DNA from: an uncultured Verrucomicrobiota bacterium
GTDB lineage: Bacteria > Verrucomicrobiota > Verrucomicrobiia > Palsa-1439
DNA length: 43,265 nt
NCBI GenBank assembly: GCA_964514435.1
Contig: CAZEQV010000001.1
Span: 1-43,265, forward strand
Reading direction: 5' to 3'
The notes beneath the pieces were generated by a model. That model saw nothing but the letters and a program-made list of their open reading frames with translations. It had not been told where the DNA came from and did not search any database. Shown here piece after piece: positions 1 to 43,265 of the stretch (position 1 is the first letter of the stretch; every line of letters starts with the position of its first letter). A program made the position numbers and the translations under genes.

Positions 1-2165
1 CTTTTCATACCAGCCCTGTCCCACACGCGCGCGTCTAATTCCGCGATGACCTTGCTGGTGTTGGCCGGTAACTTGACCGAATGGGTCTTGTCCAATGGAT
101 ACGCCCCGGTCAAAGAAAACAGGCCGAATCGGAGCGCACCGGAACAACTCGCGCCTTCGTTGACCCCGTAAATGCGCACGGCGTTGCCCTGCCGGGTGAC
201 GACGACAGTCACGGGTTGAAAAGCGCGCTTGACCGGCCAGAATGCCGGCGTGCGTCGCAGATAATAGTCCACCGTTGTCCAACTGCGCGTGCACGGCCAG
301 ACATCGTTGTACATCCAGAATATCGCCGAAGCGCTGTCGAACATACGGCGACGAAAATTCTTCACATATTCAGCGAGACCCGCGCCCTGAACCAGTCCGC
401 CCCAATAAACATAATCGTCAATGGTCATGTCCCGGACAACCTGGCCGGTCCAGTTCTCAATCATCTTGTCGGGCGCATACGGCGCCGTCCAATCCCAGTA
501 GCTGACGCTGTTCTCGTGCAATTCCCACTCAAAGGACCCAACCGTGCCGGTGCACGCCCGCATGGTCGGCAACGAGACGGGGCCGAGGATGCCGCCCTCA
601 TTAGGGAACCGGCAAATCAAGTTCCGGTACTTCCGAAAATCCGTGTCGTGAAACCCAATCGTCCACGGGTGTTGATCGCCGCGGTCGTCCAAGTTCGGGT
701 CATCGGCGGGATCCGGTGACATGGGCGAACTGGGATGAAAATACCGGGACGGATCCTCCTCGCGCATTAATCGCGGCAGGATTTGATGGAACAACGCATA
801 ATCAGGATGGGCCACGCCGGTATGATACCGCCAATGCCAGTGTCCCACTTCCATCTCATTGTTCCCGCACCAGATAATCAAGCTGGGATGATGCGCCAGA
901 CGGCGGATCTGATGCGTCGCTTCACGTTTCACATCGGCCAGAAAATCCGCGTCAATGGTCGGATACTTCGCGCAGGCAAAAATGAACTCCTGCCACACCA
1001 GAATCCCTTTCGCATCGCACAACTCGTAAAACGCGTCGCTCTCATACTGGCCGCCGCCCCAAACGCGCAGCATGTTGAAATTCGATTCAAGGGCGCGGTC
1101 CACCAGCGTCTCGTAACGCCTGCGGTCAATCCGCGACAAAATCAAATCTGCCGGCACGAAGTTGCCGCCTTTGCAAAAAATCGGTTTTCCATTGATCTCC
1201 ACAATGAAGAAACTGCCGGAGTCCGGATGCTTCTCCTGATTCACGCGAACATGACGGAATCCCACGCGCTTGGTGGCTTTCCCGATACCGGCCAACGACA
1301 CCGTCACGGTGTAACGCGGCTGCGCTCCGTGCCCCACCGGCCACCACAACTTCGGACGCGGCACGGTCACGGAAATCTCCAAGCGATTCGCGCCCGGCTT
1401 GATCTTGACCGGCAAGCGGTGCGTTTGCCCGGCCACCTTGATGGTCAACGTCGAAGATACCGGCTTGGCGTTGAGACCTTCGACAAACACGCGGGCTGTC
1501 ACCTTGCCGGATGAAAAATCTTCGGTCAATTCGCTGAAGACAGCGCAGCCATCCCAGCGAGCGGACCGGGCGATTTCCAAGCGGACGTGACCGGGAATGC
1601 CCACGTTGAGCAAGCGCGGCGACCAATCCCAACCGTGCTCGCTTTGCGTCTTGCGCAGCCACGGGCGTTTCGTCAGTTCGTGGCCGGGATTGACGTTGTA
1701 TCCCGCCCCCGACCGGTACGCGGCGTGAAACAATCCGCTTTCGACCTGAACGACCAACTGGTTCTCGCCCGACTTGAGATGCTCGGTCACTTCCACCCGG
1801 CACGGATAGAACGCGTTGGCATGACGCCCGACCTCTTTGCCGTTGAGGTGGATGACCGCCGCGTAATCCAGCGCGTCGAACACCAGCCACGCTCGCTCGA
1901 CGGGACGCAGTTTCGCGGCCGTGAACGAGCGGAAGTAATACCAATACGTTTCTTCAACCCACCGGCACTTCAACACATTGGCGCCCGTGTTCGGGTCGGC
2001 AATGATGCCGAGGTCAACAAGTGTCTCATGGACTGAGCCCGGCACCTTGGCCGGCCAGATGCGCTCCGCGGCAAACACACCGGCCACGATCCGTTGCAGA
2101 CGGTCGCCCCGCTCGCCATCGTTCCACCGCAACCTCCAGATGCCATCCAAATTGATCGTCTTCAT
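1..2165 (-). CDS. Glycoside hydrolase family 2, beta-mannosidase-like (C-terminus runs off the window at position 1)
   Basis: Absent from the ORF track because there is no stop in the window. Hand translation of the minus strand from ATG 2165..2163 gives MKTINLDGIWRLRWNDGERG... and stays open to position 1. GH2 hallmarks seen: PKLWWPVGHGAQPRY, FCKGGNFVPAD, NMLRVWGGGQYE, ILVWQEFIFAC, SLIIWCGNNE. The ATG overlaps the upstream glycerate kinase stop (ATGA). Confidence 0.85.
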   Translation of the reverse strand, partial: MKTINLDGIWRLRWNDGERGDRLQRIVAGVFAAERIWPAKVPGSVHETLVDLGIIADPNTGANVLKCRWVEETYWYYFRSFTAAKLRPVERAWLVFDALDYAAVIHLNGKEVGRHANAFYPCRVEVTEHLKSGENQLVVQVESGLFHAAYRSGAGYNVNPGHELTKRPWLRKTQSEHGWDWSPRLLNVGIPGHVRLEIARSARWDGCAVFSELTEDFSSGKVTARVFVEGLNAKPVSSTLTIKVAGQTHRLPVKIKPGANRLEISVTVPRPKLWWPVGHGAQPRYTVTVSLAGIGKATKRVGFRHVRVNQEKHPDSGSFFIVEINGKPIFCKGGNFVPADLILSRIDRRRYETLVDRALESNFNMLRVWGGGQYESDAFYELCDAKGILVWQEFIFACAKYPTIDADFLADVKREATHQIRRLAHHPSLIIWCGNNEMEVGHWHWRYHTGVAHPDYALFHQILPRLMREEDPSRYFHPSSPMSPDPADDPNLDDRGDQHPWTIGFHDTDFRKYRNLICRFPNEGGILGPVSLPTMRACTGTVGSFEWELHENSVSYWDWTAPYAPDKMIENWTGQVVRDMTIDDYVYWGGLVQGAGLAEYVKNFRRRMFDSASAIFWMYNDVWPCTRSWTTVDYYLRRTPAFWPVKRAFQPVTVVVTRQGNAVRIYGVNEGASCSGALRFGLFSLTGAYPLDKTHSVKLPANTSKVIAELDARVWDRAGMK

Positions 2166-3361
2166 ATGTGCCCGCTCTGATACTGGCAGAATGCTCCGGT
2201 GGCAAGACGTTCAACCGCCTGCGCCAACAATTGAGGCGCATCTTGCATCGCCCGCTCAACATCAACGCCTCCCTCCCGCAGCGACGTGACAGCGTCCACT
2301 CCGCGAGCCCGGCACTCATCTTCGGCGACCTCCACCGTTCCTGCTGCTACGGCCACGCGGACATGGTGTTTCTTGGCCAGACCCAATACGCCGAAAACCA
2401 CTTTGCCCCGCCAAGACTGGGAATCGAGCTTGCCCTCGCCGGTAAGAATCCAGTCGGCTCCGCGAACGGCGTCGAGCAAGCCGCTGGCCTTCATCACCGT
2501 TTCCACGCCGGAAACCAAACGCGCATCCAGGAACGCAGCCATGCCGGCCGCCAACCCCCCTGCTGCGCCCCCGCCCTGCAGGGCGAGAATGTCTTTGCCG
2601 AGTTGCGACCTAACGATACCGGCCAAGTGCCGCAATCCGCGATCGAGTTCCTGCACCATTTCCGGTGATGCGCCTTTCTGCGGACCGAAAACAGCCGCCG
2701 CGCCCGTGGGCCCGCACAACGGATTGTCCACATCACACAGTACCTCCACCCCCGGGAATGTGTATTTTGGTGGAATGATCATTCCGATAAATATCAGGTT
2801 CTGGCCGCCCAAGCCCACGTAACGACCGCTCCATTTCTTGGAATGATCATTCCTTAAAGTGTAATGTATGGTCTCATCAATGGAATGATCGTTCCGAGCG
2901 GTGAATCGCCAGCCAAGGGCGGTCGCAGCTCCAACACCCCCGTCTATCGTCGCGCTGCCGCCCACAGCTAATAGGATGTGTTCCGCGCCGTGCTTGATGG
3001 CGGCGCGCAACAACTGCCCCGTCCCGAATGTTGAGGTCAACATGGGGTTGCGCTCTTCCGGCTTCAATAACGCCAGTCCACTCGCGCTTGCCATTTCTAC
3101 AACAGCAGTTTTTCTGTCGGCCAACCAACCAAAACCGGATTCAATCTCCCGTCCCAACGGATCGAGCGCCCGTGACGGAATCCATTCACCATCACAAGCC
3201 GCGATCAATGCTTGCGCCGTTCCCTCGCCGCCATCGGCCATCGGTTTCTCAATGATCTCTGCTCCGGGAAATTTCGCTCGCAGCACCCCGGCGGCAATCC
3301 GGCACGCTTGAAGCCCAGTCAGGGTTCCTTTGAATTTGTCGAATGCGACAACAATCTTCAC
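2162..3361 (-). CDS. glxK: Glycerate kinase
   Basis: ORF 2162..3397. (V/M)KIVVAFDKFKGTL matches the usual MKIVIAPDSFKxS N-terminus of the family, so I prefer GTG 3361 (7 nt after the permease stop) over ATG 3397. Family motifs: PMADGGEGT, GGSATIDGG, CDVDNPLCGP, VFGPQKGA. Carries an unusual AT-rich patch with three palindromes (see findings). Confidence 0.85.
   Translation of the reverse strand: MKIVVAFDKFKGTLTGLQACRIAAGVLRAKFPGAEIIEKPMADGGEGTAQALIAACDGEWIPSRALDPLGREIESGFGWLADRKTAVVEMASASGLALLKPEERNPMLTSTFGTGQLLRAAIKHGAEHILLAVGGSATIDGGVGAATALGWRFTARNDHSIDETIHYTLRNDHSKKWSGRYVGLGGQNLIFIGMIIPPKYTFPGVEVLCDVDNPLCGPTGAAAVFGPQKGASPEMVQELDRGLRHLAGIVRSQLGKDILALQGGGAAGGLAAGMAAFLDARLVSGVETVMKASGLLDAVRGADWILTGEGKLDSQSWRGKVVFGVLGLAKKHHVRVAVAAGTVEVAEDECRARGVDAVTSLREGGVDVERAMQDAPQLLAQAVERLATGAFCQYQSGHI
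2772..2785. repeat. Intragenic copy A of palindrome GGAATGATCATTCC
   Basis: Exact 14-bp self-complementary match. Flanks (ATTTTGGT / GATAAAT) resemble the extended intergenic palindrome at 7624..7657. Read in glxK frame as G-M-I-I-P. Confidence 0.9.
2840..2853. repeat. Intragenic copy B of palindrome GGAATGATCATTCC
   Basis: Exact 14-bp match, 68 bp centre-to-centre from copy A. Read in glxK frame as R-N-D-H-S. Confidence 0.9.
2882..2895. repeat. Intragenic copy C, GGAATGATCGTTCC (13/14)
   Basis: One mismatch to the palindrome, 42 bp centre-to-centre from copy B. Same frame as copy B (R-N-D-H-S). Confidence 0.8.
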
Positions 3362-3368
3362 GCAGCCA

Positions 3369-4214
3369 TTATGAACGCCACCGCGCGATAAAAGCAATCA
3401 GCGCTATGACGGCGTTCACGGCCACGATTGTCGGTCCGGTGGGCAGATCGTACACGTAGGACAGCGAGACGCCGGCCAGTCCGCCGATCACGCCCACCGT
3501 CACACTGATGGCAAACACGGCGCGCATGTTGCGTCCCACCAGCAACGCCGTTGCGGCCGGCAAGACAAGGAAGCTGAACACCACCAGCGCACCGGCTGAG
3601 TTCGTGGATATGGATATGGTCACGCCGACAGACAAGAACAGGGCTGTGTTCCACAACCTGGCCGGCAATCCCTGCGCCGTCGCCATGTCGGGATCGAAGG
3701 ACGCAAACAGAACTTCCTTGTGAAACAGGCCATGCACGACTCCCAGCGCCACGGCCCAAGCCGCCAATCCCGCCACGCCGGTGCCGCTGATGGTGAGCAC
3801 GCTGCCAAACAGCAGGTTCAACACTTCCGCATGAACGTGCGCGCTGGCAGCCACCAACAAGATGGCGAGTCCGGCCGCCGTGGCGTAGGTGATGCCGATG
3901 AGTGTTTCGCGGGGCAGCCGTCGTTCCCGGTATTGCGCGGCCATCAACGCCGCCGCGACAAGAGTGAGCGCCAGGGCAAAGGGTTGTGGCGGGAAATGAA
4001 TGTCGCGGCCCATCCATTGCCCCAAGATGCCGCAGGTCACGAACGACAGCGCGACGCCCAGCGAACTCACTTGCGCCAATGCCGCCCCCACAAACACGGC
4101 GCGTCGCAGCACGATGAACACGCCCAAGAACGAGCACATCGCGGCCACAATCGCCGTGCCGGCCAGCACGTTCAGCATGAAATCCTGCCGCGCCATTTCC
4201 AACAGCGCGTTCAC
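3369..4214 (-). CDS. Metal ABC transporter permease (ABC-3 / ZnuB-MntB-TroCD family)
   Basis: ORF 3369..4307. Polytopic hydrophobic sequence, e.g. FMLNVLAGTAIVAAMCSFLGVFIVLRRAVFVGAALAQVSSLGVAL, typical of ABC-3 permeases. Start placed at GTG 4214, which overlaps the ATPase stop (GTGA). ATG 4196 is an equally plausible alternative. The upstream part of the ORF is Arg-rich and looks non-coding. Confidence 0.85.
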   Translation of the reverse strand: MNALLEMARQDFMLNVLAGTAIVAAMCSFLGVFIVLRRAVFVGAALAQVSSLGVALSFVTCGILGQWMGRDIHFPPQPFALALTLVAAALMAAQYRERRLPRETLIGITYATAAGLAILLVAASAHVHAEVLNLLFGSVLTISGTGVAGLAAWAVALGVVHGLFHKEVLFASFDPDMATAQGLPARLWNTALFLSVGVTISISTNSAGALVVFSFLVLPAATALLVGRNMRAVFAISVTVGVIGGLAGVSLSYVYDLPTGPTIVAVNAVIALIAFIARWRS

Positions 4215-5002
4215 GTGATCACCATCCGCTTGCCGGCGATGGTTTCGACGCGGACCGCAATGCCATAGACGGCGCTGAGAACCTCGCCGGTCAGGATCTG
4301 TTCGCATGTTCCCAGCCGGTAGTGGCCGCCATGCAGCAGCAGCAATCGCTGCGCGCTGTTGGAAAGCTCGTTCAGCCGGTGCGTCACATAGATGATCGTC
4401 ACCCCGCTTTCCCTCTGCAATCGGGAGATCAATTCCATGATGCCGCGTTGGCCCTCGATGTCCATGCCGTCGGTCGGTTCATCCAAGACAAGCACCCGCG
4501 CCTCGCTGGTCACCGCCCGCGCGATCAACGCCCGTTGTCTCTGGCCGCCCGACAGGTCGCGGAAGGGTTTGTCGCCCGCATCACCGATGCCGGTAAGCTC
4601 CATGGCCCGCTCGACCATTTCGTGATCGTGCGCGCCGGGCGGCTGCATCAATCCGAGCAAGCCATACCGGCCCATCAACACCACTTCGCGCGTGCTCAAC
4701 GGGAAAGCATCATCCAACGTCTGGCGCTGGGGAACGTATCCGAACCGCATGGGGACAGCGCCCGCGTGTTGTTCGATGCGTTGGTCGCCCGTGCCATCTT
4801 GCTCCGACAATTCATAGATGACCTTTCCTGACATAGGCGGCAACAAACCCAGCAGCACGCGGAGGATGGTGGTCTTGCCGGACCCGTTGGCCCCGACAAT
4901 TCCAAAGAATTCACCCTTCCGGATTGCAAAGCTCAAGCCAGACAACACGACGTGCCGCCTGTACCCGAGCGTCACGTTGTCGAATGTGACGGGTGCGGAC
5001 AT
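4211..5002 (-). CDS. Metal ABC transporter ATP-binding protein (ZnuC/MntA-like)
   Basis: Walker A GANGSGKTT, ABC signature LSGGQRQRALIARAV, Walker B VLVLDEPTDGMD. The ATG shares one base with the SBP stop (TAATG). Confidence 0.9.
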   Translation of the reverse strand: MSAPVTFDNVTLGYRRHVVLSGLSFAIRKGEFFGIVGANGSGKTTILRVLLGLLPPMSGKVIYELSEQDGTGDQRIEQHAGAVPMRFGYVPQRQTLDDAFPLSTREVVLMGRYGLLGLMQPPGAHDHEMVERAMELTGIGDAGDKPFRDLSGGQRQRALIARAVTSEARVLVLDEPTDGMDIEGQRGIMELISRLQRESGVTIIYVTHRLNELSNSAQRLLLLHGGHYRLGTCEQILTGEVLSAVYGIAVRVETIAGKRMVIT

Positions 5003-5892
5003 TACTTGAGCGCCTCGGCGATCCGGCGCGCTTGTTCTTGCAGCGCGGCGGCATAATGGCGCGCCGGTGATTCGCCCGCCAACGGTAGCGACACCACCTT
5101 GGCGCCCGTCTTGGCGGCGATCAGATCCGGCATGCGCCGCTCATACCAGGGCTCAAGAAGAATCAACCGGATGGATTCGGTTTTCATTTGCTCGGTCACG
5201 GCGGTGATGTGGGCGGGCGAGGGCGCGATGCCGGGCTTGGGCTCGATGGTGTTGGCGACCACCAAACCATAGCGGTCAGCCAGATACGTCAAACTGCGGT
5301 GGTAGGTGACGATCTTGGCGCCCCGGTAAGGCGCGAGTTTTGTCTGCGCTTCGCGGAACGCCGTTTCGATGTGTTGCAGCAACGCCGAAGCGTTCGTCTC
5401 ATACAGGGCGGCGTGACCGGCATCCACGACTTTGAGGCGATCGGCGACCGCGCGCGCGACCTGTTGGGCGCGGACGGGATCGAGCAGGTAATGCGGGTTG
5501 CCCATCGCGTGAACATCGCCTTGTGACCGGGTCACGGGGCCGGTGGGCACGTCCAGCGGCGTGACGTATTGGCTGGCGTTGATGCGCCCCGGTCGGCCCG
5601 GTTGGATGCGCGGGTTGCGCGTCTGCTCCAACAACGCCGGCAACCAGCCGATCTCCAGATCAAGTCCGACCTCGATCAACACATCGGCCATGTTCAACGT
5701 CACGATATGGCTCGGTTTGGCCTCGATGAAATGCGGATTTTCATTGGGCCGACAGATGCTGATGACCACCGCGTTCGAGCCGGCCACGTCGCGCGCCAAC
5801 GCGGCGAGGTCCGGTGTGGTGGTGACAATGTGGAGCGCGGCTTGCACCGCTGCCGGGCAGAGGGCCGCCAGTGGGATCAGGAGTTTGTTCAT
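5002..5892 (-). CDS. Periplasmic metal-binding protein, cluster A-I SBP (ZnuA/TroA/MntC family)
   Basis: C-terminal 297 codons of ORF 5002..6414. Starts at ATG 5892 with signal peptide MNKLLIPLAALCPAAVQA, then IVTTTPDLAALARDVAG...NPHFIEAKPS...VTYHRSLTYLADRYGL, typical of ZnuA/TroA-type SBPs. No long His-rich loop is visible, so the metal (Zn or Mn/Fe) is not assignable. Confidence 0.85.
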   Translation of the reverse strand: MNKLLIPLAALCPAAVQAALHIVTTTPDLAALARDVAGSNAVVISICRPNENPHFIEAKPSHIVTLNMADVLIEVGLDLEIGWLPALLEQTRNPRIQPGRPGRINASQYVTPLDVPTGPVTRSQGDVHAMGNPHYLLDPVRAQQVARAVADRLKVVDAGHAALYETNASALLQHIETAFREAQTKLAPYRGAKIVTYHRSLTYLADRYGLVVANTIEPKPGIAPSPAHITAVTEQMKTESIRLILLEPWYERRMPDLIAAKTGAKVVSLPLAGESPARHYAAALQEQARRIAEALK

Positions 5893-5902
5893 GGTTGGTT
5901 CC

Positions 5903-7195
5903 TCAAAACTTGTGCGCGGCGTGAGCGCCCAGCAGAAACTCCAACTGGAACCACACGCTGTGATCGGAGCCGATGCCACAACGATGATCGTAGTTGTATT
6001 GGAGCCGCAGTTTGCTGAACTCGGTCGGATACCATGTCGCATTCGGAGCGAGACGGCATCGTTCGCCACGCCAATCGGAATCGAACGAAGCTTCATCGCC
6101 GTTGGCGTATTCACCGCGGATACCGGCCACCCAGCCCCGTGTGAATCCCCACAACAACTGCGAATACAGGCCCCAGTCGCGCAGTGTTTCAGCCGGCAAC
6201 GGTCCGCTGCCATCTTCCGCCGGGCGCGCGGCGGCCTCATAGCGGCGATAGATGACCTCCGTCTGCCAACCCACGAACGGAAACCCGGCTCTTGCGTTTC
6301 GCGGTTTCCATTTCCAGTACACATCGCCGCCGTAGATTTGCGTGTCCGCACCGCTGCCGGAGTTGTTCGGTCCAAACGCACCGGACGCGCCGAGCAAAAG
6401 CGTCTGCGTGTCATGGATGTCGAAGGCTGTCACCAGGCGCGGCACATACAACAGATCGTTGAGACTATGCAGGCCGGTATCTTTAACGCGGCCGCCATGA
6501 ATCTCGGAAGACTCCTCCGACCGGAAACTAAATGCCGTTTCGCCGCTGCTATCAAACACACTCAACATCAACTCCGTGTACACCGGCCACGGCGCGAGCC
6601 AGGAGACCCGCGCGCCCGGATTGCGCAAACCGTCGGGTCCCATCAACCGCGTCACTGCGACCGGTTGATCCACGAATGCCCACGTGTGGTTGTGCTGCGT
6701 GTTTTGGCGGCCAAAATCGGCCAAGAACTGACCGGCCCGCAACTGCAAGTTGGCCGGCAAGGAGATGGTTTGCATCCATGCCTCCTCCAGTTCGATCTCG
6801 GTTTCGCCTTCCGGGCTGATCACCAATGTCAGCGTCGCCAACGCCTTGAAATACGGATCCACCGCGCCATCGAGCGTCACTTCGAGGCCGGTCAGATTGA
6901 ATCCGCGCCGACCGGGATCGTGGTGGGCGCCGTTGAGCGATTCAACGTCTTCCTCGGTGGACGTTCCGATGACGATGTCGCCCACGGCGCTGATGTTGAG
7001 ATAACTGCGGGTTGATTTCTCCGGTGACGTCGCCGGCTGGATTTCGGCTTCGGCGATCTTGTCCTGCAACTGCTTCATCTGCTGCTGGAGTTGCTGCATT
7101 TGCTGTTTGAGCAACTCCAATGATGTTTCTTCGGCCGATACAATGCTACCGGCCCACACAGCCGACAGCACAACGGCATATAACTTCACGTTCAT
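5903..7195 (-). CDS. Outer-membrane beta-barrel protein, porin-like, with N-terminal coiled coil
   Basis: Signal peptide MNVKLYAVVLSAVWAGSIVSA, Q/L heptad segment LELLKQQMQQLQQQMKQLQDKIAEAE, alternating beta-strand-like sequence rich in G/Y/W, and a C-terminal ...HKF (terminal Phe typical of OMPs). Strong SD AGGAGG 9 nt upstream of the ATG. Confidence 0.75.
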   Translation of the reverse strand: MNVKLYAVVLSAVWAGSIVSAEETSLELLKQQMQQLQQQMKQLQDKIAEAEIQPATSPEKSTRSYLNISAVGDIVIGTSTEEDVESLNGAHHDPGRRGFNLTGLEVTLDGAVDPYFKALATLTLVISPEGETEIELEEAWMQTISLPANLQLRAGQFLADFGRQNTQHNHTWAFVDQPVAVTRLMGPDGLRNPGARVSWLAPWPVYTELMLSVFDSSGETAFSFRSEESSEIHGGRVKDTGLHSLNDLLYVPRLVTAFDIHDTQTLLLGASGAFGPNNSGSGADTQIYGGDVYWKWKPRNARAGFPFVGWQTEVIYRRYEAAARPAEDGSGPLPAETLRDWGLYSQLLWGFTRGWVAGIRGEYANGDEASFDSDWRGERCRLAPNATWYPTEFSKLRLQYNYDHRCGIGSDHSVWFQLEFLLGAHAAHKF

Positions 7196-7264
7196 GGAAT
7201 GATTCCTCCTGCGACCGGTCGGGTCGCGTTAGTTTGAGTTCACGGTTTCGACTGATAGAGAGAG

Positions 7265-7552
7265 TCAGGCCGTGACTGGAGGAGCGCGGGCGGGAGCCGA
7301 TGGATCAACCTCGGCCGGCAAGCTTGAAGTGGTGACGACCGAAGATCTGCCATATTTGATCGGCGCCGAAGGCAGTTCTGAAACGGACGGTACTTCGGCG
7401 GTCGCGCTCAATTGCCAGACGCAGGCGACGCAATGGCTGGAATGACCGTGGACGGTGTGATCCTCGGAATCGTGGTGATGGGTGAAACCGAATGCTGTCG
7501 CCAACACGACATACAAGGACAGCGCCATCACCGTTGTCATCTGCCACAACAT
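7265..7552 (-). CDS. Small membrane-anchored His/Cys-rich protein (possible metal-binding; DUF2946-like by recollection)
   Basis: ORF 7265..7651 starts with TTG inside the palindrome. I prefer ATG 7552: MLWQMTTVMALSLYVVLATAFGF (one TM) followed by THHHDSEDHTVHGHSSHCVAC (7 His and 2 Cys in 21 residues). No convincing SD, so start and even coding status are uncertain. Confidence 0.55.
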   Translation of the reverse strand: MLWQMTTVMALSLYVVLATAFGFTHHHDSEDHTVHGHSSHCVACVWQLSATAEVPSVSELPSAPIKYGRSSVVTTSSLPAEVDPSAPARAPPVTA

Positions 7553-7623
7553 GACCGCTTGATACCGCACAATTCCCGCTCCGTCAATCCGAACAACCCC
7601 GCCCCCCCTCCTCGATTCACCCG

Positions 7624-7657
7624 GACATTTTGTGGAATGATCATTCCACAAAATGTC
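7624..7657. promoter_or_regulatory. 34-bp perfect palindrome; candidate operator (Fur/Zur-family-like) for the metal-uptake operon
   Basis: GACATTTTGTGGAATGATCATTCCACAAAATGTC. All 17 base pairs checked by hand; symmetry breaks at 7623/7658. AT-rich, 20 nt downstream of the DUF1573 stop and about 70-95 nt upstream of the first gene of the metal cluster. The palindrome is certain; the function is inferred. Confidence 0.55.
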
Positions 7658-7677
7658 GGTAGTTGACAGGAAGACGG

Positions 7678-8679
7678 TTATTTGTGGGGAGTGCCGATTT
7701 GGATGGTGACGGGCACGGCTATGGTCGGTTGTGACTCAGCGTTGGTTTCAAATGCCACCATGCCCATCAGCGTTTTGGGGGGAGGATCGCTCAGTGTGGC
7801 CACGATTTCGTACTTTCGGTCTTGCTCCAGCGCTCGAAGCTCGACGGTCACACGATCCACTGTGCTGGTGACGTTTCGCACCGTGAAGGGGCCGGGCAAT
7901 CGAGGGGCGCTCACGACGACCTTGCGTTCCGCGGCCGGACCGCGAACGGTGCCGCCACTGCCCGGCAGGCTCCAAAACAACACCGCAGGCGACCAGATTA
8001 CGTCTCCCACTACACGCCCGGTAATCCAGATTGTCAGGGAGGGTTTGACCGGGTCGTCGGTGTGAATCTTCAGCGATTCGTTGAATCGGCCCAGTTGGGT
8101 GTCCGCCGGGAACTTCACGCGGATGCAGGCTCGCGATGGATCGTTGTTCACTGGTTCCACAGTTGCTTTGATGGTTTTGCGGCTTGGGGCTGTCTCACTG
8201 ATGACCAAGGGCGCGCCGTCCAATCGGCGCACTTCCACGGTCACATTCGTCAGTTCACCTCGGCCGATGTCGCCGAGAAGAATGTCGCGGGGCGCGGCTT
8301 CATACAGAGCCGGTATCTTTACGCGGCAGGTCAACGTGGCGCGGGGTGTGACGGGGTCGTTGGAGCCGAGCGTCAGACTTGAGACCACCAACCCGGTGGT
8401 ATCGCCGAGGTTGATGGAGAAGCTCAGCGGGGTGGAGGCGCCCGGTGCGATCTCCTTTTTCTCCACGCTGGCGCGCGTGCATCCGCAGGAAGTTCCGATG
8501 CCATTTATGATCAATGGCTCATCGCCGGTATTGCGGACGACGAACGATCCTGTCACCGATTGTGCGCCTGATGTTGTGCCGAGGTCGCAAGTGGTGTGGT
8601 CGAATTCGATGCGCGGCGCGGCGCTGGCGATTTCCCCGGCAAGGCAGGCAAGAACCAGCAGTGTGAAGATCGTCTTCAT
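7678..8679 (-). CDS. DUF1573 domain-containing secreted protein
   Basis: Signal peptide MKTIFTLLVLACLAGEIASA, then FDHTTCDLGTTSGAQSVTGSFVVRNTGDEPLIINGIGTSCGCT (DUF1573 signature with a CGC motif), then further Ig-like beta-rich sequence. Confidence 0.8.
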   Translation of the reverse strand: MKTIFTLLVLACLAGEIASAAPRIEFDHTTCDLGTTSGAQSVTGSFVVRNTGDEPLIINGIGTSCGCTRASVEKKEIAPGASTPLSFSINLGDTTGLVVSSLTLGSNDPVTPRATLTCRVKIPALYEAAPRDILLGDIGRGELTNVTVEVRRLDGAPLVISETAPSRKTIKATVEPVNNDPSRACIRVKFPADTQLGRFNESLKIHTDDPVKPSLTIWITGRVVGDVIWSPAVLFWSLPGSGGTVRGPAAERKVVVSAPRLPGPFTVRNVTSTVDRVTVELRALEQDRKYEIVATLSDPPPKTLMGMVAFETNAESQPTIAVPVTIQIGTPHK

Positions 8680-8701
8680 GTTGCGACTACGATAACAAGT
8701 T

Positions 8702-10726
8702 TCAGCGTATGGCCACCAGCATCACTTGCAGTGGTTCCAGTGTGGTCTGGGCGCCGACGGTGCGACCGCTCAAGAGATCCTTGCCGGACTTCTTCAATGT
8801 GATCGTTTGCTCGGACTCGGTGATGTTGACGATGCCGTAGCCGGCCACTTGGCCGGTAGCGTCGGCGCGGGGCACCACGATCACGTTGCCGGAACCGGTG
8901 GCGACCGGCTCGACGCCGGCTGCGGTGAGGATTTGTTTCACCAGCTTCAGGTGAACGGACTCGTTGACGGCGCAACCGAGCGTGGTGACGGTTCCCTTGC
9001 CGAACTTGTTTCGCACGATGGCAACGTGGTCGTTGCCGTAGCCGCCCCGGTAATGAGCGAGCGCTTCGCCAGTGGTGCAGCGGAATCCTTCACACCAGTT
9101 GCGGGTGCGGGTGGTTTCGCCGTCGGCAAGCTCGACGGTTACGCGGTCTTCCATCCAATGGACGGTAAAGCGCAACGAACTCTCAGCACCGATGAGTTCT
9201 TCGAGTCCGCCAAACTCACGGTCGCGCCAAGCTGTGAATTCCTCCGTGCGGTAGCCGGTCAGCGGACCGAGTATGAGGTGTCCGCCTTGCCGGACCCAGT
9301 CGCGCAGCCGTTGCTTGGTGGCTTCTTTGACGATGGGCATCAGCGGCAATACCAGCACGCGATACCGGCTGAAGTCGGCGTCTTCGCCAATGACATCGCG
9401 CCAGACATGGTTTCGCGCCAGGCGCAGGTAATGATCTTCGCGCCAGCGGACTTCGTAGCGCATGTCGTCGTCAATCGGATCAATGCTGAACGCCCAAGCG
9501 GCTTCGTTGCTGAGGACGATGCCGACCTGGGCTTGTTGCGGGGGATGATCGAGAAGCCAGCGACCGTGTTTGGCGCAGTCGGCGCAGAGCTGGGCGAGCG
9601 CGTTTTTGTTGGGACGCCATTTGCCGGTCGCGGTGACGAGCGTGCCGTGCTGCATTTCCTGACCGGCCCAGTGTTCGCGCCATTGCCAGTAAAGAATCAT
9701 CGAGCCGCCCATCAAGTGCGACATCCAGCTCATCGCGAGGATACCGTGTTCGTCGTGATGAATGTTCCATTGCTTGCCGCCGCCGGACCAGTTGGGCGCA
9801 GTTTCCAGCAGCCAATAGGGCGCCGGCTTCTCGGCGCGCATCCGGTCGAAGTTCTGCCAGTTCCAGTGATAATGGTTCACGTCGCGGTACATGCTGAATC
9901 CGACCCGGTCGAGCAGCCGGTTGTGTTGGAACCAGTTCATGCCCAGACCCGCTGTCATGTTGGTGGTGATGGGTTTGTCGGAATGCTGGCGGATGATGTC
10001 GCACTGAAGTTTGATGAACGAAGTCCACGCCTCGTTGTTATAACGTGAGACGGCCATGACCAAGGAAGGGTTGTGGCGTTCGGGCACCTCGATGGAGCCC
10101 ACGGCGGCCACAGGCATCGGCACTTGATCGAAGGATTGATACGCCTGGCTCCAGATTTCCAGACCCCAGGCCTTGTTCATTGCCTCGACGGTGCCGAATT
10201 TTTTATTTAGGTACTCACGGAATCCTCGTTTGGCTTCGTCGCCGTAATCGTTCGATGCCATTTCATTGTCAATCTGCCAGGAGTGCAGTGCGGGATGACC
10301 GGAGAACGTCTCGGCCATCTTGCCGACAATCTTGGCGCACAAGGCCCGGTACGTCTGGCTGTACACGGAGTAATGTTTGCGGCCGCCATGCGTGGCGCGT
10401 TTGCCGTCGGGGTCGGTCCGCAACACATCCGGGTACTTGGTCGTCAACCAAGCCGGTGGGGCGGCGGTGGGTGTGCCGATCATCACGGCGATGCCGGCTT
10501 CGGCGCACAAATCCATCACGCGCCGCGCCCAGTCGAAATCATACTGGCCTTCTTCGGGTTCGAACTTGTGCCAGGCGAACTCAAACATTCTCACGATGTT
10601 GAATCCGATCTCGGTCATGCGGGTGATGTCGCGCGGCCATTCCTCGGCCGGCCACATTTCAGGGTACCAGCTCACGCCAATCAGAAGTTTCTCGTCGTGA
10701 TTTTTGTCAGAAGGAATGTGGATCAT
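8702..10726 (-). CDS. Beta-galactosidase, glycoside hydrolase family 42
   Basis: LIGVSWYPEMWPAEEWPRDITRMTEIGFNIVRMFEFAWHKFEPEEGQYDF, acid/base region WQIDNEM, nucleophile region YWLLETAP. At 674 aa, the length is typical of GH42. Confidence 0.9.
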   Translation of the reverse strand: MIHIPSDKNHDEKLLIGVSWYPEMWPAEEWPRDITRMTEIGFNIVRMFEFAWHKFEPEEGQYDFDWARRVMDLCAEAGIAVMIGTPTAAPPAWLTTKYPDVLRTDPDGKRATHGGRKHYSVYSQTYRALCAKIVGKMAETFSGHPALHSWQIDNEMASNDYGDEAKRGFREYLNKKFGTVEAMNKAWGLEIWSQAYQSFDQVPMPVAAVGSIEVPERHNPSLVMAVSRYNNEAWTSFIKLQCDIIRQHSDKPITTNMTAGLGMNWFQHNRLLDRVGFSMYRDVNHYHWNWQNFDRMRAEKPAPYWLLETAPNWSGGGKQWNIHHDEHGILAMSWMSHLMGGSMILYWQWREHWAGQEMQHGTLVTATGKWRPNKNALAQLCADCAKHGRWLLDHPPQQAQVGIVLSNEAAWAFSIDPIDDDMRYEVRWREDHYLRLARNHVWRDVIGEDADFSRYRVLVLPLMPIVKEATKQRLRDWVRQGGHLILGPLTGYRTEEFTAWRDREFGGLEELIGAESSLRFTVHWMEDRVTVELADGETTRTRNWCEGFRCTTGEALAHYRGGYGNDHVAIVRNKFGKGTVTTLGCAVNESVHLKLVKQILTAAGVEPVATGSGNVIVVPRADATGQVAGYGIVNITESEQTITLKKSGKDLLSGRTVGAQTTLEPLQVMLVAIR

Positions 10727-10817
10727 GGCGGCATGGTAACGGGTAACCTGCGCTCTTGTCCATGCTGAGACGCGGATACGGTTGCCGGGTCGTCCGGTAA
10801 GGTGTTATACCCAGCGC

Positions 10818-12425
10818 ATGAATATAGATTTCAGCGGACTTCATTACTATGACCCGGCTTGGATTCAACAGAGCCGGGAAGTTCTGAAAGTGGATGTATG
10901 CGTGTACGGCGCGTCGTCAGGCGGAGTGGTGGCGGCAGTGAAAGCGGCCCGGCTCGGAAAGACGGTGGTGTTGCTGCAGCCGGGCAAGCATCTCGGCGGA
11001 CTGACATCCGGCGGGCTTGGTTGGACTGATTACGGCAAGAAGCACGTGATCGGCGGCATGTCGCGGCAGTTTTACCGGGATGTGGGCCGGCATTATGGCA
11101 AGGAGGAAGAATGGCAGTTCGAACCGCGCGTGGCCGAGGCCGTATTCAATCGGATGGTGGCCGAGGCGAAGGTGCCGGTGCGGTTGTGCCAGTATCTCGA
11201 CAAAGTGAAATTAGACGGAAAACGGATTGCCGTCGTGACGATGCTGGGAGGATTGCGCGTGGAGGCGCGTGTTTTTATTGATGCCTCTTACGAAGGCGAT
11301 TTGATGGCGCGGGCCGAGGTTTCGTACACCACGGGACGGGAAGGCAACGCTCAATATGGCGAGACGTTGAACGGGATTCAGGTTCGCCACCAGCATCAGT
11401 TCAGCCACCCGGTTGATCCGTTCGTGGTGGCGGGCGATCCGAAGAGCGGGCTGTTGCCCCAGATCATTGATGTGGACCTGTCAAAACGACAAGGCGAGGG
11501 CGACAAGCGGATTCAAGCGTACAACTTCCGGATGTGCATGACGGATGATCCCGCGCTGAAAATACCGTGGCCGAAACCGTTGCAGTTTGATCCGCTTCAG
11601 TACGTGTTGGCGACGCGGTGGTTCAATGGGGAGAAGGACAATTACAACGAGCAGCTGGCGCCCGGTAAAGATGTGCCCGGCAAGTTTGACATTTTGCCCA
11701 ACAAAACAGCGGGCGGGTTTCACAAGACCGACACCAACAATCATGGACCGGTCTCCAGCGATTTCATCGGCGCCAACCATGATTGGCCCGAGGCGGACTA
11801 CGCCACGCGCGAGAAGATCTTTCAGCGGCATTTCCAGTATCAACTTGGGTTCTATTGGCACATGGCCAACTCGCCAGAGATACCGGAGCGTTACCGGCGC
11901 GCGTATGCCCGGTGGGGTTTGCCGAAAGACGAGTTCCCGGACACCGGCCACTGGCCGCCGCAGCTTTACGTCCGCGAAGCGCGCCGCATGGTCAGCGACT
12001 ACGTGTTGACGGAGGCAGACTGCCGGTTGACGCGCAAGCCCTCCGACCCGGTGGGCATGGGCAGTTACAACATGGATTCGCACAACTGTTCGCGGTTTGT
12101 GAAATACGAGAACGGCCGGGCGCGGGTGTTGAACGAGGGTGATGTCCAGGAGAGACCGGCCGGTCCGTACGGCGTGTCGTATCGTTCCCTCGTGCCACGT
12201 CGGGGCGAATGTGAAAACTTGTTTGTGCCGGTATGCCTGTCCTCGTCGCACATCTGCTACGGTTCGGTGCGGATGGAGCCGGTCTTCATGGTGTTGGGCG
12301 AATCATCCGCCGTGGCGGCGTGCCTGGCAATGGATGCCAACATACCGGTGCAGGACGTGGATTACGCGAAGCTGCGCGAGAGGTTGTTGGCAGACGGGCA
12401 GGTGTTGGAAACGCCCGCGCCATGA
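10818..12425 (+). CDS. FAD-dependent oxidoreductase (PF12831-like)
   Basis: ORF 10782..12425 begins with TTG. The first ATG, at 10818, gives MNIDFSGL... Rossmann dinucleotide motif VCVYGASSGGVVAAVKAARLGKTVVLL...GGLTSGG. Confidence 0.8.
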   Translation: MNIDFSGLHYYDPAWIQQSREVLKVDVCVYGASSGGVVAAVKAARLGKTVVLLQPGKHLGGLTSGGLGWTDYGKKHVIGGMSRQFYRDVGRHYGKEEEWQFEPRVAEAVFNRMVAEAKVPVRLCQYLDKVKLDGKRIAVVTMLGGLRVEARVFIDASYEGDLMARAEVSYTTGREGNAQYGETLNGIQVRHQHQFSHPVDPFVVAGDPKSGLLPQIIDVDLSKRQGEGDKRIQAYNFRMCMTDDPALKIPWPKPLQFDPLQYVLATRWFNGEKDNYNEQLAPGKDVPGKFDILPNKTAGGFHKTDTNNHGPVSSDFIGANHDWPEADYATREKIFQRHFQYQLGFYWHMANSPEIPERYRRAYARWGLPKDEFPDTGHWPPQLYVREARRMVSDYVLTEADCRLTRKPSDPVGMGSYNMDSHNCSRFVKYENGRARVLNEGDVQERPAGPYGVSYRSLVPRRGECENLFVPVCLSSSHICYGSVRMEPVFMVLGESSAVAACLAMDANIPVQDVDYAKLRERLLADGQVLETPAP

Positions 12426-12470
12426 CCGGCAAGCTTGCCGGTGGGCCGACGGCGCACTACACTGCGCGGC

Positions 12471-13100
12471 ATGCGTGACAATCTGCACGTCTTGCGGCAT
12501 CCGTTGGTGCACAGTTTCATCACGGAGATTCGCGACAAAAACGCCCGCCGCGCCACGGTGCGCCATCATGTGCGGGCGCTGGCGTTGATGTTGTTTTACG
12601 AGGCTTCGCGCGAACTTCCGCAACAGCCCGTTACCGTGGAAACACCCCTGACCGTCACGGCTGGCTCGCGCGTGAAAGGCAGCGTGGGGCTTGTTCCGAT
12701 TCTGCGCGCCGGGCTGGGCATGGTGGAGGGGTTGCTCGAATGGCTGCCGGAAGCCAAGGTGTATCATCTGGGAATGTTCCGCGATGAACGCACGCTTCAG
12801 CCGGTGGAGTATTACAGCAAACTGGCGCATCATCCGCCCGTTGACGTGGCGTTCGTGCTTGATCCGATGCTGGCCACGGGCGGGTCGGCCACGGCGGCGG
12901 CGGAGCGCTTGAAATCATGGGGCGTCAAACGCATCCATTTTCTCAGCCTGTTCGCCGCGCCGGAAGGCGTGGCCCGCTTGGCGGACGAACATCCGGACGT
13001 GAGCATCCACGTGTGCGTTCTGGACGAACGGTTGAACGAACGCGGGTACATCGTGCCCGGCATGGGCGACGCGGGCGACCGCCAGTTCAGCGCCGATTGA
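12471..13100 (+). CDS. upp: Uracil phosphoribosyltransferase
   Basis: MRDNLHVLRHPLV..., VPILRAGLGM, PRPP-binding loop VLDPMLATGGSA, C-terminal YIVPGMGDAGDRQF. ATG 12471 lies inside the TTG-initiated ORF 12435..13100. Confidence 0.92.
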   Translation: MRDNLHVLRHPLVHSFITEIRDKNARRATVRHHVRALALMLFYEASRELPQQPVTVETPLTVTAGSRVKGSVGLVPILRAGLGMVEGLLEWLPEAKVYHLGMFRDERTLQPVEYYSKLAHHPPVDVAFVLDPMLATGGSATAAAERLKSWGVKRIHFLSLFAAPEGVARLADEHPDVSIHVCVLDERLNERGYIVPGMGDAGDRQFSAD

Positions 13101-13110
13101 CGCGAGCACC

Positions 13111-14157
13111 ATGACAACGCATCCCCGACAATTCGTCAGCGACAATTGTTCCGGTATCTGCCCCGAAGCGTGGGAGGCGCTCGCCGAAGCCAATCACGGT
13201 CACGCGCCGTCCTACGGTGACGATGAATGGACGGAACGCGCTTGTGATCTGGTCCGGCAAGTGTTCGAGACCGACTGCGAGATTTTCTTCGTGTTCAACG
13301 GCACAGCGGCCAACGCGCTGGCGCTGGCCACGCTTTGTCAGCCGTTTCACAGCGTTCTCTGCCACACCCACGCCCACGTCGAGGTGGACGAATGCGGCGC
13401 GCCGGAGTTTTTCTCGCATGGCAGCAAAGTGTTGTTGGTCGGCGGCGAGAATGGACGGATTGATCCGGTCGCGTTGGAGCAGACAGCCACCAAGCGCAGC
13501 GACATTCATTATCCAAAACCGCGCGCCTTGAGCCTGACCGAGGCGACCGAGCTGGGAACGGTGTATCGGCCCGCGCATTTGCAGGCGTTGAAGGACTCCG
13601 CGGGCCGGTTGGGTCTGCGCATCCACATGGACGGCGCGCGGTTCGCCAACGCCGTCGTTTCTACGGGCGCTTATCCCAAAGAACTGAGCTGGCAGGCCGG
13701 TGTGGATGTGTTGTGTCTCGGCGGCAGCAAGAACGGACTGGGCGTGGGGGAGATGGTGGTGTTTTTCAACAAACCGCTGGCCGCCGAGTTTGACTATCGC
13801 TGCAAACAGGCCGGCCAGCTTTGCTCGAAAATGCGATTCATGGCCGCGCCGTGGGTGGGGCTGTTGCGCGACGGCGCGTGGCTGCGCAACGCCGCCAACG
13901 CCAATCGGACCGCGCAGCGGTTGGAGGAAAAGCTGCGCGACGTGCCCGGTCTCGACATTGCGTTTCCATGCGAAGCCAACTCCGTGTTCGTGCGAATGCC
14001 GTCCGGCAAGGCTGATGCCGTGCGTGCGCGCGCGTGGAGATTCTACGAGACGCACAGTATCGCTTGTTCGCGGTTGATGTGCAGTTGGGACACGACCGAC
14101 GAGGATGTGGACCAACTCGCGGCGGACATTCGCAGCGTGATGACTGGTAACCGTTGA
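13111..14157 (+). CDS. ltaE: Low-specificity threonine aldolase / beta-eliminating lyase family (PLP-dependent)
   Basis: FVSDNCSGICPEAWEAL..., YGDDEWT, FVFNGTAANALAL, PLP-lysine context LCLGGSKNGLG. Confidence 0.8.
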   Translation: MTTHPRQFVSDNCSGICPEAWEALAEANHGHAPSYGDDEWTERACDLVRQVFETDCEIFFVFNGTAANALALATLCQPFHSVLCHTHAHVEVDECGAPEFFSHGSKVLLVGGENGRIDPVALEQTATKRSDIHYPKPRALSLTEATELGTVYRPAHLQALKDSAGRLGLRIHMDGARFANAVVSTGAYPKELSWQAGVDVLCLGGSKNGLGVGEMVVFFNKPLAAEFDYRCKQAGQLCSKMRFMAAPWVGLLRDGAWLRNAANANRTAQRLEEKLRDVPGLDIAFPCEANSVFVRMPSGKADAVRARAWRFYETHSIACSRLMCSWDTTDEDVDQLAADIRSVMTGNR

Positions 14158-14189
14158 ACTTAACGGTTACTTTGTCGCCACGCATCACC

Positions 14190-17100
14190 ATGAGAACCCG
14201 TATCAAGCTCATCGCGCTGGCGCTTGCGTTTTCGCTTGGCCAAACCCCGGTCGGCGCGGCGCCGTCCGTTTCACGCGACGGAGTCTGGCACTCGTTCGAT
14301 CAGGCGCCGGCTGAAAAGGCGAACCTGCCGGCATGGGTGCGACCGGCCAAGTTTCGTCCCGCCCGTCTGAATGTGCCGGCTTTGCGCGCCAGCCTGGCCA
14401 AAGCGCCGGTGGAGATCGAATTGCCGATGCCGGATGGAACGTTCGCCCGATTTCACATTGAAGAATCACCGATCATGGAACCGGCTCTGGCCGCCAAGTT
14501 CCCGGAGATCAAGACCTATTCCGGACGCGGCTTGGATGACCCATCGGCCACCATCCGTTGCGACATCACGCCGGCTGGGTTCCACGCGCAAATCCTGTCG
14601 CCGCGCGGCGCTGTCTATATTGATCCCTATTCGCGCGGTGACGACACGTTTTACGCCAGCTACTACAAACGCGATCATCGCCGGCAGGCCGACGGGTGGC
14701 AATGTTTCCAGCGGGGCGACGAGGCAAACGCACCGGCGATAGGTGGCGCAATGGCGGGCGGAGACATGGTCAACCGGTCCGGCACGGCGCTGCGCACCTA
14801 CCGGCTCGCCTGCGCGGCAACCGGAGAATATACGGCGTTTCACGGCGGCACCGTGGCATCGGGGATGGCCGCCATCGTGACCGCCATCAATCGCGTGACC
14901 GGCGTGTACGAAAGCGAGTTGTCCATCCGGCTCGTGCTCGTGGCCAACAACGATTTGATCGTGTACACCAACTCCGCCACCGATCCCTACACCAACAACA
15001 GCGGCTCCACGATGCTCGGTCAAAACCAGACGACCTGCGACAACGTGATTGGCAGCGCGAACTACGACATCGGCCACGTGTTCAGCACCGGGGGCGGTGG
15101 CGTTGCGTATTTGGGCGTGGTCTGCGCCAATGGAAGCAAAGGCGGAGGCGTGACCGGTTCGACCAGCCCCGTGGGCGATGCGTTCTACATTGATTACGTC
15201 GCACACGAAATGGGACATCAGTTTGGCGCGAATCACACGTTCAACAGCACCACCAGCAATTGTGGCGGCGGCAACCGCAACGCGACCACCGCTTACGAAC
15301 CCGGCAGCGGTTCCACGATCATGGCCTATGCCGGTATCTGCGGAGCCGACGACTTGCAGCCGAACAGCGATCCTTATTTTCATTCCGCGAGCTTCGACGA
15401 GATCATCGCCTATTCGACCAGCGGCGGCGGAAATGGGTGCGCCGTGCAAACGGCAACCAGCAACACCGTGCCAACAGTCAGCGCCGGTCCCAACTTCACC
15501 ATACCGGCCCGCACACCGTTCACGCTGACCGCCATCGGAAATGATGCCGACGGGGATTCGCTCACGTACTGCTGGGAGGAACGCGATCTCGGGCCGGCCA
15601 CCACGCTGTCCGCCGGCGACAATGGCAGCAGTCCGTTGTTTCGTTCGTTCAATCCCACGAACAGCCCCGCGCGCACGTTTCCCAAACTCTCCGCCATTCT
15701 GACCGGTGCGCCCTCGCTCGGCGAAAAGCTTCCCACGTCCAACCGCACGATGAGCTTCCGCGTCACCGCCCGCGACAACCGACCGGGTGGCGGCGGCGTC
15801 AACACCTCCGACATGACCGTCACGGTCATCAGCAATGCCGGGCCGTTCCTTGTCACCGCGCCCGGCTCCAACGCCGTTTGGTCCGGGGCGCAAACCGTGA
15901 CGTGGAACGTGGCCGGCACCGCCACCGCTCCCATCAACACGACGACTGTCAATATCCGGCTCTCCACCGATGGCGGGCAGACGTTCCCGGTGTTGCTGGC
16001 GACCAACACACCCAACGACGGCGCGGAGTTGGTCGTGCTGCCGAACATTTCCAACACCACAGCCCGCGTGAAAGTGGAGGCCACGGGCAATATCTTCTTC
16101 GACATCTCCGACACGAATTTCACGATCACTAATTCATCGCCCGCGGCGTTGTTGGTGGCCGACGCCGCCGTTTTGGAAGCCGAATCGTGTCCGCCCGGCA
16201 ACAACGCGGTTGATCCGAATGAAACGGTGACGATGTCCTTTGTCGTTCGCAACGTGGGATCGCTGGCCACCACCAACGTGGTGGGAACATTGTTGGTGAC
16301 CGGCGGTGTGTTGTCGCCCAGCGGGCCGCAGAATTACGGAACCATACCGGCCGGCGGCGCGCGCACCAACAGTTTCACGTTCACCGTCAGTGGCAGTTGC
16401 GGAGCCGCCCTCACTGCCTCGCTGCAACTCCAAGACGGCCCGGTTGACATGGGCACGGTCGCCTATCCGGTCATGTTGGGGGCCGTGACGGGCGGTTCGG
16501 TCACCAGCAGCAACGCGTCGGCGTTCACCATACCGGCCACCGGCAACAGCGGGATTTCTTCGTTGTATCCATCCACCATCAATGTGAGCGGCGTGACCGG
16601 TCCCGTCACGAAAGTGGTGGCGCGGCTCAACGGCTTGTCGCACACGTGGCCGGACGACTTGGATGTGTTGTTGGTCAGTCCGGCCGGGCAGAAGGTGATG
16701 CTGATGTCCGATGGGGGCGGCGGAAACAGCATCAGCGGATTGACGCTCACGTTTGACGACGAGGCGAGCGGCGCGTTGCCGGATAGTTCTGCCATTGTGA
16801 GCGGAACTTACCGGCCCACCGACTTTGCCGCGGGAGAAACGATGACCGCGCCCGCGCCTGCCGGGCCGTATTCCACCGCGATGTCGTCGTTCAACGGATA
16901 CAGTCCCAATGGCACGTGGTCGTTGTACATCCTGGATGATCAGAATCCGGACAAGGGCAGTCTCAGCGGCGGTTGGACCCTGATGATTAACACGGCGACG
17001 ACCAACTGTTGCAGCGGGGGGCCGGTTTTTTATTCGCTAACAACCGGCAAGGTGGGCACGGGATCTGGTGCGATCACCAGCAGCCCGGCGGGGATTGATT

Positions 17101-17741
17101 GCGGCAGCGACTGTGAGCAGGATTATCTTTCCAACACCGTGGTGACCGTGACGGCACAGGCCGATGTCTCGAGCACGTTCATGGGTTGGAGCGGTTCGAC
17201 GAACACGCCGAACGCGATTGTCGCGGTGACAATGAACGAAGCAAAAAATCTGGTCGCCGACTTTGCGCTGAATTGGTACCCGCTGACGGTGATCCGGTCG
17301 GGTTCGGGAACCGGCGGGATCGTCAGTGCGCCAGCCGGCATAGATTGCGGCGGCCTTTGTGAGACGAATTTCCCGCACGGAACCATCGTGACCTTGGCGG
17401 CAACGGCCGGAGAGGACAGCGTGTTTGCGGGCTGGAGCGGCGATTGCGCGGGAACGGGTTCTTGCGAAGTGACCCTGACCGGTGCGCGCGTCGTGACCGG
17501 CACGTTCCGACTCAAGCCGATGGTTTCCACGGTGGCGGTCAACGGGGCGGATTTTGCGGTGAGTTTTTCGACGGAAAACGGCGCCACCTACGCCGTGCAA
17601 TACCGGGATTCGTTGACGGAAGGAACCTGGGAGATACTGACGAACAACGTGGCGGGAACCGGCGGCGTGATTTCCATTTTGGACGAGGGGGCCGCTTCCT
17701 TGACGCAACGGTTTTATCGGACGGTTCTATCCGTGCCGTAG
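14190..17741 (+). CDS. Secreted multidomain zinc metalloprotease (reprolysin/M12B-like) with proprotein-convertase P-domain and two InlB-B-repeat-like modules
   Basis: ATG 14190 gives signal peptide MRTRIKLIALALAFSLGQTPVGA. Zincin motif HEMGHQFGANH (HExxHxxGxxH). P-domain-like LSHTWPDDLDVLLVSPAGQKVMLMSDGGG. Two roughly 80-aa tandem modules containing SSPAGIDCG...GWSG. Confidence 0.85.
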   Translation: MRTRIKLIALALAFSLGQTPVGAAPSVSRDGVWHSFDQAPAEKANLPAWVRPAKFRPARLNVPALRASLAKAPVEIELPMPDGTFARFHIEESPIMEPALAAKFPEIKTYSGRGLDDPSATIRCDITPAGFHAQILSPRGAVYIDPYSRGDDTFYASYYKRDHRRQADGWQCFQRGDEANAPAIGGAMAGGDMVNRSGTALRTYRLACAATGEYTAFHGGTVASGMAAIVTAINRVTGVYESELSIRLVLVANNDLIVYTNSATDPYTNNSGSTMLGQNQTTCDNVIGSANYDIGHVFSTGGGGVAYLGVVCANGSKGGGVTGSTSPVGDAFYIDYVAHEMGHQFGANHTFNSTTSNCGGGNRNATTAYEPGSGSTIMAYAGICGADDLQPNSDPYFHSASFDEIIAYSTSGGGNGCAVQTATSNTVPTVSAGPNFTIPARTPFTLTAIGNDADGDSLTYCWEERDLGPATTLSAGDNGSSPLFRSFNPTNSPARTFPKLSAILTGAPSLGEKLPTSNRTMSFRVTARDNRPGGGGVNTSDMTVTVISNAGPFLVTAPGSNAVWSGAQTVTWNVAGTATAPINTTTVNIRLSTDGGQTFPVLLATNTPNDGAELVVLPNISNTTARVKVEATGNIFFDISDTNFTITNSSPAALLVADAAVLEAESCPPGNNAVDPNETVTMSFVVRNVGSLATTNVVGTLLVTGGVLSPSGPQNYGTIPAGGARTNSFTFTVSGSCGAALTASLQLQDGPVDMGTVAYPVMLGAVTGGSVTSSNASAFTIPATGNSGISSLYPSTINVSGVTGPVTKVVARLNGLSHTWPDDLDVLLVSPAGQKVMLMSDGGGGNSISGLTLTFDDEASGALPDSSAIVSGTYRPTDFAAGETMTAPAPAGPYSTAMSSFNGYSPNGTWSLYILDDQNPDKGSLSGGWTLMINTATTNCCSGGPVFYSLTTGKVGTGSGAITSSPAGIDCGSDCEQDYLSNTVVTVTAQADVSSTFMGWSGSTNTPNAIVAVTMNEAKNLVADFALNWYPLTVIRSGSGTGGIVSAPAGIDCGGLCETNFPHGTIVTLAATAGEDSVFAGWSGDCAGTGSCEVTLTGARVVTGTFRLKPMVSTVAVNGADFAVSFSTENGATYAVQYRDSLTEGTWEILTNNVAGTGGVISILDEGAASLTQRFYRTVLSVP

Positions 17742-19484
17742 GAATTTCGTGATGGCGGCGAGGGGCAGACAGTTGATGATGTCCTGCCGGGTCAACCAGC
17801 CTTTGCGGGCGATGCCGACGCCCACGGCCAAGTATTGCAGGTCAGCGGTGGAATGAGCGTCGGGGTTGATGGAGCATTTCACGCCAAGTTCCTTCGCCTG
17901 TTTCCATAGCCGCCAATCCATGTCCAGACGGTAGGGATGGGCGTTAATCTCGATGATCTTCTTGTGCTTGGCGGCAGCGGCGATCACGGCAGCCATGTCC
18001 ACCGCGTAAGCTTCGCGCTCCAATAGCAGCCGGCCTGTCGGATGCCCGAGCATCGTGACCTTCGGATGCTCCAGCGCCGCGCAGATGCGTTTGGTCATCT
18101 TGTCGGTGTCTTGTGTGAATCCTTGGTGAATGCTGGCCACGACGTAGTCGAAAATCCCCAGCGTCTTGTCATCAAAATCGAGCTTGCCGTCAGCCAGAAT
18201 GTCGCACTCGGTGCCGTGAAAGATGCGGAATCCGTCTGGGGCGAATTTTTCATTGAGCCGCGCGATTTCGTCGGCTTGTTGCCGGACGCGTTTCTCGTCA
18301 AGCCCGTTGGCTTGGCGTTCTGATTTGCTGTGATCGGCGATGCCGAGGTATTCGAGGCCCAATTCCATCGCGGCACGGGCCATGTTTTCTACTGTGTCGA
18401 CTCCATCGCTCCATGTGCTGTGGTTGTGAAACGTGCCGCGGAGGTTTTCGAGTTCGACCAACTTGGGAAGCGCACCGGCTTCGGCGGCGGCGATTTCGCC
18501 CATGTCTTCGCGCAGCTCGGGCGGAACATAATCGAGGTCGAGCGCCCGGTAGATTTCCTCCTCGGTTTTACACTTGATGGCGCTGCCGAGTTCCTTGGCG
18601 CTTTTCTCTCTCTCATCGGCCGGCGAGAACCCGTATTCGTTCAACGAAAGTTTTTTCAACCGCAACGCCCGCGCCCGCATGGCGATGTTGTGTTCTTTGC
18701 TGCCGGTAAAGTAATTGAGGGCAAAAGCAAATTGGTCGTCGGCCACGATCCGCAAGTCGGCCTGAATCCCACCGGCGAGGATGACGCTGGCTTTTGTTTC
18801 GCCCTTGGCGGAGACGTTGAGGATGCCGGGGCGCGCGCAGAAGAAATCCATGATGGCGCCGGCATCCTGCGGTTGGGCGCTGACGAGGAAATCAATGTCG
18901 CCGATGGTTTCCCGGCAACGTCGCAAGCTGCCGGCCATGCTGCAACGGATCACACCGTCGTGGGCTCGCAGCGCTTCGAGAACTGGCTGCGCCACGGCGT
19001 AAGCGTCGTGATAATGATGACGGCCGCTGAACTGACGGAGCATGGTGATGCCTTCGAGGATTTTCTGCTGCGATTTCTCGCCGAACCCGCTCAGGGCGGC
19101 CACCTTTCCGGCCTGGCAGGCGGCTTCGAGCTTCTCGATGGAATCAACGCCCAACTGTTCGTACACAATCTTGGCGCGTTTCGGGCCGAAGCCCGGTATG
19201 CGCAGCATGTCGAGCAAACCTGCCGGCAGGCAAGCGCGGAGTTCCTCGTGATACGCCAGCTTGCCGGTCTCGATCAGCTCCACGATTTTGGCGGCCAAAT
19301 CTTTGCCGATGCCTTTGATCTCCGTGAGTCTGCCCTCGCGCGCGAGCGTGGAAAGATCCTCCTGGGCGGTTTCGATGGCACGCGCCGCGTTCAAGTAGGC
19401 GCGAACGCGAAACGGGTTCTCCCCCTTCATGTCCAGCAACGTGCCGATTTCTCCGAAGATTTCGGCAACCTGTTTTTTGTTCAT
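17727..19484 (-). CDS. polX: DNA polymerase X family protein with C-terminal PHP phosphoesterase domain
   Basis: MNKKQVAEIFGEIGTLLDMKGENPFRVRAYLNAARAIE (HhH, PolX N-terminus), IPGFGPKRA, GSLRRCRETIGDIDFLV, PHP motif FHNHSTWSDG. ATG 19484 lies within ORF 17727..19505. Confidence 0.9.
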   Translation of the reverse strand: MNKKQVAEIFGEIGTLLDMKGENPFRVRAYLNAARAIETAQEDLSTLAREGRLTEIKGIGKDLAAKIVELIETGKLAYHEELRACLPAGLLDMLRIPGFGPKRAKIVYEQLGVDSIEKLEAACQAGKVAALSGFGEKSQQKILEGITMLRQFSGRHHYHDAYAVAQPVLEALRAHDGVIRCSMAGSLRRCRETIGDIDFLVSAQPQDAGAIMDFFCARPGILNVSAKGETKASVILAGGIQADLRIVADDQFAFALNYFTGSKEHNIAMRARALRLKKLSLNEYGFSPADEREKSAKELGSAIKCKTEEEIYRALDLDYVPPELREDMGEIAAAEAGALPKLVELENLRGTFHNHSTWSDGVDTVENMARAAMELGLEYLGIADHSKSERQANGLDEKRVRQQADEIARLNEKFAPDGFRIFHGTECDILADGKLDFDDKTLGIFDYVVASIHQGFTQDTDKMTKRICAALEHPKVTMLGHPTGRLLLEREAYAVDMAAVIAAAAKHKKIIEINAHPYRLDMDWRLWKQAKELGVKCSINPDAHSTADLQYLAVGVGIARKGWLTRQDIINCLPLAAITKFLRHG

Positions 19485-19822
19485 GGTTCCTCCGACGCCC
19501 GTCACTTTAACACGTGCCAGCAGAAAGTCTCAACGGTTCCCGCAGGGCAGCAGGGGCGGGCGGAACCAGAGCGACAAATCCTCCAATCATTCGTGAGAGC
19601 AACGCAACGCCCTACCAAAACAGTCTTGGACAATCATCTAACAACGACTCGGCTCTGCTGTCCTTAGCCACGAATGGCCACGAATCAGACCAGAACATTC
19701 GTGAAGATGCGTGTGGATTGGTGGCCCAATTCCTCTGCTTGAGGAACGTGCAACAATGCGTTCAGGCAAACGCTGTGGTATTCGGTCTTGTGCCGGTGGG
19801 GTTGCGCGGCGAGAATCTCTCC

Positions 19823-21082
19823 ATGCGGCGGACGGTTCCACTTCATTGGCAGATGTTAATTGCTCTGTTGCTGGCTTTGGCCGGCGGTGCCGGGTTGCGG
19901 GCATTACAGACAAACTGGCCGGCCGGGCACGGGTTCCTGATGGAAACGCTGCGCGTGTTGGGAGTGCTGTTTCTGTTGTTGTTGAAGATGGTGGTGTTGC
20001 CATTGGTGATGGCGTCGCTGGTTTCCGGTATGGCGGGGTTGGGGCGAGCCGGTAAGTTTGGCCGGGTAGGCTTGAAGACGTTCGCCTACTACCTCAGCAC
20101 CACCGTCATGGCCGTGGCCACCGGGTTGGTGTTGGTGAACGTCATTCAGCCCGGCGTGGGCGCGAATCTTGCCCTGCCGGACGCAAAGCCGCAGATGGCC
20201 ACTGTGGAGAAGTGGACGGACCTGATCATCCGCATCGTGCCAGACAACATCGTGAAAGCGATGGCGCAATTTGACATGATCGGCGTCATCTTCTTTGCGC
20301 TCGTGTTTGGATTGGCGGTGAACTTTGTCTCGGAGAAATCACGGGCGACCGTTCTGTCATTTGTGGACGGGGTGCTGGAAGTGATGATGACGATCACGCA
20401 CGCGATCATACGGTTGGCGCCCGTGGGAGTGTTTGCGTTGGTGGCGCGGATGATCGCGGATACCGGGGTGGAGGTGTTGCGTCCGCTCTTGCCGTATGCA
20501 CTGACGGTGGCGGCAGGATTGGCGATGCACTTTTTTGTGACGTTGCCGGTGTTGGTCTGGTTGCTGGCGCGGGTGCCGCCGTACCGGCTGATGCGAACGA
20601 TGAGCGAGGCGTTGTTCACGGCGTTCTCGACGGCGAGCAGTTCGGCGACGTTGCCGCTGACGATGGAGCGGGCGGAGAAAGGCGCGGGCGTTTCGAATCG
20701 CATCGCCAGCTTCACGTTGCCGTTGGGTGCGACGATCAACATGGATGGCACGGCGCTCTATGAATGTGTGGCGGTGATTTTCATCGCGCAGGCGATGGGT
20801 GTGACGTTGAGCGTGGCGCAACAGGCGACGGTGTTTGTCGGGGCGGTGCTGGTGTCCATCGGCGCGGCGGGGATTCCCCATGCCGGGCTGGTGATGATGA
20901 GCATTATCCTCACATCGGTGGGGTTGCCGCTGGAGGGTGCGGCGTTGATCTGGGCGGTAGACCGGCTGCTGGATATGTGCCGCACGACGGTCAACGTGTG
21001 GAGTGACGTGGCCGGGTGCGTGGTGATCGCCAAAAGCGAGGGCGAACTCGACGCTACGGTTTTACCGACAACGTCGAGGTAA
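19823..21082 (+). CDS. Dicarboxylate/amino acid:cation symporter (DAACS family, GltP/DctA-like)
   Basis: ATG 19823 (MRRTVPLHWQMLIALLLALAGG) within ORF 19514..21082. Family motifs TASSSATLPLT and LGATINMDGTALYE. 419 aa, multi-TM. Confidence 0.88.
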   Translation: MRRTVPLHWQMLIALLLALAGGAGLRALQTNWPAGHGFLMETLRVLGVLFLLLLKMVVLPLVMASLVSGMAGLGRAGKFGRVGLKTFAYYLSTTVMAVATGLVLVNVIQPGVGANLALPDAKPQMATVEKWTDLIIRIVPDNIVKAMAQFDMIGVIFFALVFGLAVNFVSEKSRATVLSFVDGVLEVMMTITHAIIRLAPVGVFALVARMIADTGVEVLRPLLPYALTVAAGLAMHFFVTLPVLVWLLARVPPYRLMRTMSEALFTAFSTASSSATLPLTMERAEKGAGVSNRIASFTLPLGATINMDGTALYECVAVIFIAQAMGVTLSVAQQATVFVGAVLVSIGAAGIPHAGLVMMSIILTSVGLPLEGAALIWAVDRLLDMCRTTVNVWSDVAGCVVIAKSEGELDATVLPTTSR

Positions 21083-21497
21083 CTTCGCGGACACCGTCGG
21101 TTTGCATGGCGACCAGGACGGCTTTGCCGATTTGATCGTGCGTGCGACAGGAGCCGGCCAGCGTGACTCTTCCATCGGTGGTGTTGACCGAAATGCTCAA
21201 AGCGGAAAGCTCGGAGTTGACGGCGTATTTTCCTTTGATCTTGGCGGTGATGGCGGCGTCACCGGAAGCATCGGCGACGGCGGAACCAAATTCACGAGCT
21301 TGCCGGCGCAACACTTTGCCGGTGCGCGTGAGTTCTTCCTGGATGTCGTCGCCGCGCAAATGCCAGGCCTCGAGCTGGGCGTCGAGGGCATCCCACGTGT
21401 GACGGACCTTCGGGTTGTGGCGGACCACGACGAAGTAGTAACCGGTGGCGGCGGTGAGAAACATTCCAACGATCAAGCCGATGAAGAAATCTTTCAT
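21054..21497 (-). CDS. BON domain-containing membrane-anchored protein
   Basis: N-terminal TM FFIGLIVGMFLTAATGYYFVVV. C-terminal BON-like ITAKIKGKYAVNSELSALSISVNTTDGRVTLAGSCRTHDQIGKAVLVAMQTDGVREV. Confidence 0.75.
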   Translation of the reverse strand: MKDFFIGLIVGMFLTAATGYYFVVVRHNPKVRHTWDALDAQLEAWHLRGDDIQEELTRTGKVLRRQAREFGSAVADASGDAAITAKIKGKYAVNSELSALSISVNTTDGRVTLAGSCRTHDQIGKAVLVAMQTDGVREVTSTLSVKP

Positions 21498-21506
21498 GGG
21501 CGCATC

Positions 21507-23780
21507 CTAGCCGGTCGCGGGGGTCACGGCAATCTGTCCTTCGGCGGCATCCACACGAATGGCGGCGACTTGTGGATTTTCGAGAAGGAATCGTGCGAGG
21601 GGTTTCAGGACGATGTCTTCGATGGTGCGCTGGAGGTGCCGGGCGCCGTAGTCAAGGCTGTAGCCTTTCTCCACGACCAGTTGGAACGCGGCTTCGGTGA
21701 TCTCGGTGGTTTTACCGCGCTGGGCGAGTGTTTCGAGTATCTGCTGGAGTTGAGATTCGGCAATACGTGTGACCATTTCGCGGGAAAGATGGTTCAACAC
21801 CAGCAAGCCGTCGAGACGATTGATGAACTCCGGCGCGAAGAAGTGGCGCACGGCATCTTCACAGTGATCGCGCAGTCGCCGGTTGCGTTCCGTTTCGGAA
21901 AGCTTGGCCAATGCGGCGGCATCCAACTGGCGGGTGCCGAGGTTGGATGTCAGCAGGATGATTGTCTGGCTGAAATCGGCGGTCTGACCTTGGGAATCGG
22001 TGAGACGGCCGTCGTCGAAGATTTGCAGGAAGATATTCTGCACGTCGGCATGGGCCTTCTCGATTTCATCAAACAAGATCACGGCGCGGGGGTTGTTGCG
22101 GACACGTTTGCAGAGCGGGGCTTCCTCGTCGTAGCCGATGTAGCCGGGGGGCGCGCCGATGAGTTTGGCGACGGTGTGTTTCTCCATGAACTCCGACATG
22201 TCGAACCGGATCAGTTTGTTCGGGCTGCCCTGCATGATTTCCGAGAGGGCCTTGGCCATTTCGGTTTTGCCCACGCCGGTCGGGCCGGCCAGCAGGAACA
22301 CCGCATCGGGCCGGTGGGGTTTGAGGTCGAGTCCGGAACGCGAAATTTGAAACTTGTCTACGATGGCGCGAATGGCGTGGTCCTGGCCGATGATGCGTTT
22401 CTTGAGGGCCGTCTCGATGGAGGACACGTTTTCGACACGAAACGAGAGCAGTTGAGCGGTTTGCAGACCGGTCAGGCGGGCGACGACTTCGGCGACATCC
22501 TCGGGCAAAACCGCGCGGCGGCCGGCGTCGCGCAGGGACACGCGGGCCGCAGCGGCGTCGAGCAGGCTGGCGGCTTTACCGGGGAACTTTCGGTCGCTGA
22601 GATGGCGTCCGCCCAGTTCCACCACAGCCACCAGCGTTTCGCGGGGAATCTGCACATTGTGAAATGCTTCGATGCCCGCCACCATGCCGGCCAGCAGCTC
22701 GATGGTCTGTTCGGCAGAGAGTTCCTCAATGCGGACCGGGTGGCAGACTTCGAGCAACTCGTGGTCGGGCTGGATTTCTTTGCGGAACGCGTCCGGGGTG
22801 CATTCGCCGATACACTGGATGTGCTGCTGGAACAGAGCCTGCCGGAGAATGGCCGCGAGAGCGTCAGACCGGTCGGCCAGGAAACTGCGGGTGAAATCTT
22901 CCACGACAAGGATGACCGGGCGCTCCCGGCAGTCGGCGATCAGACCTTGGAGGCGTTGCTGGCCGTCGGCGCGGTCGGCGGCACCGGCGAGCATCGCGCC
23001 GATGTTGATCTGCCAGAAGCGATGTTCGGAAAGTCGGCCGGGCATTTTCAGGCCGGCGATATGGTGGAGGACACCGTACACGATGGAGGATTTGCCGACA
23101 CCGGGTTCGCCGACGAGGATGGCGTTGCGGTGGCGTTGGCGGCAGAGAGTTTCCATCAGTTCTTGGATTTCGCGGTCGCGCATCAAGGGGCGCGGCAGTT
23201 GTTGGCGGGCACAGGCCAGCGTGAGGTCGCGTCCGAATTGTTGGAGAACGGCCATGCGGGCGGTGGTGGCGGCCGGCTGGCTGGCGGCTTGGGGCTTGGC
23301 CGGTGCGCTTGGCTTGGGTGAGGGAGAAGAACTGTAGCGGAGGGCGAACGCTTGAAGTTCGTCGGCATCGAGGAACGCGGCCAGTTGTTTGTCGGATATG
23401 CCGGATTCTTGGAAGGCGGCGCGGACGGAGGGGCTGGGTTGGCGGAGGGTGGTGGTGAACAGGTCCCATTCGTCGGCGCAGCGCAGTTGGCGTTGGGAGA
23501 TGGCTTGTTGGAGTTGGCGGATCCAGTTGGCTCGGCTTTCTTCGAGGTGAGCGGCGTGGGTTTTGAGCGTGGCTTCGAACAGGTCGCGTTCGAGGCGGTG
23601 CCGGTTGAGGTTGAGGGAGGAGACGAGGGCTTGGATGAGTTCGTGGTTGGCGGCGAACATCGCCAGCAGGATGTGCTCGGGGCCGGGTTCGCCTTGTGTT
23701 CGGAGGAAGGCGCGGCGCATCAGGTCACCGGCTTGGCGGTGAATGTGAAAGGCGCCGGCAGTGAACAACAGATCGGGCAT
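21507..23780 (-). CDS. ClpA/ClpB-family double AAA+ ATPase, atypical (degenerate D1, no M-domain, no ClpP-docking loop)
   Basis: ATG 23780, 4 nt after the ppa stop. Clp_N-like EHILLAMFAANHELIQAL. D1 Walker A GEPGVGKSS but Walker B region VILVVEDFT. D2 is intact: GPTGVGKTE, VILFDEIEKAH, TSNLG, PEFINRLD. Confidence 0.85.
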   Translation of the reverse strand: MPDLLFTAGAFHIHRQAGDLMRRAFLRTQGEPGPEHILLAMFAANHELIQALVSSLNLNRHRLERDLFEATLKTHAAHLEESRANWIRQLQQAISQRQLRCADEWDLFTTTLRQPSPSVRAAFQESGISDKQLAAFLDADELQAFALRYSSSPSPKPSAPAKPQAASQPAATTARMAVLQQFGRDLTLACARQQLPRPLMRDREIQELMETLCRQRHRNAILVGEPGVGKSSIVYGVLHHIAGLKMPGRLSEHRFWQINIGAMLAGAADRADGQQRLQGLIADCRERPVILVVEDFTRSFLADRSDALAAILRQALFQQHIQCIGECTPDAFRKEIQPDHELLEVCHPVRIEELSAEQTIELLAGMVAGIEAFHNVQIPRETLVAVVELGGRHLSDRKFPGKAASLLDAAAARVSLRDAGRRAVLPEDVAEVVARLTGLQTAQLLSFRVENVSSIETALKKRIIGQDHAIRAIVDKFQISRSGLDLKPHRPDAVFLLAGPTGVGKTEMAKALSEIMQGSPNKLIRFDMSEFMEKHTVAKLIGAPPGYIGYDEEAPLCKRVRNNPRAVILFDEIEKAHADVQNIFLQIFDDGRLTDSQGQTADFSQTIILLTSNLGTRQLDAAALAKLSETERNRRLRDHCEDAVRHFFAPEFINRLDGLLVLNHLSREMVTRIAESQLQQILETLAQRGKTTEITEAAFQLVVEKGYSLDYGARHLQRTIEDIVLKPLARFLLENPQVAAIRVDAAEGQIAVTPATG

Positions 23781-23784
23781 GGTT

Positions 23785-24411
23785 TCAGTAATCGGGGTAC
23801 TGGCAGTTGAGGAGCTTGGTGCGGAAACGGGTGTAGGCTTTGGTGGACTCGCGGATGTAACTGTAAGCGTCAATGCGGCCGCGGAAATCTTCGACTTTCA
23901 CTTGGCCGGCTTTTTCGAGTTCTTTGTAAATTTCGAAGAAATGACGGATTTCGCGGAGGGTGTGGGGCGGGAGTTGGGAGATGTCGTTGTAGGTGGCGAA
24001 GATGGGGTCGTTGGCATGAACGGCGATGATTTTGAAATCTTCCTGGCCGGTATCGTGCATGGGCAGCATGCCGATGGGACGGGCTTTCATCACGCAGCCG
24101 GGAATGACCGGCTCCTGGGAAAGCACCAGCACATCGAGCGGATCGTGGTCGCGGCAGTACGTTTGCGGGACGAACCCGTAATTGCTGGGGTAATGCACGG
24201 CGCTGTGGAGCGTGCGGCTGATGTGGAGAATGCCGTTGAGCTTGTCCAGCTCGTATTTGATTTTGGAGCGCATGGGGCACTCGATGAACGCATTGACTTC
24301 AGCGGGCGAATGCTCGCCGGGATCAAGCAGATGAAAGGGATTGTACCATGCGGGCTTGAGTGCCGTGCCGGCAAGGGGTGAATTCGGTTTGCGGACAGGT
24401 TGCTTGGGCAT
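23785..24411 (-). CDS. ppa: Inorganic pyrophosphatase, family I
   Basis: ATG 24411 within ORF 23785..24447. KIKYELDK, YPSNYGFVPQT, DHDPLDVLVL, KIIAV..NDP: classic family I PPase motifs. Confidence 0.92.
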   Translation of the reverse strand: MPKQPVRKPNSPLAGTALKPAWYNPFHLLDPGEHSPAEVNAFIECPMRSKIKYELDKLNGILHISRTLHSAVHYPSNYGFVPQTYCRDHDPLDVLVLSQEPVIPGCVMKARPIGMLPMHDTGQEDFKIIAVHANDPIFATYNDISQLPPHTLREIRHFFEIYKELEKAGQVKVEDFRGRIDAYSYIRESTKAYTRFRTKLLNCQYPDY

Positions 24412-24512
24412 GGCGCGGAATCTAGCGGAGGCAGAAAAACGGCGCAATGTGAAACACGGCTTGTTTGAGCATGGCGGCTTGGATAGGGTGAAAGGCTGGA
24501 TTTTTCAAACCT

Positions 24513-27500
24513 ATGAAACCCGGTTTTTCGATTGTTGATCTGGATGCGGCTTGGGACTTTTTGTCGGCGGTACCGCGGTCGTCGCGGCAGCGAGGCGAGG
24601 AGTATCATCGGGCCGGGCGGGTTCGCAATCTCGTGGCGATTCAGCCGGGCACGATGTATCGGGCCATTGTTCAGGGCGGGGTGAACTATACGGTGACGTT
24701 GCGATATGACGACGGATATTGGACGGCGGATTGTTCGTGCCCGGTCGTCTACGACTGCAAACATGGCGTGGCGACGATGCTGGCCTTGTTGGGCGAGGCG
24801 GAAGTGGCGACCAGCGATTCCCCAGCGCCCCGGGAAGGCGAGTTGGTCGCGGAGTTGAAGGCCAAACTTCAACGTGAACTCAACAAAACCGAAATGGCCT
24901 ACGTGAACCGGGTGCGGAAGCTGTTCGAGTTGGGGCGGCAGGTGGGGCGGATCACATATTGGGAGCTGCAGCAATTTCAGGCCGGTGTGCGCGGCATGAG
25001 TTGGGAGATGCCCAAGTTGTTCCCGTCGTTTCCGCGCAGTGAGCTGGAGTTTGGCCGTTATCTGCATTACTGGCTGCAAAAGCACGGCTACGAAACGCCC
25101 GCGTTCATGAAACCCATCGAGGACACGGAGCGCATCCAGAAGATCATCATCCAATGGCACCGCGAAGAGGAAATCGAAGAATGGAGGCGACGATTGTCGC
25201 ACGAGATGGATGATCCTTCCGCCGCCATGCCCGGCCTTGTGGCGCAACCGGTGGGCTTGCGATTGCAGTTGGATTTGCGGACGGCCACCCTGATGTGGCG
25301 GAAGAACGACGAGGATGACTTTGAGCCGCTGAAATCCGCGATGCTCAAGCAATGGGTGTCGGCGCACGCCGCCGGGACGCTGTCATTGCCGGCGGGCGGA
25401 CAGGACATCTGGCAACCGTTTTATTGTTTGGCGGATGTGCTGCGGATGACGAAGTTTGAACTCACGGATCCGCAAGTCCGCAACATTGTCAACGGGCTGT
25501 TGCGCCGGGAAGATTTGCAGGAGTTGATTGTGTCGGCCAACAGGCTTCCGTTCAAGCGGCACACTGAATCACTGCAATGGAAGCTGCGTGAGGCGTCCAG
25601 CGAGAATGATGATTACGAGCTTTACCTAGCCAAACCGGATGGCGGGGTGTTTTCGGAACATTACCTGACTTTTCCGGGGCGCCCGACTCTGTACATGGCT
25701 CGCGCGGAAATATGGGCGGGACCGACGCCGGTGCGGAAGCTCAAGGAATATGGTTCGGCGTTGCGGGTGCCGGCCCCGGCACTGGAGACTCAGGATGGCG
25801 TGGAGTTGTTGTCGCGGCTGGGGGTGGGCTTGCCGGCGCGGTTGAACGAGCGGGTGCGGCGCGTCAAAATGAGAGTCCGCATCACGGGCCACCTCAAGCC
25901 GGTATATCCCGGCAGCACCGAAGAGATGGTGTGCTTGGATTTCGAAGCAGTTTCGGAAGACGGGCACCGGGCGGAGTTTTTCTCGCCGGCAGGCTGGTCG
26001 AAAGACGCCGACCCGAGAAGGCTTCTGCCAAAGGAGGACCAGAACATCAAGGTGCTCGACCGTGCCGCATTGGAAGCAGTGCCGGTGTTGGTGCAAACGT
26101 TGGGCGCAACTTGGGACTCCTATCAGCAAGGGTGGAAGCTGCGGTTGACACGAAATTTCGCGGACAAGTTTGTGTCGTGGCTGGCAACGGTGCCCGGGGA
26201 TGTGGAACTGAAGCTCGATCCGCAACTGGCGACGCTTCGCGATGCGCCGGTCAGCGCTTCGGTACGGTTGGATTGTGAGTCGGCCGGGGTGGATTGGTTT
26301 GATTTGAGGGTTGTGCTCGATGTGAAAGACACGACGTTGTCAAAAGAAGAGCTAAAACTGTTGCTGGACGCGCGGGGCCGGTACGTGCGGCTCGGGAAAA
26401 AGGGCTGGCGGCGATTGCAGTTCAACGTCAGCGAGGAGGAGGACGGCGAGCTGGCCCGGTTGGGTTTGAGTCCGCATGACTTGTCGTCGGAGCCGCAGCG
26501 GTTGCATGCGTTGCAGTTGGCGGACAAGGCGGCGGCCCGGTTCTTGCCGGAGGAGCGGGTGGCAGAGATTCATCGCCGGGCGTCCGAGATCAAAACGCGC
26601 GTGACGCCCGATGTGCCGAAGACGGTGTGCGCGCAGTTGCGCCGGTATCAGACCGAGGGGTTTCACTTTCTGTCGTACTTGGCCACCAATCGGTTTGGAG
26701 GAGTTTTGGCGGACGATATGGGGTTGGGGAAAACGCTGCAGACGTTGACGTGGCTGGAGTGGTTGCGGGCGGAGGAGAAGAAGACCGTCAAAACCAGCCT
26801 GGTGGTTTGTCCGAAATCGGTGATGGACAACTGGCGGTCGGAAGCGGAGCGGTTTTCGCCGACGTTGCGGGTCAAGGTGTGGCGCGGCAGCGACGGTGTG
26901 GAATTCAAAAGTGCGCTGGGAACAACCGACCTGATTGTGATCAACTACGCGCAGTTGCGATCGTTGGAATCGGTAGTGAAGAACGTCAACTGGATGGCCG
27001 TGATCCTGGATGAAGGCCAGTACATCAAGAACCCGCAGTCGCAGACGGCCACCGTGGCGCGCGGGTTGAGGGCGGATTACCGGCTGGTGTTGACGGGCAC
27101 CCCGATTGAAAACCGGTTGATGGATTTGTGGAGCCTGATGGCGTTTGCCATGCCCGGTGTGTTGGGCAACAAGTCGCAGTTCATGCAGAACTTTGACAGG
27201 GCCGACGACCCGCTGGCCCGGCAACGCTTGGCGGCGCGGGTCCGTCCGTTCTTGCTGCGGCGCACGAAACAACAAGTGGCGACGGACTTGCCGGCGCGCA
27301 TTGAGGAGGATCTGCTGTGCTCGATGGAAGGAGCGCAAGAGACGTTGTACCGGGCGGAACTCAAGCACGCGCAACAGATGCTGCTCAAGGTCAAGACCCG
27401 GCAGGAATTCGACAAACAACGGTTCAACTTCCTGACCTCGCTGCTGCGGCTGCGGCAGATTTGCTGCCATCCCGGTTTGGTCAGCGAGAAACACACGCAC

Positions 27501-28022
27501 GCGGAGAGCGCGAAATTGGAGGCGCTGACCGATTTGTTGGAGCCGTTGATGCAGGAGGGGCACAAGGTTTTGGTGTTCAGCCAGTTTGTCGGACTGCTCG
27601 ACCTGCTGCGGCCGGTCATGGACAAGAACGAGTGGCCTGTGTTCTATCTGACCGGCGCGACGGAGAACCGGGGCGACCTGATACAAAACTTTCAGAACAC
27701 CAAGGGTGCCGCCGTGTTCTTGATCTCGCTCAAGGCCGGTGGGTTCGGATTGAACCTGACGGCGGCCTCATACGTGGTGTTGTTTGATCCGTGGTGGAAT
27801 CCCGCCGTCGAGAATCAAGCGATTGATCGAACGCACCGGATCGGCCAGTCACGCCAGGTGATCGCCTACCGGTTGCTGATCAAGAACAGCATCGAGGAGA
27901 AGATTCGGACGCTCCAGAAAACGAAGTCCGCGCTGGCCAACGATGTGTTGGGCGAAGAGAACTTCACCAACGCCCTTTCGATCGAGGACTTGCGATTCCT
28001 GTTTGCGGATGAAGCGACGTGA
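24513..28022 (+). CDS. SNF2-family helicase with N-terminal SWIM zinc finger
   Basis: SWIM CSCPVVYDCKHGVA. SNF2 motifs LADDMGLGKTLQT, ILDEGQYIKN, LTGTPIENR. Helicase-C: FLISLKAGGFGLNLT, QAIDRTHRIGQ. Confidence 0.9.
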   Translation: MKPGFSIVDLDAAWDFLSAVPRSSRQRGEEYHRAGRVRNLVAIQPGTMYRAIVQGGVNYTVTLRYDDGYWTADCSCPVVYDCKHGVATMLALLGEAEVATSDSPAPREGELVAELKAKLQRELNKTEMAYVNRVRKLFELGRQVGRITYWELQQFQAGVRGMSWEMPKLFPSFPRSELEFGRYLHYWLQKHGYETPAFMKPIEDTERIQKIIIQWHREEEIEEWRRRLSHEMDDPSAAMPGLVAQPVGLRLQLDLRTATLMWRKNDEDDFEPLKSAMLKQWVSAHAAGTLSLPAGGQDIWQPFYCLADVLRMTKFELTDPQVRNIVNGLLRREDLQELIVSANRLPFKRHTESLQWKLREASSENDDYELYLAKPDGGVFSEHYLTFPGRPTLYMARAEIWAGPTPVRKLKEYGSALRVPAPALETQDGVELLSRLGVGLPARLNERVRRVKMRVRITGHLKPVYPGSTEEMVCLDFEAVSEDGHRAEFFSPAGWSKDADPRRLLPKEDQNIKVLDRAALEAVPVLVQTLGATWDSYQQGWKLRLTRNFADKFVSWLATVPGDVELKLDPQLATLRDAPVSASVRLDCESAGVDWFDLRVVLDVKDTTLSKEELKLLLDARGRYVRLGKKGWRRLQFNVSEEEDGELARLGLSPHDLSSEPQRLHALQLADKAAARFLPEERVAEIHRRASEIKTRVTPDVPKTVCAQLRRYQTEGFHFLSYLATNRFGGVLADDMGLGKTLQTLTWLEWLRAEEKKTVKTSLVVCPKSVMDNWRSEAERFSPTLRVKVWRGSDGVEFKSALGTTDLIVINYAQLRSLESVVKNVNWMAVILDEGQYIKNPQSQTATVARGLRADYRLVLTGTPIENRLMDLWSLMAFAMPGVLGNKSQFMQNFDRADDPLARQRLAARVRPFLLRRTKQQVATDLPARIEEDLLCSMEGAQETLYRAELKHAQQMLLKVKTRQEFDKQRFNFLTSLLRLRQICCHPGLVSEKHTHAESAKLEALTDLLEPLMQEGHKVLVFSQFVGLLDLLRPVMDKNEWPVFYLTGATENRGDLIQNFQNTKGAAVFLISLKAGGFGLNLTAASYVVLFDPWWNPAVENQAIDRTHRIGQSRQVIAYRLLIKNSIEEKIRTLQKTKSALANDVLGEENFTNALSIEDLRFLFADEAT

Positions 28023-28026
28023 GCCG

Positions 28027-28497
28027 TTAGGCGGTCGCCCAATCGGTCGCGTCTTTCTTCCACAGCAGCGTGCCGGAACCGGGCTTCATCGCGGCCATCT
28101 CCACACACGCCACCGTGGCCGGGTGAAACTCATGGGCGTGAACATTCTTGGAGCCGACGAGTTCCGCCAGATGTCGCGCCACACCGGGCATGTGCCCCAC
28201 CAACAACACATCACCGGCGGGCAAGATCTTCAGCAGGGCGCGGGTGGTGGAGTTGTCCGCCAGTTCATCGAGCGCACGAGGCTCCGTGGCGGATTTCAAC
28301 CCTTGCGCGATGAATTGCGCGGTTTGAACGGCGCGCCATTTGGGACTGGAGTAAATGGCGGGCGGGTTGCGGCAGATGCGCGCCAGCCCTTCGCCCACCG
28401 CTAGCGCTTCGCGTTGTCCCTGCTTCGTCAACGGCCGCTCCGCATCGCAGGATGCGATGTGCGACGCGGTGGCATGACGAACAAGATAAATTCTCAT
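28027..28497 (-). CDS. sixA: Phosphohistidine phosphatase SixA-like (histidine phosphatase superfamily)
   Basis: MRIYLVRHATA...RPLTKQGQREA...LLVGHMP, about 156 aa, matching SixA size and RH(A/G) catalytic motif. Confidence 0.75.
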   Translation of the reverse strand: MRIYLVRHATASHIASCDAERPLTKQGQREALAVGEGLARICRNPPAIYSSPKWRAVQTAQFIAQGLKSATEPRALDELADNSTTRALLKILPAGDVLLVGHMPGVARHLAELVGSKNVHAHEFHPATVACVEMAAMKPGSGTLLWKKDATDWATA

Positions 28498-28512
28498 CGT
28501 CCCCCGGCCGTG

Positions 28513-29886
28513 TTACAGGAAGTCGCGCGGATCGGTGATCTTGCCGGTCAAGGCGCTGGCGGCCACGGTGTACGGGCTGGCGAGGAACACTTGCGATTCG
28601 AGATGTCCCATGCGGCCCGGGAAGTTGCGGTTGGTGGCGCTGATGCATTTCATCGGCTTGTTCATGCGGCCAAACGTGTCGGCCGGTCCGCCCAAGCACG
28701 CGGCGCACCCGGGGTTTTCCGTCATTTGCACGCCGGCTTTGACCAACACATCCCAAACGGGCGTGCCGTTGATCTTGGCGGCGCGAAGGTCGCGGATCAC
28801 TTCGGGCGTGGCCGGCACCCCGAACGTGTCAATCTTCACCTGATGTCCCTTGATGATCTCGGCGAACGCCAGGAAATCGCTGGTCTTGCCACCCGTGCAG
28901 GAGCCAATGTAGGCGCGGTCAAGCGCGATGGAAGTCAACTCCCGCGCGAGTTTGCGGTTGCCGGGGTTGGGGTGACAGGCCACGGTCGGCTCCAGCTTGG
29001 TGAGGTCAAATCGCTTGTCGTACACAAACGACTGTTTGTCGTCGGGATCGCAGAAGAGCGGGGCGTAAGCGGATGGTGTGCCGTTGGCGCGGGTGCGCTC
29101 GTCCACGTAATCAAAGGTGGTTTGATCCGGCTCGAAGATGCCGTTTTTGCCGCCGGCTTCGATGGCCATGTTGGCGATGGTCATGCGATCATCCATGTTC
29201 ATGGCTTGGGCGCCCGGACCTTGGAACTGCATGGCCCGGTAGGTGGCGCCGTCGAACCCGATGTCGCCGATCACGCGCAGGATCACATCCTTGGCCATGA
29301 CGCCGCGCTGGAGTTCTCCGTCGAGCCAGAAGCGCATCGTTTCCGGCACCTTGAGCAAGAGCTTGCCGGTGCCGAGAACGAACCCGGCGTCGGTGTTGCC
29401 GATGCCGGTGGCGAACTCTCCGAACGCGCCCGCCATGCAAGTGTGCGAGTCCGTGCCGAGGAGAATCTCACCGGGACGCGTGTGCCCGCGCGCCGCGAGG
29501 GCGGTGTGACACACGCCGGCAAAGTTGCTGCCGTACTGGCGTTGCATCGGTCCCTTGGCGGGATCGAAAACCCAGTGGCCGTTCGGATCATCAATCACAT
29601 CGTAGAAATACTTCAGCCCTTGTTCTTTTACGAAGTCGCGCAAGATGTCCACATTGCGGTTGGACTTGGAGTCGGCGGTGAAAATGTAATGGTCCGGGAT
29701 GATGACTACTTTGTTCTTGTCCCAAACTTTGGCGGTGGCGCCGAACTCCCGCTTGAACACGCCGATGGTCCCCGGTCCGCACACATCGTGGGTCATCAGA
29801 ACGTCCACGTTGACCCAGACGTTGTCGCCGGGGCGGACGGTGGACTTGCCGGAAGCGCGGGCCATGATTTTTTCAGTAAGCGTCAT
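28513..29886 (-). CDS. leuC: 3-isopropylmalate dehydratase / homoaconitase large subunit (aconitase family, type 2)
   Basis: MTLTEKIMARASGK..., VLMTHDVCGPG, GTDSHT, Fe-S ligand contexts YIGSCTGGK and PGCAACLGGP. Confidence 0.88.
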   Translation of the reverse strand: MTLTEKIMARASGKSTVRPGDNVWVNVDVLMTHDVCGPGTIGVFKREFGATAKVWDKNKVVIIPDHYIFTADSKSNRNVDILRDFVKEQGLKYFYDVIDDPNGHWVFDPAKGPMQRQYGSNFAGVCHTALAARGHTRPGEILLGTDSHTCMAGAFGEFATGIGNTDAGFVLGTGKLLLKVPETMRFWLDGELQRGVMAKDVILRVIGDIGFDGATYRAMQFQGPGAQAMNMDDRMTIANMAIEAGGKNGIFEPDQTTFDYVDERTRANGTPSAYAPLFCDPDDKQSFVYDKRFDLTKLEPTVACHPNPGNRKLARELTSIALDRAYIGSCTGGKTSDFLAFAEIIKGHQVKIDTFGVPATPEVIRDLRAAKINGTPVWDVLVKAGVQMTENPGCAACLGGPADTFGRMNKPMKCISATNRNFPGRMGHLESQVFLASPYTVAASALTGKITDPRDFL

Positions 29887-29936
29887 GCGTGCTGAAAATA
29901 CGCAACCCGACCGGCTGGCGCAACCGGTAAATCAGC

Positions 29937-30130
29937 CGCCCCGCCGGGACAGGCGACATCGCAAGTTCTGTAGGGCGGGTACGCCTGTCGTTTGGGCTGC
30001 CCGCCGTTGGTTCGGGGTGCGAATAATGGAATGGTTCGCGGCGCGAACCCCACACGACAGGGATTCGCGCCCTACAATTTTGGACCTGTTCAAAACTTGC
30101 GGTGCGCCCCGCCGGGACAGGCGACATCGC
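29937..30130. repeat. Composite intergenic repeat: 26-nt perfect direct repeats flanking an imperfect 23-nt inverted repeat pair and a central 17-nt palindrome
   Basis: DR CGCCCCGCCGGGACAGGCGACATCGC at 29937..29962 and 30105..30130 (26/26). IR TGTAGGGCGGGTACGCCTGTCGT at 29969..29991 against the reverse complement of 30054..30076 (19/23). Palindrome GGTTCGCGGCGCGAACC at 30033..30049. Confidence 0.85.
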
Positions 30131-30167
30131 TCTTGAATCCGCTTTCGCGGACTCTTACAGTGCGGCC

Positions 30168-30704
30168 ATGAATCACAAGGAACTTTTTCTCCTATCCGCG
30201 CTGACTGTGGGGACACTCAGCGGCAGCATTCCCGTCAGCGTTCAAGCCCAGGAAACCGTGGCGCAAAGCATCGCGGTTCTGGACGAACGCATCAAACAAC
30301 TCACTGCCCAAGTCGAGGCGTTGCAGTTCAACCAAGACAAAATGAAACGCCAGATCGAGGACATCCAGACCCAGCTTATCGAAATTCGGCGCGCGGGCGT
30401 CGGCGGAACGTCGGCTGACTTGCAGGCGTTGGACGCGCGGGTTCGCGAACTGCAAGCGGCGCGCGAGAAAGACAAACAAGTGATCCTCGACACGTTGGCC
30501 CGTGAGCTGGCGGCCATCAGTGGCGGCGGTTCGCGCCCGGTAAGCTCTGGTTCCGGTCAAGAGCACGTTGTCGCCAAGGGCGAAGTGCTGGCGATCATTG
30601 CCCGCAAATACGGCGTCACCATCAACGACATCATCAAGGCCAACAATTTGGCCAATCCCGACTCCATCCGTCCCGGCCAAAAATTGATCATACCGGCCAA
30701 GTAA
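30168..30704 (+). CDS. Secreted coiled-coil protein with C-terminal LysM peptidoglycan-binding domain
   Basis: ATG 30168: signal peptide MNHKELFLLSALTVGTLSGSIPVSVQA, coiled coil (IKQLTAQVEALQFNQDKMKRQIEDIQTQLIE), LysM HVVAKGEVLAIIARKYGVTINDIIKANNLANPDSIRPGQKLIIP. Confidence 0.85.
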   Translation: MNHKELFLLSALTVGTLSGSIPVSVQAQETVAQSIAVLDERIKQLTAQVEALQFNQDKMKRQIEDIQTQLIEIRRAGVGGTSADLQALDARVRELQAAREKDKQVILDTLARELAAISGGGSRPVSSGSGQEHVVAKGEVLAIIARKYGVTINDIIKANNLANPDSIRPGQKLIIPAK

Positions 30705-30709
30705 CGGTC

Positions 30710-33700
30710 TTACTCGCGGGAGGGCGCGCGCTGCCAGCGCTGTTCGCGGCGGGCGTTGCTGGCGGCGGCCAGTTTCTCGGCGTCCACCTTCAGCCAGACC
30801 GTGTCTTCACCGATTAACTGTTCGATCTCATCAATCAATTCCTGCCGGGGCGTCACGGCAAAATGGTCGTGCGCTTCCACAAACACCGTGCGCCCGTTGG
30901 CGAATGTGAACGCGAAGAATACCGGGCACTCGCCCCGGTAACGCGCCAGTATTTCACGCACCGCGGTCAACGTGTCTTCGCTCGTTGTCTCGGCCGGCAG
31001 GCGGATGTGCACGGCTTTCGTGAAGCGACGCGGCACGTCATCGAGCGGGATGATCTGGTTGACGTAGATCTTCGGTTTGTCCTCGCGCAAGTTCACTTCG
31101 CCGACGATGAACACGGGAGCATCCTGTTTGAGAAGCGTGACGTATTTGGCGTATGGCTCGGGGAACACCACGACTTCCACCGCGCCCTCCAAATCCTCAA
31201 TAGCCAGCACGCCCATCGGCTTGCCGGTTTTCGTCGTGCGCGGCTGGAACTTGCTGATGATGCCGCCGAGCCGGGTAGGTTGTCCGTCTTGCAGCGAACC
31301 GAGTTGCGCCGTGGTCGTCAGCTCGTACCGGGTCAGGATGTTGGCGTACCGGCTCAAAGGATGGCCGGAGACGTAGAATCCCAGCAGCTCCTTCTCGTAG
31401 GCGAGCATTTCGCTTTGCGACCATTCCACAGCCGGTGCGCTTGTGTCTGAGGCTTTGCGCACTTGAACCGGCTCCACGTCGAACAGCGCCGCCTGTCCGC
31501 GTTCCCGGTCGCGTTGCATCGTGGCGGCGCGGCTCATTTGAAAATCAACCTCGCTGAACACTTGGGCGCGTGCCTGTCCCAGAGAGTCAAACGCGCCGCA
31601 TTTGGCCAGACATTCCAGCACCTTGCGGTTGATGGTGCGGGTGTCAATGCGGCCGCAGAATTCCTCGAATGATTTGTAGGGACCGTGCGCCTCGCGTTCG
31701 GCAATGATGCTGTTGACGGCGACTTCGCCCACGTTCTTGATGGCGGCCATGCCGAAACGGATGGCGCCGTTTTCCACGGTAAACCGCAAACCGCTGGCGT
31801 TCACATCGGGCGGCAGCACCTCGATGCCCATGCGTTTGCACTCGACGATGAACATCTGGATTTTGTCGGTGTCGGCCAGTTCATTGGAGAGGAGGGCGGC
31901 CATGAACTCAACCGGATAGTTGGCCTTGAGCCAGGCGGTCTGATACGCTACGACCGCGTAGGCGGCGCTGTGGGATTTGTTGAATCCATACCCGGCAAAC
32001 TTTTCCAACAGGTTGAAGATGTTTTCCGCCTGGGCCTTGGGAATGTTGTTGGTGTCGGCGCAACCTTTGACGAACGTGGCGCGCTGTTTGTCCATTTCCT
32101 CCTGTTTCTTCTTGCCCATCGCGCGCCGCAAGATGTCCGCGCCGCCGAGCGAATAGCCCGCCAGCACGCTGGCCGCCTGCATCACTTGTTCCTGATACAC
32201 AAAGATGCCGTACGTTTCCTTCAGCACCGGCTCCAGCAACGGATGATCGTAGGTGATCGGTTTGCGCCCGTGTTTGCGGTCAATGTAATCCGGTATCATC
32301 TCCATCGGACCGGGCCGGTAAAGCGCGATCAAGGCGTTGATGTTGTCAATCGAATCAATCCCGATCTTGCGGCACAAATCGCGCATCCCACCGGATTCCA
32401 ACTGGAACACGCCGATCGTGTTGGCTTTCATCAACAGATCAAACGTCTTTTGATCGTTGAGGGGGATTTTGCCAATGTCCACGTGTTGCCCGGTCGTTTT
32501 CTCCACGTAATCCAACGCATCCTTGATCACGGTCAACGTCTTCAACCCCAGAAAATCCATCTTCAACACGCCGAGATCGCCCAGCGGATTCATCGAATAC
32601 TGCGTGACGATGTCGGTCGGCTCCGTGCCGGTCGTCAACGGCACGGTGTTGTCGAGCGGCTCGTCGCCGATGACCACACCGGCGGCATGGGTGGAACAGT
32701 TGCGGGCGATGCCTTCCAAGATGAACCCGTAGTCCACCACCCGCTGCACCAAGTCCTCGTTCTCATACGCCGCCTTGAACTCCGGGTTCTTCTCCAACGC
32801 TTTCTTGAGCGTGATGTTGAGTTCCGTCGGGATCATCTTCGCGATCCGGTCGCATTCGCCGTAGGACAACCCCAAGACGCGTCCCACATCGCGCACGACC
32901 ATTTTCGCGCCCAACGTGCCAAACGTGATGATCTGCGCCACGTGGTCGGCGCCGTACTTCTTGCGGACGTACTCGATCACCTCGGGACGCCGGTTGTAGC
33001 AGAAATCCATGTCAATGTCCGGTGGGGACACGCGCTCAGGATTCAGGAAGCGCTCGAACAACAAGTTGTACCGCAACGGATCAATGTCCGTGATCTGCAG
33101 CAGGAACGCGACGAGGCTGCCGGCCGCGCTGCCGCGACCCGGCCCCACCGGGATGCCGTGCGTGCGCGCGAAGTTCACGAAATCCCAGACGATGAGGAAG
33201 TAGCTGACGAACCCGGTGCGCTCCATGATGTTCAGCTCGTGTTCGAGCCTTGCGATGATCTGGCGCTCGGAGGCGTCCTTGGGTTTGTCCTGCTGGATCC
33301 CGTATCGCTTCAGCAAACCTTCCCGGCACAGATGGCGGAGATACGCTTCCCGCTTGAACCCTTCCGGCGGTTCATATTTGGGGAACCTGAGTTTGCCGAA
33401 CTCCAGTTTCACCGAAGTCTTCTCGGCAATGGCCAGCGTGTTTTTGATCGCTTCCGGCACTTCGGCGAACAGCGCGTGCATCTCCTCAGCGGTCTTGAGA
33501 TAAAATTGATCGCTGTTGTATTTCATCCGCTTTTCGTCAGTCTGCAGCGAGCCGGTTTGCAGACAGATCAACACATCGTGCGCCTCATGATGATCGTGCT
33601 GGCAATAGTGCACGTCGTTGGTGGCCACCAACGGGAGCTTGAACTCCTTGGCCCACTTCAACAGCGTCCGATTGGCGGTTTGTTGTTCCGGTATGCCGTG

Positions 33701-34240
33701 GTTCTGCAACTCCACGAAGAAATCACCCGGCTCGAAGATGTGCCGGTACTCATCCAGCGCGTCGCGGGCCTGTTTTTCCTGGTCGTGAAGCAGCTTGAAC
33801 GGCACCTCGCCTTTCAGACACGACGTGAACCCGATCAGCCCCTTGGAATGTTGGGCGAGGATTTCCTTGTCAATCCGCGGCTTGTAGTAGAACCCCTCCA
33901 AATGGGCTTTGGACACGAGCTTGATGAGGTTCCGGTATCCTTCGTTGTCCTTGGCCAGCAACACCAGATGAAACGCCGCATCGCGCGCGTTGGCCGACTT
34001 CTTTTCCAGCCGCGAGCCCGGCGCGATGTATGTTTCGCAGCCGATGATGGGCTTGATCCCCTTTTCGGAGGCCTCCTTGTAGAACTCGATCGCGCCGTAC
34101 ATGTTGCCGTGATCGGTGATCGCCAAAGCCGGCATCCTGGCCTCGTGCGCTTTCTCGACGACCTTGGGAATCTGCGCCGCCCCGTCCAGCAGGCTGTAAT
34201 CCGTGTGCAGATGAAGATGGACAAAGTCAGAATGTTTCAT
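30710..34240 (-). CDS. dnaE: DNA polymerase III alpha subunit
   Basis: 1176 aa. PHP N-terminus FVHLHLHTDYSLLDGA, GIPVGPGRGSAAGSLVAFLL, DIDMDF, FNKSHSAAYA. Confidence 0.95.
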   Translation of the reverse strand: MKHSDFVHLHLHTDYSLLDGAAQIPKVVEKAHEARMPALAITDHGNMYGAIEFYKEASEKGIKPIIGCETYIAPGSRLEKKSANARDAAFHLVLLAKDNEGYRNLIKLVSKAHLEGFYYKPRIDKEILAQHSKGLIGFTSCLKGEVPFKLLHDQEKQARDALDEYRHIFEPGDFFVELQNHGIPEQQTANRTLLKWAKEFKLPLVATNDVHYCQHDHHEAHDVLICLQTGSLQTDEKRMKYNSDQFYLKTAEEMHALFAEVPEAIKNTLAIAEKTSVKLEFGKLRFPKYEPPEGFKREAYLRHLCREGLLKRYGIQQDKPKDASERQIIARLEHELNIMERTGFVSYFLIVWDFVNFARTHGIPVGPGRGSAAGSLVAFLLQITDIDPLRYNLLFERFLNPERVSPPDIDMDFCYNRRPEVIEYVRKKYGADHVAQIITFGTLGAKMVVRDVGRVLGLSYGECDRIAKMIPTELNITLKKALEKNPEFKAAYENEDLVQRVVDYGFILEGIARNCSTHAAGVVIGDEPLDNTVPLTTGTEPTDIVTQYSMNPLGDLGVLKMDFLGLKTLTVIKDALDYVEKTTGQHVDIGKIPLNDQKTFDLLMKANTIGVFQLESGGMRDLCRKIGIDSIDNINALIALYRPGPMEMIPDYIDRKHGRKPITYDHPLLEPVLKETYGIFVYQEQVMQAASVLAGYSLGGADILRRAMGKKKQEEMDKQRATFVKGCADTNNIPKAQAENIFNLLEKFAGYGFNKSHSAAYAVVAYQTAWLKANYPVEFMAALLSNELADTDKIQMFIVECKRMGIEVLPPDVNASGLRFTVENGAIRFGMAAIKNVGEVAVNSIIAEREAHGPYKSFEEFCGRIDTRTINRKVLECLAKCGAFDSLGQARAQVFSEVDFQMSRAATMQRDRERGQAALFDVEPVQVRKASDTSAPAVEWSQSEMLAYEKELLGFYVSGHPLSRYANILTRYELTTTAQLGSLQDGQPTRLGGIISKFQPRTTKTGKPMGVLAIEDLEGAVEVVVFPEPYAKYVTLLKQDAPVFIVGEVNLREDKPKIYVNQIIPLDDVPRRFTKAVHIRLPAETTSEDTLTAVREILARYRGECPVFFAFTFANGRTVFVEAHDHFAVTPRQELIDEIEQLIGEDTVWLKVDAEKLAAASNARREQRWQRAPSRE

Positions 34241-34515
34241 GGCATGACGCGACAGCGCACGGGAACTTTAGGAGTCGCCTCCGGTCGGCGCAAGCCCGAT
34301 GTGGGAACATTCTGGTGCGCCCGCCGGTTGCGGTGCATGGGCTGCCCACACACAACAGCAATGACCAGAAGCCGCCGGCTGTTGATGACGCGGGTCGCAG
34401 GCGGACGGGGCTGGCCGCCCGCCACGCGCAACACTCGCGGCGAGGTGGTGTTGATACCGCGTGTCGCGTCCGGTTGAGTGGGCCGGTGCGTCAATCAACA
34501 GAAAGGTGCGAGACG

Positions 34516-35292
34516 ATGAAGCTTGTTTCTTTGGTTTATCCGGTGGTGTTGGGGGTTTGCTTGTCCGTGACGGTTTGGGCGCAGGAGGCACCGGCACCGG
34601 TTGCCGCCGGGGCGGACGAGTCGTTGACGGTGGACCGGGTGGTGCGGGAGATGAAACGCCAGTACAAAGCCGGTGGGGCGACGATGCATTTCATCACGGC
34701 GTTGTCGTTGTTGGGCGCGGCATTTGTCCTGGAACGGTTGTTCCGCTTGCAGAGGCGCAGCGTGGCGCCGGCGGGGTTGTCGGAGCAGGCGCAGCAGCTG
34801 TGGCAGGCCGGCAACCTCGGCGGGTTGGAGCAATTGGCGCAGCAGCACGCCAAGAGCACGCTGGGGCGGATCATTTTGTTCGCGTTGAAGCATCGCCACA
34901 GCTCCGTGGACGAGGTGAACTCGGTGGCCAGCGACATAGCGTCGCGCGACATGGCGCGGCACATGATGTTCACCTATCCGCTGGCGACGGTGGCGGTGTT
35001 GGCGCCGTTGCTGGGGCTGTTTGGAACGGTGGTGGGCATGATCGAGTCGTTCGAGACCGTGGCGGTGGCCGGTACGATGGGCGATCCGTCGTTGTTGTCG
35101 AGCAGCATCTCCAAGGCGCTGGTGACAACCGCCTACGGCCTGATGGTGGCGATGCCGATTTTGTTCTGTTATCACATGATCAAAGTGCGCACAGCGTATC
35201 TGTCGAGCGTGTTGGATGAGGAGGCCAGCACGTTGATCAATGATTGGTTCCTGACGCGATCCGCGTCGAAGCCGGCGGAGGCGGCCCAATGA
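34516..35292 (+). CDS. exbB: MotA/TolQ/ExbB proton-channel family protein
   Basis: ATG 34516 with GAAAGG upstream, within ORF 34315..35292. Signal/TM, then the family core LAPLLGLFGTVVGMIESF...ISKALVTTAYGLMVAMPILFCYH. Confidence 0.85.
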   Translation: MKLVSLVYPVVLGVCLSVTVWAQEAPAPVAAGADESLTVDRVVREMKRQYKAGGATMHFITALSLLGAAFVLERLFRLQRRSVAPAGLSEQAQQLWQAGNLGGLEQLAQQHAKSTLGRIILFALKHRHSSVDEVNSVASDIASRDMARHMMFTYPLATVAVLAPLLGLFGTVVGMIESFETVAVAGTMGDPSLLSSSISKALVTTAYGLMVAMPILFCYHMIKVRTAYLSSVLDEEASTLINDWFLTRSASKPAEAAQ

Positions 35293-35696
35293 AGACGCGT
35301 CTGGACATGACCGAAGGCGACGCGGAAGTGCAGATGGGGCCGCTGATTGACTGTGTGTTCCTGCTGCTGATTTTCTTTCTGGTGACCGCGACGCTGAAGA
35401 AGGCGCACAAGGAACTGGATATTCAGTTGCCGCAATCGGCGGCGGCGACCGAGACGAAGTCGCCGCACGACACGGTGGTGGTGGAGATCACCAAGGACGG
35501 CAACGTGTACGTGGACGGCGACCCGATGACGCAGCAGTTGTTGCACAAGCGGCTGCGGGCGTTGGCGCAGGAGAATCCCAATCGCCGGGTGCGCATTGAT
35601 GCCGACCGGCGGACGGCGTTCCAGCATCTTATCCATGTGGTTGACCTGTGTGAATACGAGGGTTTGAAGTCGGTGGGGTTCCACACCAAGGATTGA
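35289..35696 (+). CDS. exbD: ExbD/TolR biopolymer transport protein
   Basis: ATG 35289 overlaps the exbB stop (ATGA). GPLIDCVFLLLIFFLVTATL is the canonical ExbD/TolR TM. The periplasmic part has VVVEITKDGNVYVDG. Confidence 0.88.
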   Translation: MKTRLDMTEGDAEVQMGPLIDCVFLLLIFFLVTATLKKAHKELDIQLPQSAAATETKSPHDTVVVEITKDGNVYVDGDPMTQQLLHKRLRALAQENPNRRVRIDADRRTAFQHLIHVVDLCEYEGLKSVGFHTKD

Positions 35697-35705
35697 GCCG
35701 CCCGG

Positions 35706-37103
35706 ATGAATCCCCATCTCCAAAAGGAAGTTCGCGGCGCCGGGTGGGGCATCTTTTGGTGGACGCTGGCGGTGGTGCTGCACGTTTTAGTCGTGGCGGT
35801 CATCATTTACTTCGAGCCGTTGCGCACATGGTATTTGTCCCGGTCGGATGCCGAAGCGAACCTGGAGTTGATCGAAGGCGATCGGATGAAGGAGATCCTT
35901 CGTCAGATGATGGAGGTTCACACCAAACGGATCCGCGAAAAAGTCGTGGAGGAACGCAAACTCCTCGCCGATCTCGAAAATATGCGCGACAGCCGGTTCA
36001 ACACGTACGTCAAGCATGCCGGCAACAAGGCTGAATCGCTTTCCACACTCGGGGATACCGGCCCGAATGTGAATCAGGCATTGGACAGTCTCGATGTGTT
36101 CCAACTTTACGAGCTGGCGCAGAAGATTGAGAAGAAGAGTTACGAAACCTACCGGCACATGCGCATTGTGGAATTGTCCCGCATCCAGGGGCTGACGTTC
36201 GAGGCGGCTGCCGACGTGACCAACGTGGCCGTGCCGGCTCACCCGGAGATCAACCGCGCTCCGTTCGGGGCCGTCATCAAGAAGGCCACCGACCCGAACT
36301 TCGTGGCGATGAAGAATGAATTGCAGACCATCCATGCTGAAATCAGCGCGATGATTTCCGGTATCGTTCGGATGATTGACGTGGGGCGCGGCTTGATGGG
36401 CGAAGATGTCGGCGGCATCACGGTCGTGGGCGCCGGTGGCATTTTCGAGGGCGGCGGCGGCGGCCGGTGGGGTTCCAACATCGGGCCGACGTTGTCACCG
36501 GACGAATTCTTTGCCGGCAACCGGTCCGGCGACTTCAGCGAGGACTGGAAACCGTCGTTTGGACGCAAGCTGACCGACCAAGGGATCAAGGCGGAATGGA
36601 TGTACCTCGACACCTGGTACATCATCGGCCCGTTCCCGAACCCGAACCGGCAATACATGGACAAGGTATTCCCGCCGGAGTCCGTGGTGGATTTGGATGC
36701 GACGTACGTGGGCAAAGACGGTCGCAAGCTGACGTGGCAATGGCTGCAAAACCGTCCCGGCGGCATCATGATCGCGCCGCACGTGGCCACCAGCTATGCC
36801 GTGTGGTATGCGTTCACCGAAGTCTATTCCGACAAGAACCAGACCAAATGGGTCAGCTTCGGCAGCGATGACTACTCCAAGGCTTGGCTCAACGGCGAGC
36901 CGGTATGGACGAGCGGCAAGACCCCGCACATGTGGATACCGGACCGCGGATTTCGCAAACTGAACTTCCGCAAAGGCCACAATCAACTGCTGCTCAAACT
37001 GGAAAACGCCGGCGGCACGACCGGGTTCTCCGTGGTGATTTACACCGGTGACATCGGCGAAATGAGCGCGGCGCCCGCCGCCGAAAAGACCGCCAGCCCC
37101 TGA
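35706..37103 (+). CDS. Membrane-anchored protein in the TonB position: TonB-like TM anchor + coiled coil + Gly-rich linker + C-terminal beta-sandwich-like domain
   Basis: 9 nt after exbD. The TM WWTLAVVLHVLVVAVIIY parallels E. coli TonB WPTLLSVCIHGAVVAGLLY, including the His. There is no Pro-rich spacer and no recognisable TonB C-terminal domain. The C-terminus (WYIIGPFPNPN...SFGSDDYSKAWLNGEPVW...LLLKLENAGG) looks like a galactose-binding-type jelly roll. Confidence 0.7.
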   Translation: MNPHLQKEVRGAGWGIFWWTLAVVLHVLVVAVIIYFEPLRTWYLSRSDAEANLELIEGDRMKEILRQMMEVHTKRIREKVVEERKLLADLENMRDSRFNTYVKHAGNKAESLSTLGDTGPNVNQALDSLDVFQLYELAQKIEKKSYETYRHMRIVELSRIQGLTFEAAADVTNVAVPAHPEINRAPFGAVIKKATDPNFVAMKNELQTIHAEISAMISGIVRMIDVGRGLMGEDVGGITVVGAGGIFEGGGGGRWGSNIGPTLSPDEFFAGNRSGDFSEDWKPSFGRKLTDQGIKAEWMYLDTWYIIGPFPNPNRQYMDKVFPPESVVDLDATYVGKDGRKLTWQWLQNRPGGIMIAPHVATSYAVWYAFTEVYSDKNQTKWVSFGSDDYSKAWLNGEPVWTSGKTPHMWIPDRGFRKLNFRKGHNQLLLKLENAGGTTGFSVVIYTGDIGEMSAAPAAEKTASP

Positions 37104-37112
37104 CGTTGGGCC

Positions 37113-39449
37113 ATGACATTCCCCGTGAAGAATTGGATGCGCCCGCTTGCCGTCTTTCTGGCCGGCGCGGCGATGCTCGCGTTGGCAGGATGCGGCGGCT
37201 CCGCCGACCCCGAACAGCGCCGCGCGGCCGCATTGATTGATCAGCTTTCCGAAACCAAAGTGGAAAAGCGCGTGACCGCCGCCACGGAACTGGGCCGGAT
37301 GAAATATCGTGCGGCCGTGCCGCATCTGATACGGGCCACGGCTGATGTGCGCGCCGAGGTGCGGTTGGCGGCCATTGAATCGCTCGGTGAGATCGGTGAT
37401 CAGAAGGCCGTGGATGCTTTGGTGGCCGCGCTCAAATCGGATCTGTGGACGCAACGAAAAGCCGCCATCGAAGCGCTGGGCAAGCTCGGCGATGCGCGTG
37501 CCTTGCCGGCCCTGAGCGCCTTGTTCACTGACAACGACCGTTCGGTGGCGGCGGCGGCCAGCACGACGGTGGGCGGGTTCGGCCCGGTCGCGTTTGAACC
37601 GATGATGGAGCGGTTGCAGTCACCGGAGCCGATGACGCGCGAGGGTGCCGCGTTGGCGCTGGGACGCATCGGAGACAAGCGCGCTGCCGAGCCGTTGCGG
37701 GCGATGTTGAAAGACCCGGAACCGTTGTTGCGGCTGGCGGCAGCCGACGCTCTGAGCCGGTTGGGTGACGCGGGCCCGGTCGGTGACATGGCGTTGTTGC
37801 TGCAAGATTCCAATGAGACAGTCAGCCGTGGGGTGAAACGGTCGTTGATACGGTTGGGTGGGGAGGCCGTCGAGGCCATCAGCCGTGTGGCTTCGACGGC
37901 ACAACCCGCGACGCGGTTCGCCGCCGTGGAAGTACTGGCCAACATCAACGACCCGCGCGCCGTGGCGGCGTTGCTGGTGATGTTGGATGACGCCGACCGC
38001 AAAGTCGCCGCCGCGGCGGATGAAGCGTTGAGAAAATCGGAAGCCGGCAAGTCGGTGGACGCGTTGCTGCTGACGTTGAAGAGCAGCCAGCCGGCCGCGC
38101 GACGTAAGGCGGCGGCCATGTTGGGCGAGGTGGGCGACGAGAGAGCCGGTGAAGCGTTGATCGGGGCGTTGGCGGATACCGACAGCGGCGTGCGGACGGC
38201 GGCGGCGCGCGCCCTGACGGAACGGAAAGATCCGCGGGCGGCTGATGCGTTGGCCGGTATGCTCGCGGACCGGGATTGGGGCGCGCGGTTGTCCGCAGCG
38301 GAAGCGTTGGCGGCGCTGGGCGACACGCGGTGCGTGGAGCCGCTGATCGAGTTGCTGAAGTCGAACGCCGTGGTGACGGACGAGAAAGGCAAGGAACAGA
38401 CGAGCAGCGTGCCGATCCGGGCGGCGCGCGCGCTGGGAGTGGCGCGGGACAAACGCGCGGTCGGACCGTTGCTGGCGGTGGTGCAGGCGGAGTTGGACGA
38501 GCCGCAGCCCGCCGGCAAGGACGCGCGCGATGGCAACAATGCGTTGAGCGCCGCCGCGGCGGGTGCGTTGGGACAGATCGGGGACGAACGGGCGTTTGAG
38601 GCGCTGGTGCGGTTGTTGGAGAAGCGAAGGTGGCCGGAGGTTTCCATTCGCGGCGCCGCGGCGCGGGCCTTGTTGGAGATCAACCCGCAGCGGGCAGCGG
38701 AGCCGTTGATGGCCACCATTGCCAATCCCGAATTTCAGGATCCCGGCTTGAAACGGCAGTTGATCGGGATGCTGGGAAAGACGCGCAATCCCAAGGTGGT
38801 GGACACGTTGATTGCGCACCTGACGTTTGAGGAACGCGAGACGCGATTGGCGGTGGCCAGCGGGTTGGTGGAGATCGGCGAACCGGCCATACCGGCTTTG
38901 GTGGCGCAACTCGGTTCCACGAACGAGCAATTGCGGGTCGGCGTGGGGCTGGTGTTGGCGCGGATGGGGCCGAGGGCCGAACAATCCCTGCTAGCGGCGT
39001 TGAAAGACAAGGACGCGCGAGTCCGTCAATCGGCCGCTTGGGCGATCGGACGGTTGGGCAAGGTGGAAAACGCGCCGGCCGTGGCGGCGTTGCTGGCCGA
39101 CTCCGACACGAATGTGCGGACGGGCGCGATTTGGGCGTTGGGCGAGTTGAAGGACAAGCGGGCCGTGCCGGCTTTGTTGCCGTTGCTGAATGATTCGGAG
39201 ACGCTGGTGGTGCGCGGCACAGCGGAAACGTTGGGGAAGATTCAAGATCCTGCCGCCGTGGAGGCGCTGGTTTCCGTCTTGCGGCATCCGCAGCCCGACG
39301 TGCGCATTTCCGTGGCCATCGCGCTGGGCGCGCTCGGCGATGCGCGCGCGGTCAAAGCCTTGCAGGAATTGGCGTCTTTCGATACTGACAATGAAGTCCG
39401 AATGGCCGCCAAGGAAGCCCTGGGGTTGATTGGACAGAACAAACCGTAA
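37113..39449 (+). CDS. HEAT-repeat (PBS-lyase HEAT-like) lipoprotein
   Basis: Lipobox LALAGCGG. About 20 or more repeats of the pattern VRxAAxxALGxxGDxRAVxxLxxxLxD across 778 aa. Confidence 0.85.
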   Translation: MTFPVKNWMRPLAVFLAGAAMLALAGCGGSADPEQRRAAALIDQLSETKVEKRVTAATELGRMKYRAAVPHLIRATADVRAEVRLAAIESLGEIGDQKAVDALVAALKSDLWTQRKAAIEALGKLGDARALPALSALFTDNDRSVAAAASTTVGGFGPVAFEPMMERLQSPEPMTREGAALALGRIGDKRAAEPLRAMLKDPEPLLRLAAADALSRLGDAGPVGDMALLLQDSNETVSRGVKRSLIRLGGEAVEAISRVASTAQPATRFAAVEVLANINDPRAVAALLVMLDDADRKVAAAADEALRKSEAGKSVDALLLTLKSSQPAARRKAAAMLGEVGDERAGEALIGALADTDSGVRTAAARALTERKDPRAADALAGMLADRDWGARLSAAEALAALGDTRCVEPLIELLKSNAVVTDEKGKEQTSSVPIRAARALGVARDKRAVGPLLAVVQAELDEPQPAGKDARDGNNALSAAAAGALGQIGDERAFEALVRLLEKRRWPEVSIRGAAARALLEINPQRAAEPLMATIANPEFQDPGLKRQLIGMLGKTRNPKVVDTLIAHLTFEERETRLAVASGLVEIGEPAIPALVAQLGSTNEQLRVGVGLVLARMGPRAEQSLLAALKDKDARVRQSAAWAIGRLGKVENAPAVAALLADSDTNVRTGAIWALGELKDKRAVPALLPLLNDSETLVVRGTAETLGKIQDPAAVEALVSVLRHPQPDVRISVAIALGALGDARAVKALQELASFDTDNEVRMAAKEALGLIGQNKP

Positions 39450-39461
39450 GAAGGGATAATT

Positions 39462-41096
39462 GTGACACGACATTTTTTCACGGCAATCGCGGTGGCCGGC
39501 TTGCTGGGGCTGAATGCGAACGCGGGCCGGTACGAAAGCTTCACCCAGAAGGCAGCACAGGGCGACAAACTGCAAGTGGTTGCGGCCACATTTTTCGGCG
39601 GGACCGGCATCGAGGAGTTTTTGGATGCAGGCGCTTTGCCGGATGGGACAATCGTCGCGTTTGGGAATTCTTGGGGACCGGATTTTCCCACGACGCCCTC
39701 GGCCACGGTGTGGGGGAAGGGGCAGCATCGCAAAGCCAATCCGTATGGCGCCTCCGGCAAGGGCGGGGATCGTCCCTTGCGGACCGACAGCCCGGACAGG
39801 GCCGGTATGATTGTTTTTTATGGCAGCAAGCTCGAAACCATCAAGAAGGTGGTGCGTTTTGATTGGGGCGTGGCATCAATTTCAGCCGGTCTGGTAGGAC
39901 GAGATGGGAAATCCCTGTTCACGGCTGGCCATTGTACCGACGCATTCCGCGATGTCGCCCGTTCAGCAAAGGTCTTTAAGACCCAAACGGCTCAAGGGAG
40001 CACAGGCACCGGCGGCAAACCGCGCCCGGAACCATCAGCCGCTGCCGATGCGCCGCGAGATACTTACCTGGCCAAATGGAGTGCGACGGCTGACAAACTG
40101 GAATGGGTCTGGATCTTTGAGGGACAGCGACAATCGCCCGAGAGGTTGTGGGTGACAGATGCCGGCGAGCTTCACGCCGACGCGAATGGTTTGTGGCGGA
40201 TATCGGCCGACGGACAAATGGCGCGGCGGGTCGGGGACAAGGTTTCGACCGGAACGGCGGAATACCTCTGCGTGGATCCGAAGGATGGCAGTTTCTATTT
40301 TGGCGGCGACCGCAACACCCATACCGGCTATCAACCGTGGCGTCAGCCGTATCTCTACAAATTCGACAACACAGGAAAGAAGTTGTGGCGGATGTGGGAA
40401 TGGCCGCCGCGGGAGTGCGCCTGCGGCGGCACCGGCAACAATCTGTGTTCAGATTCCAGTCCGCGCGCGATGGAGATTGCGTCCAACGGCGACCTCTGGG
40501 TGGGCGGTTGGTCTGACGGCGGCAACAGCGTGTTTGGCCGGCAACCGGCCGACATCAGCAAACCGGTGCCGCGCGGCGGATTTGGCATGGAAGGATCCGG
40601 TATGAAAGGGGCCAATTCGCTCGGATACCTGATGCGGATTGATCCCGCGACACAAACGGTCCTGCAAATGGACTTGTGGTTGGCGTATGTCCCGATGAGC
40701 TTTGCCAATCCCAAGTATCGCGGTGCGCCGAACTTCACCAGTATCGCGCGGATTCGAGCCCTGCCGGGCGATGCTCTTGGTTTCTGCGGCAGAGCGGCGA
40801 CGGGCCTCATTCAAACGCCCAACGCTTTCTACCGGCATCCTGATGATGGCCGAAAATATGGCGGCGAATACGCGGCCGCGTTCAGCCGCGACTCCCAAAA
40901 CCTGCTGTTCTCCAGTTATCTTCCCGGCTGCCACAACGTGCGCATCGGCGCGAGCCAGTTCGGCATGATCATCGTCAGCCGCTCCAACGGCACGGATGGC
41001 GTGTCCGATCGCCCGACGCTCACGCCCGTGGTCAACCCGCTGCAAAAGGAAAAGAAGGGCGAGTTCGACGCGCATATCATTCTGCTCTCCCCATGA
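39462..41096 (+). CDS. Secreted hypothetical protein, possible beta-propeller (SBBP-like repeat near N-terminus)
   Basis: GTG start with GAAGGGA upstream. Signal peptide MTRHFFTAIAVAGLLGLNANA. TFFGGTGIEEFLDAGALPDGTIVAFGNSWGPDFP resembles the SBBP beta-propeller repeat. The rest is unassignable by eye. Confidence 0.65.
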   Translation: MTRHFFTAIAVAGLLGLNANAGRYESFTQKAAQGDKLQVVAATFFGGTGIEEFLDAGALPDGTIVAFGNSWGPDFPTTPSATVWGKGQHRKANPYGASGKGGDRPLRTDSPDRAGMIVFYGSKLETIKKVVRFDWGVASISAGLVGRDGKSLFTAGHCTDAFRDVARSAKVFKTQTAQGSTGTGGKPRPEPSAAADAPRDTYLAKWSATADKLEWVWIFEGQRQSPERLWVTDAGELHADANGLWRISADGQMARRVGDKVSTGTAEYLCVDPKDGSFYFGGDRNTHTGYQPWRQPYLYKFDNTGKKLWRMWEWPPRECACGGTGNNLCSDSSPRAMEIASNGDLWVGGWSDGGNSVFGRQPADISKPVPRGGFGMEGSGMKGANSLGYLMRIDPATQTVLQMDLWLAYVPMSFANPKYRGAPNFTSIARIRALPGDALGFCGRAATGLIQTPNAFYRHPDDGRKYGGEYAAAFSRDSQNLLFSSYLPGCHNVRIGASQFGMIIVSRSNGTDGVSDRPTLTPVVNPLQKEKKGEFDAHIILLSP

Positions 41097-41156
41097 AGCG
41101 CGGCCGAACCCTTTTTGCTCGACCACGCCGGCGGGGTTCGCATACACAAGCGCGGC

Positions 41157-41888
41157 ATGAAAATCCCCCTCGAAGACGGTTTTGAAGACATTATTGGCAA
41201 AGCTCAGCGCGGGTTGAAGATCACCGTTTCGCCCGACGATGCCGGTATCCGCCAACTTGGGTTGAACGTGGCCGCTCTTCGCGCGATCGCCAACAAGACT
41301 TGGTATCCGAACGACCCCGGTCCCATCGACGGGCTGGTTTGCTTCAATACGCCCTACGGGGACATGACGGTGAACAGCTACGTCGTGTTCGATCCTGTTA
41401 GCAAGGCCGCAGGGGCGTTCGACACGGGCGCTGATTGTTCCGGTATGCTGACGTTGCCGGTCAAGATTCAGCAGATCTTTCTCACGCACATTCACGGCGA
41501 CCATATTCTGGAACTGGATCGGCTGATGGAAAAAACCGGCGCGCGCGCCTACGTCAGCGAGCGCGAACCCATCGAAGGCGCTACGCCCTTCGCCGACGGC
41601 ACGACGTTCTCAATTGGCAATCTGCGAGTGGAAACGCGTCGCACCAGCGGCCATGCGCGCGGCGGGGTGACATACATCGTGACCGGCTTGCGCAAACGGC
41701 TTGCTATCGTCGGTGACGCCGTGTTTGCCGGTTCGATGGGGGGCGGTGCTGTCAGCTACGACGAAGCGCTGCGCACCAACCGGGAAAATATCATGACCTT
41801 GCCGGACGACACGGTCATCTGTCCCGGTCACGGTCCATTGACAACCGTGGGCGAAGAGAAAATCCATAACGCATTCTTGGCAGAATAA
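41157..41888 (+). CDS. MBL-fold metallo-hydrolase (glyoxalase II-like)
   Basis: ATG 41157 within ORF 41115..41888. Metal motif LTHIHGDHI, plus later TSGHARGG and ICPGHGP. Confidence 0.85.
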   Translation: MKIPLEDGFEDIIGKAQRGLKITVSPDDAGIRQLGLNVAALRAIANKTWYPNDPGPIDGLVCFNTPYGDMTVNSYVVFDPVSKAAGAFDTGADCSGMLTLPVKIQQIFLTHIHGDHILELDRLMEKTGARAYVSEREPIEGATPFADGTTFSIGNLRVETRRTSGHARGGVTYIVTGLRKRLAIVGDAVFAGSMGGGAVSYDEALRTNRENIMTLPDDTVICPGHGPLTTVGEEKIHNAFLAE

Positions 41889-41901
41889 GGGAGATCATGG
41901 C

Positions 41902-42810
41902 ATGAACACACGAATCGGTTTTGTGGGAGTGGGACGCATGGGCGCCAACATGGCGCGACGATTGAAGGAAATCGGATATCCCATCACAGCGGTATATGAC
42001 CGGCATCGTCCCGCCGCAGTCAGTCTGGCCGGCGAGCTGGGCGGCGAGGCGGCCGGCACGCTGGCGCGCGTGACGGAGTTGGCGGACGTCATCTTTACCG
42101 TTGTCACCGATGACAAGGCGCAGTGGGACATCTTTGCGAACAGGAAGGATAGTTTGCTGCGAAAGGCGGAGAAGCGTGTGTTCATCAATTGCGCCACGGT
42201 CTCCCCCGACACTCATCAGAAGGTGGAGAAACTGGCGAAACGGGCCGGTGCGTCTTCGTTGGAGGCGTGCATGGCGTCGAGCATCAATCAAGCGCGAGCC
42301 GGCACGCTATACCTGATGTGCGGAGGCGAACGCGCCACATTCGACCGCGTGAAACCCATTCTCACCGAGTTGAGCGATGACGGAAAGCTCTTGCGCTACA
42401 TCGGCCCTGCCGGGACGGCGGCGAAAGTCAAAGTGTTGGTCAACATGGTGATGAACATCAACACGGCCGGGTTGGCCGAGGGACTTGGGTTGGGCGCGGC
42501 GCTGGGGTTGGATTTGAAGATGCTGATGGAAGTGTTCTCCCAGACAGGCGCCAATTCCCGCGTGTTGGTCACGGATGGAGAAGACATGGTCAACCGCGAA
42601 CATTCCTGTTTCTTCAGCGCGGCTCACGCGGCCAAAGACAGCGGTATTGCATTGGCCCTGGCCAAGAAAGCCAAACTGGATTTGCCGCTCGCCGCCGCGA
42701 CGCTCAGGCAATATGCCAAGATGGTGAAACTCGGTCTCGGTGATCTCGACAAGTCCGGTATCGCGGAGTTGACGTTCAAGGGACGCGGACCGAAACGGGC
42801 GCGGAAATGA
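41902..42810 (+). CDS. NAD(P)-dependent oxidoreductase, 3-hydroxyisobutyrate/6-phosphogluconate dehydrogenase family
   Basis: IGFVGVGRMGANMARRL (GxGxxG). SD AAGGGAG 8 nt upstream. 302 aa, typical for the HIBADH family. Confidence 0.85.
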   Translation: MNTRIGFVGVGRMGANMARRLKEIGYPITAVYDRHRPAAVSLAGELGGEAAGTLARVTELADVIFTVVTDDKAQWDIFANRKDSLLRKAEKRVFINCATVSPDTHQKVEKLAKRAGASSLEACMASSINQARAGTLYLMCGGERATFDRVKPILTELSDDGKLLRYIGPAGTAAKVKVLVNMVMNINTAGLAEGLGLGAALGLDLKMLMEVFSQTGANSRVLVTDGEDMVNREHSCFFSAAHAAKDSGIALALAKKAKLDLPLAAATLRQYAKMVKLGLGDLDKSGIAELTFKGRGPKRARK

Positions 42811-42855
42811 AGCTGGCGGGTTGACGGAGTAGGAAGTTCGTGTACCGTACCGCCC

Positions 42856-43265
42856 ATGAACACCCCGCACTGCATCGCCACGCATCATTGTGTCCGAAAC
42901 CTTCAAGCCGTGTGTCTCGTGATTCTGTTGGGCTTGGCTTGCGCGCCTTTGGCCCAGGCCGAACCGTCCAAGGAACCGTCGGGCGACGTTTCCTACGCGG
43001 GAAAATGGAAATGGCTTACCGGCCAGTATAAGGACCGCGACCCCGGTTCGGTGACCGGTGTCGTGGTTCGAGAGAAGCCCGATCTGCTCAAAGCCAGGTT
43101 CAAGCACGGCAAGGAAACGTACAACTGCGATTTCAAGGCCGAAACCAACAACGGCGAAACCCTGCTGACCGGCGGAACCGAAGTGCGGAACAAGCCTTAC
43201 ACATTCAAGGGCACGCTTGCCAAGGACGGCACCATCAGCGGTCAGTTCTCCAACGGCACCGACAA
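42856..43265 (+). CDS. Secreted hypothetical protein (N-terminal fragment; continues past the window end)
   Basis: Not in the ORF track (no stop). Hand translation from ATG 42856: MNTPHCIATHHCVRNLQAVCLVILLGLACAPLAQA-EPSKEPSGDVSYAGKWKW... Open to 43265, with a clear signal peptide. Confidence 0.55.
   Translation, partial: MNTPHCIATHHCVRNLQAVCLVILLGLACAPLAQAEPSKEPSGDVSYAGKWKWLTGQYKDRDPGSVTGVVVREKPDLLKARFKHGKETYNCDFKAETNNGETLLTGGTEVRNKPYTFKGTLAKDGTISGQFSNGTD

Follow-up and report, generated by a model that had tools for sequence, protein, structure and literature searches.

A 14-bp palindrome recurring inside glxK and upstream of a metal-uptake operon as a candidate intragenic operator in a Verrucomicrobiota lineage

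A 14-bp palindrome occurs three times within the glycerate kinase gene glxK and once more, as the core of a perfect 34-bp intergenic palindrome (P), upstream of the metal-uptake operon to which glxK belongs. Going by sequence features, we give roughly even weight to the reading that the elements are conserved binding sites of a dimeric regulator, with those in glxK acting as an intragenic cluster of auxiliary operators or roadblocks. That they are protein-binding sites rather than junk seems the most likely interpretation. If the sites are functional, they would be a clear case of dual coding found in nature, in which a protein loop exists because the DNA beneath it is regulatory and conservation acts on the DNA motif, not on the peptide. 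They would also show a route by which a tightly packed operon can gain internal control points.

The palindromic element and its operon

The copies of the 14-mer (GGAATGATCATTCC) named in the original prediction were found as described: two exact copies (A and B) and one 13/14 copy (C) lie in glxK, and the sole further exact copy in the window (the whole 43,265-nt stretch that was analyzed) is the core of P at 7634-7647 (Table 1). When up to 2 mismatches were allowed, the whole window contained 4 matches compared with 0.21 expected, and 4 matches were reached in 0 of 100 shuffles. No further copy was detected in ~51 kb, i.e., in the window and 7.8 kb beyond it, and within this range all four copies (two loci) are located in one minus-strand operon region. 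Extension of the contig to the right gave only a 2-kb contig.

Table 1. Coordinates of the palindromic copies and of the surrounding features in the window
Feature	Position	Strand	Remarks
Copy A, exact 14-bp palindrome	2772..2785; extended element ~2764-2794		GMIIP on the minus strand
Copy B, exact 14-bp palindrome	2840..2853; extended element 2832-2862		RNDHS, inside the insertion
Copy C, 13/14 (GGAATGATCgTTCC)	2882..2895		A replaced by G at position 10 (+ strand); RNDHS, overlying the insertion's upstream junction
In-frame insertion, 63 nt / 21 codons	2831..2893	-	NDHSIDETIHYTLRNDHSKKW; boundaries uncertain by a few bases
P, perfect 34-bp palindrome	7624..7657		GACATTTTGT-GGAATGATCATTCC-ACAAAATGTC
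Predicted promoter of the metal-uptake operon	7559..7587	-	TTGACG (7587-7582), 17-nt spacer, TATCAA (7564-7559)
Operon carrying all four copies	3..7552	-	ORF, outer-membrane protein, znuA, znuC, znuB, glxK, GH2
Small His-rich CxxCxW ORF	7265-7552	-	
Outer-membrane protein	5903-7195	-	
znuA	5002-5892	-	
znuC	4211-5002	-	
znuB	3369-4214	-	
glxK, 399 aa	2162..3361	-	Pfam Gly_kinase, E = 4e-122
GH2	3-2165	-	Runs off the window edge

The 14-mer is a perfect even palindrome with the half-sites GGAATGA and TCATTCC (symmetry 7-0-7), and it forms the core of an extended element of ~30 bp, CATTTTG-N-GGAATGATCATTCC-N-CAAAATG. Copy A had been noted to share the flanks of P. An independent repeat search reproduced this and extended it to copy B, placing A, B, and P in one 31-nt family, and detected no second interspersed family. 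Copy B was 84% identical to P and copy A 82% (in reverse-complement alignment); the flanks of copy C are not element-like. The glxK copies are spaced by 42 and 68 bp, which puts three sites in 125 bp. The patch harboring them is indeed A/T-rich, with a G+C content of 0.443 (2760-2899) compared with 0.58 to 0.66 in the neighboring windows (background, ~62%). As anticipated, the third reading frame of the palindrome would give TGA, and all three glxK copies avoid it. The coding strand reads GGA ATG ATC ATT CC at copy A and (A/C)GG AAT/AAC GAT CAT TCC at copies B and C, in agreement with the peptides proposed for them.

glxK is the sixth gene of the operon, its copies lie ~4.8 kb downstream of P, and the gene following it encodes a GH2 protein, as originally suggested. 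From znuA to GH2 there is no intergenic space: the genes overlap or stand 7 nt apart, glxK beginning 7 nt past the znuB stop codon and overlapping the start of GH2. In three lineages, a glxK-znuB fusion was found. The substrate-binding protein is ZnuA/AztC-like and scored below the cutoff for the zinc family and the manganese family alike, and therefore the metal itself is uncertain. Regulator genes, including those of the Fur and TetR families, were absent from the ~51 kb.

P is located 20 nt past the DUF1573 stop codon; 36 nt separate it from the predicted -35 box, which lies downstream. From the center of P to the start codon the distance is ~88 bp, and the predicted core promoter is not overlapped. 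This promoter was called from conservation, i.e., as predicted -35 and -10 boxes; the latter ends 6 nt from the ATG (7552), and the same layout was present in six orthologous operons. The 81-nt stretch around P is predicted to fold into a hairpin of -37.8 kcal/mol (z = -5.5). A promoter and terminator consensus scan of positions 2000 to 8000 revealed nothing in the glxK patch and nothing at P, no U-tract was found at the copies, and Rfam and tRNA scans gave no matches. An internal or antisense promoter driving GH2, one of the original proposals, was not supported, since neither strand yielded a predicted sigma-70-like promoter within the patch or close to it. An antisense candidate found by hand at copy B (TTGGAA-N16-TGTAAT) failed the criteria of the promoter scan and was dropped.

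The GlxK insertion and conservation in the sister lineage

The extra length of GlxK, guessed at 18 to 20 residues, proved to be 21 residues, with copies B and C inside and the GLGG motif between B and A. According to an alignment with GlxK orthologues, this insertion is confined to the present lineage and its sister lineage. The resulting loop (RNDHSIDETIHYTLRNDHSKKW) contains 7 Asp/Glu/His among its 21 residues, is rich in these residues in both lineages, and was modeled by AlphaFold as disordered (pLDDT <50). At the junctions, which can be placed only to within a few bases, we read neither terminal inverted repeats nor a target-site duplication. An origin of B and C by tandem duplication was rejected, because outside the 14-mer just 5 of 12 positions agree between the two units.

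Copy A overlies an ancestral beta-strand (I-x-x-I-V-P-P) that aligned residue for residue with the orthologues and was modeled confidently. Since no residues were replaced and the strand beneath is confident, copy A is not an insertion. Relative to L206, the closest insertion-free orthologue, 9 of 24 bases were changed to give a perfect core and part of an arm, and as far as the sequences tell, these changes stay within the sequence space allowed by the protein. The earlier idea of insertions tolerated in a surface loop thus holds for B and C, which lie in the disordered loop, but not for A.

Other PVC-type lineages also carry in-frame insertions in GlxK, ~10 residues further on, which suggests that the GlxK loop region is a hotspot for such insertions. 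In L211, they are GC-rich REP-like repeats that recur in intergenic DNA at the same locus, with three more copies within 21 kb.

In the sister lineage (L001 and L216; ~90% nucleotide identity, GlxK 86% identical), all four elements were found at the same positions. The cores differed at 2 of 56 bases and the intergenic DNA outside P at 18 of 91 (20%; Fisher p = 0.0056), a comparison with small counts and a single sister lineage behind it. Both core changes fall at the symmetric position 5/10. The sister lineage's P has retained its 14/14 core and the two 7-nt arms unaltered, with changes at positions -1, +1, and -9; dividing P into 7+14+7 was a post hoc choice.

Overall, glxK is under purifying selection when compared with the sister lineage (dN/dS 0.16). 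In the patch, dN/dS was 0.88 and thus almost neutral, compared with 0.11 in the rest of the gene, and dS was halved (0.22 versus 0.51). Furthermore, the codons at identical residues were unchanged in 30 of 32 cases in the patch and in 257 of 346 gene-wide. A nearly neutral peptide combined with reduced synonymous change points to conservation at the DNA level. In the loop of the sister lineage, one His became Arg, and its peptide YTLRNDRSTKC is similar to ILWNDHSTKC, which P would encode in frame 3. The similarity of the cores could also be maintained by concerted evolution, if the copies belong to a selfish repeat. The operator cluster envisaged originally gains support from the retention of four cores amid diverging surroundings and from the lack of any other copy in ~51 kb; the internal promoter for GH2 that went with it does not.

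The motif in other genomes

We analyzed orthologous operons drawn from a metagenome scan with the outer-membrane protein, together with three further relatives. Neither a match (up to 3 mismatches) nor a comparable palindrome was found in L183-L205, L206, and L212-L214. At least 20 orthologous operons were without a related box, including those of Verrucomicrobiae with outer-membrane proteins 58 to 68% identical. Since the orthologous operons carry no similar palindrome, footprinting fails beyond the sister lineage.

A scan of the genome collection with TTTNNTGGAATGATCATTCC gave 60 matches, none of them from the present lineage. Approximately 25 of the 60 correspond to a coding motif of acyl-CoA dehydrogenases (FFGMIIPKxYGGLGFS). 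In viral contigs, the 14-mer was present, among the matches listed, only as single scattered copies. An identical 14-mer was detected beside a conserved gene for a 193-aa TetR-family regulator (TetR_N/TetR_C_13) in Acinetobacter, Pseudomonas, Halomonas/Vreelandella, and a Burkholderiaceae MAG, at loci from six genomes (L178, L140, L151, L163, L131, and L171). This 14/14 match beside TetR-family genes makes the sequence plausible as an operator of a helix-turn-helix dimer. The proteobacterial loci share with the present one the same palindrome; their sites are in promoter-type positions, one or two per locus (two in two taxa). They differ in that the palindrome is flanked there by CT...AG and here by CATTTTG arms, and in that the cognate regulator adjoins there whereas none was found within 51 kb here. 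They also belong to another phylum and have an oxidoreductase and an MFS transporter as neighbors.

A literature search yielded nothing on the sequence and nothing on Zur boxes in Verrucomicrobia. Sites of the parS type, of the Noc/SlmA type, and of recombinases of the loxP or hix kind were considered for the element and set aside as improbable; to our knowledge, the element has no match to parS, and a fully symmetric center would give no directionality to a recombinase.

Proposed function and alternative explanations

Intragenic operators are familiar from E. coli (lac O2 in lacZ, gal OI in galE, and a PurR site in purB), and CcpA cre and CodY sites also occur in coding regions. As in these cases, the sequence studied here is found both in the 5' region of the operon and, downstream of the promoter, within a gene, and the protein has to tolerate the codons imposed by the site. 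In contrast to them, a stretch of 125 bp contains three sites, two of which are provided by a dedicated in-frame insertion; the gene concerned is the sixth, 4.8 kb separate these sites from P, and P itself is off the promoter.

We propose that the sites may be recognized by one dimeric (or dimer-of-dimers) helix-turn-helix protein of the lineage, with TetR-like, LacI/GalR-like, and Zur-like proteins as candidate families. They would have been put into coding sequence because znuA-GH2 offers no intergenic space: two would have come in with the 63-nt insertion in the disordered GlxK loop, and the third would have been superimposed on a tolerant beta-strand by A/T-rich codons and conservative substitutions. 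The bound protein could act as an intragenic roadblock, as documented for LacI (roadblock rules; PMC4132739), and/or as a loop anchor paired with P. It would thereby set the share of transcription from the metal-uptake promoter that reaches the distal half of glxK and GH2. At P, it might keep transcription of the upstream GH42-DUF1573 genes from running on into the operon. If GlxK itself is required, a roadblock halfway along its gene would be a strange arrangement, as the glxK mRNA would be cut short. The stronger version, namely, that selection wrote three operators into glxK by loop insertion and by recoding of a beta-strand, so that they bracket the metal-uptake genes and gate glxK-GH2, is conceivable but doubtful. 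For the poorly studied Verrucomicrobiae-like lineage, the extended element (query form CATTTTGNGGAATGATCATTCCNCAAAATG) provides a concrete motif for a regulon search.

The element could instead be a selfish or neutral repeat of the REP, MITE, or Rickettsia palindromic element type, whose local copies are functionless and are kept because they are harmless. In that case, a hairpin-forming element would have multiplied locally, with one or two copies landing in frame in a tolerant loop (B and C; pLDDT <50) and another behind the DUF1573 gene. This would be much as in the in-frame palindromic elements (Rickettsia palindromic elements and MITEs) reviewed in PMC10969869, where an element also known from intergenic DNA likewise adds a surface loop with little structure to an enzyme that is conserved elsewhere. 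In line with this, in-frame repeats hit the GlxK region of other PVC-type lineages such as L211, P is a perfect hairpin in a typical REP position 20 nt past a stop codon, and copy B, though diverged, corresponds to the full 32-nt element and not just to the core; the resemblance of the sister-lineage peptide to a translation of P fits this as well. We nevertheless regard this explanation as rather unlikely. There are very few local copies, at just two loci in ~51 kb and in one operon, whereas the L211 repeat recurs thrice more in 21 kb, and copy A involves no insertion. Moreover, the genome has 61% G+C but the element is rich in A/T, whereas the REP-like repeats of the relatives are GC-rich; terminal repeats or target duplications were not seen at the junctions; and the four cores are conserved between the lineages, not decaying, while their surroundings diverge. 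A REP- or MITE-like origin is plausible for the insertion itself. If the element is merely a tolerated repeat, the GlxK loop region is a place where palindromic DNA has inserted repeatedly, in several lineages.

Fur-family boxes have a 7-1-7 geometry around a central unpaired base. The assumption that the palindrome is such a box, more precisely the Zur box of the organism, with P operating the zinc-uptake operon and the glxK copies serving as extra boxes, conflicts with its even 7-0-7 symmetry, with the position of P 36 bp upstream of the -35 box and off the conserved promoter, and with the at least 20 orthologous operons lacking a related box, because of which a classical Zur box is not supported. 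The identical 14-mer goes with TetR-family genes elsewhere, and the metal is uncertain, with the binding protein below the zinc and manganese cutoffs. On the other hand, the operon encodes a ZnuA/AztC-like protein, ZnuC, ZnuB, an outer-membrane protein, and a small His-rich protein, and P resembles Zur boxes in being an A/T-rich palindrome 5' of a Znu-type metal-uptake operon. Further, a 30-bp palindrome would suit two dimers, and Bacillus subtilis Zur has intragenic binding sites with a cis-repressive effect (PMC4324032). On balance, we consider a Zur box distinctly unlikely. Action at the RNA level, through hairpins or long-range duplexes of the self- and mutually complementary copies that set mRNA processing, stability, or translation, appears very improbable. 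Although the hairpin at P is very stable and the predicted fold of the glxK patch has the copies paired with one another (z = -2.0; 7 of 200 shuffles were as good), P precedes the predicted promoter and is therefore present in RNA only via read-through, and single intragenic copies are limited to 5-bp stems. In addition, the changes at -1 and +1 in P of the sister lineage break a pair without compensation, and both an Rfam match and a U-tract are absent. Finally, it is hardly credible that the inserted loop acts as protein, binding metal for the GlxK of a zinc-uptake operon, and that the DNA palindromes are incidental. The glxK-znuB fusions in three lineages and the His/Asp/Glu-rich loop of both lineages would be consistent with this, but the loop is near neutral and has exchanged one His for Arg in the sister lineage, and the same DNA occurs in another frame at copy A and in noncoding DNA at P, which identifies it as a DNA repeat.

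Motif copies in a metal-uptake operon

The 14-bp palindrome GGAATGATCATTCC occurred exactly at 2772, 2840 and 7634 and with 13 of 14 bases at 2882. The copies at 2772 (A), 2840 (B) and 2882 (C) lie within the glycerate kinase gene glxK, and the copy at 7634 is the centre of P, a perfect 34-bp intergenic palindrome. With up to two mismatches allowed, the window contained four matches (0.21 expected), a number that no shuffle reached. An independent repeat search of the window grouped A, B and P (B 84% identical to P) as a single 31-nt family and found no other interspersed repeat family. Three JGI contigs (L208 to L210; 99.9% identical to the window) extend 7.8 kb past its left end. No further copy was present in this extension at ≤3 mismatches, so the copies occupy two loci in about 51 kb, both within one operon.

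All four copies fall in one gene string on the minus strand (table), and the window contains no regulator gene. Starting with znuA, neighbouring genes either overlap or have 7 nt between them, leaving no intergenic room. The 7-nt spacing between znuB and glxK is common to the window, a sister lineage and the more distant contig L206 (NCBI GCA_900118435.1), whose GlxK is only 59% identical and lacks the insertion described below. Glycerate kinase is therefore a long-standing member of the metal-uptake operon. Past the window's left end, L208 carries a heavy-metal P-type ATPase gene (HMA, E1-E2_ATPase) convergent to GH2, with genes for Ldh_2 and a hybrid histidine kinase after it; thus, a metal-export gene adjoins the metal-uptake operon. 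The closest named relatives of the window's outer-membrane protein are in Verrucomicrobiae MAGs. A 3-mismatch match, GGAATGATTCCTCC, conserved in the sister lineage, falls where, on the coding strand, the outer-membrane protein gene has its ribosome-binding site region (GGAGGAATCATTCC ATG); it probably reflects chance plus the Shine-Dalgarno sequence.

Coordinates of genes, sites and repeats in the window and in contigs retrieved for comparison (L-numbers)
Feature	Contig	Position	Strand
GH42	window	8702-10726	-
DUF1573	window	7678-8679	-
P	window	7624-7657	
95-aa His-rich ORF, CxxCxW motif	window	7265-7552	-
430-aa outer-membrane-type protein, no Pfam family	window	5903-7195	-
znuA (best NCBIfam match AztC, below cut-off)	window	5002-5892	-
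znuC	window	4211-5002	-
znuB	window	3369-4214	-
glxK	window	2162-3361	-
GH2 (start overlaps glxK stop)	window	3-2165	-
znuB stop to glxK start, 7 nt	window; L001; L206	3361-3369; 2884-2892; 9993-10001	
Predicted promoter, then ATG	window	7587-7559; 7552	
Small His-rich CxxCxW ORF plus promoter	window; L183; L206	7265-7587; about 790-1125; 5495-5927	
Same, continued	L212; L213; L214	7516-7911; 7602-7889; about 7440	
GGAATGATTCCTCC	window	7196-7209	
HMA P-type ATPase	L208	13656-15734	
436-aa gene	L216	926-2236	
GlxK insertion of hairpin repeats	L211	10529-10711	
Related repeat copies, intergenic	L211	7546-7586; 7639-7665; 9927-9984	
TetR-linked palindromes	L178; L140	5582 and 6241; 5737 and 6402	
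Same, continued	L151; L163; L131; L171	3671; 2349; 5926; 3938	
Same, two adjacent copies	L130	4022-4055	
HEAT repeats; encoding gene	window	37477-39273; 37113-39449	

Copies within glycerate kinase

The 140-bp patch around A to C has 44.3% G+C, compared with about 58-66% on its flanks. On the minus (coding) strand, A (GGA ATG ATC ATT CC) encodes GMIIP, B and C encode RNDHS, and TGA would fall in the third frame of the 14-mer. The original prediction thus held for the motif positions and match qualities, the core of P, the low-G+C patch in a G+C-rich background and the use of the stop-free frames, and its observation as a whole was confirmed. It had also proposed that extra GlxK length holds B and C; alignment placed both in NDHSIDETIHYTLRNDHSKKW, an insertion of 21 residues that separates the ALGW-F segment from GLGG. 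Of about 8,000 homologues, only the window's GlxK and cluster P0002 (86% identical) attain a length of 399 residues by this route; identity falls to 59% at the next match. The AlphaFold model, built with the GlxK alignment, gave pLDDT <50 at residues 170-190 of the 411-residue ORF, which are the insertion, within a confident surrounding fold. In-frame insertion into a tolerant surface loop, as suggested earlier, therefore stands for B and C but not for A: its residues align one to one with the ancestral I-x-x-I-V-P-P segment, and the model shows a strand there (E204-208, pLDDT ~92). In comparison with L206, the closest insertion-free orthologue (ATC GCC GCC ATC CTT CCG TCC AAA), 9 of 24 bases are changed at copy A (ATC GGA ATG ATC ATT CCA CCA AAA).

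Other GlxK homologues (P0024, P0028, P0035, P0038, P0041, P0046 and P0058) carry different, variable in-frame insertions about 10 residues further on, just after the IVPP strand. The one in P0038, encoded on L211, consists of GC-rich hairpin repeats that recur in nearby intergenic DNA. Hence, this GlxK region repeatedly takes up palindromic DNA in frame.

Conservation in a sister lineage and interpretation

The sister lineage (JGI sample 3300054704, about 90% DNA identity) is represented by two contigs, L001 with znuA-znuC-znuB-glxK-GH2 and L216 with GH42, an extra gene, DUF1573, P, the small ORF and the outer-membrane protein gene. It retains all four copies at unchanged positions: A is exact, B is GGAATGATCgTTCC, C is cGAACGATCATTCC, and the core of P is exact inside GGCATTTTGaGGAATGATCATTCCgCAAAATGTC. 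The two lineages differ at 2 of the 56 core bases and at 18 of 91 intergenic bases outside P (Fisher p = 0.0056). The window's C and the sister's B vary at the same symmetric position, 5/10. The sister's P has changes at positions -1, +1 and -9 and none in the core or in either 7-nt arm (CATTTTG / CAAAATG), a core/arm partition that was chosen after data inspection and is indicative only. While glxK overall is under purifying selection (dN/dS 0.16; neighbouring genes 0.12-0.19), codons 153-200 have a dN/dS of 0.88, a dS of 0.22 (0.51 in the remaining gene) and 30 of 32 identical-residue codons identical (257 of 346 gene-wide). Thus, the peptide is under almost no constraint, but the DNA cores are constrained.

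The best-supported reading, to which we give roughly even chances, is that the element is a conserved, lineage-specific binding site for a protein, with four occurrences in a single operon. In-frame insertion into the disordered loop would have delivered two sites, and a third would have been recoded into a strand. Most plausibly, the intragenic trio would serve the distal glxK-GH2 part as a roadblock or a set of auxiliary operators, and P may insulate the operon against upstream read-through. Conservation of the sites as DNA agrees with the operator cluster proposed earlier, whose mode of action and regulator are inferred. The main rival, a REP- or MITE-like repeat that is tolerated, seems less probable and is compatible with binding sites, since a mobile palindrome could deliver sites that were later kept. 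Action as RNA hairpins or paired structures would fit the strong P hairpin (z = -5.5) and the patch fold, which pairs the copies with each other (z = -2.0). However, P lies upstream of the predicted promoter, its changes in the sister lineage break a pair without compensation, and neither a U-tract nor an Rfam match was found. Metal binding by the His/Asp-rich GlxK loop is unlikely, as the loop evolves nearly neutrally and copies also lie outside coding DNA and in a second reading frame. Intragenic operators, Zur boxes among them (PMC4324032), and in-frame palindromic elements (PMC10969869) are both known; new here is their combination, with evidence for selection on DNA and not on peptide.

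Candidate regulators

Orthologous operons in other Verrucomicrobiae and Gemmatimonadota-type contigs share the order small CxxCxW ORF, outer-membrane-type protein (about 430-480 aa, no Pfam family) and znuABC. Common to them as well is a promoter layout, also present in the window and conserved in its sister lineage, that runs TTGAC(A/G/T), 17 nt, TAnnnn, about 6 nt and the start codon. This proximity to the start codon suggests a leaderless transcript. Between P and the predicted -35 downstream of it lie 36 bp, and about 88 bp separate the midpoint of P from the start codon; P is thus clear of the predicted core promoter. Fur-family boxes are 7-1-7. The proposed Fur-family (Zur) operator, for which genomic context is the sole argument, was not supported: the symmetry is even (7-0-7), P is off the core promoter, and upstream of the orthologous operons we found no motif match at ≤3 mismatches and no comparable palindrome.

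A scan of 185,579 species genomes with TTTNNTGGAATGATCATTCC gave 60 matches, none from the window's lineage. About 25 were coding coincidences in the acyl-CoA dehydrogenase motif FFGMIIPKxYGGLGFS (L123, L124, L126, L132, L134, L136, L141 and L147 among others). The 14-mer can therefore arise merely from encoding GMIIP, a trap for cross-genome motif searches. Intergenic matches to the extended palindrome, (CT)GGAATGATCATTCC(AG), flank a conserved 193-aa TetR-family regulator gene in Acinetobacter (two), a Burkholderiaceae MAG (two), Pseudomonas and Halomonas/Vreelandella, near genes for an NAD-binding oxidoreductase and an MFS transporter. Judging by this arrangement, the identical palindrome in Proteobacteria is probably the operator of the adjacent regulator. 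The family of the window's regulator cannot be named from the motif alone. The GTGGAAT...ATTCCAC arms of P are also similar to GalR/LacI-type operators with a centre 2 bp longer, which is a lead only; these flanking bases differ from copy to copy.

Two further observations concern the surrounding DNA. Between its GH42 and DUF1573 genes, L216 carries the extra 436-aa gene on the opposite strand; this gene has no Pfam match and is absent from the window. Elsewhere in the window, seven diverged copies of a 42-nt unit correspond to HEAT repeats of a 778-aa protein.
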